DNA of 12,692 bases from a virus (taxonomy: Duplodnaviria > Heunggongvirae > Uroviricota > Caudoviricetes), in the IMG/VR virus record IMGVR_UViG_2617270948_000001, positions 1 to 12,692 of that record. One strand, written 5' to 3'. This document shows positions 1 through 12,692 of the stretch, one piece after another. The translations under genes and the position numbers were made by a program. How positions within the stretch are numbered: the stretch's first letter is position 1; every line of letters begins with the position of its first letter. The notes below the pieces were generated by a model. It did not search any database. It saw nothing but the letters and a program-made list of their open reading frames with translations, and was not told the DNA's origin.

Positions 1-47
1 CATTCGTAATGCGAAGGTCGTAGGTTCGACTCCTATTATCGGCACCA
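1..47 (+). tRNA. thrW: 3' portion of a tRNA-Thr(CGU) gene (anticodon loop TTCGTAA, T-arm GGTTCGACTCC, acceptor 3' strand, terminal CCA at 45-47); window starts inside the gene; probable prophage attachment site
   Basis: Matches the canonical tRNA 3' half: T-loop GTTCGA, acceptor strand TATCGGC complementary to a GCCGATA 5' end, encoded CCA. A P22-type integrase is convergent 14 bp downstream. Identification as thrW is from memory of that tRNA and of P22 integrating there. Confidence 0.7.
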
Positions 48-61
48 TTAAAATCAATAAG

Positions 62-1225
62 TTACACATCATTAGTACCTTCCTTATTTTTTGACTGGGA
101 CAAATTTGGGACCGATGGGTTCAGGATCGAGTCTATTTGCCGTGCGTGTTCGGTAAGGTGATTAGGTGCAAGGTGAGCATATCGACGAACCATTTCGATA
201 GACTCCCAGCCTCCCATTTCCTGTAACACTGACAACGGGACTCCGGCTTGAACCAGCCAACTTGCCCAGGTGTGTCTCAAGTCGTGAAATCTGAAATCAT
301 CAATACCAGCCCGTCTCAGCGCCGCTTTCCAGGCTGTGTTTGCGTCATACCGCATCTTCCTTACTGTTGGCGCTTTCGTTCCGTCTGGTTTGGTACAGCT
401 TTCCTTGTACACAAATACCCAACGGTGATGATTCCCGATTTGTTTTTTCAATACGCGACATGCAGTATCATTCAGCGCAACGCCAATTGCGCGGTTTGAT
501 TTACTCTCTTCCGGGTTTATCCATGCCACCCGGCGCTGCATATCTATTTGTTGCCATTCAAGGTTGATGATGTTCGAGCGTCTTAAGCCTGTTGCCAGTG
601 CAAATTCAACAACAGACTTTAATGGCTCCGGACATTCATCAATCAGCCTTTGTGCTTCATGGGGCTCCAGCCAGCGGATCCGTTTATTCTTTGGTTGAGG
701 CACTTTAATAATTGGTGCCTTATCCAGCATTTTCCATTCACGCTCTGCGGCTCTTAGTAGGGCCTTTATAAATGAAAGATGCGTAGCCTTCGTTGCAACG
801 GACGCTGGTTTTGGCGTGTATTCTGGAACAGGTTTCCCTTTTTTTCTGCATGCTTCTGCCCTGAGTTTCCAGTTTTCCTCATGACGCCGGTTCGTCATTT
901 TCTGCATTGCTGAATAAATTTTTGATTCAGTAATGTCTCTTAGTTGCATTCCTGCGAAATGTTGAAGCCAGAATCCGATCCGGCTTTTGTCATCGTCCAG
1001 TGATTTTTTATGTGCTTTCTCTTCAAGCCACCTGACACAAGCTTCCTCGAACGTTATATCAGGTATTTCACCAAGTTTGCTGACCCGCCATGCTTCAGCC
1101 TTTAGCTTGTCATGGAGTTCTGTCGCCTGCCTTTTGTCCTTTGTTCCAAGAGACTGTTTAAATCTTTTACCGTTCGGCAATGTGAAACTGGCGTACCATA
1201 TTTCACCTCTGCGGAAGAGTGACAT
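62..1225 (-). CDS. int: Tyrosine recombinase / phage integrase, P22-Int type (387 aa)
   Basis: ATG at 1225 preceded by GAGGA; TAA at 62-64. Protein begins [22 protein letters not shown] as recalled for P22 Int. C-terminal catalytic signature HDLRHTWAS ... VRRYAHL (HxxR and Tyr nucleophile). Adjacent to tRNA 3' end. Confidence 0.93.
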
Positions 1226-1452
1226 TTTCTTTCCTCTGTTATGCCATCACCCGCGCTCACCTGGACAGTATGCAGCGGAGACTGAAGCGCCGCAATGCAG
1301 GCTTGTCGTGTTGTGAGGTAAGGAGATTTTAGTTTAGTGGGGTCTTTGCGTGTTGCCTGTAGGCGGCCTGTTCGTATCCAGTTGGTAGCGGTAGGTCTGG
1401 ATATCTTGAGAAACTGACAGGCCTCATCGAGTGTGAGGCTGTATGATTCCAT
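1102..1452 (-). CDS. xis: Excisionase, AlpA/Xis-type HTH (116 aa from ATG at 1452); 3' end overlaps int 5' end
   Basis: ATG at 1450-1452 preceded by AGAGG; the listed ORF extends 10 codons further only via a GTG. Protein [31 protein letters not shown] is the AlpA/excisionase HTH family. Position immediately upstream of int. Confidence 0.8.
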
Positions 1453-1702
1453 GGTTACCTCTGCTTTTTGAACGCATGTCACGTAACTTCTTAATGTGTT
1501 CTGCCGTTTCGATCTCTTCTGCTATCCGATCTGCATCAGCTTTATTCACAGGTTCAAAGTCATGATTAAAGCGGAACATGCTGGCGATACATGTTCTGCC
1601 TTTTCGGATGTAGTGAACTTTGTTGTGGGTAGAACGCAGGATTTTGCAGGGAGTGCCGTGGTGGTCGACGTACCAGGTGTTAGGCAAAATGATTCTGAAC
1701 AT
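1424..1702 (-). CDS. Hypothetical small early-region protein (92 aa)
   Basis: ATG at 1702 with GAGGTG Shine-Dalgarno 7 nt upstream; co-oriented with the early left operon; 3' end overlaps xis start by about 29 nt. No family recognised. Confidence 0.5.
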   Translation of the reverse strand: MFRIILPNTWYVDHHGTPCKILRSTHNKVHYIRKGRTCIASMFRFNHDFEPVNKADADRIAEEIETAEHIKKLRDMRSKSRGNHGIIQPHTR

Positions 1703-1749
1703 TTTTACACCTCAGTTGGACGATGTTGAAATTTGCTGCTTTGAGGCCA

Positions 1750-1968
1750 TCACAATCCCCATTGTTTGTTCTTAAGTTCGATCTCCTCCTGGCAACTTGC
1801 ACAAGTCCGACAACCCTGAACGGCCAGGCGTCTTCGTTCATCTATGGGATCGCCACACTCACAACAATGAGTGGCAGATATAACCTGGTGGTTCAGACGA
1901 CGCATTTTTATTGCTGTATTGCGCTGTAATTCTTCGATTTCTGATGCTGAATCAATGATGTCTGCCAT
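1750..1968 (-). CDS. TraR/DksA-family C4 zinc-finger protein (72 aa)
   Basis: Motif C-x2-C-x17-C-x2-C (CCECGDPIDERRRLAVQGCRTCASC) typical of DksA/TraR zinc fingers. ATG at 1968, co-oriented with early operon. Confidence 0.8.
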   Translation of the reverse strand: MADIIDSASEIEELQRNTAIKMRRLNHQVISATHCCECGDPIDERRRLAVQGCRTCASCQEEIELKNKQWGL

Positions 1969-2022
1969 CTTCCATTAATCCCTGAATTGTTGGTTAATAC
2001 GCTTGAGGGTGAATGCGAATAA

Positions 2023-2045
2023 TAAAAAAGGAGCCTGTAGCTCCC
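2023..2045 (-). terminator. Possible intrinsic terminator (minus strand): GGAGC-ctgta-GCTCC hairpin followed by a T7 run on the minus strand
   Basis: Plus strand reads aaaaaaaGGAGCctgtaGCTCC; on the minus strand this is a 5-6 bp GC-rich stem followed by TTTTTTT. Lies between two small early genes. Confidence 0.4.
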
Positions 2046-2066
2046 TGATGATTTTGCTTTTCATGT

Positions 2067-2282
2067 TCATCGCTCCTTAAAGACGCCGTTTAACATGCCG
2101 ATTGCCAGGCTTAAATGAGTCGGTGTGAATCCCATCAGCGTTACCGTTTCGCGGTGCTTCTTCAGTACGCTACGGCAAATGTCATCGACGTTTTTATCCG
2201 GAAACTGCTGTCTGGCTTTTTTGATTTCAGAATTAGCCTGACGGGCTATGCTGCGAAGGGCGTTTTCCTGCTGAAGTGTCAT
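2067..2282 (-). CDS. Hypothetical small protein (about 71 aa from ATG at 2282; alternative ATG at 2348; listed ORF start at 2381 is a TTG)
   Basis: Open frame ending TGA at 2067-2069; ATG at 2280-2282 with weak GGGA upstream. Start codon uncertain. No family recognised. Confidence 0.4.
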   Translation of the reverse strand: MTLQQENALRSIARQANSEIKKARQQFPDKNVDDICRSVLKKHRETVTLMGFTPTHLSLAIGMLNGVFKER

Positions 2283-2358
2283 TGAACAAGTCCCATGTCG
2301 GCAAGCATAAGCACACAGAATATGAAGCCCGCTGCCAGAAAAATGCATTCCGTGGTTG

Positions 2359-2916
2359 TCATGCAGCCTCCCGACGGGCAAGAATCCTTGAGCCGAACGC
2401 CATCAACTCTCCACGATCAACGGTCGTAAAGTGGCAGTGTGTACGGGGGTATGGGTGCCAGATAATGAGCATCGAGCCTTTATTATTTCCACTGACGGGT
2501 TTCTCAGTGAGTGGGTTAATAAATGCCAGTCGTCCTGCCGTGATGAATCTGACCTCACTGGCGGTTTGTATCGCTTCATGAAACCATCCGACAGATGTGT
2601 CAGCAGGCAATAACATTACACATCCCACACTACTGAATTTGTTTTCAGTGGCTGCCTTTTTCACAAAAGGGGAAATATTGCTGTATGGTGGATTCAACCA
2701 GACATAACCAGAGGCATATCCCATTGCTTCAGGCCATGAAGTGGTTAATGTGTTCTGCTCCTGTGAGATAAAAAGCCGACATAGTCGGTTTTTTTCGCTG
2801 GCGGCAGCATCAAGTTGAAAAACGAACTCTGCATTAAGCGCAGCAAAAATCTCTGGTGGTGTGCGCCAGCTGTCGCGATGTTCGGCAGGAGTATTGCTTC
2901 CGGTGAAATCAGTCAT
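2359..2916 (-). CDS. Phage Dam-family N6-adenine DNA methyltransferase (185 aa)
   Basis: Contains WRTPPEIF near N-terminus and the NPPY catalytic motif (WLNPPYSN), the layout of the phage N-6-adenine-methyltransferase (Dam) family. ATG at 2916 with GGGGG upstream. Confidence 0.85.
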   Translation of the reverse strand: MTDFTGSNTPAEHRDSWRTPPEIFAALNAEFVFQLDAAASEKNRLCRLFISQEQNTLTTSWPEAMGYASGYVWLNPPYSNISPFVKKAATENKFSSVGCVMLLPADTSVGWFHEAIQTASEVRFITAGRLAFINPLTEKPVSGNNKGSMLIIWHPYPRTHCHFTTVDRGELMAFGSRILARREAA

Positions 2917-3070
2917 ACAGCCCCCGTTTATTATTTATCGCCTCAGCCAGCCGCTGTGCTTTCAGTGGATTTCTGATAACAGAAAGGCCGGGAAATACCC
3001 AGCCTCGCTTTGTAACGGAGTAGACGAAAGTGATCGCGCCTACCCGGATATTATCGTGAGGATGCGTCAT
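2909..3070 (-). CDS. Unlisted small ORF (53 aa, [53 protein letters not shown]) between exo and the methyltransferase
   Basis: ATG overlaps the exo TGA stop (ATGA), and its TGA overlaps the methyltransferase start (ATGACTGA). Below the ORF-track length cutoff. Occupies the slot of the small ORF downstream of exo in lambda. Confidence 0.4.
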
Positions 3071-3747
3071 CGCCATTGCTCCCCAAATACAAAACCAATT
3101 TCAGCCAGTGCCTCGTCCATTTTTTCGATGAACTCCGGCACCATCTCGTCAAAACTCGCCATGTACTTTTCATTCCGCTCAATCACGACATAATGCAGGC
3201 CTTCACGCTTCATGCGCGGGTCATAGTTGGCAAAGTACCAGGCATCTTTTCGTGCCACCCACATGCTGTACTGCACCTGGGCCATGTAAGCCGATTTTAT
3301 GGCCTCGAAACCACCGAGCCGGAACTTCATGAAATCCCGGGAGGTAAACGGGCATTTCAGTTCAAGGCCGTTGCCATCACTGCATAAACCATCGGGAGAG
3401 CAGGCGGTGCGCATACTTTCGTCGCGATAGATGATCGGGGATTCAATAACATTCACGCCGGAAGTGAACTCAAACAGGGTTCTGGCGTCGTTCTCGTACT
3501 GTTTTCCCCAGGCCAGTGCTTTAGCGTTAACTTCCGGAGCCACACCGGTGCAAACCTCGGCAAGCAGGGTGTGGAAGTAGGACATTTTCATGTCAGGCCA
3601 CTTCTTTCCGGAGCGGGGTTTTGCTATCACGTTGTGAACTTCTGAAGCGGTGATGACGCCGAGCCGTAATTTGTGCCACGCATCATCCCCCTGTTCGACA
3701 GCTCTCACATCGATCCCGGTACGCTGCAGGATAATGTCCGGTGTCAT
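3067..3747 (-). CDS. exo: Lambda exonuclease (Red-alpha, 226 aa)
   Basis: Near-identical over full length to lambda Exo as recalled ([40 protein letters not shown] ... GFVFGEQWR). Start overlaps bet stop by 4 nt. Confidence 0.96.
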
Positions 3748-4529
3748 GCTGCCACCTTCTGCTCTGCGGCTTTCTGTTTCAGGAATCCAAGAGCTTTTAC
3801 TGCTTCGGCCTGTGTCAGTTCTGACGATGCACGAATGTCGCGGCGAAATATCTGGGAACAGAGCGGCAATAAGTCGTCATCCCATGTTTTATCCAGGGCG
3901 ATCAGCAGAGTGTTAATCTCCTGCATGGTTTCATCGTTAACCGGAGTGATGTCGCGTTCTGGCTGACGTTCTGCAGTGTATGCAGTATTTTCGACAATGC
4001 GCTCGGCTTCATCCTTGTCATAGATACCAGCAAATCCGAAGGCCAGACGGGCACACTGAATCATGGCTTTATGCCGTAACATCCGTTTGGGATGCGACTG
4101 CCACGGCCCCGTGATTTCTCTGCCTTCGCGAGTTTTGAATGGTTCGCGGCGGCATTCATCCATCCATTCGGTAACGCAGATCGGATGATTACGGTCCTTG
4201 CGGTAAATCCGGCATGTACAGGATTCATTGTCCTGCTCAAAGTCCATGCCATCAAACTGCTGGTTTTCATTGATGATGCGGGACCAGCCATCAACGCCCA
4301 CCACCGGAACGATGCCGTTCTGCTTATCAGGGAAGGCGTAAATTTCTTTCGTCCACGGATTAAGGCCGTACTGGTTGGCGACGATCAACAATGCGATGAA
4401 CTGCGCATCGCTGGCATCACCTTTAAATGCCGTCTGGCGAAGAGTGGTGATCAGTTCCTGTGGGTCGACAGAATCCATGCCGACACGTTCAGCCAGCTTC
4501 CCTGCCAGCGTTGCGAGTGCTGTACTCAT
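3744..4529 (-). CDS. bet: Lambda Beta single-strand annealing protein (Red-beta, 261 aa)
   Basis: Matches lambda Bet as recalled ([66 protein letters not shown] ...), same length. Confidence 0.96.
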
Positions 4530-4534
4530 CCGTT

Positions 4535-4831
4535 TTATACCTCTGAATCAATATCAACCTGGTGGTGAGCAATGGTTTCAACCATGTACCGGATGTGTTC
4601 TGCCATGCGCTCCTGAAACTCAACATCGTCATCAAACGCACGGGTAATGGCTTTTTTGCTGGCCCCGTGGCGTTGCAAATGATCGATGCATAGCGATTCA
4701 AACAGGTGCTGGGGCAGGCCTTTTTCCATGTCGTCTGCCAGTTCTGCCTCTTTCTCTTCACGGGCGATCTGCTGGTAGTGACGCGCCCAGCTCTGAGCCT
4801 CAAGACGATCCTGAATGTAATAAGCGTTCAT
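4535..4831 (-). CDS. gam: Lambda Gam, short (GamS-length, 98 aa) form only
   Basis: [60 protein letters not shown] ... VDIDSEV matches lambda Gam from its internal Met. The upstream in-frame extension is closed by TAA at 4907-4909 and has no ATG. Confidence 0.92.
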
Positions 4832-4906
4832 GGCTGAACTCCTGAAAATGGCTGTGAAAAAATCGCCCGCGGAATGCCTGGCTGATTCGGAAAACAGGAA
4901 AGGGGA

Positions 4907-5284
4907 TTAGTGATTCAGACCGTTGCCGCGTCCGTCGAGAAAAACTTCCACGAGCAAGTCACGGGTATAAGTGCGCTCAATGCCGCGATGCAGATAAAGT
5001 CGTCCGCGTAAATTAGCTGATGCAGTCCAGGTACCATCTTTGCGTTTGACCAGCATTCCTGGCATGACCGCACCTCGATTAACGGTCTGCGTTCCGTAAT
5101 GTTGATGAACCATAAAAACTCCTGCCCGTAAGCTGGGCTGCTGAACATATAGAGACTTCTGCGCGTATTCAGGCGGTGGATGGCCGCCGGTTGTCATAAC
5201 TAAGCCGCCTCGTTGAAGCGACTGAGGTATGAAGTGTTGAGTTGATTTCAGCTGGTCACACCGACGTTCACGCGTCCGCTTCAC
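4907..5284 (-). CDS. Hypothetical protein, first gene downstream of putative PL (N position); 125 aa if GTG at 5284, or 68 aa if ATG at 5113; arginine-rich N-terminus KRTRERR
   Basis: Open frame 4907-5317 (the listed start is TTG). GTG at 5282-5284 has GGAG 8 nt upstream; ATG at 5111-5113 has AGGAG 5 nt upstream. N-terminal KRTRERRCDQLK resembles the arginine-rich motif of N antiterminators (lambda TRRRERR). C-terminus does not match lambda Kil (which ends ...WILILKLRSSKSIH in the frame overlapping gam). Confidence 0.3.
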   Translation of the reverse strand: MKRTRERRCDQLKSTQHFIPQSLQRGGLVMTTGGHPPPEYAQKSLYVQQPSLRAGVFMVHQHYGTQTVNRGAVMPGMLVKRKDGTWTASANLRGRLYLHRGIERTYTRDLLVEVFLDGRGNGLNH

Positions 5285-5390
5285 CCCTCGCACTCCCCGG
5301 AGCCTGCTGAAATTCAAGCTGCGGATCTAAGCGGTCATCGCAACGGTGAATCAGGTGATTGCCGTATCGTTGTGTTGTTGCGATGAATTC

Positions 5391-5434
5391 ATTTAAAACT
5401 ATAGTTGTTTTATCGTCAACAACAAAAGTTGTTT
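5391..5434 (-). promoter_or_regulatory. Putative PL promoter and OL operator cluster (GTTGTT/AACAAC repeats overlapping a TTGACG -35)
   Basis: Minus strand: TTGACG (complement of 5414-5419), 17-bp spacer, TTAAAT (complement of 5391-5396). Overlapping GTTGTT(5404-5409)-N8-AACAAC(5418-5423) and AACAAC-aaaa-GTTGTT(5428-5433), the same half-site as the OR palindrome. Confidence 0.35.
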
Positions 5435-5561
5435 TGTTGGTTATTTTAGAAATAACTGGTTGTATTTAGGATGGATTTATTTTGTGACTTGCATCGCATA
5501 GCGATAACTGAAGCGAGGTTGTGGTGGTTTTTTGAACGGTGTGTGTGATGAGGGGAGGGGC

Positions 5562-5597
5562 AAAAGAAAACCCGGCACGGTGGCCGGGTTGTTTTTA
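5562..5597. terminator. Strong bidirectional intrinsic terminator (8-bp stem AACCCGGC/GCCGGGTT, loop acggtg, flanked by A-run and T-run)
   Basis: aaaagaaaaCCCGGCacggtgGCCGGGttgttttta; T-tract on either strand. Lies immediately 3' of the 316-aa minus-strand gene (stop at 5595-5597), ending the cI-cassette transcript before the PL region. Confidence 0.75.
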
Positions 5598-6545
5598 TAG
5601 CTCATTGTAAACAGCAATAGGCTCAATGAAATACTCATCAGAGTCAGGGGCGCAAAATGTTGACTCCAGATCAAAAAGGCTGTCATTCATATTCCAGACT
5701 GCACTGCGAATGCCGTTTAGTTCACGAGCCTCTGATTCCTGATTACCTTCAGACGTTGATGTACGCGTTATTATCCCTACGACTGTGAATGCAGAGGTCG
5801 TTCGACGAGAATATAACTTTACAAACATTTCTGGACTGATTTTAAGAAAATCTCTGATTAAGAATGAGGTGAATTTAATATCTTGCATTTTTTGTGATAT
5901 TTCTATTTCGTCACCATATGCGTAATCTAAAACAGAAGACAAATGCTCAAAGAATTTTTTCTGATTTGGAGATGTTAAATTATCAAGCTCACTTTTAATT
6001 TCTGCTTGTCTTGCCTTGATAATATTAAATTCATTGGATTTGGGTTTTATCGATTTCAGCATCGATTCTAGACTTTCTAATTCGTCATTTCGATGAACGA
6101 AATTAATAGCATAGTTAGTTTTACAGAAATTCTTAGCGGTATTTTTTAATTTATTATAGTCATTAAATTGAATTGGGCAGGTGATTTTAACAAAGCAATT
6201 AGCCTTAATTTTGTTCGAGTCGATCGGGGAAGTTATGTTAGACAGAATTCCTCTTTTGCTAAGTTCGTTTTCAAATTTCAGATAATGATAATCATGAGGG
6301 TTTAACACTGTTGATATTTTTTTTGTGTCACTCGTTTTACTTGAACTACTTTTTGTCTTTATTTCGACCGCATCTATATTTGAAAGAGTAGACTCTTTAT
6401 GCTCCATCGCGGATTGAATTACGCCCTCAAATAATTGAGAGCTTAAAGAGTAGACCTTCTCATAATCAATATAAATGATATTTTTTAACTGCATACCAAT
6501 TCCATTAGTGATATTTAAGTTGTTCTTTCTTTCTTTCAAAGTCAT
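5595..6545 (-). CDS. Hypothetical soluble protein (316 aa; possibly 299 aa from internal ATG at 6494), AT-rich cargo, no recognised family
   Basis: Long open frame in strongly AT-rich DNA unlike the flanking phage genes. Last gene of a three-ORF cassette co-oriented with cI. No Walker or other motif recognised by eye. Confidence 0.6.
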   Translation of the reverse strand: MTLKERKNNLNITNGIGMQLKNIIYIDYEKVYSLSSQLFEGVIQSAMEHKESTLSNIDAVEIKTKSSSSKTSDTKKISTVLNPHDYHYLKFENELSKRGILSNITSPIDSNKIKANCFVKITCPIQFNDYNKLKNTAKNFCKTNYAINFVHRNDELESLESMLKSIKPKSNEFNIIKARQAEIKSELDNLTSPNQKKFFEHLSSVLDYAYGDEIEISQKMQDIKFTSFLIRDFLKISPEMFVKLYSRRTTSAFTVVGIITRTSTSEGNQESEARELNGIRSAVWNMNDSLFDLESTFCAPDSDEYFIEPIAVYNEL

Positions 6546-6681
6546 CGCTATTTGACTTTCTGACCCTTTCTATGTGCATTAAAGTTTCCTGTGCATTTTT
6601 GAGGTTTTTTCTTGAAAACCATGCCAATACAGCAGGTATCACAACAGCTATTATGGATAAAATAGTAATTAAGTACTCCAT
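6505..6681 (-). CDS. Unlisted small membrane peptide (58 aa, MEYLITILSIIAVVIPAVLAWFSRKNLKNAQETLMHIERVRKSNSDDFERKKEQLKYH), single N-terminal TM helix
   Basis: ATG at 6679-6681 lies 3 nt after the TAA of the upstream 138-aa gene, whose last codons (CAG GAG TAA) supply an AGGAG Shine-Dalgarno. 3' end overlaps the 316-aa ORF start by 41 nt in another frame. Below the ORF-track cutoff. Confidence 0.45.
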   Translation of the reverse strand: MEYLITILSIIAVVIPAVLAWFSRKNLKNAQETLMHIERVRKSNSDDFERKKEQLKYH

Positions 6682-6684
6682 AAT

Positions 6685-7101
6685 TTACTCCTGCGCCACT
6701 ACTTTGTTATTGATAATAGCACACCTGACTGAATTTTGTCCAATGTATAAGGATATACCACAAGTAATAGCGACTAATATGCGAGTCGTATTCATGTTAA
6801 GGATGTTATCAGCCAGCATAACAATAATGTAAATTATAGAAAAAAGTACAATGAAAACAATCGATATGGTAGTGTTTATAATAATATTGTTTTCAGTTTG
6901 CTTGCTGGGTTGGCCCATTCCGTAATAAATACTGGATATTTGTATGGCAAAGCCAAAACATATCAACTCAGTTATATTGATCAGCTCTATGTTTTTATTA
7001 GTGATGAAATAAGCAATAAATCTAATAAAGATAGGGATTGCTCCAATGATTACTGTTCCGCACCACCACTTGAAATAATCACTATGAATATTATGTTGCA
7101 T
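6685..7101 (-). CDS. Hypothetical integral membrane protein (138 aa, about four predicted TM helices), first gene after cI
   Basis: Hydrophobic segments WWCGTVIIGAIPIFIRFIAYFI, ELICFGFAIQISSIYYG, ISIVFIVLFSIIYIIVMLA, ILVAITCGISLYIG. ATG at 7101, 49 bp downstream of the cI stop. AT-rich. Size and topology resemble RexB but no sequence similarity is claimed. Confidence 0.6.
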   Translation of the reverse strand: MQHNIHSDYFKWWCGTVIIGAIPIFIRFIAYFITNKNIELINITELICFGFAIQISSIYYGMGQPSKQTENNIIINTTISIVFIVLFSIIYIIVMLADNILNMNTTRILVAITCGISLYIGQNSVRCAIINNKVVAQE

Positions 7102-7149
7102 TATATAAACTCAATATTTAATTAATTTAAAGTTTCATAAGTTCCATGT

Positions 7150-7839
7150 TTACCCATGCTTCCTGTACGTCTGCGGCATGCTCCCGATGACTTTCCCGAA
7201 AATGAATACCCGGTTCATCTCGTCTTTCTCGATCGGGTCCCACGGTGAGTAACTCTTGTTATCAGAGATAACGAGCAGCTTATCCTTCATCATTTGCAGG
7301 CGCTTTACATGGGCTGTGTCGTCGTACAGAAACGCATAGATACCATCACCGTCGAAAGATTTAACAGTGATATCAACGAACAAAAGGTCACCTGGTTCGA
7401 TCGTTCCTGACATGCTGTCACCGCGTACGTTAATGATGCGGATATTTTCTGCCTTCCTACCATCGAACATGTGACGAGCATCGTCAAACGAGTACTCAAC
7501 CGAGCGTAGAACTTCTACAAACTCACGGTTGATGACTCCCGGCCCGGCACTCACTTCTATATCAAGAACGTCAATCTTAAAGTATTTGGAATGGCTGACA
7601 GTTGATTGTATTGGTTGCACTGTACTGTCTGACATATTTCCAACGCCAGAAGATAACCATTCTGCGCGCACACCCAAAGCGTTCGCGATCTCCACGATTT
7701 TAGTTGTTTGATTAGCTTTCCCTGTTTCGATTTTCTGAATAGCAGCCTGGCTAACCCCGACCAAATCCCCAAGCGCCTTTTGTGTAAGGCCTCGCGCTAA
7801 TCTGGCTTCTTTAAGTCTTTCTGAGAGTGTTGTTTTCAT
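7150..7839 (-). CDS. CI-like prophage repressor (229 aa from ATG at 7839): N-terminal XRE-type HTH plus C-terminal LexA-like S24 autopeptidase domain
   Basis: HTH segment LTQKALGDLVGVSQAAIQKIETGK; Ala-Gly cleavage site in VSAGPG; catalytic Ser in RGDSM and Lys in HVKRL. The listed ORF start at 7905 runs through the operator region. ATG at 7839 has almost no leader, consistent with a PRM-type leaderless transcript. Confidence 0.85.
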   Translation of the reverse strand: MKTTLSERLKEARLARGLTQKALGDLVGVSQAAIQKIETGKANQTTKIVEIANALGVRAEWLSSGVGNMSDSTVQPIQSTVSHSKYFKIDVLDIEVSAGPGVINREFVEVLRSVEYSFDDARHMFDGRKAENIRIINVRGDSMSGTIEPGDLLFVDITVKSFDGDGIYAFLYDDTAHVKRLQMMKDKLLVISDNKSYSPWDPIEKDEMNRVFIFGKVIGSMPQTYRKHG

Positions 7840-7931
7840 AGTCCAAATGTACAACCAAGGTTTTATTCCATCAAACGAAAATGGTTGTTGACTAAAAACA
7901 ACCATAGTTTTAATCTTGATTCAAATTAACC
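7840..7931. promoter_or_regulatory. OR-like immunity switch: divergent PRM (minus) and PR (plus) promoters with a 25-bp perfect palindromic operator
   Basis: Palindrome ATGGTTGTT-gactaaa-AACAACCAT at 7881-7905. PR: TTGACT (7888-7893), 17 bp, TAATCT (7911-7916). PRM on minus strand: TTGATG (complement 7869-7874), 17 bp, TACATT (complement 7846-7851), about 7 nt before the cI ATG. Extra ACAACC/GGTTGT half-sites at 7851-7856 and 7937-7942. Confidence 0.55.
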
Positions 7932-7943
7932 ATGGAGGTTGTT

Positions 7944-8174
7944 ATGAACCCAGCTATCAAAACAGCGATCAATATCGTTGGTTCACAAAAGAAACTGGGC
8001 GCTGCTTGCGAAGTTTCACAGCAGGCCGTCTATAAGTGGCTTCACAACAAAGCAAAGGTATCCCCTGAACATGTCGGCAGCATTGTTACGGCTACTGGTG
8101 GAGTAGTGAAGGCATACCAGATTCGCCCGGATCTTCCGAAGTTGTTTCCACACACCGAAAAGAACGCAGCTTAA
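7944..8174 (+). CDS. Cro-like small HTH regulator, DicC/YdaS-like (76 aa from ATG at 7944; the listed ORF begins at an upstream ATG at 7932)
   Basis: GGAGG at 7934-7938 sits 5 nt before the ATG at 7944. Sequence SQKKLGAACEVSQQAVYKWL is a DicC/YdaS-type HTH. Divergent from the repressor across the operator region. Confidence 0.7.
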   Translation: MNPAIKTAINIVGSQKKLGAACEVSQQAVYKWLHNKAKVSPEHVGSIVTATGGVVKAYQIRPDLPKLFPHTEKNAA

Positions 8175-8186
8175 ATTTCCATTTCA

Positions 8187-8199
8187 CGCTCTTTAACAA
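8187..8199 (+). promoter_or_regulatory. boxA-like element CGCTCTTTAACAA at the nutR position just downstream of cro
   Basis: GCTCTTTAACAA matches the E. coli rrn/lambdoid boxA consensus as recalled. Located 13 bp after the cro-like stop, where nutR lies in lambda. No convincing boxB hairpin seen downstream. Confidence 0.35.
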
Positions 8200-8243
8200 T
8201 AAGCAATCAACTTAACAGTCAATTCAAACTAAAGGAGTCAATT

Positions 8244-8783
8244 ATGCAACCACTTACATACCAACAGACTAGCGGATTTAGCCCGACTGCGGTGATAAAT
8301 CGTTCTCAAACAAAACAGGTGCCAGGCCACGAAAAAATCCGTGATGCCGTCCGCGCCTGGTCGGCTGTAGATAATCAGGATGTCGTTGCCACACTCATTG
8401 TGAATGAGTATCGGGAGCAGGGCGGCGGCACCATCGATTTCCCTGATGATGTCAGCCGTGCACGCCAGAAGCTGTTCCGCTTCCTCGATAACAAATTCGA
8501 TTCTGAAAAATACCGAAATAACGTGCGTGAACTGACCCCGGCAATTCTGGCTGTACTACCGCTGGAATATCGCGGCCACCTGGTTGAGCAGGATAGCTTC
8601 ATGGCTAGGCTGGCTGAAATGGAAAAGGAACTCAGTGAGGCAAAACAGGCTGTCATTCTCAACGCACCACGCCACCAGAAACTGAAGGAGATGAGTGAAG
8701 GCATTGTGTCGATGTTTCGAGTGGACCCGGATCTGGCAGGTCCATTGATGGCGATGGTCACCACCATGCTGGGGGCAATATGA
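8244..8783 (+). CDS. YdaT-like protein at the cII position (179 aa)
   Basis: AGGAG 7 nt upstream of ATG at 8244. Segments NEYREQGGG and LTPAILAVLPLEYRGHL resemble recalled Rac YdaT (EEYLRQGGG, LIPAILAILPRELRHRL). Follows a YdaS/DicC-like cro as in Rac-type immunity regions. No similarity to lambda CII. Confidence 0.5.
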   Translation: MQPLTYQQTSGFSPTAVINRSQTKQVPGHEKIRDAVRAWSAVDNQDVVATLIVNEYREQGGGTIDFPDDVSRARQKLFRFLDNKFDSEKYRNNVRELTPAILAVLPLEYRGHLVEQDSFMARLAEMEKELSEAKQAVILNAPRHQKLKEMSEGIVSMFRVDPDLAGPLMAMVTTMLGAI

Positions 8784-8869
8784 CATGTTCAGAAATGGCG
8801 AAAGCCGGTCTGCTGGAACAGAACCGACTTTCAGGTGCAAATCGTAACGCACTCATTGCGGGAGGAATT

Positions 8870-9799
8870 ATGGCAAACACTGCTGAGATATTCAATTTTC
8901 CAGTGCCGGATGCGGCACAAAAGGAGCCGCGCGTGGCAGATCTCGATGATGGTTATACGCGCATTGCAAATGAGTTGCTGGAAGCTGTGATGCTGGCCGG
9001 ATTAACACAGCACCAGCTTCTGGTCTTCCTGGCTGTCATGCGCAAAACATATGGCTTTAATAAAAAACTGGATTGGGTGAGCAACGAGCAACTTTCCGAG
9101 TTGACCGGGATATTGCCGCACAAGTGTTCTGCTGCAAAAAGTGTTCTGGTAAAGCGTGGGATTTTTATTCAGAGCGGGCGGAATATAGGCATTAATAATG
9201 TGGTCAGTGAATGGTCAACATTACCCGAATCAGGTAAGAAAAATAAAGTTTACCTGAAAGAGGTAAATTTACCTGAATCAGGTAAGAAAAGTTTACCCAA
9301 ATCAGGTAAAGGCACTTACCCGAATCAGGTAAACACAAAAGACAAACTAACAAAAGACAATATAAAACCTTATTCGTCCGAGAATTCTGGCGAATCCTCT
9401 GACCAGCCAGAAAACGATCTTCCTGTGGTGAAACCGGATGCTGCAATTCAGAGCGGCAGCAAGTGGGGGACAGCAGAAGACCTGACCGCCGCAGAGTGGA
9501 TGTTTGACATGGTGAAGACCATCGCGCCATCAGCCAGAAAACCGAATTTTGCAGGGTGGGCTAACGATATCCGCCTGATGCGTGAACGTGACGGACGTAA
9601 CCACCGCGATATGTGTGTACTGTTCCGCTGGGCATGCCAGGACAACTTCTGGTCCGGTAACGTGCTAAGTCCGGCCAAACTCCGCGACAAGTGGACCCAA
9701 CTCGAAATCAACCGTAACAAGCAACAGGCAGGCGTGACAGCTAGCAAACCAAAACTCGACCTGACAAACACAGACTGGATTTACGGGGTGGATCTATGA
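8870..9799 (+). CDS. O: Replication initiator O (lambda O family, 309 aa from ATG at 8870; listed ORF start at 8780 is probably an upstream in-frame extension)
   Basis: GGAGG 4 nt before ATG at 8870. MANTAEIFNF ... ADLDDGYTRIANELLEA ... RKTYGFNK parallels lambda O N-terminus (MTNTAKILNF ... ADLDDGYARLSN ... RKTYGWNK). Iterons lie inside the gene. Stop overlaps P start (ATGA). Confidence 0.9.
   Translation: MANTAEIFNFPVPDAAQKEPRVADLDDGYTRIANELLEAVMLAGLTQHQLLVFLAVMRKTYGFNKKLDWVSNEQLSELTGILPHKCSAAKSVLVKRGIFIQSGRNIGINNVVSEWSTLPESGKKNKVYLKEVNLPESGKKSLPKSGKGTYPNQVNTKDKLTKDNIKPYSSENSGESSDQPENDLPVVKPDAAIQSGSKWGTAEDLTAAEWMFDMVKTIAPSARKPNFAGWANDIRLMRERDGRNHRDMCVLFRWACQDNFWSGNVLSPAKLRDKWTQLEINRNKQQAGVTASKPKLDLTNTDWIYGVDL
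9221..9333. repeat. Replication origin iterons: five copies (one degenerate) of an 18-bp dyad TTACC(C/T)(G/A)AATCAGGTAA(G/A), followed by an AT-rich stretch at 9334-9370
   Basis: Copies at 9221-9238, 9249-9265 (degenerate), 9269-9286, 9293-9310, 9316-9333, spaced about 20-28 bp, then cacaaaagacaaactaacaaaagacaatataaaacc. Inside the O gene, as in ori-lambda. Encodes repeated PESGKK in the O linker. Confidence 0.75.
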
Positions 9800-10497
9800 A
9801 AAACATCGCCGCACAGATGATTAACTTTGACCGTGAGCAGATGCGTCGGATCGCCAACAACATGCCGGAACAGTACGACGAAAAGCCGCAGGTACAGCAG
9901 GTAGCGCAGATCATCAATGGTGTGTTCAGCCAGTTACTGGCAACTTTCCCGGCGAGCCTGGCTAACCGGGACCAGAACGAACTGAACGAAATCCGCCGCC
10001 AGTGGGTTCTGGCTTTCCGGGAAAACGGGATCACCACGATGGAACAGGTTAACGCAGGAATGCGCGTAGCCCGTCGGCAGAATCGACCATTCCTGCCATC
10101 ACCCGGGCAGTTTGTTGCCTGGTGCCGGGAAGAAGCATCCGTTACCGCCGGGCTGCCAAACGCCAGCGAGCTGGTTGATATGGTTTACGAGTATTGCCGG
10201 AAACGTGGCCTGTATCCGGATGCAGAGTCTTATCCGTGGAAATCAAACGCGCACTACTGGCTGGTTACCAACCTGTATCAGAACATGCGGGCCAATGCGC
10301 TGACTGATGCGGAATTACGGCGCAAGGCTGCCGATGAACTGGCCTGTATGACAGCGCGAATTAACCGTGGTGAGGCGATACCTGAACCAGTAAAACAACT
10401 TCCTGTCATGGGCGGGAGACCGCTTAATCGTGTTCAGGCTCTGGCGAAGATCGCAGAAATCAAAGCGAAGTTTGGGCTGAAAGGAGCAAGTGTATGA
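9796..10497 (+). CDS. P: Replication protein P (lambda P, DnaB helicase loader, 233 aa)
   Basis: Essentially identical to lambda P as recalled (MKNIAAQMINFDREQMRRIANNMPEQYDEKPQVQQVAQIINGVFSQLLATFPASLANRDQNE ... KFGLKGASV). Confidence 0.96.
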   Translation: MKNIAAQMINFDREQMRRIANNMPEQYDEKPQVQQVAQIINGVFSQLLATFPASLANRDQNELNEIRRQWVLAFRENGITTMEQVNAGMRVARRQNRPFLPSPGQFVAWCREEASVTAGLPNASELVDMVYEYCRKRGLYPDAESYPWKSNAHYWLVTNLYQNMRANALTDAELRRKAADELACMTARINRGEAIPEPVKQLPVMGGRPLNRVQALAKIAEIKAKFGLKGASV

Positions 10498-10667
10498 CGG
10501 GCAAAGAGGCAATTATTCATTACCTGGGGACTCATAAGAACTTCTGTGCGCAGGACGTTGCCGCGGTAACAGGCGCAACCGTAACCAGCATAAATCAGGC
10601 TGCGGCTAAAATGGCGCGGGCAGGAATCCTGGTCGTTGATGGTAAGGTCTGGCGAACGTTTGTTTAA
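10494..10667 (+). pseudogene. ren: Truncated ren (57 codons versus about 96 in lambda); marks the point where lambda-like sequence ends
   Basis: ATG overlaps P stop (ATGA). MTGKEAIIHYLGTHKNFCAQDVAAVTGATVTSINQAAAKMARAGILVVDGKVWRT matches the lambda Ren N-terminus, then diverges (FV-stop) into AT-rich unrelated sequence. Below ORF-track cutoff. Confidence 0.6.
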
Positions 10668-10813
10668 CGGTTAGCTACTCAGGATGATAGGGCGGGGCAA
10701 GTGAGTATGAAGCGGATTTTCAGGAATGCCATCAGAGTTTGGAAATAAAGTGGGTTTTCTAGTGGCAAGAGACTTGATAATATTTAGTTCTTTGAATCCA
10801 AGGAGATAGGGTT

Positions 10814-11308
10814 ATGAGAAAATTTATTTTAGCCTTTGTTATAAGTGCCTCGTTTACAGCAAATGCTGGTGTAGAGAAGTTAGGGCCGTGGATAACAAAG
10901 TCTGAGATAAATAAAATGACTGATCAGACTGACTTTGTGGCTCTTAATTTATCACCAGATTCATATAACAAAGCAGGTACTGATCGTGCAACTTCACTGG
11001 TGTTGCGTTGTAGTGATAACAAAACAGATGTCTATTTATCATTCAATGATTATATGGGTTCGGACAACCCAAGAATTACAGTACGGTTAGATGGCGGAAA
11101 GCCGGTCAAGAGTGTTTGGGGAGGTGGGGAAGGCGGTGATTCTGCATTTGCTCCACAACCAATACAATTTATAAAGACCTTGGCTAAGCATAAAAAAGCT
11201 ATTTTTGGGTTTGAACCTTATGGATCAACTATGCAAGTAGTTGAGTTTGACTTGTCTGAGATTGATAAGGTTGTGGAAAAAATTTCACAGTCTTGCAATT
11301 GGAAATAA
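10814..11308 (+). CDS. Hypothetical secreted/periplasmic protein (164 aa) with Sec signal peptide; AT-rich cargo
   Basis: AGGAG 8 nt before ATG. N-terminus MRKFILAFVISASFTANA-GVE has a positive n-region, hydrophobic core and an A-x-A cleavage site. Two Cys (C66, C162) could form a disulfide. No family recognised. Confidence 0.6.
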   Translation: MRKFILAFVISASFTANAGVEKLGPWITKSEINKMTDQTDFVALNLSPDSYNKAGTDRATSLVLRCSDNKTDVYLSFNDYMGSDNPRITVRLDGGKPVKSVWGGGEGGDSAFAPQPIQFIKTLAKHKKAIFGFEPYGSTMQVVEFDLSEIDKVVEKISQSCNWK

Positions 11309-11325
11309 CAAAAAAATATCATATG

Positions 11326-11352
11326 AACCCAGTTGGCTCTGGGTTTTTTATT
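11326..11352 (+). terminator. Intrinsic terminator after the secreted-protein gene (stem AACCCAG/CTGGGTT, loop ttggct, then TTTTTTATTT)
   Basis: Perfect 7-bp stem immediately followed by a T-run, 18 bp after the stop codon. Confidence 0.65.
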
Positions 11353-11704
11353 TCTGTTGTCTATAATGTATTCATAATTTTTACTGGGATACAGTGCACA
11401 TAAAATCCCAATTGCGGTAGGACGATAACTGGATCAGGTGGAGGCACTTACGCAAGAATTGATTGTATTAATTTGCATAGAGCAACGCGAAGTTATTTAT
11501 AAATTAACTGATATAGAGTACTAGATGTAATCCGAACCGGTTATGATTCGTCACCAATTTTGCAAGAGGCTGGGTAGGTAAGCTATTGGATACCGTAGGT
11601 AGCAAAAATATAGAAGGAGGGGAAGAATTGCTAAACTCGAGCATTCACTTAAATCTGAGTTATTTATTGTTAAGATATAATACACTTTGAATAATAGAGG
11701 CTAT

Positions 11705-12109
11705 ATGACAACGAAAATAAGCAAAGATGATAAACATCTGCTTGATCCTTATTTAAAATGGCTTGCAAACAAGAAGCTAATGGTTGCCTTCTGGTTGGTG
11801 CTAATGATATGTGGTTGCATATATGCATATATAGAAAATGATTGGTCACTTCTTCCCCGATTCGGATGTTTAGGCATAATGATTGGCACATTGCTTACTC
11901 TTTCTCCGCTTTTTGCAGAAGGTATCTACCTGTCAAGGCGAGAAGCATTTAGTTTTGGTTCGGTACAACAAGATGGGAGCGTCACCTCAACCTCTGAAAA
12001 AGGTCGTGCAGTATCAAGGAATATTCTATGGGGTGTTATCATTATAATCATATCATCGATAATAAATGCATTTGGTGACTTAATAATGGTCACGATTATG
12101 AATGGTTAA
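11705..12109 (+). CDS. Hypothetical small membrane protein (134 aa from ATG at 11705; the listed ORF start at 11687 is a TTG), about three TM helices
   Basis: AGAGG 4 nt before ATG. Hydrophobic segments LMVAFWLVLMICGCIYAYI, LGIMIGTLLTLSPLF, ILWGVIIIIISSIINAFGDLIMVTI. AT-rich. No family recognised. Confidence 0.5.
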   Translation: MTTKISKDDKHLLDPYLKWLANKKLMVAFWLVLMICGCIYAYIENDWSLLPRFGCLGIMIGTLLTLSPLFAEGIYLSRREAFSFGSVQQDGSVTSTSEKGRAVSRNILWGVIIIIISSIINAFGDLIMVTIMNG

Positions 12110-12365
12110 AATAATTAATATTTATGATATTAGTATTATATAACTTAGTATGCTGTTTAATTAAGTCACCGCAGACTTGACACTTGGCGGTAACTTCTGC
12201 GCTAAACGGTGACGTTTATACGCACATACAATCTAAATCCTCTTCTCCCTCCACAGATGCAGAAATATACCTGCGATTTTTTGCATTCGGTGTGTAGTGG
12301 CATAGTGAATTTGGCCACCTGAATAGAGGTGATATCATCACCTCATAGTCAAAACAGGTGACATT

Positions 12366-12677
<312 letters not shown>

Positions 12678-12692
12678 TTGAGAAACTCAGGG

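Follow-up and report, generated by a model that had tools for sequence, protein, structure and literature searches.

A three-gene cassette of two membrane proteins and a DUF6414 protein in the repressor-proximal slot of a lambdoid prophage, a candidate anti-phage module

Dodola (DolA/DolB) was reportedly described as a defence system by Millman in 2022. It pairs a DUF6414 protein with a ClpB-like AAA+ ATPase, and DUF6414 has been reported as the family of one Dodola component (bioRxiv 10.1101/2024.10.26.620412; PMC11514479). Kiwa, a system of two genes, joins a small multi-TM protein and a soluble DUF protein of ~300 aa in a membrane-associated defence complex. The cI-N interval is a known mosaic hotspot that is transcribed with the repressor and harbours rexAB, or bstA in BTP1 (PMC8585504), and an example of the RexAB type is PP_5643/5644 of P. 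putida (PMC12894663). BstA, a defence gene whose usual place in diverse Gram-negative phages is behind the prophage repressor and which also occurs outside prophages (PMC8585504), encodes a single soluble protein and has a DNA-encoded self-immunity element, aba. Among the unknown cargo loci of P4 satellites, six of eight picked at random gave protection (PMC13586616).

Here, we describe a three-gene cassette from a stretch of 12,692 nucleotides, all of which was analysed and which is referred to as the window. The cassette fills the cI-to-PL interval, where lambda keeps rexAB, as the sequence-only reading of this DNA had proposed; the lambda layout was retrieved for this slot comparison. The features of the locus are as follows.

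7150–7839, minus strand: cI-type repressor, 229 aa from the RefSeq start (Pfam HTH_3, 5e-13; Peptidase_S24, 1e-18)
7102–7149, minus strand: 48-nt spacer from the cI stop to the start of gene A (from the sequence)
6685–7101, minus strand: gene A, four-helix integral membrane protein of 138 aa
6505–6681, minus strand: gene B, single-pass membrane peptide of 58 aa (hydropathy, RBS)
6526–6537, minus strand: (GAAA)3 tract at the 3' end of gene B (from the sequence)
5595–6494, minus strand: gene C, soluble DUF6414 protein, most likely of 299 aa
5569–5590, minus strand: intrinsic terminator, a bidirectional hairpin, at the cassette end (terminator scan; inverted repeat I1)
5397–5440, minus strand: putative OL/PL (operator-like inverted repeats I2 and I3; TTGAC(G) -35 element)

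The ORF coordinates bear out three co-oriented minus-strand frames downstream of the cI-like repressor (6685–7101, 6505–6681 and 5595–6545, of 138, 58 and 316 aa), with a spacer of 48 nt. The three genes are real, but the overlap that had been ascribed to them is lost with the likely start of C. All 37 first-round C homologues are 297–311 aa long and align from an internal ATG at 6494, which is also the RefSeq start, so C is most likely a protein of 299 aa; starting instead from the upstream ATG at 6545, it would have 316 aa. With this start, the genes of the window abut rather than overlap, with gaps of 3 nt between A and B and 10 nt between B and C, and the commonest junction in relatives is a 4-nt overlap.

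The cI gene, whose longest ORF extends to 7905 and whose product RefSeq names S24 family peptidase WP_000858975.1, is the upstream gene of a putative lysogenic operon. The terminator scan found no terminator-like site in the cI-A spacer and located the strong terminator expected at the end of the cassette, just before PL/OL: the hairpin at 5569–5590 directly follows the last cassette stop and has an 8-bp stem with 6 GC pairs and a T-run. The exact 9-mer GTTGTTGAC occurs in the window only at 5415–5423 (minus strand) and at 7884–7892 (plus strand), the latter copy inside the cI-cro intergenic region, a placement that is consistent with PL/OL and PR/OR. The cassette is AT-rich, as had been noticed, with a GC content of 0.29–0.34 across 5800–7200 versus ~0.46–0.55 in Red, cI and O/P, or about 0.31 overall versus about 0.5 in the flanks. 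At this AT content, the promoter scan gave no useful signal (6 sites versus 9.0 expected), and the only Rfam match in the window was a tRNA fragment at 1–44. Like RexAB, the cassette lies downstream of cI and before OL/PL, and it would be co-transcribed with cI.

The cassette is variable cargo that has been captured behind several unrelated repressors. The earlier view of it as horizontally acquired agrees with its presence in just 1 of 5426 complete E. coli genomes, the flanks being common to 2052. Elsewhere in E. coli, what follows the identical cI (WP_000858975.1) is either a DUF3800 protein or a pair of small hypothetical proteins, and cassette GC was lower than flank GC in 25/25 genomic loci. 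Conservation at the cI-proximal slot, proposed earlier as a check, was seen behind S24, short HTH and P2/186 CI repressors. In phages of lambdoid, Rac-like and P2/186-like type, the cassette directly follows the repressor in the same orientation. It lies behind a 127-aa HTH repressor in a Rac-like Klebsiella locus, behind a 240-aa S24 repressor in another Klebsiella locus and behind CI, between cI and int, in a P2/186-like phage of Vibrio. Repressors make up at least 19 of the 51 upstream neighbours in IMG/VR (9 are of HTH_3 type, S24 being present in 5 of these; 8 are CI_repr/CI_C; PHROGs adds 2), and the remaining loci come mostly from two redundant gut-phage groups. These placements assign the cassette to prophage repressor-linked exclusion cargo, which is a functional class and not a homology family. 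A reading as a holin or lysis cassette was rejected because the operon in which the module stands is lysogenic and not late, and because the module also occurs commonly outside phages.

Some other genomic contexts hold defence-related neighbours. In Bacteroidales, the cassette starts 4 nt after a type I R-M hsdR ORF, an adjacency found in essentially one lineage of this order; one gut-phage group carries a restriction-type HNH nuclease upstream of the cassette, and in Klebsiella an OLD-like DUF2813/AAA_15 protein is encoded near it. Many of the non-phage loci have housekeeping genes on their flanks, alaS for example. Given these housekeeping neighbours and an R-M adjacency confined to a single lineage, the enrichment in defence islands is modest. 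No match to the cassette was found by tblastn in the plasmid collection.

The sequence-only reading had called the cassette undescribed and had recognised no known family in its proteins. This stands for the two membrane proteins, as no family for A or B was found in Pfam, NCBIfam, PHROGs or PADLOC. The large protein is a DUF6414 protein, matching Pfam PF19952 over its full length (profile positions 1–283 of 283; E 3.2e-18, 66.9 bits versus a 25-bit cutoff). RefSeq already names it 'DUF6414 family protein', and all the C homologues listed carry a precomputed PF19952 assignment. The cassette is thus not fully undescribed, since C falls in the family reported for a Dodola component. In the literature searched, DUF6414, PF19952 and the RefSeq accessions were mentioned in a single review. 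No informative match to any of the three proteins came from PADLOC, NCBIfam or PHROGs; with E up to 1, the only PADLOC match of C was a noise-level one to AbiEi. The PADLOC check that had been suggested came out negative, with nothing found for A, B, C or 112 C relatives. Searching the PDB sequences with the DUF6414 profile yielded only noise, and Foldseek retrieved no solved relative of the C fold, the best E value not falling below 0.09 in either library. There is a partial OB-like barrel match of about 76 residues, and the partial OB-fold matches are ssDNA-binding proteins. No catalytic or nuclease signature was recognised in C.

The likeness to Dodola lies in a DUF6414 component of about 300 aa and in a small, sporadic, horizontally mobile operon; the proposed link draws on Pfam membership, the statement of one review and the description attributed to Millman 2022. 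In contrast to Dodola with its ClpB-like ATPase, the cassette pairs C with a four-helix protein and a single-pass peptide. PADLOC gave no match to DolA or to any other Dodola model for the C of the window, and no Dodola model is among the PADLOC families hit by 112 diverse C relatives (E up to 0.01). No ClpB-like partner is present in the window, where C is followed by the terminator and PL, nor is one co-transcribed in any of 87 loci, and ClpB/AAA_2 is absent from the 25 commonest neighbour families listed. The cassette appears to be set apart from Dodola by PADLOC models and partner genes.

RexAB shares with the cassette the slot, the orientation, the ending at a terminator and the status of lysogen-expressed cargo, as well as a parts list of a four-TM membrane protein and a soluble protein of ~280–300 aa. 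The logic of RexB and RexA that had been invoked earlier therefore stands for slot and parts list, but not for homology: a 30-sequence A profile aligned with lambda RexB by hhalign at a probability of 0.10%, with the number of TM helices as the only feature common to A and RexB, and C aligned with RexA at 0.2%. The resemblance to Rex is one of architecture, and neither RexA nor RexB has a homologue in the cassette. Kiwa resembles the cassette in its small multi-TM protein and soluble partner, but it has two genes rather than three. No PADLOC match to KwaA or KwaB and no DUF4868 in Pfam were found; the sole Kiwa match, of the NCBIfam KwaA model to the 58-aa peptide (E 0.062, 13 bits versus a 100-bit cutoff), is noise. 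BstA is likewise found downstream of repressors, but no sequence or architectural similarity to the cassette was detected.

The cassette is a genuine three-gene unit, inherited together. In 87/87 loci with a full-length C, an A homologue (by HMM) and a B-type TM ORF lie upstream in the order A-B-C, in Gammaproteobacteria, Bacteroidota, Thermodesulfobacteriota and Bacteriovorax, and even the most divergent C relatives listed in profile searches belong to the A/B-linked clade. A and C co-evolve, their distance matrices correlating with a Mantel r of 0.83 (0 of 2000 permutations as high). The architecture read from the sequence, a 4-TM protein, a single-TM peptide and a soluble protein, agrees with hydropathy and with the structural model of A. 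Protein A has three to four hydrophobic segments, and its AlphaFold model, of low confidence (pLDDT 67.5, pTM 0.47), consists of four long helices. It is almost wholly membrane-embedded, with conserved polar residues, and W12, P23, R27 and S117 are invariant in the family. A is 48–99% identical over 22 clusters, with a dN/dS of about 0.06–0.10, and it matches distant homologues at E 4e-15. Hydropathy found no hydrophobic segment in C, whose most conserved residues are Y8, D10, K13, S16, Q20, G24, D68, E75, D112, R230 and E287.

Gene B has a strong Shine-Dalgarno sequence (AGGAG) and encodes one N-terminal TM segment (residues about 4–22) followed by a basic cytoplasmic tail, with a median net charge of +5. 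It evolves fast, with 31–40% identity among enterobacterial copies, and the ORF and the TM are retained. An HMM of distant B peptides was not significant against the B of the window (E about 270), so these peptides are equated by position and architecture. Natural fusions of B to C were found in three independent cases (P0125, P0172 and P0300 of E. coli). Loss of one GAAA unit from the (GAAA)3 tract at 6526–6537 yields an in-frame B-C fusion, and P0300, of 360 aa and present on 2 contigs, is such a fusion. The fusions and the basic B tails appear to point to C being tethered at the membrane; alternatively, the fusions could stem from misassembly or from mutations that inactivate the genes.

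From its genomic context, we estimate a probability of about 0.7 that the cassette acts against phages in one way or another, and the best reading is that it would be a lysogen-expressed, membrane-anchored defence module, a DUF6414 variant. Temperate phages would have captured A-B-C into the repressor transcription unit, and the module would most likely protect the lysogen against other phages. The transcript of the genes would start at PRM, run through cI and end at the terminator at 5569–5590. The four-helix A and the single-pass B may form an inner-membrane complex, with the basic cytoplasmic tail of B holding the soluble C at the membrane. There, C, putatively an OB-like barrel into which a helical bundle is inserted, may sense an infection cue (phage nucleic acid or a phage protein), upon which A and B would compromise the membrane, leading to abortive infection or exclusion as proposed for RexA/RexB. 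The DUF6414 sensing module would then be common to Dodola, its ClpB-like ATPase being replaced by a membrane effector. This division of labour, with C as sensor and A/B as membrane effector, is a tentative assignment to which we give slightly less than even odds, and the results leave the sensor and executor roles unconstrained. A broader proposal, possible but doubtful, is that DUF6414 would be a general, hitherto unrecognised phage-sensing OB-like module whose effectors can be exchanged, Dodola using a ClpB-like unfoldase and the cassette a dedicated pair of membrane proteins; the cassette would represent a widespread unnamed system (hundreds of 50%-identity clusters) that was placed independently in the repressor operons of at least three phage lineages as a non-homologous functional replacement of RexAB. 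In that case, explaining the cassette would also explain the mechanism of Dodola.

The roles could also be distributed as in Kiwa, a membrane-localised defence that acts at injection, or in SNIPE, which is another defence of this kind (PMC13190303). With such a polarity, A/B would mark or sense the site of genome entry, and the tethered C would be an effector that binds incoming or replicating phage DNA via its OB-like barrel and blocks it without killing the cell. The partial OB matches of C to ssDNA-binding proteins, its apparent tethering and the conserved polar residues of the membrane-embedded A, for which a sensor is as plausible as a pore, are in line with this arrangement, but it seems rather unlikely given that no catalytic signature, be it of a nuclease or another enzyme, is seen in C, that A and B have no extracytoplasmic domain to contact a phage tail and that no KwaA or KwaB model matched.

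A role other than anti-phage defence, such as lysogenic conversion, addiction (a membrane toxin with a soluble antitoxin), modification of stress or physiology, or modulation of the lysis-lysogeny decision, is improbable in our view. Small hydrophobic proteins are common toxins, no defence database matched, and many chromosomal copies have no defence neighbour. Nevertheless, the cassette was captured repeatedly at a known exclusion hotspot, behind at least three repressor types, it adjoins R-M and nuclease genes elsewhere, and C belongs to DUF6414, while the lack of a match in the plasmid collection argues against plasmid addiction.

Superinfection exclusion (Sie) systems are typically small prophage inner-membrane proteins expressed in lysogens, and the location of the cassette in a repressor operon and its small membrane proteins recall them. 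It is nonetheless very unlikely that A/B alone block DNA translocation at the inner membrane, like P22 SieA, T4 Imm or HK97 gp15, with C as an accessory or regulator: C is the largest and best-conserved component, present in 87/87 loci, the module is also common outside prophages, beside housekeeping genes and R-M, and Sie systems usually have one or two membrane proteins and no conserved soluble partner of 300 aa. Finally, that A and B are chance ORFs in AT-rich DNA beside a lone real DUF6414 gene is effectively refuted, despite the absence of RefSeq annotation for the 138-aa ORF in strain NADC1036 and the failed HMM match of B, by the constrained evolution of A, the occurrence of A and B at every one of these loci across phyla and the Shine-Dalgarno sequence of B.

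If defence is confirmed, the cassette would be a compact, widespread, membrane-anchored system missed by PADLOC. At 1.5 kb it is small enough for direct cloning, and the B-C fusions suggest designs for localisation and interaction experiments. It would also place the orphan DUF6414 domain in a second setting that is open to genetics, a lambdoid prophage of E. coli. If this reading is true, the repressor-proximal slot would have been filled convergently by non-homologous modules of membrane and soluble proteins in lambdoid, Rac-like and P2/186-like phages, which would bear on why Rex-type architectures occupy this slot.

The window, an Escherichia coli lambdoid prophage with a tRNA fragment at its start (1–44, Rfam), has a 99.8% identical counterpart stretch in E. 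coli strain NADC1036, where the prophage adjoins the tRNA-Thr gene downstream of proA. The cassette genes A, B and C follow cI:

Stop at 7150, − strand: cI (HTH_3 and Peptidase_S24)
48 nt, − strand: cI–A spacer, terminator-like site absent on scan
6685–7101, − strand: gene A, 138 aa
3 nt, − strand: gap between A and B
6505–6681, − strand: gene B, 58 aa, with an AGGAG ribosome-binding site
6526–6537, − strand: (GAAA)3 tract at the 3′ end of gene B
Stop at 5595, − strand: gene C
5569–5590, − strand: terminator hairpin after C (terminator scan)

Operator-like inverted repeats lie just past the hairpin, and an exact 9-mer, GTTGTTGAC, at 5415–5423 (−) has its sole other window copy at 7884–7892 (+), between cI and cro. 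Together, these elements fit the layout expected of OL/PL and OR/PR. With a GC content of 0.29–0.34 in the cassette, against approximately 0.46–0.55 for the Red, cI and replication genes, the sequence-only reading was sound in describing an AT-rich cassette behind cI, closed by a terminator and followed by a putative PL/OL. Its claim that the ORFs overlap did not hold. All 37 first-round C homologues are 297–311 aa long, with alignments beginning at the internal ATG at 6494, and the RefSeq start is identical; C is thus most likely a 299-aa protein, and the genes abut, with gaps of 3 nt and 10 nt.

Several local features were also noted. Compared with the RefSeq start at 7839 (229 aa), the longest cI ORF, which opens with the ATG at 7905, has 22 additional codons (251 aa in all); this extension (7840–7905) overlaps an operator-like hairpin at 7881–7905, and the 229-aa start is the more plausible. 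A promoter-like site at 6713–6742 (−), located within the 3′ part of gene A and shortly before B, combines TGGACA, 18 nt, TATTAT and an extended −10 TG (10/12 matches), reminiscent of the lambda pLIT promoter, which sits within rexA. Promoter-like sites in this AT-rich DNA do not exceed those in shuffles (6 vs 9.0). Between the putative PL and kil (4907–5113), the near-identical RefSeq annotation lacks an N-like antiterminator gene and Rfam detects no RNA family (5114–5410).

A–B–C is a real, conserved, widely distributed and unnamed three-gene module. Scanning one genome per species, we found 25 full-length C relatives at 25–33% identity, in Aliiglaciecola, Oceanospirillum, Methylobacter, Psychrobacter, the Halomonas group, Photobacterium, Nitrosomonas, Bacteriovorax, a Thermodesulfobacteriota MAG and Bacteroidales. 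All 25 carry two co-oriented ORFs immediately upstream of C, the first encoding a multi-TM protein of about 135 aa and the second a single-TM protein of 42–64 aa. When genomic, viral and looked-up loci were pooled, A was detected by HMM in 87/87 loci with full-length C and B in 84 by automatic filter, the other three being recognized by inspection (two in a longer, 139-aa form); a 4-nt overlap is the most frequent gene junction among these loci. Distances of A and C are correlated (Mantel r 0.83, reached by 0/2000 permutations; 45 non-redundant loci). An exhaustive profile search, its hits clustered at 50% identity, yielded 919 clusters at an E cutoff of 1e-3 and 228 at a cutoff of 1e-30; A and B are present even in the most divergent looked-up members, from Pseudomonas and Pontibacter.

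The earlier statement that none of the three proteins has a known family stands for A and B, which have none in Pfam, NCBIfam, PHROGs or PADLOC, and fails for C. By end-to-end match (E 3e-18), C is no orphan and belongs to Pfam DUF6414 (PF19952). Its model, of reasonable confidence (pLDDT 80, pTM 0.70), predicts a beta-barrel of N- and C-terminal strands, a three-helix insertion (~113–192) and a disordered loop (24–63). The most conserved residues (Y8, D10, K13, S16, Q20, G24, D68, E75, D112, R230, E287, P292, A294 and Y296) form no catalytic signature that we recognized. In loop 24–63 (window ~6306–6425), disordered according to AlphaFold, most DUF6414 relatives carry a conserved 'QKGP..SGR' motif (alignment A4), replaced in the enterobacterial clade by a Ser/Thr/Lys-rich stretch; the loop might be a site of modification, cleavage or interaction.

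An HMM of the distant upstream ORFs matches the window A at E 4e-15 (Z set to 1e6), which identifies it as a true homologue. A is under strong purifying selection (dN/dS ~0.06–0.10, where dS is estimable), with W12, P23, R27 and S117 invariant in the family, and is modelled at low confidence as four long helices. B shows no significant HMM similarity to distant B peptides, as it is short and fast-evolving; constant among relatives are its position, N-terminal TM and basic tail (median net charge +5). In draft assemblies, the exact A and B sequences occur on 110 and 155 contigs, always unnamed or 'hypothetical', and the commonest C variant on 140, labelled 'hypothetical' or 'DUF6414 family protein'.

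Three independent in-frame fusions (P0125, P0172 and the E. coli protein P0300) join a B-like N-terminal TM and basic tail to DUF6414. In P0300 (360 aa, on 2 contigs) the (GAAA)3 tract is one repeat shorter, and the stretch by which the C reading frame continues upstream of its start links B to C; the loss could reflect slipped-strand variation or simple mutation. The fusions are what would be expected if the cytoplasmic tail of B tethered C to the membrane, though assembly errors or inactivating mutations could also account for them.

The cassette is mobile cargo. It occurs in 1/5426 complete E. coli genomes, whereas its flanks are common to 2052, and other strains with the identical cI protein (WP_000858975.1) carry behind it either a DUF3800 protein or a pair of small hypothetical proteins, so the slot is a swap-in hotspot, as the proposal of cargo in the Rex slot had anticipated. 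The cI–N interval is a mosaic hotspot holding rexAB and bstA under the strongly expressed repressor promoter (PMC8585504). The same reasoning extends to other phage families. In Klebsiella, the cassette (proteins 53–72% identical) directly follows a 127-aa HTH repressor in Rac-like prophages and, in other prophages, a 240-aa S24 repressor; a Vibrio P2/186-like phage has a 30%-identical copy flanked by its CI repressor and integrase genes. In IMG/VR, A precedes C in 52/52 viral contigs with a C relative, and the 51 co-oriented upstream neighbours include 9 HTH_3 repressors (5 with S24), 8 P2/186-type CI proteins (CI_repr + CI_C) and at least 2 further repressors by PHROGs. Most remaining loci come from two gut-metagenome phage groups of high redundancy; in one of them, a restriction-type HNH endonuclease lies upstream of the cassette.

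Non-phage cassettes always have a GC content below that of their flanks (e.g. 0.34 vs 0.60). In the Bacteroidales-type loci L019, L020 and L023, the cassette starts 4 nt past the stop of a ~1040-aa type I R-M hsdR ORF and looks appended to the R-M operon; in locus L024 the same two R-M ORFs lie upstream, but with a 235-nt gap. Housekeeping genes are the neighbours at many other non-phage loci, and enrichment in defence islands is accordingly only moderate. The divergent Pseudomonas cassette (L093/L094, 3468–4963; C 23% identical) occupies the prophage's extreme end, beside an integrase gene and next to uvrC/pgsA, a cargo position different from the repressor slot.

After the P and ren genes, the window holds another AT-rich block (10700–12200, GC 0.36–0.40), which looks like a second variable slot because the corresponding position in NADC1036 is occupied by an AAA ATPase and a RloB-family protein. 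Divergence between the window and NADC1036 seems to set in at ~10660; the ren-position ORF (10494–10667) encodes only 57 aa, compared with 97 aa for that strain's 'phage exclusion protein Ren'. Features of this region are:

10814–11308: 164-aa protein, signal-peptide-like N-terminus, weak Pfam VasI match (E 1e-6)
11687–12109: 140-aa TM protein without a family
12366–12677: IS3-type transposase orfA (HTH_Tnp_1, E 3e-14), near the right window end, adjoining the block

The best-supported reading is that the cassette is a lysogen-expressed defence module, a DUF6414-based candidate system with membrane partners. In the scheme that we infer, the lysogen would express the cassette by co-transcription with cI, B and A would hold C in a complex at the inner membrane, C would detect an infection cue, and the A/B pair would respond at the membrane by abortive infection or exclusion. 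The RexB/RexA resemblance proposed earlier survives in slot, orientation and parts list (a four-TM protein and a ~300-aa soluble protein) and fails at profile level (0.1–0.2% probability with RexA/RexB); given also the reversed gene order and an obligatory third gene, membership in the RexAB family was rejected. The cassette occupies the RexAB position and perhaps acts in the same way.

The main rival reverses this polarity, as in Kiwa/SNIPE: the membrane proteins would provide localization at the entry site and C would act on phage DNA. The architecture resembles that of Kiwa, although Kiwa models gave no match to the cassette proteins. Lesser rivals are that the cassette blocks injection in the manner of Sie systems, or that it serves conversion or addiction and not defence. 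The conservation data rule out that the small ORFs A and B are spurious.

DUF6414 is also reported for one component of Dodola, in a one-line mention in a review (bioRxiv 10.1101/2024.10.26.620412), the only mention of the family that we found in the literature; PF19952 and the RefSeq accessions appeared in no paper found. Dodola, however, includes a ClpB-like partner that is absent from the cassette, all 87 loci being composed of A, B and C, and PADLOC gave no DolA match for the window C or for 112 relatives.

Many comparable candidate systems exist. What is striking here is the conservation of the cassette and its convergent capture behind repressors; the system is also easy to test.

Follow-up and report, generated by a model that had tools for sequence, protein, structure and literature searches.

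The window, the whole stretch of 12,692 nucleotides that was analysed, is a lambdoid prophage beside a tRNA, with a partial tRNA at positions 1-44 and an integrase ORF at 62-1225. The repressor gene opens a leftward immunity transcription unit, in which it is followed by a 138-residue membrane protein gene, a 58-codon ORF, a DUF6414 gene and a terminator. The features of this unit are given here from upstream to downstream.

7150..7905, minus strand: repressor gene, cI-like, with HTH_3 and Peptidase_S24 domains (Pfam, 6.5e-13 and 1.5e-18)
6685..7101, minus strand: gene for a multi-pass membrane protein of 138 aa with 3-4 TM segments (hydropathy and alignment of orthologues)
6692-6688, minus strand: AGGAG Shine-Dalgarno sequence of the small ORF (read directly from the sequence)
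6505..6681, minus strand: gene for a bitopic peptide of 58 aa, the small ORF (ORF reading, orthologues, selection and PGAP)
6523..6537, minus strand: (AGAA)x3.75 tetranucleotide repeat (TRF: period 4, 3.8 copies)
5595..6494, minus strand: DUF6414 (PF19952) gene, 299 aa, start codon ATG 6494-6492 (Pfam, PGAP and homologues)
5569..5590, minus strand: intrinsic terminator, 8-bp stem with 6 GC pairs and a T-rich tail (terminator scan)

PGAP starts the repressor at 229 aa (7150-7839, 'S24 family peptidase'), and the longest ORF gives 251 aa; to its right lie divergent cro-like and YdaT/cII-like genes. The terminator scan returned no terminator-like site in the stretch that separates the repressor stop at 7150 from the multi-TM gene start at 7101. 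The terminator at the other end, 5 nt past the DUF6414 stop and apparently bidirectional, closes the operon, beyond which come the kil, gam and bet genes. The cassette has 31-36% GC against 46-53% in its flanks, a moron-like composition. Escherichia coli NADC1036 carries the cassette at 99.8% identity, in a prophage at tRNA-Thr next to proA, and is the sole carrier among 5426 complete E. coli genomes.

The small ORF runs from an ATG at 6681-6679 to a TAA at 6507-6505, and its 58-residue product is MEYLITILSIIAVVIPAVLAWFSRKNLKNAQETLMHIERVRKSNSDDFERKKEQLKYH. Its ATG stands 3 nt (ATT) past the stop of the 138-aa membrane gene. Because that gene ends in CAG GAG TAA (6693-6685), its last codons supply an AGGAG 6 nt upstream of the small-ORF start, and a GGAG or GAGG equivalent precedes the start in homologues. 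The small-ORF stop falls 10 nt before the ATG at 6494-6492 (MQLKNIIY...) of the DUF6414 frame. The original prediction had described exactly this arrangement, with a 58-codon ORF 3 nt after a 4-TM gene, a ribosome-binding site taken from the terminal codons of that gene, and a stop 10 nt short of the internal ATG, and all of its coordinates hold. A hydropathy scan places a single TM segment at residues 1-24 of the peptide, the helix itself spanning about residues 3-23, with a basic juxtamembrane SRKNLK and a tail that is basic overall (10 K/R and 6 D/E); the charged C-terminal tail is predicted to be helical and cytoplasmic. An antisense ORF of 86 aa (6572-6832, plus strand) overlaps the small ORF.

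The true start of the DUF6414 gene is 6494, not 6545, by the Pfam profile, which aligns only from residue 20 of the 316-aa ORF, by PGAP and by comparison with its relatives. PGAP calls a 299-aa product from the ATG that matches 6494. All 36 of the DUF6414 homologues found are 297-311 aa long, with 27-64% identity over 99-100% of the 299-aa query, and they begin at the equivalent of M18 in the 316-aa longest ORF. The 17-codon extension to 6545 is present in no homologue; at orthologous loci the frame does not stay open beyond the 6494-equivalent start on its upstream side, and an SD-like GGA or GAGG lies 7-12 nt before it. Measured from ATG 6545, the small ORF overlaps the 316-aa ORF by 41 nt in a different frame, as had been claimed. 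The arithmetic is right, but overlap and extension alike are artefacts that arise because the longest-ORF rule was used.

The DUF6414 assignment itself is secure by the Pfam cut-off (66.9 bits against 25, E 3.2e-18), with profile positions 1-283 of 283 aligned to residues 20-313 of the 316-aa ORF. The protein is soluble. Its structural model (pLDDT 80, pTM 0.70) suggests an OB-like beta-barrel into which helical hairpins are inserted, and residues 24-63 form a disordered loop; a Foldseek search with the model returned nothing significant, and sequence profiles found no solved relative. A conserved strand at the N-terminus of DUF6414 has the pattern IYLDxxK. A family profile built from 37 relatives collected 919 cluster representatives at E<=1e-3, a figure for DUF6414 proteins as a whole.

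That the 58-codon frame is a real gene, a third component of the cassette, is nearly certain from comparison with related loci. Shuffled versions of the 33% GC cassette yield 0.33 ORFs of at least 58 aa per three frames, against 3 observed, and the length of the small ORF by itself is weak, merely suggestive evidence. What marks the ORF as more than chance is its conservation in related loci. An orthologous single-TM ORF of 42-64 aa occupies the same place in 36/36 unfused loci examined, which comprise 6 of the Enterobacterales type, 3 metagenomic loci, 26 species genomes and a Vibrio phage; a further three loci in which the last two genes are joined (L037-L039) stand outside this count. Gene order is the same in all 36, with a multi-TM protein of about 131-147 aa, the single-TM peptide of 42-64 aa and a DUF6414 protein of about 300 aa, and the window shares the order, size classes, TM architecture and tight spacing of this trio. 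None of the 36 loci lacks the small frame, and in none does the DUF6414 gene start at the equivalent of 6545. Every peptide has an N-terminal TM segment followed by a basic tail, and recurrent motifs are [ST]R[KR]K and an RK preceded by an acidic-aromatic pair. Spacing to the neighbouring genes is +3 and +10 nt here and ranges from -17 to +20 nt elsewhere, commonly as ATGA-type overlaps, and how the small-ORF frame relates to that of the DUF6414 gene varies by clade.

Substitution patterns agree with this. In the small frame pN is below pS in 14/14 pairwise comparisons, with dN/dS of 0.04-0.66, and the neighbouring genes give 0.04-0.22 for those pairs where dS is estimable. Peptide identity is 36-56% where the neighbours reach 60-77%. 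The peptide is thus under purifying selection and yet is the fastest-evolving product of the cassette. The earlier description of a third component, coupled between the membrane and soluble genes, is borne out by the 36 unfused cassettes, their tight spacing and this selection. It was also called unlisted, which is true of the ORF track available at the time but not of public annotation: PGAP lists it as hypothetical protein WP_001557807.1, the exact 58-aa peptide is indexed in 367 blocks of a public collection, and the small ORF is thus already in databases as a hypothetical protein. For the peptide, scans with Pfam, PADLOC, PHROGs and NCBIfam gave nothing above chance level, and the small-ORF site matches no Rfam family.

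The gene that public PGAP records do miss is the 138-aa membrane gene, the first of the cassette, despite a well-conserved family. In an alignment of 31 orthologues (alignment A3), W12 and R27 are invariant and T16, G20, P23 and G50 nearly so; dN/dS is 0.05-0.22. Members of the family are 121-153 aa long and carry no Pfam domain. No Pfam, NCBIfam or PADLOC model matches the protein, and a PHROGs scan returned chance-level hits only. A promoter-like site (6742-6713) was noted within this gene; such sites are not enriched over shuffles.

The three genes evidently form a phylogenetically broad module that extends from Enterobacterales to Bacteroidales, as judged from gene content and order. Five prophage cassettes were found in Enterobacterales (six loci, from Buttiauxella, Klebsiella, Enterobacter, Erwinia and one metagenome). 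Contigs from Buttiauxella, Klebsiella pasteurii, Enterobacter ludwigii, Erwinia and the metagenome show an identical layout, in which a multi-TM protein of 136-139 aa is followed by a single-TM peptide of 57-58 aa, a gap of 11-20 nt and a DUF6414 protein of 297-301 aa. Three metagenomic loci also contain the module, as do the 26 species genomes, which represent Gammaproteobacteria, Bacteriovorax, Thermodesulfobacteriota, Bacteroidales and a Lachnospiraceae MAG; named carriers include Psychrobacter, Vreelandella/Halomonas, Methylobacter, Oceanospirillum, Photobacterium, Nitrosomonas and Bacteroidales/Prevotella. At the distant loci the peptide has 42-64 aa and its gene usually overlaps both neighbours by 4-17 nt, and DUF6414 identity across module loci falls to 25%. 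One phage isolate, the 186-like Vibrio phage 10N.286.54.E4_PE001, also carries the trio, with the CI repressor on one side and the integrase on the other. No description of the module, and no experiments on the three-gene cassette, were found in the literature searched.

The gene immediately upstream of the cassette is the repressor gene in three kinds of temperate phage. The cassette is co-oriented with that gene in Buttiauxella, Klebsiella, Enterobacter, Erwinia and the Vibrio phage, and the adjacent repressor genes of the Enterobacterales cassettes are of at least two types. Among copies outside phages, some adjoin genes of type I R-M, AriA-like, MADS, PD-T4-4, SoFic, AbiL or PtuA systems. 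The defence-island signal is nevertheless mixed, because many non-phage copies adjoin housekeeping genes (alaS, a ylqF-like GTPase gene, mutY).

The original prediction had suggested a check on whether the small ORF and the DUF6414 frame are fused elsewhere. They are, in a rare E. coli allele, in one stable clade and in one further protein. The E. coli allele (P0033) encodes a fused peptide::DUF6414 protein of 360 aa on 2 contigs, and members of the cluster with the split form occur on 155 + 32 contigs. Its junction reads ...DDFERK followed directly by NNLNITNGIGMQLK..., and the reading across the fusion is ...SNSDDFERK-NNLNITNGIGMQLKNIIY.... The AGAA repeat lies within codons 47-52 of the small ORF, and dropping one unit would bring the small ORF into the reading frame of the DUF6414 gene; the P0033 junction matches exactly such a 4-nt deletion, which was deduced from the protein junction together with the window sequence. 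Among the best 150 of the 919 DUF6414 representatives, two carry an N-terminal TM extension. One of them, P0186, belongs to a clade of nine clusters (clustered at 90% identity) whose members are fused, 331-340 aa in length and 47-100% identical. These proteins keep the TM helix, a YYAFSxR[RK]xS[IV]xx[YF] motif that resembles the one in the free peptides, and a linker of 25-30 residues. P0186 occurs on 11 contigs, with the multi-TM gene still upstream of the fused gene; P0139, one further fused protein, has the same arrangement. The AF2 model of fused P0186 suggests a long N-terminal helix at residues 2-44, a low-confidence segment at 41-55 and the DUF6414 fold, with a tether visible and no docked interface. 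A survey of 36 family members found no multi-TM::peptide fusion.

The peptide::DUF6414 joins are, on this comparative evidence, Rosetta-stone fusions of the classical kind that link the peptide functionally to DUF6414. They imply that the C-terminal tail of the peptide shares a compartment with DUF6414. Its link to the multi-TM protein, given no 4TM::peptide fusions, is by synteny alone. The shared compartment agrees with the N-out/C-in topology that the positive-inside rule leads one to expect for the peptide. Since natural fusions exist, the most likely function of the peptide is that of a membrane anchor or adaptor of DUF6414.

Several other accounts of the small ORF were weighed. That it is a chance frame, or the untranslated shadow of some other feature, might be argued from its shortness, AT-richness and hydrophobicity and from the 86-aa ORF antisense to it. 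It has practically no chance of being correct, in view of a position, length class, TM architecture and basic tail kept across phyla, the consistent deficit of nonsynonymous change in all 14 pairs, a Shine-Dalgarno sequence at the correct spacing and the lack of any Rfam match. Another possibility raised at the outset was that the small ORF and the DUF6414 gene are a single TM-anchored gene split here by a frameshift or an assembly indel. One 4-nt repeat unit does separate the two frames, the 360-aa fused allele exists on 2 contigs, and another clade encodes naturally fused proteins. In E. coli, however, the split form is found on hundreds of contigs against 2 for the fusion, and the same sequence recurs at 99.8% identity in an independent complete genome. 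The 36 other unfused loci are all split, with varied frame relations and with a separate Shine-Dalgarno sequence and start for DUF6414. All 36 DUF6414 homologues have 297-311 aa, and both parts are under purifying selection. The split is thus the rule for the family, and a broken 316-aa protein at this locus is highly improbable. The repeat could instead serve as a site of slippage or ribosomal frameshifting from which one locus yields both free peptide and fusion, as phase-variable or dual products; the (AGAA)x3.75 tract sits exactly where a shift joins the frames, and a fused allele is present in isolates. Against this, the repeat is missing from the Klebsiella, Enterobacter, Buttiauxella and Erwinia orthologues, fewer than 4 units make a poor slippage tract, the variant is confined to 2 contigs and DUF6414 has its own SD-like element and start. 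We therefore give this possibility very little weight also.

The more serious competitor accepts the gene and assigns it another function, in which the peptide is a regulator, either as a gating or antitoxin-like subunit that closes a latent pore formed by the multi-TM protein, or as a holin-like or toxin-like effector under the control of DUF6414. That the peptide is short and bitopic, has a highly charged tail and is translated in fixed ratio to the multi-TM protein is in keeping with this, and so are sub-threshold resemblances to holins, LysB and KwaA, which reflect a common general architecture. The peptide is also the quickest-evolving of the three gene products, and its pace is compatible with a loosely constrained regulator too. 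But the matches to the holin, LysB and KwaA models reach 13-15 bits where the cut-offs are 35-100, and the peptide gene is not part of a lysis cassette. In the stable natural fusions, moreover, the partner joined to the peptide is DUF6414 rather than the multi-TM protein, and for that reason a tether fits better than a free inhibitor. Permanent attachment of the peptide is tolerated, since the fused allele is present in E. coli isolates. A regulatory function is therefore unlikely, though it is the strongest of the alternatives; the holin-like label of the original prediction fails on the same model scores and genomic position, and its antitoxin-like label is unsupported.

The preferred reading, to which we give a probability of roughly 0.65, is that the 58-aa ORF is the functional middle gene of a three-gene operon and that its peptide tethers DUF6414. 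The peptide would probably be an anchor or adaptor subunit of DUF6414 in a membrane-associated complex. Inserted N-out/C-in, it would hold DUF6414 by its basic cytoplasmic tail at the inner face of the membrane, beside the multi-TM protein. In temperate phages the cassette would be read through from the repressor gene and, because of this, would be expressed in lysogens, as lambda rexAB is. The membrane-tethered DUF6414 protein might sense a cue of infection, possibly nucleic acid through its OB-like barrel, and the multi-TM protein might act as a membrane effector that leads to exclusion or abortive infection. These proposals differ in strength. An anti-phage role for the cassette, suggested by its placement next to repressors, its moron-like composition and the defence genes beside some chromosomal copies, is somewhat favoured. 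The broader picture, of an as yet unnamed and widespread anti-phage or exclusion system in which a peptide of about 50 residues recruits an OB-like DUF6414 sensor to a multi-TM effector, independent in origin from RexAB and Kiwa though analogous to both, and captured repeatedly behind the repressors of unrelated temperate phages, is offered tentatively, at a little less than even odds. The specific division of labour, with DUF6414 as sensor and the multi-TM protein as effector, is doubtful. For DUF6414, the fusions supply a testable model of a membrane-tethered sensor or effector.

Comparison with known systems places the cassette near several without making it a member of any. Dodola, a defence system of two genes, DolA/DolB, goes back to Millman et al. 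2022, cited in bioRxiv 10.1101/2024.10.26.620412 and PMC11514479; DUF6414 is reported as the domain of one Dodola protein, and the other is ClpB-like. The largest protein of the present cassette belongs to the same Pfam family as that Dodola protein; both are small mobile cassettes. Unlike Dodola, the present cassette has no ClpB-like ATPase and has instead two small membrane partners that lack a family model. None of the three proteins matches the PADLOC Dodola models at E<=1, nor any other PADLOC model; the one match is to the broader Pfam DUF6414 model. The operon here ends at its terminator, the annotated loci have no called ATPase gene beside the cassette, and a scan of the 26 genome loci found no ATPase as a recurrent neighbour. 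The cassette is thus not Dodola, though it shares the signature domain, since the ATPase gene is absent and the PADLOC models are unmatched. The comparison suggests that DUF6414 proteins may exchange one kind of partner for another, working with a ClpB-like ATPase in Dodola and with membrane proteins in this cassette. If the exclusion-system reading is true, it would give a first mechanistic handle on the domain held in common with Dodola.

In position the closest parallel is lambda RexAB, which immediately follows the repressor, shares its strand and ends at a terminator; the module fills this slot in lambdoid phages and in a 186-like phage. Each system combines a multi-TM protein (about 140 aa) with a soluble one (about 280-300 aa); the cassette differs in having the membrane gene first, a reversed order, and an extra peptide gene. 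Homology to RexAB is rejected: hhalign of the A1 alignment with lambda RexA gave a probability of 0.1% and of A3 with lambda RexB 0.3%, and neither the Pfam RexA nor the Pfam RexB family is matched. By size and layout, with one TM helix and a charged tail, the peptide resembles holins, antiholins and the spanin-like LysB. It differs from these in that its gene is found in non-phage chromosomal copies as well, always with DUF6414. Both the holin (holin_LLH, 13.1 bits against a cut-off of 34.75) and the spanin-like LysB (15.2 against 92.75) were rejected as identities for the peptide, whose gene sits in the immunity region, with the repressor on one side and the kil/gam/bet genes on the other. 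Kiwa likewise combines a small multi-pass membrane protein (KwaA) with a cytoplasmic partner of about 300 aa, and action at the membrane has been proposed for it, but Kiwa has no third peptide gene and shows no sequence match to the cassette; PADLOC found neither KwaA nor KwaB, and the NCBIfam KwaA model reached 13.1 bits against a cut-off of 100, with the peptide only, a chance-level score. What is new here is a DUF6414 cassette with membrane partners, which is analogous to RexAB and Kiwa in position and architecture.

The 138-aa multi-TM gene (window 6685-7101, minus strand) is unannotated in PGAP/GenBank, both in NZ_CP076264 and in three other assemblies, although the neighbouring 58-aa ORF is annotated in these same records. 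More than 35 loci conserve the gene, and purifying selection on it is strong. The multi-TM ORF shares its frame with the small ORF in E. coli, Klebsiella and Enterobacter (window 6681-7101, minus strand); just the stop codon and one codon separate them, and read-through of the stop would therefore join both. This same-frame layout is not conserved in distant loci, where ATGA-type overlaps occur at the junction.

At its 3' end, the small ORF carries a tetranucleotide repeat, which orthologues from other genera lack:

6523-6537: (AGAA)x3.75

The rare E. coli allele of 360 aa, in which peptide and DUF6414 are fused, is accounted for by loss of one AGAA unit here. Proteins of the P0186 clade, in which the peptide is fused to DUF6414 (as in loci L038 and L039), have also lost some 35 residues from a helical hairpin (columns 207-240 of alignment A4) that unfused DUF6414 proteins keep. 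Psychrobacter sp. WY6 has a decayed copy of the cassette (locus L026, 2879-3201), in which the multi-TM ORF is still intact but only 35 aa remain of the peptide ORF and 67 aa of the DUF6414 ORF.

Among 50,697 phage records, only one contains a DUF6414 homologue, that of Vibrio phage 10N.286.54.E4_PE001 (locus L041), a 186-like temperate phage. Its trio of genes, all three annotated as hypothetical, is placed between the CI repressor and the integrase:

L041 1267-4487: trio encoding 147, 60 and 305 aa

In the complete E. coli genome NADC1036, which has the same cassette, the prophage is located at tRNA-Thr beside proA. The window itself begins as follows:

1-44: partial tRNA, cut by the window edge
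62-1225, minus strand: tyrosine integrase ORF, next after the partial tRNA

A second low-GC block (10800-12692, 36-40% GC) lies downstream of the replication/ren region and contains:

10814-11308: 164-aa protein with a signal-peptide-like N-terminus
11687-12109: 140-aa membrane protein
12366-12677: ORF whose product resembles IS3-family transposase orfA, judged by eye only

Because NADC1036 has AAA ATPase and RloB genes at this position instead, the block appears to be a second variable cargo site.

The terminator that follows the DUF6414 gene (5569-5590) is a symmetric hairpin; both strands carry T-runs, and it may also stop rightward transcription from the kil/gam side. A promoter-like site lies within the multi-TM gene, in its 3' end and about 32 nt before the small ORF:

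6713-6742, minus strand: TGGACA, 18-nt spacer, TG-TATTAT (10 of 12 matches)

Promoter-like sites such as this one show no enrichment over shuffles of the same AT-rich region. The placement of the site inside the multi-TM gene recalls that of lambda pLIT inside rexA.

Follow-up and report, generated by a model that had tools for sequence, protein, structure and literature searches.

The window, by which is meant the whole stretch of 12,692 nucleotides analysed here, corresponds to the early region of a lambdoid prophage of E. coli; its genes, promoters and operators are collected in Table 1. A cI-type repressor gene and cro diverge over an intergenic gap of 104 bp, and the view of a first-pass annotation that the two form the immunity switch of a lambdoid prophage is upheld by their domain assignments, HTH_3 plus S24 in the one and Cro in the other. 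The sequence elements that it described are likewise all in place, and the main value added here lies in a corrected parsing of the operators and in a code that links their half-sites to the recognition helix of the repressor.

Table 1. Genes, predicted operators and putative promoters of the window, in order of position; matches are to ACAAC-N4-GTTGT
Feature	Position	Strand	Sequence or assignment	Match	Remark
Integrase	62-1225	-			
exo, bet, gam	3067-4831	-			
Putative PL	5391..5419	-	-35 TTGACG (5419-5414), 17-nt spacer, -10-like TTAAAT (5396-5391)		
OL1-equivalent operator	5395..5408		AAAAC-TATA-GTTGT	9/10	ACAAC-TATA-GTTTT on the PL strand
OL2-equivalent operator	5419..5432		ACAAC-AAAA-GTTGT	10/10	
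cI-type repressor, 229 aa	7150..7839	-	HTH_3 (Pfam, 5e-13) and S24 autopeptidase (Pfam Peptidase_S24, 1e-18)		
Putative PRM	7846..7874	-	-35 TTGATG (7874-7869), 17-nt spacer, -10 TACATT (7851-7846)		
OR3-equivalent operator	7851..7864		ACAACCAAGGTTTT (ACAAC-CAAG-GTTTT)	9/10	inside PRM, between -35 and -10
OR2-equivalent operator	7875..7888		ACGAAAATGGTTGT (ACGAA-AATG-GTTGT)	8/10	weak left half
Perfect 25-bp palindrome	7881..7905		composite: OR2 right half, PR -35 spacer and OR1 left half		
Putative PR	7888..7916	+	-35 TTGACT (7888-7893), 17-nt spacer, -10 TAATCT (7911-7916)		
OR1-equivalent operator	7898..7911		ACAACCATAGTTTT (ACAAC-CATA-GTTTT)	9/10	between PR -35 and -10
Possible fourth site	7929..7942		ACCAT-GGAG-GTTGT	8/10	centred on the cro Shine-Dalgarno
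Cro, 76 aa	7944..8174	+	YdaS / lambda-P22 Cro superfamily (Pfam YdaS_toxin, PF15943, 4e-17; P22_Cro, 8e-5)		
YdaT-family protein	8244..8783	+	Pfam YdaT_toxin (PF06254), 7e-30; PHROG 163, CII-like activator		cII position
O and P replication genes	within window		lambda-type		

The recognition helix of the repressor, VSQAAIQK, occupies residues 29-36 of an N-terminal 434-like HTH_3 domain, whose top-scoring PDB hit is the 434 repressor (phmmer, 1per/2or1; E 4.5e-9, ~38% identity), residues 5-68 aligning ungapped with 2-65 and the equivalents of Gln17 and Gln28 being conserved. The C-terminal domain matches UmuD/UmuD' in a PDB search, and the landmarks of S24 self-cleavage are found at Ala98-Gly99, Ser142 in GDSM and Lys179 in VKRL. 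Cro, whose PDB match is Xfaso1 Cro (3bd1) and which falls in PHROG 35, is preceded by a Shine-Dalgarno sequence, GGAGG, at 7934-7938.

Between the two genes lies a perfect inverted repeat of 9 + 9 bp, ATGGTTGTT (7881-7889) and AACAACCAT (7897-7905) separated by N7, in which TGGTTGT and ACAACCA stand 9 bp apart; as the first-pass annotation said, it sits on the -35 of PR. It is the sole match in the 12.7-kb window with three mismatches or fewer, where 0.02 would be expected, and matches were obtained in 4 of 200 shuffles. The hexamer GGTTGT/ACAACC occurs near the palindrome at 7851 (-), 7883 (+), 7898 (-) and 7937 (+) and 13 times in the whole window against 6.4 expected, four more of the 13 being clustered at 5189-5592, beside the left operator.

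The pairing of these half-sites was judged from relatives of the locus, of which four diverged phages (Klebsiella ST101-KPC2phi6.1, Salmonella UPF_BP1, Providencia PSTCR7lys and Erwinia phiEt88) made up the first comparison; 44 genome loci retrieved by the cI N-terminal domain were then added, and an unbiased spacer scan covered 41 related loci (253 kb). For ACAAC-Nk-GTTGT, the scan yields one dominant, sharp peak at k = 4, with 173 occurrences distributed over all 41 loci, whereas the inverse arrangement, GTTGT-Nk-ACAAC, shows two spacings in the same loci, with 23 occurrences at k = 9 and 57 at k = 10. Counted from the cI start, three OR sites recur at the fixed offsets 14, 38 and 61 nt in relatives that are 52-84% identical in the cI N-terminal domain, while the N4 centres and the spacers between sites vary freely; the relatives share ancestry, and this conservation is not fully independent evidence. 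An operator-first search with the pattern ACAAC-N4-GTTGTTG-N7-9-ACAAC-N4-GTTTT, itself derived from the same relatives, retrieved at least 120 viral contigs, in 94 of which the same strand encodes, 0.7-3.2 kb upstream, a helix of the form [VI][ST]QA[AS]IQK; the other 26 contigs mostly have too short an upstream sequence to judge. Together, the 41 related loci and these viral contigs show the recognition unit to be, as far as sequence can define it, a 14-bp dyad, ACAAC-N4-GTTGT. The proposal that GTTGT is an operator half-site is borne out in this way, GTTGT/ACAAC recurring in the relatives.

Parsed with this unit, the 104-bp intergenic region very probably constitutes a tripartite right operator like those of lambda and 434. 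A scan of the whole window for ACAAC-N4-GTTGT returns four sites matching at 9 or more of the 10 positions against a null mean of 0.47, two of them in OR and two in OL. The start-to-start spacing is 24 bp from OR3 to OR2 and 23 bp from OR2 to OR1 (22-24 bp for the latter pair across relatives), and in sequence geometry OR2 lies directly against the PRM -35, while its last base is also the first of the PR -35. Since the left arm of the palindrome coincides with the right half of OR2 and its right arm with the left half of OR1, the palindrome is, on this parsing of the sequence, formed where the inner half of one 14-bp operator meets that of the next; it would have no function of its own, the good halves of OR2 and OR1 simply facing each other across the PR -35. 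The arms exceed 5 bp because the sites prefer a self-complementary YATR centre, which makes the good half-site effectively ACAACCA/TGGTTGT, and the last two complementary pairs (7881/7905 and 7889/7897), which the 14-bp model does not predict, are best put down to chance. The further ACAACC/GGTTGT half-sites that had been noted on either side are indeed there, at 7851 and 7937, and they belong to OR3 and to the possible fourth site, respectively.

The OR3 position is kept in all relatives and matches the consensus at 10/10 in most of them, the mean over 19 unique OR3 sites being 9.47/10. The N4 centres are A/T-rich in OR1, OR2 and OL1 (0.81-0.84) and mixed in OR3 (0.49). At the OR2 position, the UPF_BP1-like group carries ACAAC-yAAA-GTGTT. 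It may be observed that the left half of OR2 in the window, ACGAA, is degenerate, and that its conservation could reflect the adjoining PRM -35 instead of repressor contacts.

An earlier parsing, in which the 25-bp palindrome itself would be a single operator, occupied by one dimer or tetramer through GTTGT-N9-ACAAC and flanked by isolated accessory half-sites, is now very improbable. A perfect 9 + 9 repeat is improbable by chance, this one overlaps the PR -35, and the inverted repeat persists at the junction in relatives, where phiEt88 and locus L024 show what looks like a compensating change (ATAGTTGT...ACAACTAT against ATGGTTGT...ACAACCAT in the window). That change, however, follows from the preference of the 14-bp sites for their YATR centre, and the half-sites pair as ACAAC-N4-GTTGT in 41 of 41 related loci, with the intra-site N4 invariant, while the arm gap of the palindrome in OR varies among 8, 9 and 10 bp in relatives with the same helix and amounts to 10 bp at almost every OL junction, that of the window included. 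Moreover, a single operator would present its half-sites inside-out, at ~14 bp centre to centre where a 434-like dimer spans ~9 bp, and it gives no reason why the outer halves of OR1, OR3, OL1 and OL2 should be invariant.

No better are the prospects of the proposal that the palindrome or the half-site array is read by another protein, either the YdaS-type Cro, bound in another register, or the cII analogue of the YdaT type. The Cro helix VSQQAVYKW does resemble the cI helix VSQAAIQKI, and in CP-933P the footprints of PaaR2 and YdaS overlap, the exact sites being unresolved there (PMC8630535); yet the arm spacing varies among relatives with very similar Cro proteins, which argues against a fixed 25-bp unit. 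For YdaT, TTGACTAAAAACAACCAT (7888-7905) fits the CP-933P site TTGATT-N6-AATCAA with three mismatches, but matches of this quality are common in the window (21 observed against 11.9 expected), and CP-933P YdaT binds between ydaS and ydaT, outside OR (PMC9986795). Least probable of all is a role at the RNA level, with the palindrome serving as a hairpin or as an intrinsic terminator in both directions, for example on leftward establishment transcripts toward cI: a terminator scan flags both strands (9-bp stem, 7-nt loop, T-rich tails) and for the minus-strand RNA the predicted folding energy is -10.5 kcal/mol (z = -2.9), but the element lies upstream of both predicted starts and would be absent from the PR and PRM transcripts, its stem has only three G-C pairs, termination just before cI would defeat establishment transcription, and the pairing potential is an automatic by-product of operator halves that face each other.

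Several other features were examined and set aside. Pairing of the flanking half-sites at the N7/N9 spacing of the palindrome was rejected, no partners being present at 7834-7842 or 7951-7959. A direct repeat, D2 (7888-7905 and 7916-7933), was dropped because it is absent from the conserved sequence of the relatives, as were the YdaT-like TTGATT-N6-AATCAA matches, which are unconserved among them.

The promoters on which the tripartite right operator is laid out are modest in sequence. PR and PRM each match the sigma-70 consensus at 8 of 12 positions, the PR -10 alone at 3 of 6, and a consensus promoter scan of the window called neither. The first-pass annotation had their positions right, with hexamers that are conserved, but overstated the case in calling the rightward promoter well-formed. 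In the relatives, the TTG of the PR -35 starts at the last T of OR2 and the TAnnnT of its -10 at the last T of OR1, while the TTG of the PRM -35 abuts OR2 and the TAnnnT of its -10 lies 6-8 nt from the cI ATG; these hexamer skeletons (TTGnnn and TAnnnT) keep constant offsets while the intervening sequence diverges. Transcription from PR would begin near 7923.

The start of cI is the ATG at 7839 (MKTTL...), an in-frame stop lying 1-14 codons upstream and no alternative ATG being available in most relatives. The 251-aa cI open reading frame that reaches 7905 in the PhiR34_1 annotation is an over-extension whose start codon would be the CAT of the palindrome. Only six nucleotides (7845-7840) separate the PRM -10 from the ATG and a Shine-Dalgarno sequence is absent; therefore, the transcript from PRM, putatively starting at or beside the A of the ATG, would be leaderless. 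The leaderless cI mRNA that had been proposed for the window is in keeping with this geometry, which is conserved across relatives, and it has precedents in the leaderless repressor mRNAs demonstrated experimentally for lambda cI and CP-933P paaR2 (PMC8630535).

A second operator cluster is found at the leftward early promoter, where the OL sites flank the TTGACG -35. OL2 is the sole 10/10 ACAAC-N4-GTTGT site in the window, and a third OL site, at 5450-5463, is weak (7/10). Putative PL fell below the threshold of the consensus promoter scan, and its -10, the assignment of which is ambiguous, lacks the usual A at position 2. Read on the minus strand, OL2-PL-OL1 aligns nearly base for base with OR2-PR-OR1, the gap at the junction being 10 bp at OL and 9 bp at OR. 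In ~25 relatives, a perfect OL2 followed by OL1 at 24 bp start to start is kept 0.8-2.7 kb from OR, and the arrangement of OL2, PL -35 and OL1 is likewise conserved. The distance from OL to OR is 2.4 kb in the window against ~1 kb in PhiR34_1 because an insert of 1.5 kb with three genes comes after cI; searches with PADLOC and PHROGs found no function for these three genes between cI and OL.

From this layout we infer how the switch would work, from the binding of proteins and the order in which sites fill to the activation of PRM, the points at which transcription starts and a loop between OL and OR. Dimers of cI would recognise ACAAC-N4-GTTGT through the 434-like HTH, reading the outer 5 + 5 bp and leaving the central 4 bp free. 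Occupancy of OR1 and OR2 would block PR, and cI at OR2, which is centred at about -42.5 from the predicted PRM start, probably stimulates PRM; -42.5 is the position from which lambda cI activates its own PRM. Binding at OR3, within PRM, would provide negative autoregulation of cI, while occupied OL1 and OL2 would repress PL and could loop to OR. During the SOS response, RecA-stimulated self-cleavage, using the residues named above, would inactivate cI, after which the YdaS-type Cro would be expected to bind the same operators. The central base pairs of the 434 operators, although uncontacted, influence affinity through their sequence (PMC1636474), and it may be speculated that the operator centres could help set the order of occupancy if that behaviour holds here.

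Among known systems, 434 is the closest in its operators. Each of OR and OL in 434 contains three 14-bp sites, of which the outer 5 + 5 bp are contacted and the central 4 bp are read indirectly, with ACAATNNNNATTGT as the reference operator (PMC1636474). The window shares with it the repressor domain for which 434 is the best PDB match, 14-bp operators of the form 5 + 4 + 5 with outer ACAA...TTGT, multiple sites in OR and OL, and the A/T-rich centres seen at OR1, OR2 and OL1. The sole difference from the reference is at position 5 of the half-site, which is C in the window (ACAAC) and T in ACAATNNNNATTGT. In natural 434 sites, this position is T or G. The proteins also differ: Gln29, Ser30, Glu32 and Gln33 of the 434 helix are replaced by Ala, Ala, Gln and Lys in the window cI, and the window Cro is no paralogue of the repressor domain, belonging instead to the YdaS / lambda-Cro family and matching Xfaso1 Cro rather than 434 Cro. 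No similarity to 434 at the DNA level was found in the phage collection. To judge by position 5, the four helix residues and the Cro family, the window is not 434 immunity. A literature search found no publication that quotes the operator sequences of the window, and the specificity appears to be experimentally uncharacterised, yet a close variant of the 434 operator.

With lambda, the window shares the divergent cI (HTH + S24) and cro, three operators at 23-24 bp start to start, an OR2 that adjoins the PRM -35, a cI mRNA that is leaderless (predicted in the window), a duplicate operator/promoter set at PL, lambda-type O and P genes and, in the position of rex, accessory genes downstream of cI that end at a terminator (5569-5590). 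It differs from lambda in operators of 14 bp instead of 17 bp, in the family of the repressor DNA-binding domain, in the YdaT-family protein at the cII position and in that many of its relatives have their most symmetric site closest to cI, at OR3. By its predicted layout, the switch is of the lambda/434 type in function and arrangement, an uncharacterised member of a well-known kind.

The order of a YdaS-family Cro and then a YdaT-family cII analogue is that of CP-933P from E. coli O157:H7, for which experiments have established a leaderless repressor gene, PRM and PR, YdaS as Cro and an OL (PMC8630535), as well as YdaT as the functional equivalent of cII (PMC9986795). Both loci also have an intergenic region of ~100 bp with PRM and PR and a copy of OL/PL, and four repeats have been noted in the CP-933P OR (PMC8630535, PMC9986795). 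However, PaaR2 lacks an S24 domain, its gene lies ahead of a toxin-antitoxin pair, and the CP-933P repeats, with the consensus GTTTAGTAA in 18-bp palindromes, are unrelated to ACAAC. With its S24-containing repressor and its ACAAC-N4-GTTGT repeats, the window is not, on sequence grounds, of the CP-933P type.

A further likeness is to the RdgA-type repressors of Pectobacterium/Erwinia, a label taken from the annotation of phiEt88; we take the Pectobacterium loci to be the RdgA of the pectin-lyase circuit. Their N-terminal domains are 72-75% identical to that of the window cI and contain the same helix, VSQAAIQK, and a perfect ACAACCTAGGTTGT dyad stands at the same offset from the start codon. 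Their intergenic region is longer, and within 170 bp there is no compact arrangement of OR2, OR1 and cro. If the operator code is indeed common to these chromosomal RdgA-like regulators, cross-talk between prophage and host circuits would be allowed.

Helix and operator covary among the relatives. All loci with the helix (V/L)(S/T)QAAIQK carry ACAAC-N4-GTTGT dyads at the fixed offsets, and homologues with the helices QPTIWR, QPSIFK, QPSIWK or QPTVNR gave no ACAAC site of at least 9/10 in ~6 kb each. Two of these homologues, L042 and L044, carry clean ATAnC-N4-GnTAT dyads at the same offsets, and in L038 and L046, also with different helices, dyad detection gave an ambiguous picture. With the 14-bp code, ACAAC-N4-GTTGT together with helix VSQAAIQK, homoimmunity groups become predictable from sequence. 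The analysis also corrects a recurrent over-extension of the cI open reading frame in database records, and these 434-like pairs of repressor and operator offer a natural series in which to study recognition at half-site position 5 and from which to build orthogonal repressor parts.

In biological terms, the arrangement is a textbook one and would not surprise a specialist. It is very common in E. coli: the immunity region is present in 1524 of 5426 complete genomes (~28%). It also occurs in recently isolated temperate phages, with at least 97% identity to the immunity region in six sequenced ones, including PhiR34_1, PhiR5_1, Turner and IdasGreatGrand. In the remaining E. coli phages, sharing is confined to the C-terminal half of cI, and the immunity-specific module thus comprises the cI N-terminal domain, the intergenic region and cro.

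Whether the right operator extends to a fourth functional site at 7929-7942, with the cro Shine-Dalgarno as its uncontacted centre, is doubtful, and we consider it unlikely on balance. The same position in relatives reads ACAAC-GGAG-GTTkT (9/10), with the preceding 13-20 nt unconserved. If the site is real, repressor or Cro sitting there, roughly from +6 to +19 of PR, would act as an additional roadblock, and in the mRNA the dyad of this site would form a small hairpin whose loop contains the ribosome-binding site. Since OR3 exceeds the other sites in symmetry in many relatives, the two features together would make the locus a differently wired version of the classical three-site switch. The distance from this site to OR1 is variable across relatives, ranging from 27 to 32 bp.

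The longest open reading frame for the predicted repressor cI extends on the minus strand through 7840-7905 to an ATG at 7905 and would encode 251 aa, the form annotated in the temperate phage PhiR34_1 (5302-6057 of locus L001), whose immunity region is nearly identical. Because in-frame stops precede the MKTTL start by 1-14 codons in related loci, the true start is 7839, not 7905; the extended start would fall within both OR1, one of the proposed operators, and the 25-bp palindrome. The putative recognition helices of cI (encoded at 7150-7839; VSQAAIQKI, helix residues 29-37) and of the YdaS-family Cro (7944-8174; VSQQAVYKW) are alike in otherwise unrelated proteins, a likeness consistent with both reading the same ACAAC half-site.

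Further candidate elements lie around the proposed operators (table below). The dyad over the cro ribosome-binding site recurs at the same offset in the related loci L003, L004, L024, L026, L029, L031-L037 and L045; relatives keep its left half, and the 5′ UTR preceding it is not conserved. This dyad could be a fourth operator, or its RNA could fold into a small hairpin presenting the cro ribosome-binding site. On the leftward side, no clean third dyad is found upstream of OL2, either at 5440-5465 or in most relatives; lone direct-orientation half-sites (ACAACCA, ATAACCA or AAAACCA) occur there instead, at a spacing of approximately 11-20 bp. The cro-ydaT intergenic region contains no good match to the YdaT site TTGATT-N6-AATCAA of CP-933P, a cryptic prophage of E. 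coli O157:H7.

Candidate features of the early region
Feature	Position	Strand	Remarks
Fourth ACAAC-N4-GTTkT-like dyad	7929-7942		Centre is the cro Shine-Dalgarno GGAG
Exact 8-nt direct repeat AGTCAATT	8217 and 8236		Within the cro-ydaT intergenic region 8175-8243
Three genes in the rex position, between cI and OL	5595-7101	Minus	Products of 138, 58 and 316 aa, the last a DUF6414 protein
Strong bidirectional terminator-like hairpin	5569-5590		Ends the three-gene block
Best OL3 candidate	5450-5463		Only 7/10 match

The three genes in the rex position are absent from PhiR34_1; PADLOC returned no significant defence-system match for them, and PHROGs placed them in families of unknown function only. 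They possibly constitute a moron that is co-transcribed with cI and expressed in the lysogen.

In the E. coli genome collection, the immunity region occurs at 1728 places in 1524 genomes, with a maximum of four per genome; some strains therefore carry several prophages or remnants of the same immunity, which would not be expected were superinfection immunity effective. Repressor homologues with a recognition helix identical to that of cI are also encoded in Pectobacterium chromosomes (L008-L018), and these are presumably RdgA-type regulators. In the chromosomal loci the autoregulatory position, offset by 14 from the repressor start, still holds a perfect ACAACCTAGGTTGT dyad, and a second dyad lies about 100 bp from the first (offset about 117-121); the compact OR2/OR1/cro arrangement is absent. 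These regulators are probably domesticated phage repressors that share their operator code with the prophage cI.

Follow-up and report, generated by a model that had tools for sequence, protein, structure and literature searches.

Lambdoid early antitermination is described in textbooks as the work of either the N protein with its nut sites or a put RNA. The E. coli prophage DNA analysed here (the window, 12,692 nt in full) carries a boxA at the nutR position, and neither an N system nor a put RNA was found with it. What this boxA derives from, and whether it could still act, is the question raised by the locus. A preliminary description of the sequence offered two readings, an N-independent and rrn-like antitermination through NusB-NusE, or a nut site paired with an N-like ORF at 4907-5284.

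The boxA and the early operons around it

The 13-mer CGCTCTTTAACAA was confirmed at 8187-8199 on the plus strand of the window. It begins 13 nt past the cro stop codon and ends 44 nt ahead of cII, which is the nutR position originally claimed for it. Its last 12 bases are identical to the E. coli rrn boxA GCTCTTTAACAA (12/12), and the base before them is C, as in nut sites. It fits both the rrn consensus GCUCUUUAACAA and the gamma-proteobacterial consensus GYTCTTTAANA (PMC5725501), including the U at position 8. A lambda boxA is bound by NusB-NusE less strongly than one of the rrn type (PMC3177189). Because the window boxA is the same as the E. coli rrn boxA, NusB-NusE binding would be expected. 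The window contains one exact copy of the motif, and the expected count of the exact 12-mer in 12.7 kb on both strands is 0.0015. Together with the positional conservation in relatives given below, this expectation rules out a chance origin. The features of the right operon are as follows.

7888-7916, plus strand: putative pR promoter read from the sequence (TTGACT, 16-17 nt spacer, TTAATC/TAATCT)
7944-8174, plus strand: cro, YdaS-type, 76 aa (Pfam YdaS_toxin 4.8e-17, P22_Cro)
8175-8243, plus strand: cro-cII spacer, 69 nt, unstructured, C-rich and G-poor (A27 C15 G6 T21)
8187-8199, plus strand: boxA, rrn-type, with the U at position 8 of the high-affinity NusB-NusE form
8232-8783, plus strand: Shine-Dalgarno sequence AAGGAG (8232-8237) and cII from the ATG at 8244
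8244-8783, plus strand: cII, YdaT-type, 179 aa (Pfam YdaT_toxin 7e-30; PHROG 163 CII-like activator 6e-67)

The cro gene also matches PHROG 35 (transcriptional repressor, 1.5e-27) and is annotated as Cro in phage PhiR5_1. The putative pR lies between the divergent cI and cro inside an operator-like palindrome (7881-7905), and it parallels pL (TTGACG-17-TTAAAT). With pR placed here, the boxA would be transcribed within the cro-cII mRNA about 290 nt from the promoter, on the sense strand of an untranslated and unfolded spacer. The RNA of 8170-8260 is predicted to be unstructured (MFE -4.1 kcal/mol, z = -0.01 versus shuffles), and neither this fold nor inspection revealed a hairpin after the boxA. 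A boxB hidden upstream or downstream of the boxA was ruled out on the same two grounds, so the early remark that no boxB follows holds when the structure is predicted. No GU-rich boxC was seen by inspection.

The highest C/G ratio (20/7) between 7930 and 10700 was found in the 78-nt segment starting at 8151. Judged by this composition, the cro-cII spacer is the best candidate for a rut-like stretch in the early right transcript. The downstream operon is disrupted in the window: the ren gene is incomplete through truncation, an intrinsic terminator is present with a moron (11325-11346), and an IS3-type transposase starts from 12366. In the complete phage PhiR5_1, no strong plus-strand intrinsic terminator was found from pR to Q. 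Over a length of about 700 nt, the pR transcript of this phage is untranslated and antisense to three minus-strand genes.

The left operon begins with the following features.

5391-5419, minus strand: putative pL promoter (TTGACG at 5419-5414, TTAAAT at 5396-5391)
5198-5390, minus strand: GC-rich pL leader of about 190 nt, lacking boxA, boxB and an N gene
4907-5197, minus strand: kil, 96 aa (PHROG 294, 'Kil protein for bacterial septation inhibition', 1.4e-37)

The ORFs of the pL operon were scanned against Pfam and PHROG. Besides unknowns, the scans gave Kil, a DNA methyltransferase and a DksA-like protein; none of the ORFs matched an N family, in line with the first statement that a canonical N gene is missing (a highly divergent N could escape such scans). 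Kil is annotated as such in PhiR5_1 and 4A7, and the names Gam, Bet and Exo for other genes of this operon were taken from the PhiR5_1 annotation. There is no boxA on the minus strand of the window that could serve as nutL. A blastn comparison with the HK022 and HK639 put sequences found no similarity in the window, in the spacer or elsewhere, and Rfam searched up to an E-value of 5 gave no match near the spacer. Aligned to put RNAs by MAFFT, the pL leader showed only weak resemblance, and its fold is not significant (z = -1.32).

The pL promoter/operator is near-identical in the related loci L233, L235 and L100. The slot of the window pL leader is occupied by nutL and N in L100 and by an HK639-type putL in L233. 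The window leader is 95-100% identical to that of phages of a different immunity type, e.g. 4A7. The pL leader and the 3' end of cro have a 15-nt motif in common (CGCAGCTTRAATTTC), which was judged to be a chance match, as it is missing from 4A7-type phages with the same leader.

The intact module and the 12-nt deletion

The boxA is identical in 114 of the 117 full-length IMG/VR copies of the window's immunity type. Among 26 cro-homologue loci from other genera, a boxA located 7-24 nt past the cro stop was found in 13 with at most one mismatch and in 16 with at most three. Since 13 of 26 loci have it at a like offset, the position is far from chance, and the conservation in related prophages that had been suggested as a check was observed. 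The window site is the nutR boxA position of these cro homologues, L233 and L235-237 included.

In distant cro homologues of many Enterobacterales, the boxA at a like offset is followed by a hairpin. The intact module as such, a boxA with an 18-20 nt linker and a stem-loop (GGCUGA-tetraloop-UCAGCC in many enterobacterial prophages), was found in 57 loci representing 37 sequence contexts, at least 8 different cro 3' ends and two cII types. Each prophage has a single copy, which in every case lies between cro and cII and runs in the pR direction, and the cII downstream is YdaT-type or lambda-type. The boxA was present in 37/37 contexts; the positions left free by the search read CAA in 34/37, and the preceding base was C in 36/37. 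When only the linker and the 5' arm were fixed in another scan, boxA and the 3' arm were both intact in 20/20 loci. A hairpin-only scan of viral contigs was dropped as too unspecific, its new matches being unrelated viruses. The module was not found in named GenBank phages, where matches were confined to parts of cII.

The covariance model R1, built from the intact modules, scored 33.1 bits (E 2e-5) on window positions 8184-8225, compared with 47-79 bits for full members and at most 24 bits for ordinary N-type nut sites. R1 gave one strong match per locus and zero in left arms, and none in the left arm of the window. By our own count, 39 loci extend 3 kb or more leftward from the module; in these left arms, a putL of HK639/HK022 type was detected by blastn in 14 loci, and a long leader with a boxA-like element in about 20. 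No nutL partner of the intact module was found, and no N-like ORF was found near it in six loci inspected by eye or in a PHROG scan of sampled ORFs. The hairpin loops comprise 12 sequences, 6 of which are GNRA or UNCG. These loop types point to selection on RNA structure rather than on one ARM-peptide specificity. It is well supported by these alignments that the ancestral module consisted of a consensus boxA, an A/C-rich linker of 18-20 nt and a short stable stem-loop. The window has the boxA, the linker and the single copy between cro and cII; the stem-loop of 5-7 bp is missing. Two further features of the spacer become relevant here.

8200-8217, plus strand: linker TAAGCAATCAACTTAACA, homologous by alignment to the A/C-rich linker (18-20 nt) found in intact modules
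8212-8220, plus strand: deletion scar, with a lone TTAACAG (8212-8218) and the leftover 3' arm CAGTC (8216-8220)

Closer relatives, and a minority E. coli allele of the immunity region found in the window, retain the boxA, the 18-20 nt linker and a 5-7 bp stem-loop. In alignment, the allele of E. coli TL20 has 12 extra nt (TTAACAGACTGA) relative to the window at the scar, and the TL20 spacer folds into the hairpin GACUG-AUUAA-CAGUC. In the outgroups L233 and L235-237, the boxA is followed at the matching place by the hairpin GGCUGA-NNNN-UCAGCC. Double changes that preserve pairing were observed at two places, pair 2 (G-C to A-U) and pair 7 (C-G/U-A). It is well supported by the aligned alleles that the window allele arose from the intact module by loss of 12 nt between two copies of a 7-nt repeat, TTAACAG. 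The loss took the 5' arm and the loop, so the boxA was left without a hairpin. As read from these alignments, the missing hairpin is a recent 12-nt deletion, a point absent from the preliminary description. The comparison likewise gives good support for reading the window motif as one half, the boxA half, of an RNA module that occupies the nutR position in a lambdoid prophage without N.

In E. coli genome records, 47 carry the hairpin allele (about 3%) and 1468 the deletion allele, a ratio of about 1:30, and identity reaches 99% or more for 1378 of the 1524 E. coli copies. The deletion allele occurs in 28% of complete E. coli genomes and in the isolated viable phages PhiR5_1, PhiR34_1, IdasGreatGrand, PhiR47_2 and PhiR26_1. 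The hairpin is kept elsewhere and lost here, and if the module needs it, the remnant would be inert.

Within the window allele, about 2 mutational events were counted in the 12 nt of boxA versus about 8 in the other 57 nt of the spacer (small numbers), and the boxA shows no visible excess of constraint over its flanks in an allele with little divergence. Two boxA variants occur, GTTCTTTAACAA, which still matches the consensus, and GCTCTTTGACAA, which breaks it. In a more divergent hairpin-bearing lineage, the boxA is altered solely where the consensus permits Y. The Serratia locus L090 has a degenerate boxA (GCTTAATAACAG) and no hairpin, and by its sequence may represent the end state of decay.

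The 4A7-like phages share the pL leader, kil and gam with the window. The order of the genes and the initial 58 nt of cII indicate that their cII-O-P-ren operon is as in the window, too. Their cro-cII spacer is 30 nt long, and no boxA is present anywhere in the early region. Phages of this genome type can therefore do without a boxA, and given these sister phages the element may be dispensable or decaying.

Possible functions of the orphan boxA

In the mechanism that we propose, the boxA would be transcribed from pR inside the untranslated, unstructured and C-rich spacer, capture NusB-NusE(S10), and seed assembly of the Nus complex of the host (NusA, NusG, SuhB) on RNA polymerase. No phage protein would be needed, as at the rrn leaders and the Salmonella CRISPR leaders. 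The complex would shield pR transcription from Rho at the rut-like spacer and at untranslated stretches toward Q. It may also have a secondary influence on the translation of cII, of the kind seen at suhB. We rate at about an even chance that this remnant of a nutR module, an orphan boxA, still loads the Nus complex and provides Rho resistance of the rrn/CRISPR type. Its role would probably be accessory and non-essential.

An anti-Rho role fits the context, namely the C>G-skewed spacer, the untranslated antisense stretch of PhiR5_1, the lack of strong intrinsic terminators before Q in that phage and the viable phages with the deletion allele. Against the mechanism stand the boxA-less 4A7-like phages, the boxA being no more constrained than its flanks, the loss of the hairpin, the possible end state in L090 and the disrupted downstream operon of the window. 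Complexes of the rrn type, moreover, are poor against intrinsic terminators. The rrn precedent for boxA alone being sufficient reportedly comes from Berg, Squires and Squires (1989), who are also said to have found the rrn boxB hairpin dispensable. A boxA alone works in suhB and in a Citrobacter toxin gene (PMC5725501), and in Salmonella CRISPR arrays it has an anti-Rho function (PMC7665894).

For the N-less lambdoid prophages as a large and unstudied group, it is conceivable, although we hold it rather doubtful, that a single host-only boxA module recruits NusB/E/A/G and SuhB to drive early rightward transcription, that put-type or other leaders serve the left operon, and that boxA alone is active. 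The N-independent, rrn-like reading put forward at the outset is partly supported. It gains indirect support from a conserved single-copy module in prophages without N and nutL and from the known cases of a boxA working alone, and is weakened by the sister phages without boxA.

A serious rival, which we hold as a tentative possibility, is that the boxA is an inert relic. Both boxA and hairpin, or a factor reading the hairpin, would then be needed, the slippage deletion of 12 nt would have inactivated the module, and a perfect boxA would reflect no more than the youth of the deletion allele, spread clonally by a successful immunity module. The hairpin went by a simple repeat-mediated event, the near-identity of the E. 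coli copies implies little time for decay, and the boxA, with its consensus-breaking SNP, is no more constrained than its flanks. The viability of boxA-less sisters such as 4A7 and the possibly decayed, hairpin-less boxA of L090 agree with inertness as well. However, a consensus boxA that is transcribed and unstructured suffices for Nus-factor recruitment in every tested E. coli or Salmonella case (PMC5725501, PMC7665894), so inertness would need an extra reason. Moreover, the excess of the deletion allele over the hairpin allele (about 30:1) and its presence in isolated phages indicate that loss of the hairpin was not costly, and the divergent hairpin-bearing lineage changed its boxA only at a position where Y is permitted.

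The boxA might also act on cII in the manner of suhB, which we consider improbable. A boxA-tethered Nus complex would loop the RNA to the polymerase, hinder ribosome loading on cII and let Rho act inside cII; it would lower CII and tune the lysis-lysogeny decision instead of promoting read-through. The boxA lies less than 50 nt from the cII start, a geometry that represses suhB and the Citrobacter toxin gene, and the lambda nutL represses N translation too (discussed in PMC5725501). The module is always directly upstream of cII, whichever the cII type, and the 12-nt deletion brings the boxA nearer to the Shine-Dalgarno sequence. However, nutR ancestry explains the position equally well, the Shine-Dalgarno sequence of cII is strong (AAGGAG), and repression and antitermination can coexist.

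Very improbable is a DNA-level element, either part of a leftward CII-activated promoter of the pRE type or an operator for CII(YdaT) or Cro, with an incidental match to boxA. The YdaT of CP-933P recognises TTGATTN6AATCAA, protects about 95 bp between ydaS and ydaT, and activates PRE (PMC9986795, PMC8630535). The window has an AATCAA half-site at 8205-8210, TTAACAATAAGCAATCAA (8193-8210) matches this operator with 3 mismatches, and direct repeats of AGTCAATT lie at 8217-8224 and 8236-8243. However, operator matches with 3 mismatches are at chance level in the window (21 found versus 11.9 expected), and no PDB chain, the solved CP-933P YdaT among them, matches the window cII in sequence; a CP-933P-type operator over the boxA was ruled out on these grounds. 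The boxA offset is conserved across many cro types and with cII genes of the YdaT type as well as the lambda type, which argues against a regulator-specific DNA site. In addition, the boxA always points in the direction in which pR is transcribed, and the hairpins next to it are enriched in GNRA/UNCG loops.

A diverged N/nut system, in which the boxA is read by an N-like protein of ORF 4907-5317 or by an unrecognised N elsewhere, is hardly credible and already largely refuted: the ORF can be extended upstream in frame by an Arg-rich stretch (RLRGVRGVKRTRERR; hand translation) and N proteins are small, diverse and sometimes oddly placed (e.g. mEp021 Gp17 in a rightward operon, PMC11893012), but the ORF is Kil, its extension starts at TTG without a Shine-Dalgarno sequence in a non-coding leader conserved across immunity types, no boxB follows the boxA, the pL leader has neither boxA nor hairpin, the pL-operon ORFs include no N family, and 12 varying loops of the ancestral hairpin are incompatible with one ARM specificity. 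The pairing with the ORF at 4907-5284 that was first suggested is not supported, for the same reasons and for the lack of a nutL.

The boxA-plus-hairpin element, present in many N-less lambda-like prophages, is conserved and unstudied. If an N-less boxA module works, it would add a third route of lambdoid early antitermination, in which a phage borrows the host rRNA antitermination machinery. The non-rRNA targets of the Nus complex (suhB, CRISPR arrays) would then extend to prophages, and it would be explained how right operons without N and put reach Q. The immunity region of the window is present in about 28% of complete E. coli genomes. Alleles with boxA plus hairpin, boxA only and neither, apparently in front of the same cII-O-P-ren operon, would form a natural series for showing the parts of a nut-like site that host factors need. 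The window allele is the commonest in E. coli and occurs in viable phages; boxA alone would be active if the host-only reading is true. If the boxA is inert, the locus would be a clean case of modular decay, in which a nut site degenerates once N has been lost, and an ordinary finding.

Comparison with known antitermination systems

The window boxA shares its position, the boxA itself and the pR transcript with the lambdoid nutR of lambda, P22 and phage 21, which is read by N together with NusA/B/E/G. The phage 21 nutR also has an rrn-type boxA (PMC3177189). By sequence and position, common descent of the window boxA and lambdoid nutR is clear. Distant cro homologues have a nutR-position boxA with hairpin plus a nutL boxA on the other side, and in L100 an Arg-rich N-like ORF follows nutL. 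In contrast, boxB, N and nutL are all missing in the window. The intact module also differs from N-type nut sites in its linker, 18-20 nt versus a shorter one of about 8 nt in lambda. Its hairpin occurs once per genome and has variable tetraloops (GNRA, UNCG and others) in place of the N-specific pentaloop to be expected.

The put phages HK022 and HK639 are lambdoid phages without N, as is the window prophage. In Salmonella phage UPF_BP1, which has a homologous cro, an HK022-type putR lies exactly at the place of the window boxA, and many prophages with the intact module have an HK639/HK022-type putL in the left operon. However, the put of HK022 and HK639 is about 70 nt long with two stems, and the window spacer has no put-like sequence or structure. 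The put RNA binds the zinc-binding domain of RNA polymerase beta' and needs no host factors (PMC9378689). A boxA, in contrast, acts via NusB-NusE.

Antitermination in E. coli rrn operons is boxA-dependent and N-independent and involves NusA/B/E/G, SuhB and S4 (PMC4807359, PMC6614797). The window resembles it in the identical 12-nt boxA, in having no phage protein and in the place early in a long operon. In rrn the hairpin precedes the boxA, whereas in the intact phage module it follows the boxA. The rrn boxB is dispensable, and the hairpin here is apparently likewise. The window operon gives a translated mRNA, whereas rrn gives rRNA.

The 5' UTR of suhB and the Salmonella CRISPR leaders have a lone consensus boxA in a non-rRNA transcript, as in the window. 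In the E. coli rows of the genome-wide list of boxA near start codons by Baniulyte et al. (part 2 of 5 of the supplementary table), the window locus is not evident, and cII is listed in those rows solely at a distance of 3 nt (PMC5725501). The window boxA is less than 50 nt from a start codon, as at suhB. The outcome at suhB is translational repression with Rho termination (PMC5725501), and that at the Salmonella CRISPR arrays is protection from Rho (PMC7665894). Both of these belong to chromosomal host genes, whereas the window boxA is phage-borne and nut-derived.

The boxA between cro and cII

The window covers the early region of a lambdoid prophage that is integrated beside a tRNA gene. 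Its 3' part (1-44, +; 29.7 bits with the Rfam tRNA family) is cut off by the window edge, and the prophage integrase comes next to it, which places the attachment site in the tRNA gene.

Features of the window (coordinates, strand where given, description)
62-1225, -, integrase
3067-4831, -, exo, bet and gam
4907-5197, -, kil
5198-5390, -, pL leader, about 190 nt
about 5391-5419, -, putative pL
5595-7101, -, two morons
7150-7905, -, cI, S24-type
7944-8174, +, cro, YdaS-type
8244-8783, +, cII, YdaT-type
8780-9799, +, O
9796-10497, +, P
10494-10667, +, ren, truncated (57 aa)
10814-11308, low-GC moron, VasI-like (PHROG 1848)
11325-11346, intrinsic terminator of this moron
11687-12109, 140-aa membrane-like ORF in an AT-rich stretch
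from 12366, IS3-family transposase ORF

Low-GC morons and then an IS3-type transposase lie 3' of ren, so that this prophage copy has a right arm interrupted before the nin/Q region. The rexAB position, between cI and pL, encodes a 316-aa DUF6414 protein and a 138-aa ORF without family match, and the same slot in the near-identical phage PhiR5_1 holds HipA-like toxin/antitoxin genes. Probably the segment 5595-7101 is an exchangeable defence or moron cassette, with a bidirectional terminator at its end (5569-5590).

CGCTCTTTAACAA is located at 8187-8199 (+), 13 nt 3' of the cro stop and 44 nt 5' of the cII ATG. The E. coli rrn boxA makes up its last 12 nt; the window has no second exact copy, and the 12-mer is expected there 0.0015 times. 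The RNA of 8170-8260 was predicted to be without structure (MFE -4.1 kcal/mol, z = -0.01). The sequence match, the position and the unstructured fold bear out the preliminary description of a boxA at the nutR position without boxB, and by sequence, position and conservation the element qualifies as a bona fide boxA. No other stretch of the pR transcript is as rich in C and poor in G as the one that holds it, and this stretch resembles a rut site. In lambda, nutR lies within tR1, likewise in a rut-like setting.

Several other motifs were observed around the boxA. Direct repeats AGTCAATT at 8217-8224 and 8236-8243 (+), 19 nt apart, surround the cII Shine-Dalgarno, and the spacer holds several TCAA/TTGA motifs; both could be binding sites for CII(YdaT) or parts of a pRE-type promoter on the opposite strand. 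A 15-nt motif, CGCAGCTT(A/G)AATTTC, occurs in sense orientation at the cro 3' end just 5' of boxA (8165-8179, +) and in the pL leader (5309-5323, -), probably by chance, because it is absent from 4A7-type phages that have the same leader. In several cro lineages a small GC hairpin, e.g. GCCGCCTAATCTGCGGC, spans the cro stop codon (L002 3955-3985, L004 about 5075-5095, L005 about 4320-4340, L006 about 2775-2795 and L235 4220-4240, all loci from other contigs). It is found in boxA-less phages as well, lies 5' of boxA in L235-237, and is absent from the window's cro.

Descent from nut sites and loss of the hairpin

Cro homologues were aligned and 27 loci were taken from one-genome-per-species contigs, 26 of them with downstream sequence. 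A boxA 7-24 nt 3' of the cro stop was found with at most one mismatch in 13/26 loci and with at most three in 16/26. Where boxA is present a GC-stem hairpin follows, and most such loci have a second boxA on the opposite strand, 1-3.6 kb leftward, which is nutL. The pL of the Pantoea locus L100 differs very little from the window's, and downstream of it come boxA, a hairpin and an ORF starting MTRNQRRMAAYNAKK; homology of this locus with the window ends about 10 nt past the pL -10 element. This match and the nutL-bearing relatives indicate that the window's immunity module descends from N-type phages, and the alignment implies that its left flank (nutL and N) has been replaced. A homologous cro is also present in a Salmonella phage, which carries an HK022-type putR in the place of boxA, so the slot holds interchangeable antitermination signals.

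Closer Cro relatives (L233, 84% identity; L235-237, 82%) carry boxA, an 18-20 nt linker and the hairpin GGCUGA-NNNN-UCAGCC before cII. E. coli strain TL20, which has the same immunity region with a minority allele, has 12 extra nt, TTAACAGACTGA, past the linker. They form GACUG-AUUAA-CAGUC in the predicted MFE fold, a hairpin that aligns with the GGCUGA one and differs from it at pair 2 by a double change, G-C to A-U. The window allele is that of TL20 with 12 nt lost between two TTAACAG repeats, a deletion which, from this alignment, took away the 5' arm and loop of the hairpin. The immunity type occurs in 1524/5426 complete E. coli genomes, with the hairpin allele in 47 records versus 1468 for the deletion allele, and the latter is also present in isolated phages. 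The cI-cro region is found at up to 4 places per E. coli genome, which is unusual for homoimmune prophages.

IMG/VR was scanned for boxA, 10-35 nt and then GGCTGANNNNTCAGCC, giving 53 contigs with one copy each; with L233 and L235-237 added, there were 57 loci in 37 sequence contexts. At least 8 different cro 3' ends precede the module, and the cII that follows it is of the YdaT type in some loci and of the lambda type in others. Among positions left free by the search, boxA bases 10-12 are CAA in 34/37 contexts and the preceding base is C in 36/37; the linker is 18-20 nt in 36/37. When only the linker and 5' arm were fixed in a second scan, boxA and the 3' arm were intact in 20/20 loci. The hairpins carry 12 different tetraloops (4 GNRA, 2 UNCG), a variety which agrees with selection on the stability of an RNA hairpin and does not agree with a single Arg-rich-peptide specificity or with a DNA palindrome specific to a protein. 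A covariance model gave one strong match per locus (47-79 bits), its other matches being only the antisense palindrome or lone boxAs (at most 24 bits). The window site scored 33.1 bits, and is on sequence grounds a truncated member of this boxA-linker-hairpin module. The module was not found in the 50,697 GenBank phage records searched; the literature search found no paper describing it, and as far as that search reached it is undescribed.

The left arm and its pL leaders

The ORF at 4907-5284, suggested earlier as an N-like partner of the boxA, turned out to be Kil (PHROG 294, E = 1.4e-37; annotated as Kil in PhiR5_1 and 4A7). For the Arg-rich upstream extension of this ORF the start would be a TTG that lacks a ribosome-binding site, and the extension lies within a leader that is 95-100% identical in phages of another immunity type. 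No other pL-operon ORF matched an N family, and no boxA was found on the minus strand of the window.

By our own count, 39 loci keep at least 3 kb of left arm. HK639/HK022-type putL was detected by blastn in 14 of these, in about 20 a long non-coding leader contains the boxA-like element TGCT[T/C/A][T/A]TTAACAA, and nothing was recognised in the remainder. Six left arms inspected by eye showed no N-like ORF, and a PHROG scan of five ORFs from two of them (L279, L247) gave no N family. In related prophages the GC-rich, non-coding pL leader of about 700 nt, with no ORF called, starts with boxA-like TGCTTTTTAACAAC (L235 1160-1830, -; L087, L089, L236-L240, L247, L290 and others), and a perfect TGCTCTTTAACAAT opens the pL leader in L269 and L275.

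In L233, which has a pL operator nearly identical to the window's, an HK639-type putL comes next, and after it the 3' leader and the gene start are those of the window. The window's leader therefore occupies exactly the place of putL. This leader (5198-5390, -) is GC-rich, lies between pL and kil, and is common to phages of different immunity type (4A7 and others, 95-100% identity); L100 fills its slot with nutL and N. The window's leader is not significantly similar to put, and its fold z is only -1.32; it is a candidate cis-acting leader or antiterminator RNA of a new kind.

Possible action of the boxA

Complexes of the rrn type suppress Rho-type termination. In PhiR5_1, which is a complete relative, no strong intrinsic terminator was found between pR and Q and about 700 nt of the pR transcript are antisense to three genes, so Rho is the expected obstacle. 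A transcribed consensus boxA is bound by NusB-NusE, the rrn type better than lambda's (PMC3177189), and boxA alone nucleates a Nus-SuhB complex on RNA polymerase (PMC4807359, PMC7665894, PMC5725501). At rrn and Salmonella CRISPR arrays this protects from Rho (PMC4807359, PMC7665894); at suhB it results in translational repression with Rho termination (PMC5725501). The rut-like spacer, the Rho obstacle and these precedents favour N-independent Nus loading: boxA on the pR transcript would load the Nus complex without N, the loaded complex would exert an anti-Rho effect on pR transcription, and cII translation may be affected as a side effect. Anatomy and descent are the observed part of this account, and the mechanism we infer from established knowledge.

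That the boxA is an inert relic is less probable, and is nevertheless a serious rival. The 4A7-type phages have leader, kil and gam as in the window, the same cII-O-P-ren operon (judged from gene order and from the first 58 nt of cII) and a boxA-less 30-nt cro-cII spacer, so genomes of this type can do without boxA. Within the window's allele, about 2 substitution events fell in the 12-nt boxA, one of them consensus-breaking, and about 8 in the other 57 nt, no sign of extra constraint in these small numbers. The hairpin kept elsewhere is lost here, the degenerate boxA of a Serratia relative (L090) may be a decayed orphan, and the right arm is broken up by morons and an IS element. Less likely than an inert relic are suhB-like control of cII, which has the precedent of suhB itself and is improbable, a DNA-level role as pRE or operator, which is very improbable, and a cryptic N system, which is hardly credible.

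The lone boxA motif is modest. Together with the module family to which it led, the natural series of hairpin allele, deletion allele and boxA-less phages allows a direct test of whether phages can use host-only Nus antitermination. The window element differs from a nut site by the absence of three defining features, boxB, N and nutL, and so should not be filed as nutR despite its nutR descent. In its working it would be most alike to the boxA elements of rrn operons and CRISPR arrays.

Follow-up and report, generated by a model that had tools for sequence, protein, structure and literature searches.

Among the origins that resemble the locus described here, that of phage lambda is known in most detail. 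Dimers of the initiator O bind the iterons to form the O-some, an AT-rich tract opens and the C-terminal part of O brings P and DnaB (PMC7466680, PMC3349717). The four iterons to which lambda O binds are situated midway along its own gene, and members of the family vary by origin specificity (PMC8022706; PMC7466680; PMC3349717). The origin, ori-lambda, spans lambda 39034-39160 inside gene O and consists of ITN1-4 followed by a 38-bp AT-rich region; in the lambda record the four iterons are annotated at 39034-39118, inside O. Stx phages 933W and P27 carry six lambda-type iterons in O; only four of these are bound strongly, and the extra ones matter for plasmid establishment (PMC7466680). In P22, a rep_origin is annotated inside gene 18 (BK000583), with four iterons at a spacing of 20/24/23. 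Gene 15 of phi80 has four annotated gp15 binding sites.

Plasmid origins offer a more distant comparison. Those served by the Rep proteins of pPS10, F, R6K and RK2 have a direct array of initiator sites adjoining an AT-rich unwinding element, and their initiators are winged-helix proteins. Plasmid iterons are usually asymmetric, bound by monomers and located outside the rep gene. The sites described below differ from these in being palindromic and embedded in the coding sequence of their own initiator. This initiator belongs to Phage_rep_O according to Pfam, and plasmid Rep proteins form another family.

Here, we analyse an array of repeats in the O gene of a lambdoid prophage. The window, that is, the whole stretch of DNA under study, comprises 12,692 nucleotides of IMG/VR record IMGVR_UViG_2617270948_000001. 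We give a probability of about 0.87 to the reading that positions 9221-9370 are the replication origin of this prophage, built like ori-lambda. That O binds there and that the origin fires is what we infer by analogy with lambda.

The O-P region and its repeat array

The window covers the left-hand portion of a lambdoid prophage, including a chromosomal prophage end (Table 1). The integrase gene is followed, in order, by methyltransferase, exo, bet and gam genes. A CI-like repressor is encoded on the minus strand. Unlike in lambda, the positions of cro and cII are occupied by YdaS-like and YdaT-like genes. Given the transposase fragment, the prophage may be defective.

Table 1. Positions of the main features in the window
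Feature	Coordinates	Strand	Remarks
3' tRNA fragment	1-44		
Integrase	62-1225		
pO-like promoter, TTGAAT-17 nt-CATAAT	8867-8895	-	Consensus scan; overlaps the O start codon
O-type replication initiator gene	8870-9799	+	309 aa; Pfam Phage_rep_O 7.5e-34, aa 21-115
O N-terminal DNA-binding domain, coding region	8930-9214	+	aa 21-115; Pfam; predicted winged helix
Predicted recognition helix PHKCSAAKSVLVK	9116-9154	+	aa 83-95; H83-95 in the model
Extra upstream iteron TTACCCGAATCAGGTAA	9221-9237	+	29 bp ahead of the core array
Core iteron 1 TTACCTGAAAGAGGTAA	9250-9266	+	Most divergent copy; position of lambda ITN1
Core iteron 2 TTACCTGAATCAGGTAA	9269-9285	+	Perfect palindrome, central A
Core iteron 3 TTACCCAAATCAGGTAA	9293-9309	+	Pattern match
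Core iteron 4 TTACCCGAATCAGGTAA	9316-9332	+	Pattern match
A-rich tract ACACAAAAGACAAACTAACAAAAGACAATATAAAACCT	9333-9370	+	38 bp; presumed DNA-unwinding element
Imperfect palindrome around GAATTC	9371-9398	+	Common to lambda; directly right of the A-rich tract
O C-terminal domain, coding region	9371-9796	+	Lambda type
P gene, helicase loader	9796-10497	+	Pfam Phage_lambda_P 9.5e-62
Transposase fragment	12366-12677		

The open frame of O reaches upstream to an ATG at 8780. The start used in Table 1 is equivalent to the ATG chosen by PGAP for an identical gene, and a GGAGG is found 6 nt upstream of it. Over its full length, the window O is 68% identical to lambda O. Its N-terminal domain shows 47.2% identity with those of lambda-type phages (tblastn). 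The linker that holds the repeats is unalignable with lambda O. From YSSENSGESS onward, the C-terminal half (aa 168-309) is identical to lambda O except at one residue (P/S). This domain presumably interacts with P. The ATG of P overlaps the stop codon of O (ATGA), and the protein shares 227 of its 233 residues with lambda P (97%), bearing out the original prediction that P is essentially that of lambda. In megablast searches with the O gene, full-length matches come from only about 15 phage records, including PhiR34_1, 4A7, Lambda_4C10, Perceval and Turner. For more than 100 lambda, 434, 21 and Stx phages, the match begins at query positions 541-554, equivalent to window 9320-9333. In lambda-type phages it therefore starts at the last iteron or the A-rich tract.

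At the beginning of O, the pO-like promoter has the same position as lambda pO (TTGAGT-17-CATAAT) and nearly the same hexamers; the -10 element of lambda pO is at lambda 38684-38688 (PMC3349717). We saw no convincing oop-like terminator downstream of the pO-like promoter, and an Rfam search detected no RNA family at the origin or in its vicinity.

The motif TTACCYRAAWSAGGTAA has exactly five matches without mismatch on the plus strand of the 12.7-kb window, all of them in the O gene. By chance, 0.02 matches are expected, and none of 200 dinucleotide-preserving shuffles contained as many as observed. The looser pattern TTACC-N7-GGTAA retrieves the identical five sites. Their start-to-start distances are 29, 19, 24 and 23. 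As judged from the matches of the pattern on the minus strand, all units are near-perfect palindromes; that at 9269-9285 is fully symmetrical about its central A (TTACCTGA-A-TCAGGTAA). Five direct repeats of a dyad had been proposed, and their number and symmetry stand; the conserved core measures 17 bp, or 18-19 with a flanking T/A, where 18 bp had been given. The iterons begin at codon 118, and the lambda-identical C-terminal domain at about codon 168, so that the array sits between the N-terminal Phage_rep_O domain (aa 21-115) and the C-terminal domain. When compared with the spacing in lambda and P22, the last four repeats (19/24/23) correspond to ITN1-4, which makes the copy at 9221 an extra one. 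On this evidence, the array is best described as a core of four iterons preceded by an additional copy.

The region resembles ori-lambda in several respects. Both occupy the middle of O, immediately behind the SEW motif with which the N-terminal domain closes. Their iterons are palindromes of 17-18 bp, with a core spacing of 19/24/23 in the window versus 20/24/23 in lambda. An A-rich, strand-biased tract follows the last iteron, and the GAATTC palindrome, the O C-terminal domain and P are nearly identical. An architecture like that of ori-lambda had been predicted, and we indeed find iterons and an AT-rich tract inside a Phage_rep_O gene that aligns with lambda O throughout. Differences are seen in the iterons and in the part of O expected to read them. 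The window has TTACC-N7-GGTAA where lambda has TCCCTC-N5-GAGGGA, also as predicted, and it has five copies instead of four. The start of the predicted recognition helix is LPHK..S in the window versus PVKR..V/L in lambda. As in 933W and P27, extra iterons have been added to a core of four inside O, lengthening the O linker; the window has one extra copy of another sequence type, whereas these Stx phages have two extra copies of the lambda type.

P22 provides the closest classical N-terminal domain, with 64.6% identity to that of the window. Its iterons have the same half-sites, TTACC/GGTAA, and the same ACACAAAAGACAATATACAAAAGACAAT tract follows the array. However, the half-sites are 5-6 bp apart in P22 (TTACCAGATCGGTAA) and 7 bp apart in the window, and the recognition helix starts with APTK..N in P22 instead of LPHK..S. 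A further difference lies in the C-terminal domain of gp18, and gp18 is paired with a DnaB-type helicase (gene 12), not with lambda P. Because their spacer is 7 bp rather than 5-6 bp, the window iterons are a sister class to the P22 gene-18 class and do not belong to it. The iteron was said to be distinct. It is distinct from that of lambda but not unique, since it has the half-sites of P22 with a longer spacer.

The A-rich tract was expected to be 37 bp long; it is present after the repeats, with a length of 38 bp. It is 74% A+T and strand-biased, with 24 A versus 4 T, and its lambda counterpart is 76% A+T with 25 A versus 4 T. The tract opens with ACACAAAAGACA in the window, lambda and P22 alike, and it is kept across genera. 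Within the O-P region, the two 38-mers of lowest stability are this tract and the segment between iterons 1 and 3. The tract is not the least stable DNA of the window, since AT-rich islands at about 12106 and about 7102 are less stable. Its assignment as the presumed unwinding element is therefore based on position and on homology to lambda. The adjoining GAATTC palindrome, TTATTCGTC[C/A]GAGAATTCTGGCGAATCC, has one mismatch to lambda, and near-identity to lambda starts at 9371.

Iteron type and the O N-terminal domain

About 35 O homologues, taken from one-genome-per-species contigs and phage records, were typed by the array that follows their SEW motif. In every O homologue type sampled, the array comes right after this conserved motif, and a spacing of about 20/24/23 is also found in all other iteron types sampled. 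The type of iteron follows the similarity of the N-terminal domain, not that of the C-terminal domain or of P. At loci with TTACC-N7-GGTAA, the N-terminal domain is 64-100% identical to that of the window. Identity is 55-60% at loci with TTAGC-N7-GCTAA (SEN34, Siccibacter, Scandinavium and others), 45-49% with the TCCCTC-N5-GAGGGA of lambda, and about 40-46% with other types (Aeromonas loci and phi80). The 7-bp spacer is present in 5/5 copies of the window and in 12/12 cross-genus relatives. This covariation of iteron type and N-terminal domain across about 35 loci argues for an O with a DNA-binding specificity different from that of lambda, in agreement with the original prediction.

Two phages illustrate how the parts separate. 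Klebsiella phage 6 LV-2017 has an N-terminal domain, five iterons and a spacing as in the window, but its C-terminal domain is different and the partner is of the DnaC type. Conversely, SEN34 has a lambda-type C-terminal domain and P (79% each) with a different N-terminal domain and TTAGC iterons. Such a two-way separation is what a modular O model predicts. On the best explanation, the N-terminal domain is inherited together with the iterons as one specificity cassette. A second cassette, derived here from a lambda-type phage, would consist of the A-rich tract, the O C-terminal domain and P.

The number of copies varies among relatives. The extra upstream iteron is present at the Escherichia, Klebsiella, Enterobacter and Pseudocitrobacter loci. 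Those of Xenorhabdus, Pantoea and Providencia have the four core iterons and lack the extra copy, and Arsenophonus and Sodalis have 7-10 iterons.

An O homologue of Enterobacter sichuanensis has the conserved N-terminal domain with a T5orf172 domain inserted where the array is expected. No iterons were found in this homologue. Thus, the N-terminal domain can exist without an internal array.

To place the differences between types on a structure, we used an AlphaFold2 model of residues 1-125. The homologue search gave mostly truncated O proteins and served only as the alignment for this prediction. The model contains the elements H28-42, H47-63, E67-69, H72-79, H83-95, E99-102 and E105-108, arranged as in a winged helix with a beta hairpin at 99-108. 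Its mean pLDDT is 75, reaching about 90 over residues 41-110. A Foldseek search of the PDB gave no match at E <= 0.001. Its best hits, which are weak (E 5e-3), were the winged-helix DNA-binding domains from CRP/FNR and MarR proteins; members of these groups bind palindromes as dimers. By sequence, the complete O protein matched no solved structure in the PDB.

In a gapless 100-residue alignment of N-terminal domains, we selected columns that are invariant within a type and share no residue between types. These columns cluster at 42-57 and 78-91, the strongest being 82-85 and 91, where nothing is common to the TTACC, TTAGC and lambda types. The residues at 82-85 and 91 are LPHK .. S in the TTACC-N7 type, H(H/Y)TH .. 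N in the TTAGC-N7 type, P(V/I/E)KR .. V/L in the lambda type and APTK .. N in P22. In the model, the discriminating residues are predicted to lie at the start of the recognition helix and inside it.

Alternative readings of the repeats

The repeat region is translated, and it encodes a Lys/Ser/Gly/Pro-rich sequence of linker-like character. The repeats could accordingly be a tandem peptide repeat in the flexible O linker, kept for protein reasons and with no role as DNA sites. Copies 1, 3 and 4, which are in phase 0, do encode similar peptides (LPESGK, LPESGK and LPKSGK). However, copies 2 and 5 are in phase 2 and read VYLKEVN and TYPNQVN, so that the peptide is not shared by two of the five. 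Two reading frames without a common peptide indicate that the repeat is kept as DNA. Moreover, none of the spacings 29, 19 and 23 is divisible by three, and each unit is a DNA palindrome. Conservation points the same way. We compared loci from Klebsiella, Enterobacter, Pseudocitrobacter, Xenorhabdus, Pantoea and Providencia, each with the window; Klebsiella sp. WOUb02 was excluded from the N-domain comparison as its alignment was out of register. The four core iterons (68 nt) are 91-97% identical to those of the window. This is far above the third codon positions of the N-terminal domain at the same loci (38-57%) and above the inter-iteron spacers (60-87%), the N-domain DNA as a whole being 65-79% identical. 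An alignment scan of viral contigs gave only relatives at 97-100% and served as a sample of close homologues. Among these IMG/VR relatives, 79/80 keep five copies at identical spacing, and 69/80 have an array identical to that of the window. The single exception has lost one 24-bp unit in frame. The original prediction had held that loss of the repeats in close homologues with a conserved O would speak against it; what we observe is retention of all five in every relative but one. Selection is shown to act on the repeats at the DNA level. We rejected the peptide-repeat reading, which is hardly credible with copies in two frames.

Selection on DNA sites leaves the nature of the bound factor to be considered. 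Palindromic 17-mers are typical of operator sites, and a promoter-like match lies just upstream of the array (9211-9182, minus strand). The repeats might thus serve regulation instead of origin recognition, and the factor bound in place of O could be, for example, the prophage repressor, one of the YdaS/YdaT-like regulators or a protein of the host. But the motif is found nowhere else in the window or in phage 4A7, operator region included; in the deposited 49-kb genome of the latter it occurs only at the 5 sites in O. Promoter-like hits are no more frequent than in shuffled sequence. When genera are compared, the O N-terminal domain alone accompanies the iterons, whereas YdaT-like genes, P and the lambda-type C-terminal domain are missing from most loci with the same iterons. 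Thus, among 12 non-Escherichia loci with TTACC-N7-GGTAA, a lambda-type C-terminal domain is present at 2, a P-like gene at 3 and a YdaT-like gene at 1. Sites for a foreign regulator are very improbable and were rejected, the repeats being linked only to the O N-terminal domain. A third possibility concerns the present state of the locus, which could be a true O-type origin by descent that has become an inactive relic in a decaying prophage. The window does include a chromosomal prophage end with its tRNA fragment and integrase, and it carries the transposase fragment. Copies that have decayed are also known elsewhere, as in E. coli DETEC-E1070, where O is frameshifted after loss of one 23-bp unit. 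In the window, however, the O and P reading frames are intact, the array is identical to that of phage 4A7 and of the 69 relatives mentioned above, and the A-rich tract is the second most common variant among the IMG/VR relatives. We therefore consider a relic unlikely and retain the reading of the region as a replication origin of the ori-lambda type.

Proposed mechanism, distribution and possible specificity classes

In the mechanism that we propose for this origin, dimers of the O N-terminal winged-helix domain would bind the 17-bp palindromic iterons TTACC-N7-GGTAA. Their targets would be the four core sites at lambda-like spacing and the one extra site upstream. Bound O would then form an O-some, distort the DNA and open the A-rich tract at 9333-9370. 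The next step, recruitment of the lambda-like P carrying the host DnaB helicase, would fall to the lambda-identical C-terminal domain. It is from the lambda paradigm that we infer these steps, from the binding of O through unwinding to the arrival of P and DnaB. The extra fifth iteron might tune O-some assembly, by analogy with the extra iterons of Stx phages.

The module is abundant. Of 5426 complete E. coli genomes, 2453 (45%) carry the N-terminal domain and iterons (8870-9370), nearly all at an identity of at least 95%, and the annotation there is merely 'replication protein'. The module is also present in deposited phage genomes. In the searchable literature, we found no paper describing a TTACC-N7-GGTAA iteron or origin and no binding or replication experiment on such iterons; a full-text search with the iteron core GAATCAGGTAA returned unrelated primers only. 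The architecture is that of the textbook, yet this class of iteron and O specificity, although very common, has apparently not been described.

The iterons TTACC-N7-GGTAA, the TTACC-N5/6-GGTAA of P22 and the SEN34-like TTAGC-N7-GCTAA differ by one base per half-site or by the spacing of the half-sites. We tentatively suggest, at somewhat less than even odds, that they represent three related specificity classes that do not cross-react with one another. These would be tracked by only 4-5 residues at the start of the recognition helix (LPHK..S, APTK..N and HHTH..N). If the classes do not cross-react in vivo, the O initiator family would have a simple recognition code, and these three types would be a minimal natural series for working it out. 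It would also account for the presence of several lambdoid prophages with near-identical P in one E. coli strain without cross-talk between their origins. The view of how lambda-type origins work is unchanged. The iteron classes may be of use for annotating prophage origins and for designing mutually non-interfering replicons. They may likewise help to predict cross-activation or initiator titration among co-resident lambdoid prophages.

Gene content on either side of the O and P genes

A tyrosine integrase gene is adjacent to the 3’ portion of a tRNA gene; therefore, the window begins at a prophage attachment site within a tRNA gene (table). A prophage of E. coli FDAARGOS_144, whose O N-terminal domain and iterons are 100% identical to those of the window, is integrated at icd.

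The AT-rich island that adjoins the repressor gene stands at the position occupied by rexAB in lambda, and is possibly a moron or defence cargo. Like the Rac prophage, the window carries YdaS- and YdaT-like genes in place of cro and cII, respectively. The YdaT-like gene is labelled “cII” in several phage records. Downstream of P, the presence of a VasI-like gene, a very A+T-rich stretch and a transposase fragment suggests replacement or disruption of the nin region.

Features of the window and of two related O loci (L002, L009)
Feature	Coordinates	Strand	Remarks
tRNA gene, 3’ part	window 1-44		Rfam, 29.7 bits
Tyrosine integrase	window 62-1225		adjoins tRNA 3’ part
AT-rich island	window 5477-7101	-	adjoins repressor gene
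DUF6414 protein	window 5595-6545	-	Pfam 3e-18; within AT-rich island
Orphan, 138 aa	window 6685-7101	-	no family match; within AT-rich island
YdaS-like gene	window 7932-8174		cro position; Pfam 4.8e-17
YdaT-like gene	window 8244-8783		cII position; Pfam 7.2e-30
Promoter-like site, TTGAAT-17 nt-CATAAT	window 8867-8895	-	overlaps O start codon
VasI-like protein	window 10814-11308		downstream of P; Pfam 1e-6
95% A+T stretch	window 12106-12143		downstream of P
Transposase fragment	window 12366-12677		downstream of P; reaches window end
Mosaic O gene	L002:301-1322		Escherichia phage D2, OM475427
O homologue with T5orf172 domain	L009:1501-2622		Enterobacter sichuanensis NZ_POVL01000015

Start of the O gene

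In several phage records, O starts at an upstream ATG (window 8780; 339 aa), whereas PGAP places the start at 8870 (309 aa). The latter ATG aligns with Met1 of lambda O and is preceded by GGAGG 6 nt upstream. The 339-aa annotation is thus probably over-extended. The promoter-like site overlapping this start codon coincides in position with pO, the promoter of oop in lambda, and differs little from it in its hexamers. Because no convincing terminator was found 70-90 nt downstream, an oop-like antisense RNA transcribed from this site is proposed only as a possibility.

Variation of O and of its iterons

O genes with 48-49% identity to the query, a value equal to that of lambda O, were retrieved from assemblies (L023-L037) of organisms including Bradyrhizobium, Shewanella, Neobacillus, Oceanobacillus, Ruminococcus and Leeuwenhoekiella. 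Several are carried by contigs of about 48 kb, with coverage near 1x for some, and the iterons of L025, the one locus of this set that was checked, are exactly those of lambda. Contamination of the assemblies by lambda DNA is the most likely explanation.

In the O gene of phage D2, window-type sequence gives way to that of lambda midway through the N-terminal domain; the gene has iterons of the lambda type and is split into two CDS in the annotation. Either natural recombination accompanied by a frameshift or an assembly chimera accounts for this structure.

The number of iteron copies also differs among loci (L061:1047-1135; L016:1912-2069; L017:1837-2089; one of the 80 close IMG/VR relatives, L063-L142), reaching 7-8 in Arsenophonus and about 10 in Sodalis. 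One contig among these IMG/VR relatives has lost a 24-bp unit in frame. In E. coli DETEC-E1070, loss of one 23-bp unit causes a frameshift in O; the remnant of a prophage that contains this gene has IS elements on both sides.

In the Enterobacter sichuanensis homologue (N-terminal domain identity, 73%), a T5orf172 domain (Pfam PF10544, 7e-8) occupies exactly the position at which the iteron array would be expected. No iterons of the TTACC, TTAGC or lambda types were found in the 3.3 kb fetched for this locus. The A-rich coding tract, “TKDKHTKDN”, is retained, and the recognition-helix segment is similar to that of P22.

Follow-up and report, generated by a model that had tools for sequence, protein, structure and literature searches.

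Does the sudden end of lambda similarity inside ren mark the place where a prophage has lost its right arm, or a place where two phage sequences were joined? The DNA analysed here (the window, 12,692 nt) holds the left and early half of a lambdoid prophage, in which ren stops after 57 codons, AT-rich DNA follows and an IS element begins before any late gene is reached. The initial annotation took this arrangement for a right arm replaced by cargo, leaving a cryptic remnant. We conclude that very probably it is an ordinary lambdoid mosaic joint, situated in a gene that the phage can dispense with, and that the accessory cargo after it occupies a variable slot separating the replication genes from the nin/Q region. 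The features to the left of the joint are the following:

62–1225, minus strand: integrase, from the ORF list and annotation.
7150–7905: cI-type S24 repressor, with cro/YdaS and cII/YdaT next.
8780–9799: O.
9796–10497, plus strand: P, 233 aa, lambda-type, annotated as replication protein P (PF06992).
10494–10667, plus strand: ren', 57 codons ending in ...GKVWRTFV with TAA at 10665–10667, the N-terminal winged-helix part of Ren.

Positions 1–44 contain the 3' portion of a tRNA gene, directly 5' of the integrase gene (Rfam, 29.7 bits); ARAGORN did not detect this partial tRNA, and an Rfam search of 10400–12400 returned no RNA family. The integrase gene is followed, in order, by an excisionase-like HTH gene, exo, bet, gam and kil, and the interval from kil to cI contains no obvious homologue of lambda N. 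The closest public match was a prophage of E. coli NADC1036, with 99.2% identity across window positions 1–10682 and divergent sequence after that. Because this prophage abuts a tRNA-Thr gene (thrW) that lies downstream of proA, positions 1–44 are probably attL at thrW. P is 93–100% identical to lambda P in most 30-nt blocks, with two blocks at 77–87%.

ren' lies directly after P in the pR operon and its start overlaps the stop codon of P (ATGA at 10494–10497); lambda P and ren are placed in the same way and likewise overlap. Over residues 1–55 the product differs from lambda Ren at seven positions and from the intact 97-aa Ren of NADC1036 at none, and the same residues matched the Ren-like family PHROG 142 (E=1.9e-20). 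Lambda Ren has 96 aa, and the 57-aa product falls short of the roughly 96–100 aa of a full-length Ren with its conserved residues 56–88; the TAA takes the place of Tyr codon 58 in intact Ren. The truncation of ren at codon 57 given by the initial annotation (10494–10667) is therefore correct. Residues 56–88 are nearly invariant across all intact Ren proteins that we examined, which indicates that the part lost from ren' matters. The pseudogene is already known: the exact 57-aa product has been deposited as 'putative defective protein ren from DLP12 prophage', and PGAP annotation of other genomes gives these 269 nt as 'protein ren, frameshifted; internal stop'. Ren is said, from the work of Toothman and Herskowitz in 1980, to counter Rex exclusion and to be dispensable for growth. 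The 'exclusion protein' names in phage records fit this role, the name in the lambda record being 'Ren-like exclusion protein'.

The sequence on either side of the position where close lambda similarity ends was then resolved into two parts of the same gene:

10658–10659, no strand: mosaic joint inside ren, with lambda-type ren to the left and a distant, cargo-linked ren allele to the right.
10659–10790, plus strand: ren 3' remnant of the divergent allele, non-coding, disrupted, besides the TAA, by -1 frameshifts after 10721 and 10755.

The last base in common with lambda-type ren is the G of ...GGCGAACG at 10658. Identity to the ren genes of lambda, PhiR26_1 and NADC1036 was 24–30 of 30 per 30-nt block up to 10658 and 16–23 of 30 beyond it, and GC content fell from 0.52 (10351–10650) to 0.39 and then stayed at about 0.35–0.40 rightward. 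The abrupt end of close lambda similarity that had been noticed near ...GKVWRT is thus placed by the alignment at 10658, and from the proposed deletion or substitution at about 10660 a substitution-type joint at 10658/10659 is retained. The DNA after the stop had also been called unrelated and AT-rich. The drop in GC content to 0.35–0.39 agrees with the second term. The first does not hold, since the sequence from 10659 to about 10790 is a ren remnant: positions 10664–10758 (95 nt) gave an alignment to lambda ren, in its 3' half, with 66% identity (z=14; 2,000 shuffles), and amino acid similarity to Ren persisted to about 10790. After repair of the TAA and of the two 1-bp deletions, the remnant translated as FVYRLATQDDRAGQVSMKRIFKECHQSLEIKWVF, the lambda counterpart being VYYRFATREEREGKMSTNLVFKECRQSAAMKRVL. 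Unrelated cargo therefore starts at about 10800 and not at 10668.

A stretch that is now non-coding and carries three disabling lesions might be thought to have decayed neutrally in place after a nonsense mutation, with no recombination joint at all. Codons 1–55 differ from lambda by 0.19 at synonymous and 0.06 at nonsynonymous sites, while codons 56–88, only about 33 codons, show a saturated synonymous difference of 0.745 and a nonsynonymous difference of 0.30. The two synonymous values imply that the halves of the gene are of very different ages. The replacements in the remnant are of a conservative kind (E→D, K→Q, M→V, V→I), and saturated synonymous change together with fewer, conservative amino acid changes indicates that the remnant had a long history of divergence while still functional and did not decay where it now stands. 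It appears from these substitutions, an argument that rests on about 33 codons, that the 3' part was long under purifying selection before its death. In addition, the remnant is nearly invariant within the carrier lineage (6 of 116 sites variable), which is incompatible with rapid ongoing decay. What decay in place has in its favor, apart from the lesions, is that an intact donor allele was not found. The intact divergent ren allele was absent from 5.8 billion proteins at the sensitivity of a word index, had no match in species-representative genomes, and was represented in IMG/VR by pseudogene copies only and in phage records by the same pseudogene only; intermediates of 80–95% identity to the ren'-cargo junction did not occur in 5,426 complete E. 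coli genomes. Since no collection that we searched contained it, the donor is hypothetical and its lineage unsampled. On balance we find neutral decay in place scarcely credible.

Diversity among carriers of the junction also changes at the joint. Across 43 distinct junction-bearing sequences, pi was 0.04–0.06 on the left (late P and 5' ren) and dropped to 0.017 for the remnant and to 0.006–0.010 for the VasI-like gene that follows it; variable sites numbered 32 of 165 to the left of the joint versus 12 of 155 to its right (p=0.003). The TAA and the two 1-bp deletions are identical in all 19 distinct alleles, which come from 50 independent loci. The junction was found at 95% identity or more in 81 of the 5,426 complete E. 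coli genomes. A further 1,898 genomes with ren matched the first 109 nt of the probe only, at 60–80%. The junction was also present in 40 IMG/VR contigs, in prophages with full late regions and in Escherichia phage IdasGreatGrand, a deposited complete genome of 47.9 kb with integrase, Q, lysis genes and terminase; no paper was found that mentions this phage. Thus ren is inactivated here, and the lesion is real and old. An artefact of sequencing or assembly was considered for the truncation and rejected, because the lesions are common to these 19 alleles and 50 loci and the junction to 81 complete genomes.

The uniform state of the 19 alleles bears on a further possibility, namely that the gene was shortened and not killed, the 57-aa product being a functional, selected mini-Ren that consists of a stand-alone winged-helix domain. 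The ORF is open in 19 of 19 distinct alleles and coupled to P through ATGA, and its sequence ends after the predicted wing strands. The product falls into a PHROG family of its own that is 57 residues long (phrog_7054, E=7.8e-41) and also matched the N-terminal HTH of MarR-type phage regulators (PHROG 1687, E=2e-9). Variable sites within the 57 codons, however, were distributed 7/7/11 over codon positions 1, 2 and 3, with no clear excess at the third position. Moreover, the 5' part is identical to that of intact ren alleles and more diverse than the remnant, which points to exchange with intact genes, and such exchange would be enough alone to keep the ORF open. The strong conservation of residues 56–88 in all intact Rens and the naming of the product as defective by both PGAP and depositors also speak against a functional short form, which we regard as quite improbable.

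The loss of the right arm can be judged at the other end of the cargo, where the IS element was inserted:

12258–12275, plus strand: terminator-like hairpin with a T run after it, a short way 5' of where the IS inserted.
12290–12292, no strand: GTG, left copy of a 3-bp target-site duplication (empty site ...TTCGGTGTTTTTGG..., filled site GTG-IS-GTG).
12293–12692, plus strand: left 400 bp of an IS3-family element, with the left inverted repeat TGTAGTGG... and orfA at 12366–12677, continuing past the window end.

It is true, as the initial annotation had stated, that the window contains no nin, Q or late gene after ren before the IS; the IS starts at 12293, some 1.6 kb on. Decayed relatives are likewise real: in K-12 DLP12, IS3 splits what is left of P and ren, and the strain L022 keeps only window positions 10872–12293 beside unrelated genes. 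On the cryptic-remnant reading, a deletion or substitution at about 10660 would have removed the nin, Q, lysis and morphogenetic genes. We compared the window with chromosome CP112983.1, which is 99.99% identical to positions 814–12692 and has this IS in the same position, and with a sister prophage on contig DADBZB010000002.1, which has no IS there and matches at 99.96% as far as 12293. The two differ by a 1,259-bp insertion, made up of the 1,256-bp IS and the 3-bp GTG, and beyond it they are 100% identical for 8,557 bp. The IS has the ends TGTAGTGG...CCACTACA, with terminal TG...CA inverted repeats, and encodes orfA (profile matches HTH_Tnp_1 and transpos_IS3) and orfB (rve integrase); the orfA/orfB pair, the terminal inverted repeats and the 3-bp duplication place it in the IS3 family, and copies 99.5% identical to it occur in many E. 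coli genomes. Its insertion point is intergenic, 184 bp after the membrane-protein gene described below and 8 nt after the T run of the hairpin.

The 8,557 bp past the IS encode a Bro-N/P22AR antirepressor, several small ORFs, ybcN, ninE, ybcO, rusA, ylcG and Q, followed by holin, lysozyme, spanin, an HNH endonuclease, TerS and TerL. Within the 8.5 kb read, then, CP112983.1 shows no loss of nin/Q, lysis or packaging genes. The IS insertion is clean and nothing was deleted with it, so a replaced right arm is not supported; the genes that were missed lie behind the IS up to the terminase large subunit, and the same junction occurs in a complete phage genome and in prophages with full late regions. 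These results largely refute the cryptic-remnant reading of the initial annotation, and we consider loss of the right arm at the ren junction very improbable. Although nin, Q and late genes were found just past the IS, the ren frame was not restored, because its lesion is real and old.

L022 (GCA_031444945.1, locus 8000–16500) is a truly decayed relative, and as such a remnant of the type first proposed for this element, but in a different strain. The piece that it retains consists of a truncated VasI-like gene and the membrane-protein gene. Early-region fragments (TraR/DksA-like, DUF1382 and DUF1317 genes) lie on its left, and on its right the genes from the antirepressor through ninE are followed by tail-fibre genes and a foreign integrase.

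Between the remnant and the IS there are two cargo genes, separated by a boundary at which most genomes' matches end:

10800–11354, plus strand: moron-like unit, with RBS AAGGAG at 10800–10805, ORF at 10814–11308 and terminator at 11325–11346 plus T run.
11385–11386, no strand: second module boundary, where most carriers of the ren'-VasI unit part from the window; most genomes' matches stop at 11385 and a subset continue to 12293.
11705–12109, plus strand: membrane protein of 134 aa, predicted to span the membrane three times, with an alternative TTG start at 11687.

The ORF at 10814–11308 encodes a VasI/TagO-like, periplasmic, beta-rich protein of 164 aa with a predicted signal peptide. Its match to the Pfam family VasI (PF11319) is marginal at 29.0 bits against a cut-off of 26.5, and it fails the NCBIfam equivalog TIGR03360 with 16.1 bits against 124.2; it also matched PHROG 1848. 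No type VI secretion cluster surrounds the gene, every context that we examined (Escherichia, Klebsiella, Citrobacter and IMG/VR contigs) being a prophage, and the protein had no match in species-representative genomes. From the marginal Pfam score, the failed equivalog and the absence of a type VI secretion context, the 'TagO' label of PGAP is a weak homology name. The AlphaFold (AF2) model is a beta-rich domain (pLDDT 83), and its closest fold match was the Bartonella invasion-associated protein B (IalB, 3dtd) with a TM score of 0.57–0.65. The 134-aa ATG form of the membrane protein is the version on public record, where it is named hypothetical protein; exact look-up of the 140-aa TTG-start form gave no match. 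The membrane protein belongs to no known family, its sole NCBIfam match being weak (16.4 bits against a cut-off of 95), and PADLOC had no defence model for either cargo protein.

The VasI-like unit resembles a moron in the sense of Juhala and Hendrix (reviewed in PMC3594210), as it is a discrete AT-rich gene with its own terminator. Its GC content is 0.37–0.40, compared with 0.52–0.58 in P and ren, and homology to other copies stops at 11349–11352, just after the hairpin at 11325–11346 and its T run. The copies in other phage contigs, which are 78% identical in DNA, sit before the tape-measure gene and cover just 10800/10806 to 11349/11352 with nothing leftward, so that the conserved unit begins at the RBS. 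Like a moron, it is present or absent between similar phages (it is missing from the NADC1036 thrW prophage) and occupies a different genome position elsewhere. In contrast to a typical moron, no clear promoter of its own was found by scanning: a sigma-70 consensus scan of 10668–10813 gave no convincing candidate upstream of the gene. The cargo genes may be expressed by read-through from pR or from a weak promoter of their own.

The carriers of the junction vary in integrase and integration site, in immunity region and in late genes, which suggests that the ren'-VasI module moves by recombination among lambdoid phages. Other carriers are integrated at tRNA-Arg (argU, the DLP12 site), as S21 is. 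The interval that the module occupies, from ren to ybcN or nin, is an accessory region whose variation is normal among lambdoid phages; we found nothing in the literature specific to it. Up to ybcN/ninE it holds ninB, ninC and ninD in lambda, an AAA ATPase plus RloB in NADC1036 and PD-lambda-1 in PhiR26_1, and up to ybcN it holds emrE, ylcJ, ybcK, ybcL and ybcM in K-12 DLP12.

Comparison with known systems gave the same picture of a shared backbone with exchangeable contents. The O-P-ren order is that of lambda, in which an intact 96-aa Ren is followed by ninB-ninC-ninD-ninE, whereas here ren is dead and other modules replace ninB to ninD before ybcN and ninE. DLP12 shares an intD-type integrase, P, ren, accessory genes and the ybcN-ninE-ybcO-rusA-ylcG-Q series, and both elements have a defective ren, an IS3-family element in the region and foreign cargo between ren and ybcN. 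They differ in how ren was lost and in what surrounds it. In DLP12, ren is split by IS3 itself and P and exo are fragments; in the window, ren is disabled by nonsense and frameshift lesions at a mosaic joint and the early region is complete. The cargo is emrE-ylcJ-ybcK-ybcL-ybcM in the former and the VasI-like and membrane-protein genes in the latter, and DLP12 lies at argU, while the near-identical prophage of NADC1036 lies at tRNA-Thr (thrW).

A fixed position with conserved phage flanks and swappable cargo is also found in the P2/P4 hotspots (PMC9122126) and in prophage-borne PD systems (PMC9519451). The slots of relatives carry annotated defence genes, PD-lambda-1 and the AAA ATPase with RloB; the two cargo proteins of the window differ in that they match no PADLOC model. 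A role of these two proteins in defence is a guess, and so is a part for the VasI-like protein in envelope-acting lysogenic conversion. We think it unlikely that either the 57-aa Ren fragment is a stand-alone winged-helix regulator or anti-exclusion protein, or the VasI/IalB-fold protein, seen solely in cargo slots of prophages across Enterobacteriaceae, is an envelope-acting factor of lysogenic conversion or superinfection exclusion.

For the mosaic joint we propose the following course of events. An ancestral phage would have had the distant ren allele directly upstream of the VasI-like moron. Recombination within ren, at 10658/10659, may then have joined a lambda-type O-P-ren 5' segment to the 3' part of the distant allele. 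The hybrid ren is dead through the TAA at codon 58 and the two -1 frameshifts, and its loss was presumably tolerated since the phage can grow without it. From there the ren'-VasI unit could have passed, as one module of low diversity, through lambdoid phages and prophages, and later the 1,256-bp IS3-family element would have transposed into the lineage of the window, with a 3-bp duplication and no deletion. Red-type recombinases are reported to recombine diverged sequences and to build phage mosaics (PMC2327257, PMC3945230), and exo and bet are encoded in the window; Red-type recombination is likely to have been the mechanism that made the joint.

The consequence is mainly one of correct annotation: the window carries an old and widespread ren pseudogene, the right arm carries on past a simple IS insertion, and the window alone is no ground for counting the element among truncated prophages. 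The locus is a tidy example of a recombination joint in a dispensable gene, and it marks the interval from ren to ybcN/nin as a cargo slot, occupied in some relatives by genes of defence type and in the window by genes for two uncharacterised envelope proteins.

Homologues of the VasI-like gene were also observed in Klebsiella and Citrobacter prophages (L107–L112, 54–63% identity), in a variable slot between a tail assembly chaperone gene (DUF6246) and the tape-measure gene, where KilA-N, antirepressor, Arc-like and SocA/Panacea genes are their neighbours; this tail-region slot has the look of a second hotspot for cargo, in another type of phage. In the window itself, YdaS-type (PF15943) and YdaT-type (PF06254) proteins are encoded in 7932–8783 at the cro and cII positions, as in relatives. 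A second AT-rich island (5595–7101, GC 0.29–0.35) lies between kil and cI, at the position of lambda rexAB, and contains genes for a DUF6414 protein (316 aa), a 58-aa ORF and a 138-aa membrane ORF. At the same position relatives carry a 535-aa SIR2_2 protein, HipA_2 with DUF3037, or an ASCH-domain protein with a 353-aa partner, and the island looks like another variable, possibly defence-related slot.

Follow-up and report, generated by a model that had tools for sequence, protein, structure and literature searches.

We wanted to know how two AT-rich genes came to lie at the right end of a phage-derived sequence and whether they belong together. The window (the whole stretch of DNA analysed, 12,692 nucleotides of the IMG/VR record IMGVR_UViG_2617270948_000001) carries them between phage genes and an IS3-family element, and an earlier note had taken them for one accessory module, for example a secreted effector or inhibitor with a membrane partner, possibly brought in or deleted by IS activity. 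The lower GC content claimed for the region is real: it reaches 37.4% at 10668-12290 vs 49.0% for int-gam and 49.0% for cI-P, and GC3 is 0.30 in gene 1 and 0.33 in gene 2 vs 0.60 for P (0.50-0.60 for phage genes). Both genes also proved to be genuine, each with a Shine-Dalgarno sequence (AAGGAG at 10800-10805, 8 nt before the ATG, for gene 1; AGAGG for gene 2), and their products are, as announced, a secreted protein with a signal peptide and a small membrane protein with three hydrophobic helices. Neither matched a housekeeping family. What was called a module consists of two separate stacked cassettes, one encoding the exported protein and the other the membrane protein. We put at roughly 70% the probability that these cassettes were acquired independently and stand in tandem in the ren-ninB/ybcN slot of a prophage, that the IS came later, and that envelope protection is their likeliest role. 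The evidence presented below shows how the two genes are arranged, that they are mobile and that they are independent of each other; the coordinates are collected in Table 1.

Table 1. Features of the right part of the window (positions in the window)
Feature	Position	Strand	Evidence or remark
ren 5' part, 57-codon ORF with premature TAA	10494-10667	+	phrog_142 Ren-like, 1.9e-20
ren 3' remnant, decayed, 46% GC, not foreign DNA	10668-10757	+	alignment with intact ren
Putative gene 1 promoter, extended -10 type	10755-10783	+	TGnTA conservation
Gene 1 candidate moron, extent common to ~260 E. coli prophages	10758-11385	+	blastn match to L003 ends at 11385
Gene 1, Sec-exported periplasmic protein of 164 aa, VasI-domain (PF11319), IalB-like beta-sandwich fold	10814-11308	+	
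Gene 1 intrinsic terminator	11325-11352	+	8-bp stem hairpin 11325-11346 and T-run
AT-rich filler, 289 bp	11386-11674	.	specific to the present arrangement
Gene 2 mobile unit	11675-12153	+	77% nucleotide match over the exact span in a P4-like island (L028/L029)
Gene 2 CDS, 134 aa, three TM helices	11705-12109	+	AGAGG at 11696-11700
Conserved nin-region junction, start of a small ORF (MQKYTCDFLHSV...) cut by the IS	12158-12292	+	
IS3-family left end (TG...)	12293-12692	+	orfA 12366-12677, PF01527

The DNA from 10758 to 12292 occupies a cargo slot, flanked by ren and ninB/ybcN, in a lambdoid prophage that has thrW as its integration site. A thrW fragment (1-44) is the sole Rfam match over the whole window. 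The island had been drawn from 10668, which is no boundary. Up to ~10658, the ren gene of the window does not differ from the intact one of NADC1036, and the alignment stays recognisable, with a 1-nt deletion, to ~10757 before it is lost. In sister prophages, RefSeq describes this gene as 'protein ren, frameshifted; internal stop'. The AT-rich part of the claim stands from there on, and the alignment places the beginning of the foreign DNA near 10758, where insertion of the first cassette destroyed the 3' end of ren. When the ren-ybcN interval was compared across sister prophages, five different contents were found, among them an AAA-ATPase plus RloB, a 472-aa protein, an acyltransferase-like gene, and gene 1 plus others. 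The same 1.6 kb is present with 98.8% identity in the isolated phage IdasGreatGrand, and the island also occurs in intact-looking E. coli prophages. The idea of horizontally acquired accessory cargo of deviating composition is borne out. This conservation in IS-free relatives is what the earlier note would have counted against its proposal had the region been native chromosome; it is indeed found in such relatives, but as phage DNA.

In these respects the slot resembles known prophage hotspots (those of P2/P4 and, in lambdoid phages, the slots of the immunity and nin regions). Like them, it keeps a constant place among conserved genes, holds unrelated AT-rich cargo that can be exchanged and includes defence genes (the AAA ATPase plus RloB; SIR2 in another slot), and has conserved junction sequences at the cassette edges. 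Unlike the defence cargo catalogued from such hotspots, neither gene 1 nor gene 2 matches a PADLOC family, and no defence model was matched by either protein. On the right side, copies of the junction with 82-88% identity lie upstream of ybcN or of a P22AR-C module in other prophages, and phage IdasGreatGrand and S21 have two copies each. An IS3-family element does adjoin the gene pair, its left end lying directly after this junction and the window ending inside it, and many E. coli genomes contain copies that match it at 100% identity starting from 12293. IdasGreatGrand differs from the window after 12292; this phage and all eight sampled E. coli prophages have the same flanks up to that position, followed by a Bro-N/P22_AR_C gene and no IS. 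Since the island is present where the junction holds no IS, it is not defined by the IS and was not brought in by it, and the proposed delivery by IS activity fails on the same observation. The IS3-family element was inserted later, into the conserved junction that follows the second cassette.

Gene 1 carries signals of its own. The parts of a putative promoter are TTTTCT (10755-10760), a 17-nt spacer with TG at 10775-10776, and TAATAT (10778-10783), the -35 hexamer being weak. When upstream regions taken from four genomic contexts are aligned, the TGnTA located ~30 nt upstream of the start proves invariant, and the Klebsiella copies of gene 1 have ~70 nt before the ATG in common whatever gene stands upstream. 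The putative promoter matches the consensus weakly and was missed by a two-hexamer scan, which found none directly upstream of gene 1; it is proposed from the conserved TGnTA. The hairpin of the terminator has a folding energy of -11.4 kcal/mol (z = -2.8 vs shuffles), and a hairpin with a T-run comes just after the stop codon in every gene 1 homologue examined, with differing stem sequences. Complete E. coli genomes in which gene 1 follows ren number 260. Homologues with 54-67% identity were found in Klebsiella, Serratia and further contigs, in the tail region, where they sit between a tail chaperone gene (DUF6246) and the tape measure gene, sometimes alone in this slot and sometimes with other cargo. 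Variable position, deviating composition and an own terminator, all marks of a moron, are found for this cassette. It would be a classic moron, made up of the gene with its Shine-Dalgarno sequence, its own terminator and probably an extended -10 promoter, and these transcription signals suggest that gene 1 can probably be expressed from a repressed prophage.

The closest known counterpart of this arrangement is gene 15 of HK97; what defines a moron, where HK97 gp15 is encoded and what it does are given in PMC3594210, which reviews Juhala et al. 2000 and Cumby et al. 2012. Like gene 1, gene 15 is a lone gene for an envelope protein, deviates in GC content, has its own promoter (putative in gene 1) and terminator, and lies between conserved phage genes. 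The two proteins have no sequence similarity, gp15 being a small inner-membrane protein of YebO type and the gene 1 product a soluble periplasmic beta-sandwich, and the moron occupies the ren-nin slot here but the tail operon in HK97.

Between the two genes, a strong terminator and a 350-bp AT-rich spacer had been announced. The terminator and the AT-richness (35% GC) were found, but the spacer measures 396 bp (11309-11704). Its filler part matches only S21, H14, 2018-05-2CC and phage IdasGreatGrand and holds no convincing gene, and no Rfam RNA family was detected in the 396 bp. For gene 2, ATG 11705 is preferred as the start over TTG 11687, since it gives the 134-aa form found in the RefSeq annotation. 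The protein is predicted to be N-in/C-out, the K/R-rich N-terminus and the loop 73-106 being placed inside by the positive-inside rule, and its C-terminus ends within TM3 (...LIMVTIMNG). The AlphaFold model has a pLDDT of 73.5. The family has 28 invariant columns and the conserved motifs GTLLTLSPLF and SSxINAFGD. It remains nameless: gene 2 has no match in Pfam, PHROG, PADLOC or PDB, a PHROG scan of all 30 family members returned no family, and none of the 64 clusters reached by a profile search is named. We also considered a holin and rejected it, given the C-terminus inside TM3 with no charged tail, the early/nin location outside a lysis cassette and the absence of a holin-family match.

Homologues of gene 2 without an adjoining gene 1 were found in Enterobacter, Pantoea, Citrobacter, E. 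coli, a P4-like island and a Pseudomonas integron. The Pseudomonas relative is an integron cassette with attC-like repeats on either side, and its neighbours are cassettes of MafI2, SMI1_KNR4 and SUFU type. The second cassette encodes a three-helix inner-membrane protein of a small unnamed family whose members move as single genes among prophage early regions, a P4-like island and integron arrays. No credible gene 2 promoter was found within the window, and no terminator comes just behind the stop codon, the one hairpin at 12258-12275 being weak; here the gene is probably transcribed by read-through from upstream.

As to function, we infer that the cell envelope is where both proteins work. 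Our best guess, by analogy, is that they may protect the lysogen there by blocking the entry of DNA from superinfecting phages or of envelope-targeting toxins. The model draws on HK97 gp15, which lies in the same tail-region slot as the gene 1 homologues, and it is this shared location, together with the envelope localisation, that would favour superinfection exclusion. Gene 2 might alternatively be an ordinary early lytic gene of the nin region, directed for example at a host membrane or division target, expressed upon induction only and of no benefit to the lysogen. In Enterobacter and Pantoea the homologue is packed within an early operon, 28-84 nt after the preceding gene, and overlaps the next, DNA-pol-III-theta-like gene. 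This packing suggests a lytic-cycle role for gene 2 rather than expression from the prophage, and the absence of a credible promoter of its own in the window agrees with it. We nevertheless consider a purely lytic gene unlikely, since relatives of gene 2 also occur in the P4-like island and in a promoterless chromosomal integron cassette, both without a phage lytic programme.

Envelope protection could also be directed against toxins only, one or both genes being orphan immunity genes against pore-forming colicins or CDI/T6SS effectors and not anti-phage genes. MafI2, SMI1_KNR4 and SUFU are families known as polymorphic-toxin immunity proteins, and the Pseudomonas relative of gene 2 lies among their cassettes; the size and the three-helix N-in/C-out topology of gene 2 resemble those of E1-type colicin immunity proteins, and the gene 1 product is small and periplasmic with a conserved Cys pair. 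However, what lies next to a gene in an integron says little about its function, no colicin or immunity family was matched in Pfam and no cognate toxin gene lies nearby, so that we hold immunity genes of this kind to be quite unlikely.

The gene 1 protein itself begins with MRKFILAFVISASFTANA|G, which satisfies the AXA rule; a lipoprotein was ruled out, there being no lipobox. Two cysteines (66 and 161) are invariant, as are 48 alignment columns of its family, and the members of both gene families are 42-98% identical to the window proteins. PDB sequence searches with the family profiles of both proteins gave nothing below E 0.4, and a BFVD Foldseek search with gene 1 found uncharacterised phage proteins only. 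With the invasion-associated protein B (IalB) of Bartonella (PDB 3dtd), the identity is 9% and there is no Pfam IalB match; IalB is chromosomal and gene 1 phage-borne. The RefSeq name of gene 1 is T6SS-associated protein TagO. TagO/VasI (PF11319, TIGR03360; V. cholerae VCA0118, Edwardsiella EvfG) is homologous to gene 1 over the whole mature protein, and a signal peptide and a periplasmic location are expected for both, but the N-terminus of gene 1 is ~35-50 residues shorter.

Taken at its word, this name would make gene 1 a genuine T6SS accessory protein with which the prophage tunes or hijacks the T6SS of its host. PF11319 scores above the gathering threshold on gene 1 (29.0 bits vs 26.5, model positions 78-184). 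The family profile collects 1129 proteins at E<=1e-10, sampled members reach 47-67 bits on PF11319, and VasI-domain proteins of ~200 aa are found at 1e-24 to 1e-26 with the whole mature domain covered. On the equivalog model TIGR03360, however, gene 1 stays far below the cut-off (16.1 bits vs 124.2), its ~200-aa relatives obtain 34-51 bits only, and the contexts examined, all of them early or tail regions of prophages, have no tss or other T6SS gene near gene 1. A true T6SS component is thus very unlikely. A 2026 review (PMC13584744) lists the role of TagO/VasI as unknown, so the name explains nothing for gene 1. Judged by these profiles, gene 1 belongs to the VasI-domain superfamily and is not the equivalog TagO.

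Both genes can be tentatively joined in one broader proposal, which we think unlikely to hold as a whole. Gene 2 would then represent an uncatalogued single-gene family of three-helix inner-membrane protection proteins, carried from genome to genome by integron cassettes, P4-like islands and hotspots of prophages and acting in phage-entry exclusion or in immunity to membrane-targeting toxins, and gene 1 a phage-borne branch of VasI/TagO that binds a periplasmic machine such as a T6SS or the tip of a phage tail. If this were true, gene 1 could offer the first functional handle on the T6SS accessory family VasI/TagO.

The two-gene functional module itself does not hold, since outside one E. coli lineage the genes are found separately in the dozens of loci sampled. 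Of the 260 complete genomes of E. coli that have gene 1, 2 contain the whole island and another one a fragment from within gene 1 to within gene 2, and conserved co-occurrence or co-transcription across taxa, as would be expected of a functional pair, was not found. In E. coli contigs with the exact gene 2 allele, gene 1 lies upstream in all eight, hence a local functional link in that lineage may exist. A coupled effector or inhibitor and membrane partner, brought in or being deleted by IS3 activity, is extremely improbable: the genes are adjacent on the same strand, both AT-rich and both for envelope proteins, gene 1 is always upstream of the present allele, and IS-linked deletions do occur near the region in some strains (2018-05-2CC and L040), but the genes are separate in every other genus examined, gene 2 is absent from ~257 of the 260 genomes, a terminator and unrelated filler stand between them, the flanks are identical in an IS-free phage, and the window holds a single IS end, not the two of a composite transposon.

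Altogether, these two tandem cassettes open no long-standing question, and they show that the IS is a bystander and that adjacency to an IS can mislead. The annotation of gene 1 is corrected in that the RefSeq name TagO, for a prophage moron, is unsupported beyond domain-level homology. In lambdoid prophages of the thrW type, the interval from ren to ninB serves as a cargo slot in which recognised defence genes are found as well, and their presence there makes both envelope proteins reasonable and cheap candidates for exclusion or immunity screens.

The window prophage is lambdoid and integrated at a tRNA. An Rfam scan of the window placed a tRNA 3' end at positions 1-44, and in E. coli NADC1036, the closest complete genome, whose prophage is 99.2% identical, this tRNA is thrW (tRNA-Thr), beside proA.

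Features of the prophage and putative promoter of gene 1 (window positions)
Feature	Position	Strand	Remark
Integrase	62-1225		
exo, bet, gam	3067-4831		
Second AT-rich island	5595-7101	-	
cI-like repressor	7150-7905		
cro-like and YdaT/cII-like genes			between the cI-like repressor and O
O	8780-9799		
P	9796-10497		PF06992, 208 bits
ren fragment	10494-10667		57 codons
Putative gene 1 promoter	TG 10775-10776, TAATAT 10778-10783		TTTTCT 17 nt upstream

The second AT-rich island (33% GC), between the kil/gam side and the cI repressor, encodes a DUF6414 protein (PF19952, 66.9 bits) and two small membrane ORFs without family (6505-6681 and 6685-7101). Its slot looks like a defence hotspot because SIR2, ASCH, HipA-kinase or DUF7946 genes are found there in sister prophages.

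All the elements that the earlier note had read in the island under study (10668-12290) are present, and its observation was confirmed. The GC content is indeed low (37.4% versus 49% for the phage core), and third-position GC is 0.30-0.33 in genes 1 and 2 versus 0.50-0.60 for O and P. Both announced Shine-Dalgarno sequences were found: AAGGAG lies 8 nt before the ATG of gene 1 (10814-11308, 164 aa), and AGAGG precedes ATG 11705, the best start of gene 2 (end 12109, 134 aa), with which the RefSeq annotation agrees. The expected terminator is a hairpin at 11325-11346 (-11.4 kcal/mol, z = -2.8), the AT-rich spacer exists with a length of 396 bp instead of 350 bp, and the bordering IS3-family element starts at 12293 with TG (orfA, 12366-12677). 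In family alignments, both ORFs keep many invariant residues at 42-98% identity, and judging from their sequences they are genuine genes.

To define the left edge, the window was aligned with the NADC1036 prophage, in which ren is intact, and with the gene 1-bearing VTB97448v prophage. The window and the NADC1036 sequence are identical up to ~10658; the window then switches to gene 1-type sequence, in which the 3' third of ren is decayed (a stop codon and a 1-nt deletion). Because this decayed ren is still recognisable to ~10757, the proposed boundary at 10668 does not hold and foreign DNA starts at ~10758. By these alignments, the window is a recombinant inside ren (10494-10760). Wherever the annotation of a gene 1-bearing prophage was inspected (S21, VTB97448v), ren is listed as a pseudogene. 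On the right, homology with other prophages and a phage genome extends to 12292.

The two genes had been suggested to form one accessory module; they occur apart, as separate cassettes. The segment 10668-11385, containing gene 1 and its terminator, was detected in 260 of 5426 complete E. coli genomes and is annotated beside ren in 29/30 of the matches listed, and gene 2 is also present in only two of the 260. A third genome, 2018-05-2CC, has only the fragment 11065-11948, whose ends lie within gene 1 and gene 2. The match to the common gene 1 type stops at 11385. Gene 1 homologues (54-67% identity) in Klebsiella pneumoniae, Serratia marcescens and further genomic and metagenomic contigs belong to another phage architecture, in a slot between the tail assembly chaperone (DUF6246) and tape measure genes, alone or with other cargo (KilA-N, Arc, P22 antirepressor or YafO); no gene 2 homologue lies beside them in the contigs examined. 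Conversely, no gene 1 was found beside the gene 2 homologues of Enterobacter, Pantoea, Citrobacter, other E. coli, P4-like or Pseudomonas contexts. These homologues are located in Enterobacter nin regions (60% identity, overlapping a DNA-pol-III-theta-like gene), in the PL-side early region of Pantoea prophages, in Citrobacter and other E. coli prophages, and in a P4-like island beside proA (77% identity). Since the nucleotide match with the P4-like island spans 11675-12153 and no more, the preceding 289 bp (11386-11674), in which Rfam detected no RNA family, are filler specific to the window's arrangement. Finally, a Pseudomonas homologue (39% identity) is an integron cassette, bracketed by two attC-like 74-nt repeats (CCTAAC…GTTAGG; family of 15) downstream of an integrase, and the adjoining cassettes code for MafI2, SMI1_KNR4 and SUFU-type proteins. 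These results show that the prophage cargo slot contains two single-gene units that move independently, one encoding an exported protein and the other an inner-membrane protein.

Several features were observed around gene 2. The chromosomal integron array of Pseudomonas sp. MT-1 (AP014655.1; 4400-12405 of our locus L026) has at least 15 attC-like 74-nt repeats; the gene 2 homologue is one of its cassettes, along with MafI2, SMI1_KNR4, SUFU-like and chorismate mutase genes. In Enterobacter and Pantoea prophages (L010-L013, L020-L022), the theta-like (HOT-type) gene always overlaps and follows the gene 2 homologue; in E. coli prophages a theta-like gene is instead located ~1.6 kb downstream. A 20-codon ORF (11627-11689, + strand, TTG start, MLNSSIHLNLSYLLLRYNTL) with a strong GGAGG 7 nt upstream stops 15 nt before the gene 2 ATG. 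Its available copies are all ~99% identical, and it may be an upstream leader ORF or have arisen by chance.

Delivery by the IS had also been suggested, and the same island exists IS-free in the isolated phage IdasGreatGrand and in E. coli prophages. Its complete 1623 bp are 98.8% identical to a segment of IdasGreatGrand between the P/ren and nin genes, and 98.5% identical in prophages of E. coli S21 and H14. A look-up of protein sequences matched the gene 2 protein exactly in 276 index blocks of public assemblies; among the matches listed, all eight islands lie within an apparently complete lambdoid prophage, and what comes next is a Bro-N/P22_AR_C gene rather than an IS. Among sister prophages sharing this backbone, the interval from ren to ybcN (ninB) differs in content: an AAA ATPase with RloB, a 472-aa protein encoded on the opposite strand, an acyltransferase-like gene, or gene 1 and then a 66-aa ORF. 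These comparisons identify the island as cargo of the phage, carried in a variable slot, and not of the IS. The final 135 bp ahead of the IS (12158-12292) form a conserved junction sequence, copies of which (82-88% identity) precede ybcN or the P22AR-C module, twice in IdasGreatGrand and twice in S21; this junction is probably a homologous-recombination substrate for cassette exchange. A small ORF (MQKYTCDFLHSV…) starts in the junction and is interrupted by the IS, an element common in E. coli, of which 100% identical copies exist elsewhere. Given the IS-free copies and the interrupted junction, the island was there before the IS, which is thus shown to be secondary. The ~130-nt junction stands at the 5' edge of different nin-region modules (8491-8626 and 10495-10622 in phage L004) and contains a weak hairpin with a T-run (12258-12280). 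The island is only partly retained in E. coli 2018-05-2CC (L002, 5797-8049) and in L040. In 2018-05-2CC, a truncated dsdA adjoins the left side of the remnant, and at its right side gene 2 is cut by another IS3-family element. Some strains thus show IS-linked decay in the prophage region, at positions other than the window's.

Morons are defined as extra DNA of deviating GC between conserved phage genes, with their own promoter and terminator permitting expression from the prophage (PMC3594210). Gene 1 matches in position and composition. A hairpin and T-run follow its stop codon in 7/7 aligned copies, with differing stem sequences. About 70 nt upstream are common to three Klebsiella copies, whatever the preceding gene, and TGnTA, ~30 nt before the ATG, is the sole invariant upstream motif in an alignment of four contexts. 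We infer a putative extended -10 promoter there, which a two-hexamer promoter scan did not report.

The gene 1 protein is secreted as predicted, with a textbook Sec signal peptide (…FTANA|G); a lipoprotein was rejected, no lipobox being present. Its C-terminal 107 residues score just over the PF11319 (VasI) threshold in Pfam (29.0 vs 26.5 bits), and PHROGs assigns it to phrog_1848 (2e-70), yet it stays below the NCBIfam T6SS VasI equivalog (16 bits vs a cut-off of 124). Its family profile found 3676 relatives among 1.84 billion representatives. Many are ~200 aa long and match the whole mature domain at 1e-24 to 1e-26; those sampled reach 47-67 bits on PF11319, yet fall under the equivalog cut-off. 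The PF11319 match and the equivalog failure therefore place the protein in a short phage-borne branch of the VasI-domain superfamily. A T6SS component was rejected, the cut-off being missed and no tss gene lying near any gene 1 copy in the contexts examined. TagO/VasI function is listed as unknown in a 2026 review (PMC13584744).

Gene 2 does encode a membrane protein, with three hydrophobic helices, positive charges at the N-terminus and in the 73-106 loop, a predicted cytoplasmic loop that is disordered (model pLDDT 73.5), and conserved motifs GTLLTLSPLF (helix 2) and SSxINAFGD (helix 3). No relative was found in Pfam, PHROG, NCBIfam, PADLOC or PDB, and a profile search gave only 64 clusters, all from Gammaproteobacteria and none named.

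In a lysogen, gene 1 would be transcribed from its own putative promoter up to 11325-11352, gene 2 would be read by upstream transcription, and both proteins would act at the envelope. By analogy, our preferred but tentative reading is that they may protect the lysogen there, in the manner of exclusion. The nearest model, HK97 gp15, was the first moron to be described; it keeps the DNA of superinfecting phages from entering (PMC3594210), and it occupies exactly the chaperone-tape measure slot of the gene 1 homologues. The integron neighbours of the Pseudomonas relative of gene 2 hint at a serious alternative, immunity to envelope-targeting toxins. A purely lytic early function of gene 2 is plausible because its homologues are packed inside early operons elsewhere. 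A holin was dismissed, gene 2 having neither a charged tail nor a holin genomic location.

Altogether, two mobile cassettes in a prophage slot, with a secondary IS, is an account to which we give a probability of about 85%. Of the earlier interpretation, accessory cargo with exported and membrane proteins stands, and the two-gene module and IS delivery fall. The island is moron cargo in a lambdoid hotspot, of a kind already known. Its main value lies in correcting the annotation and in providing two inexpensive candidates for exclusion or immunity screening.
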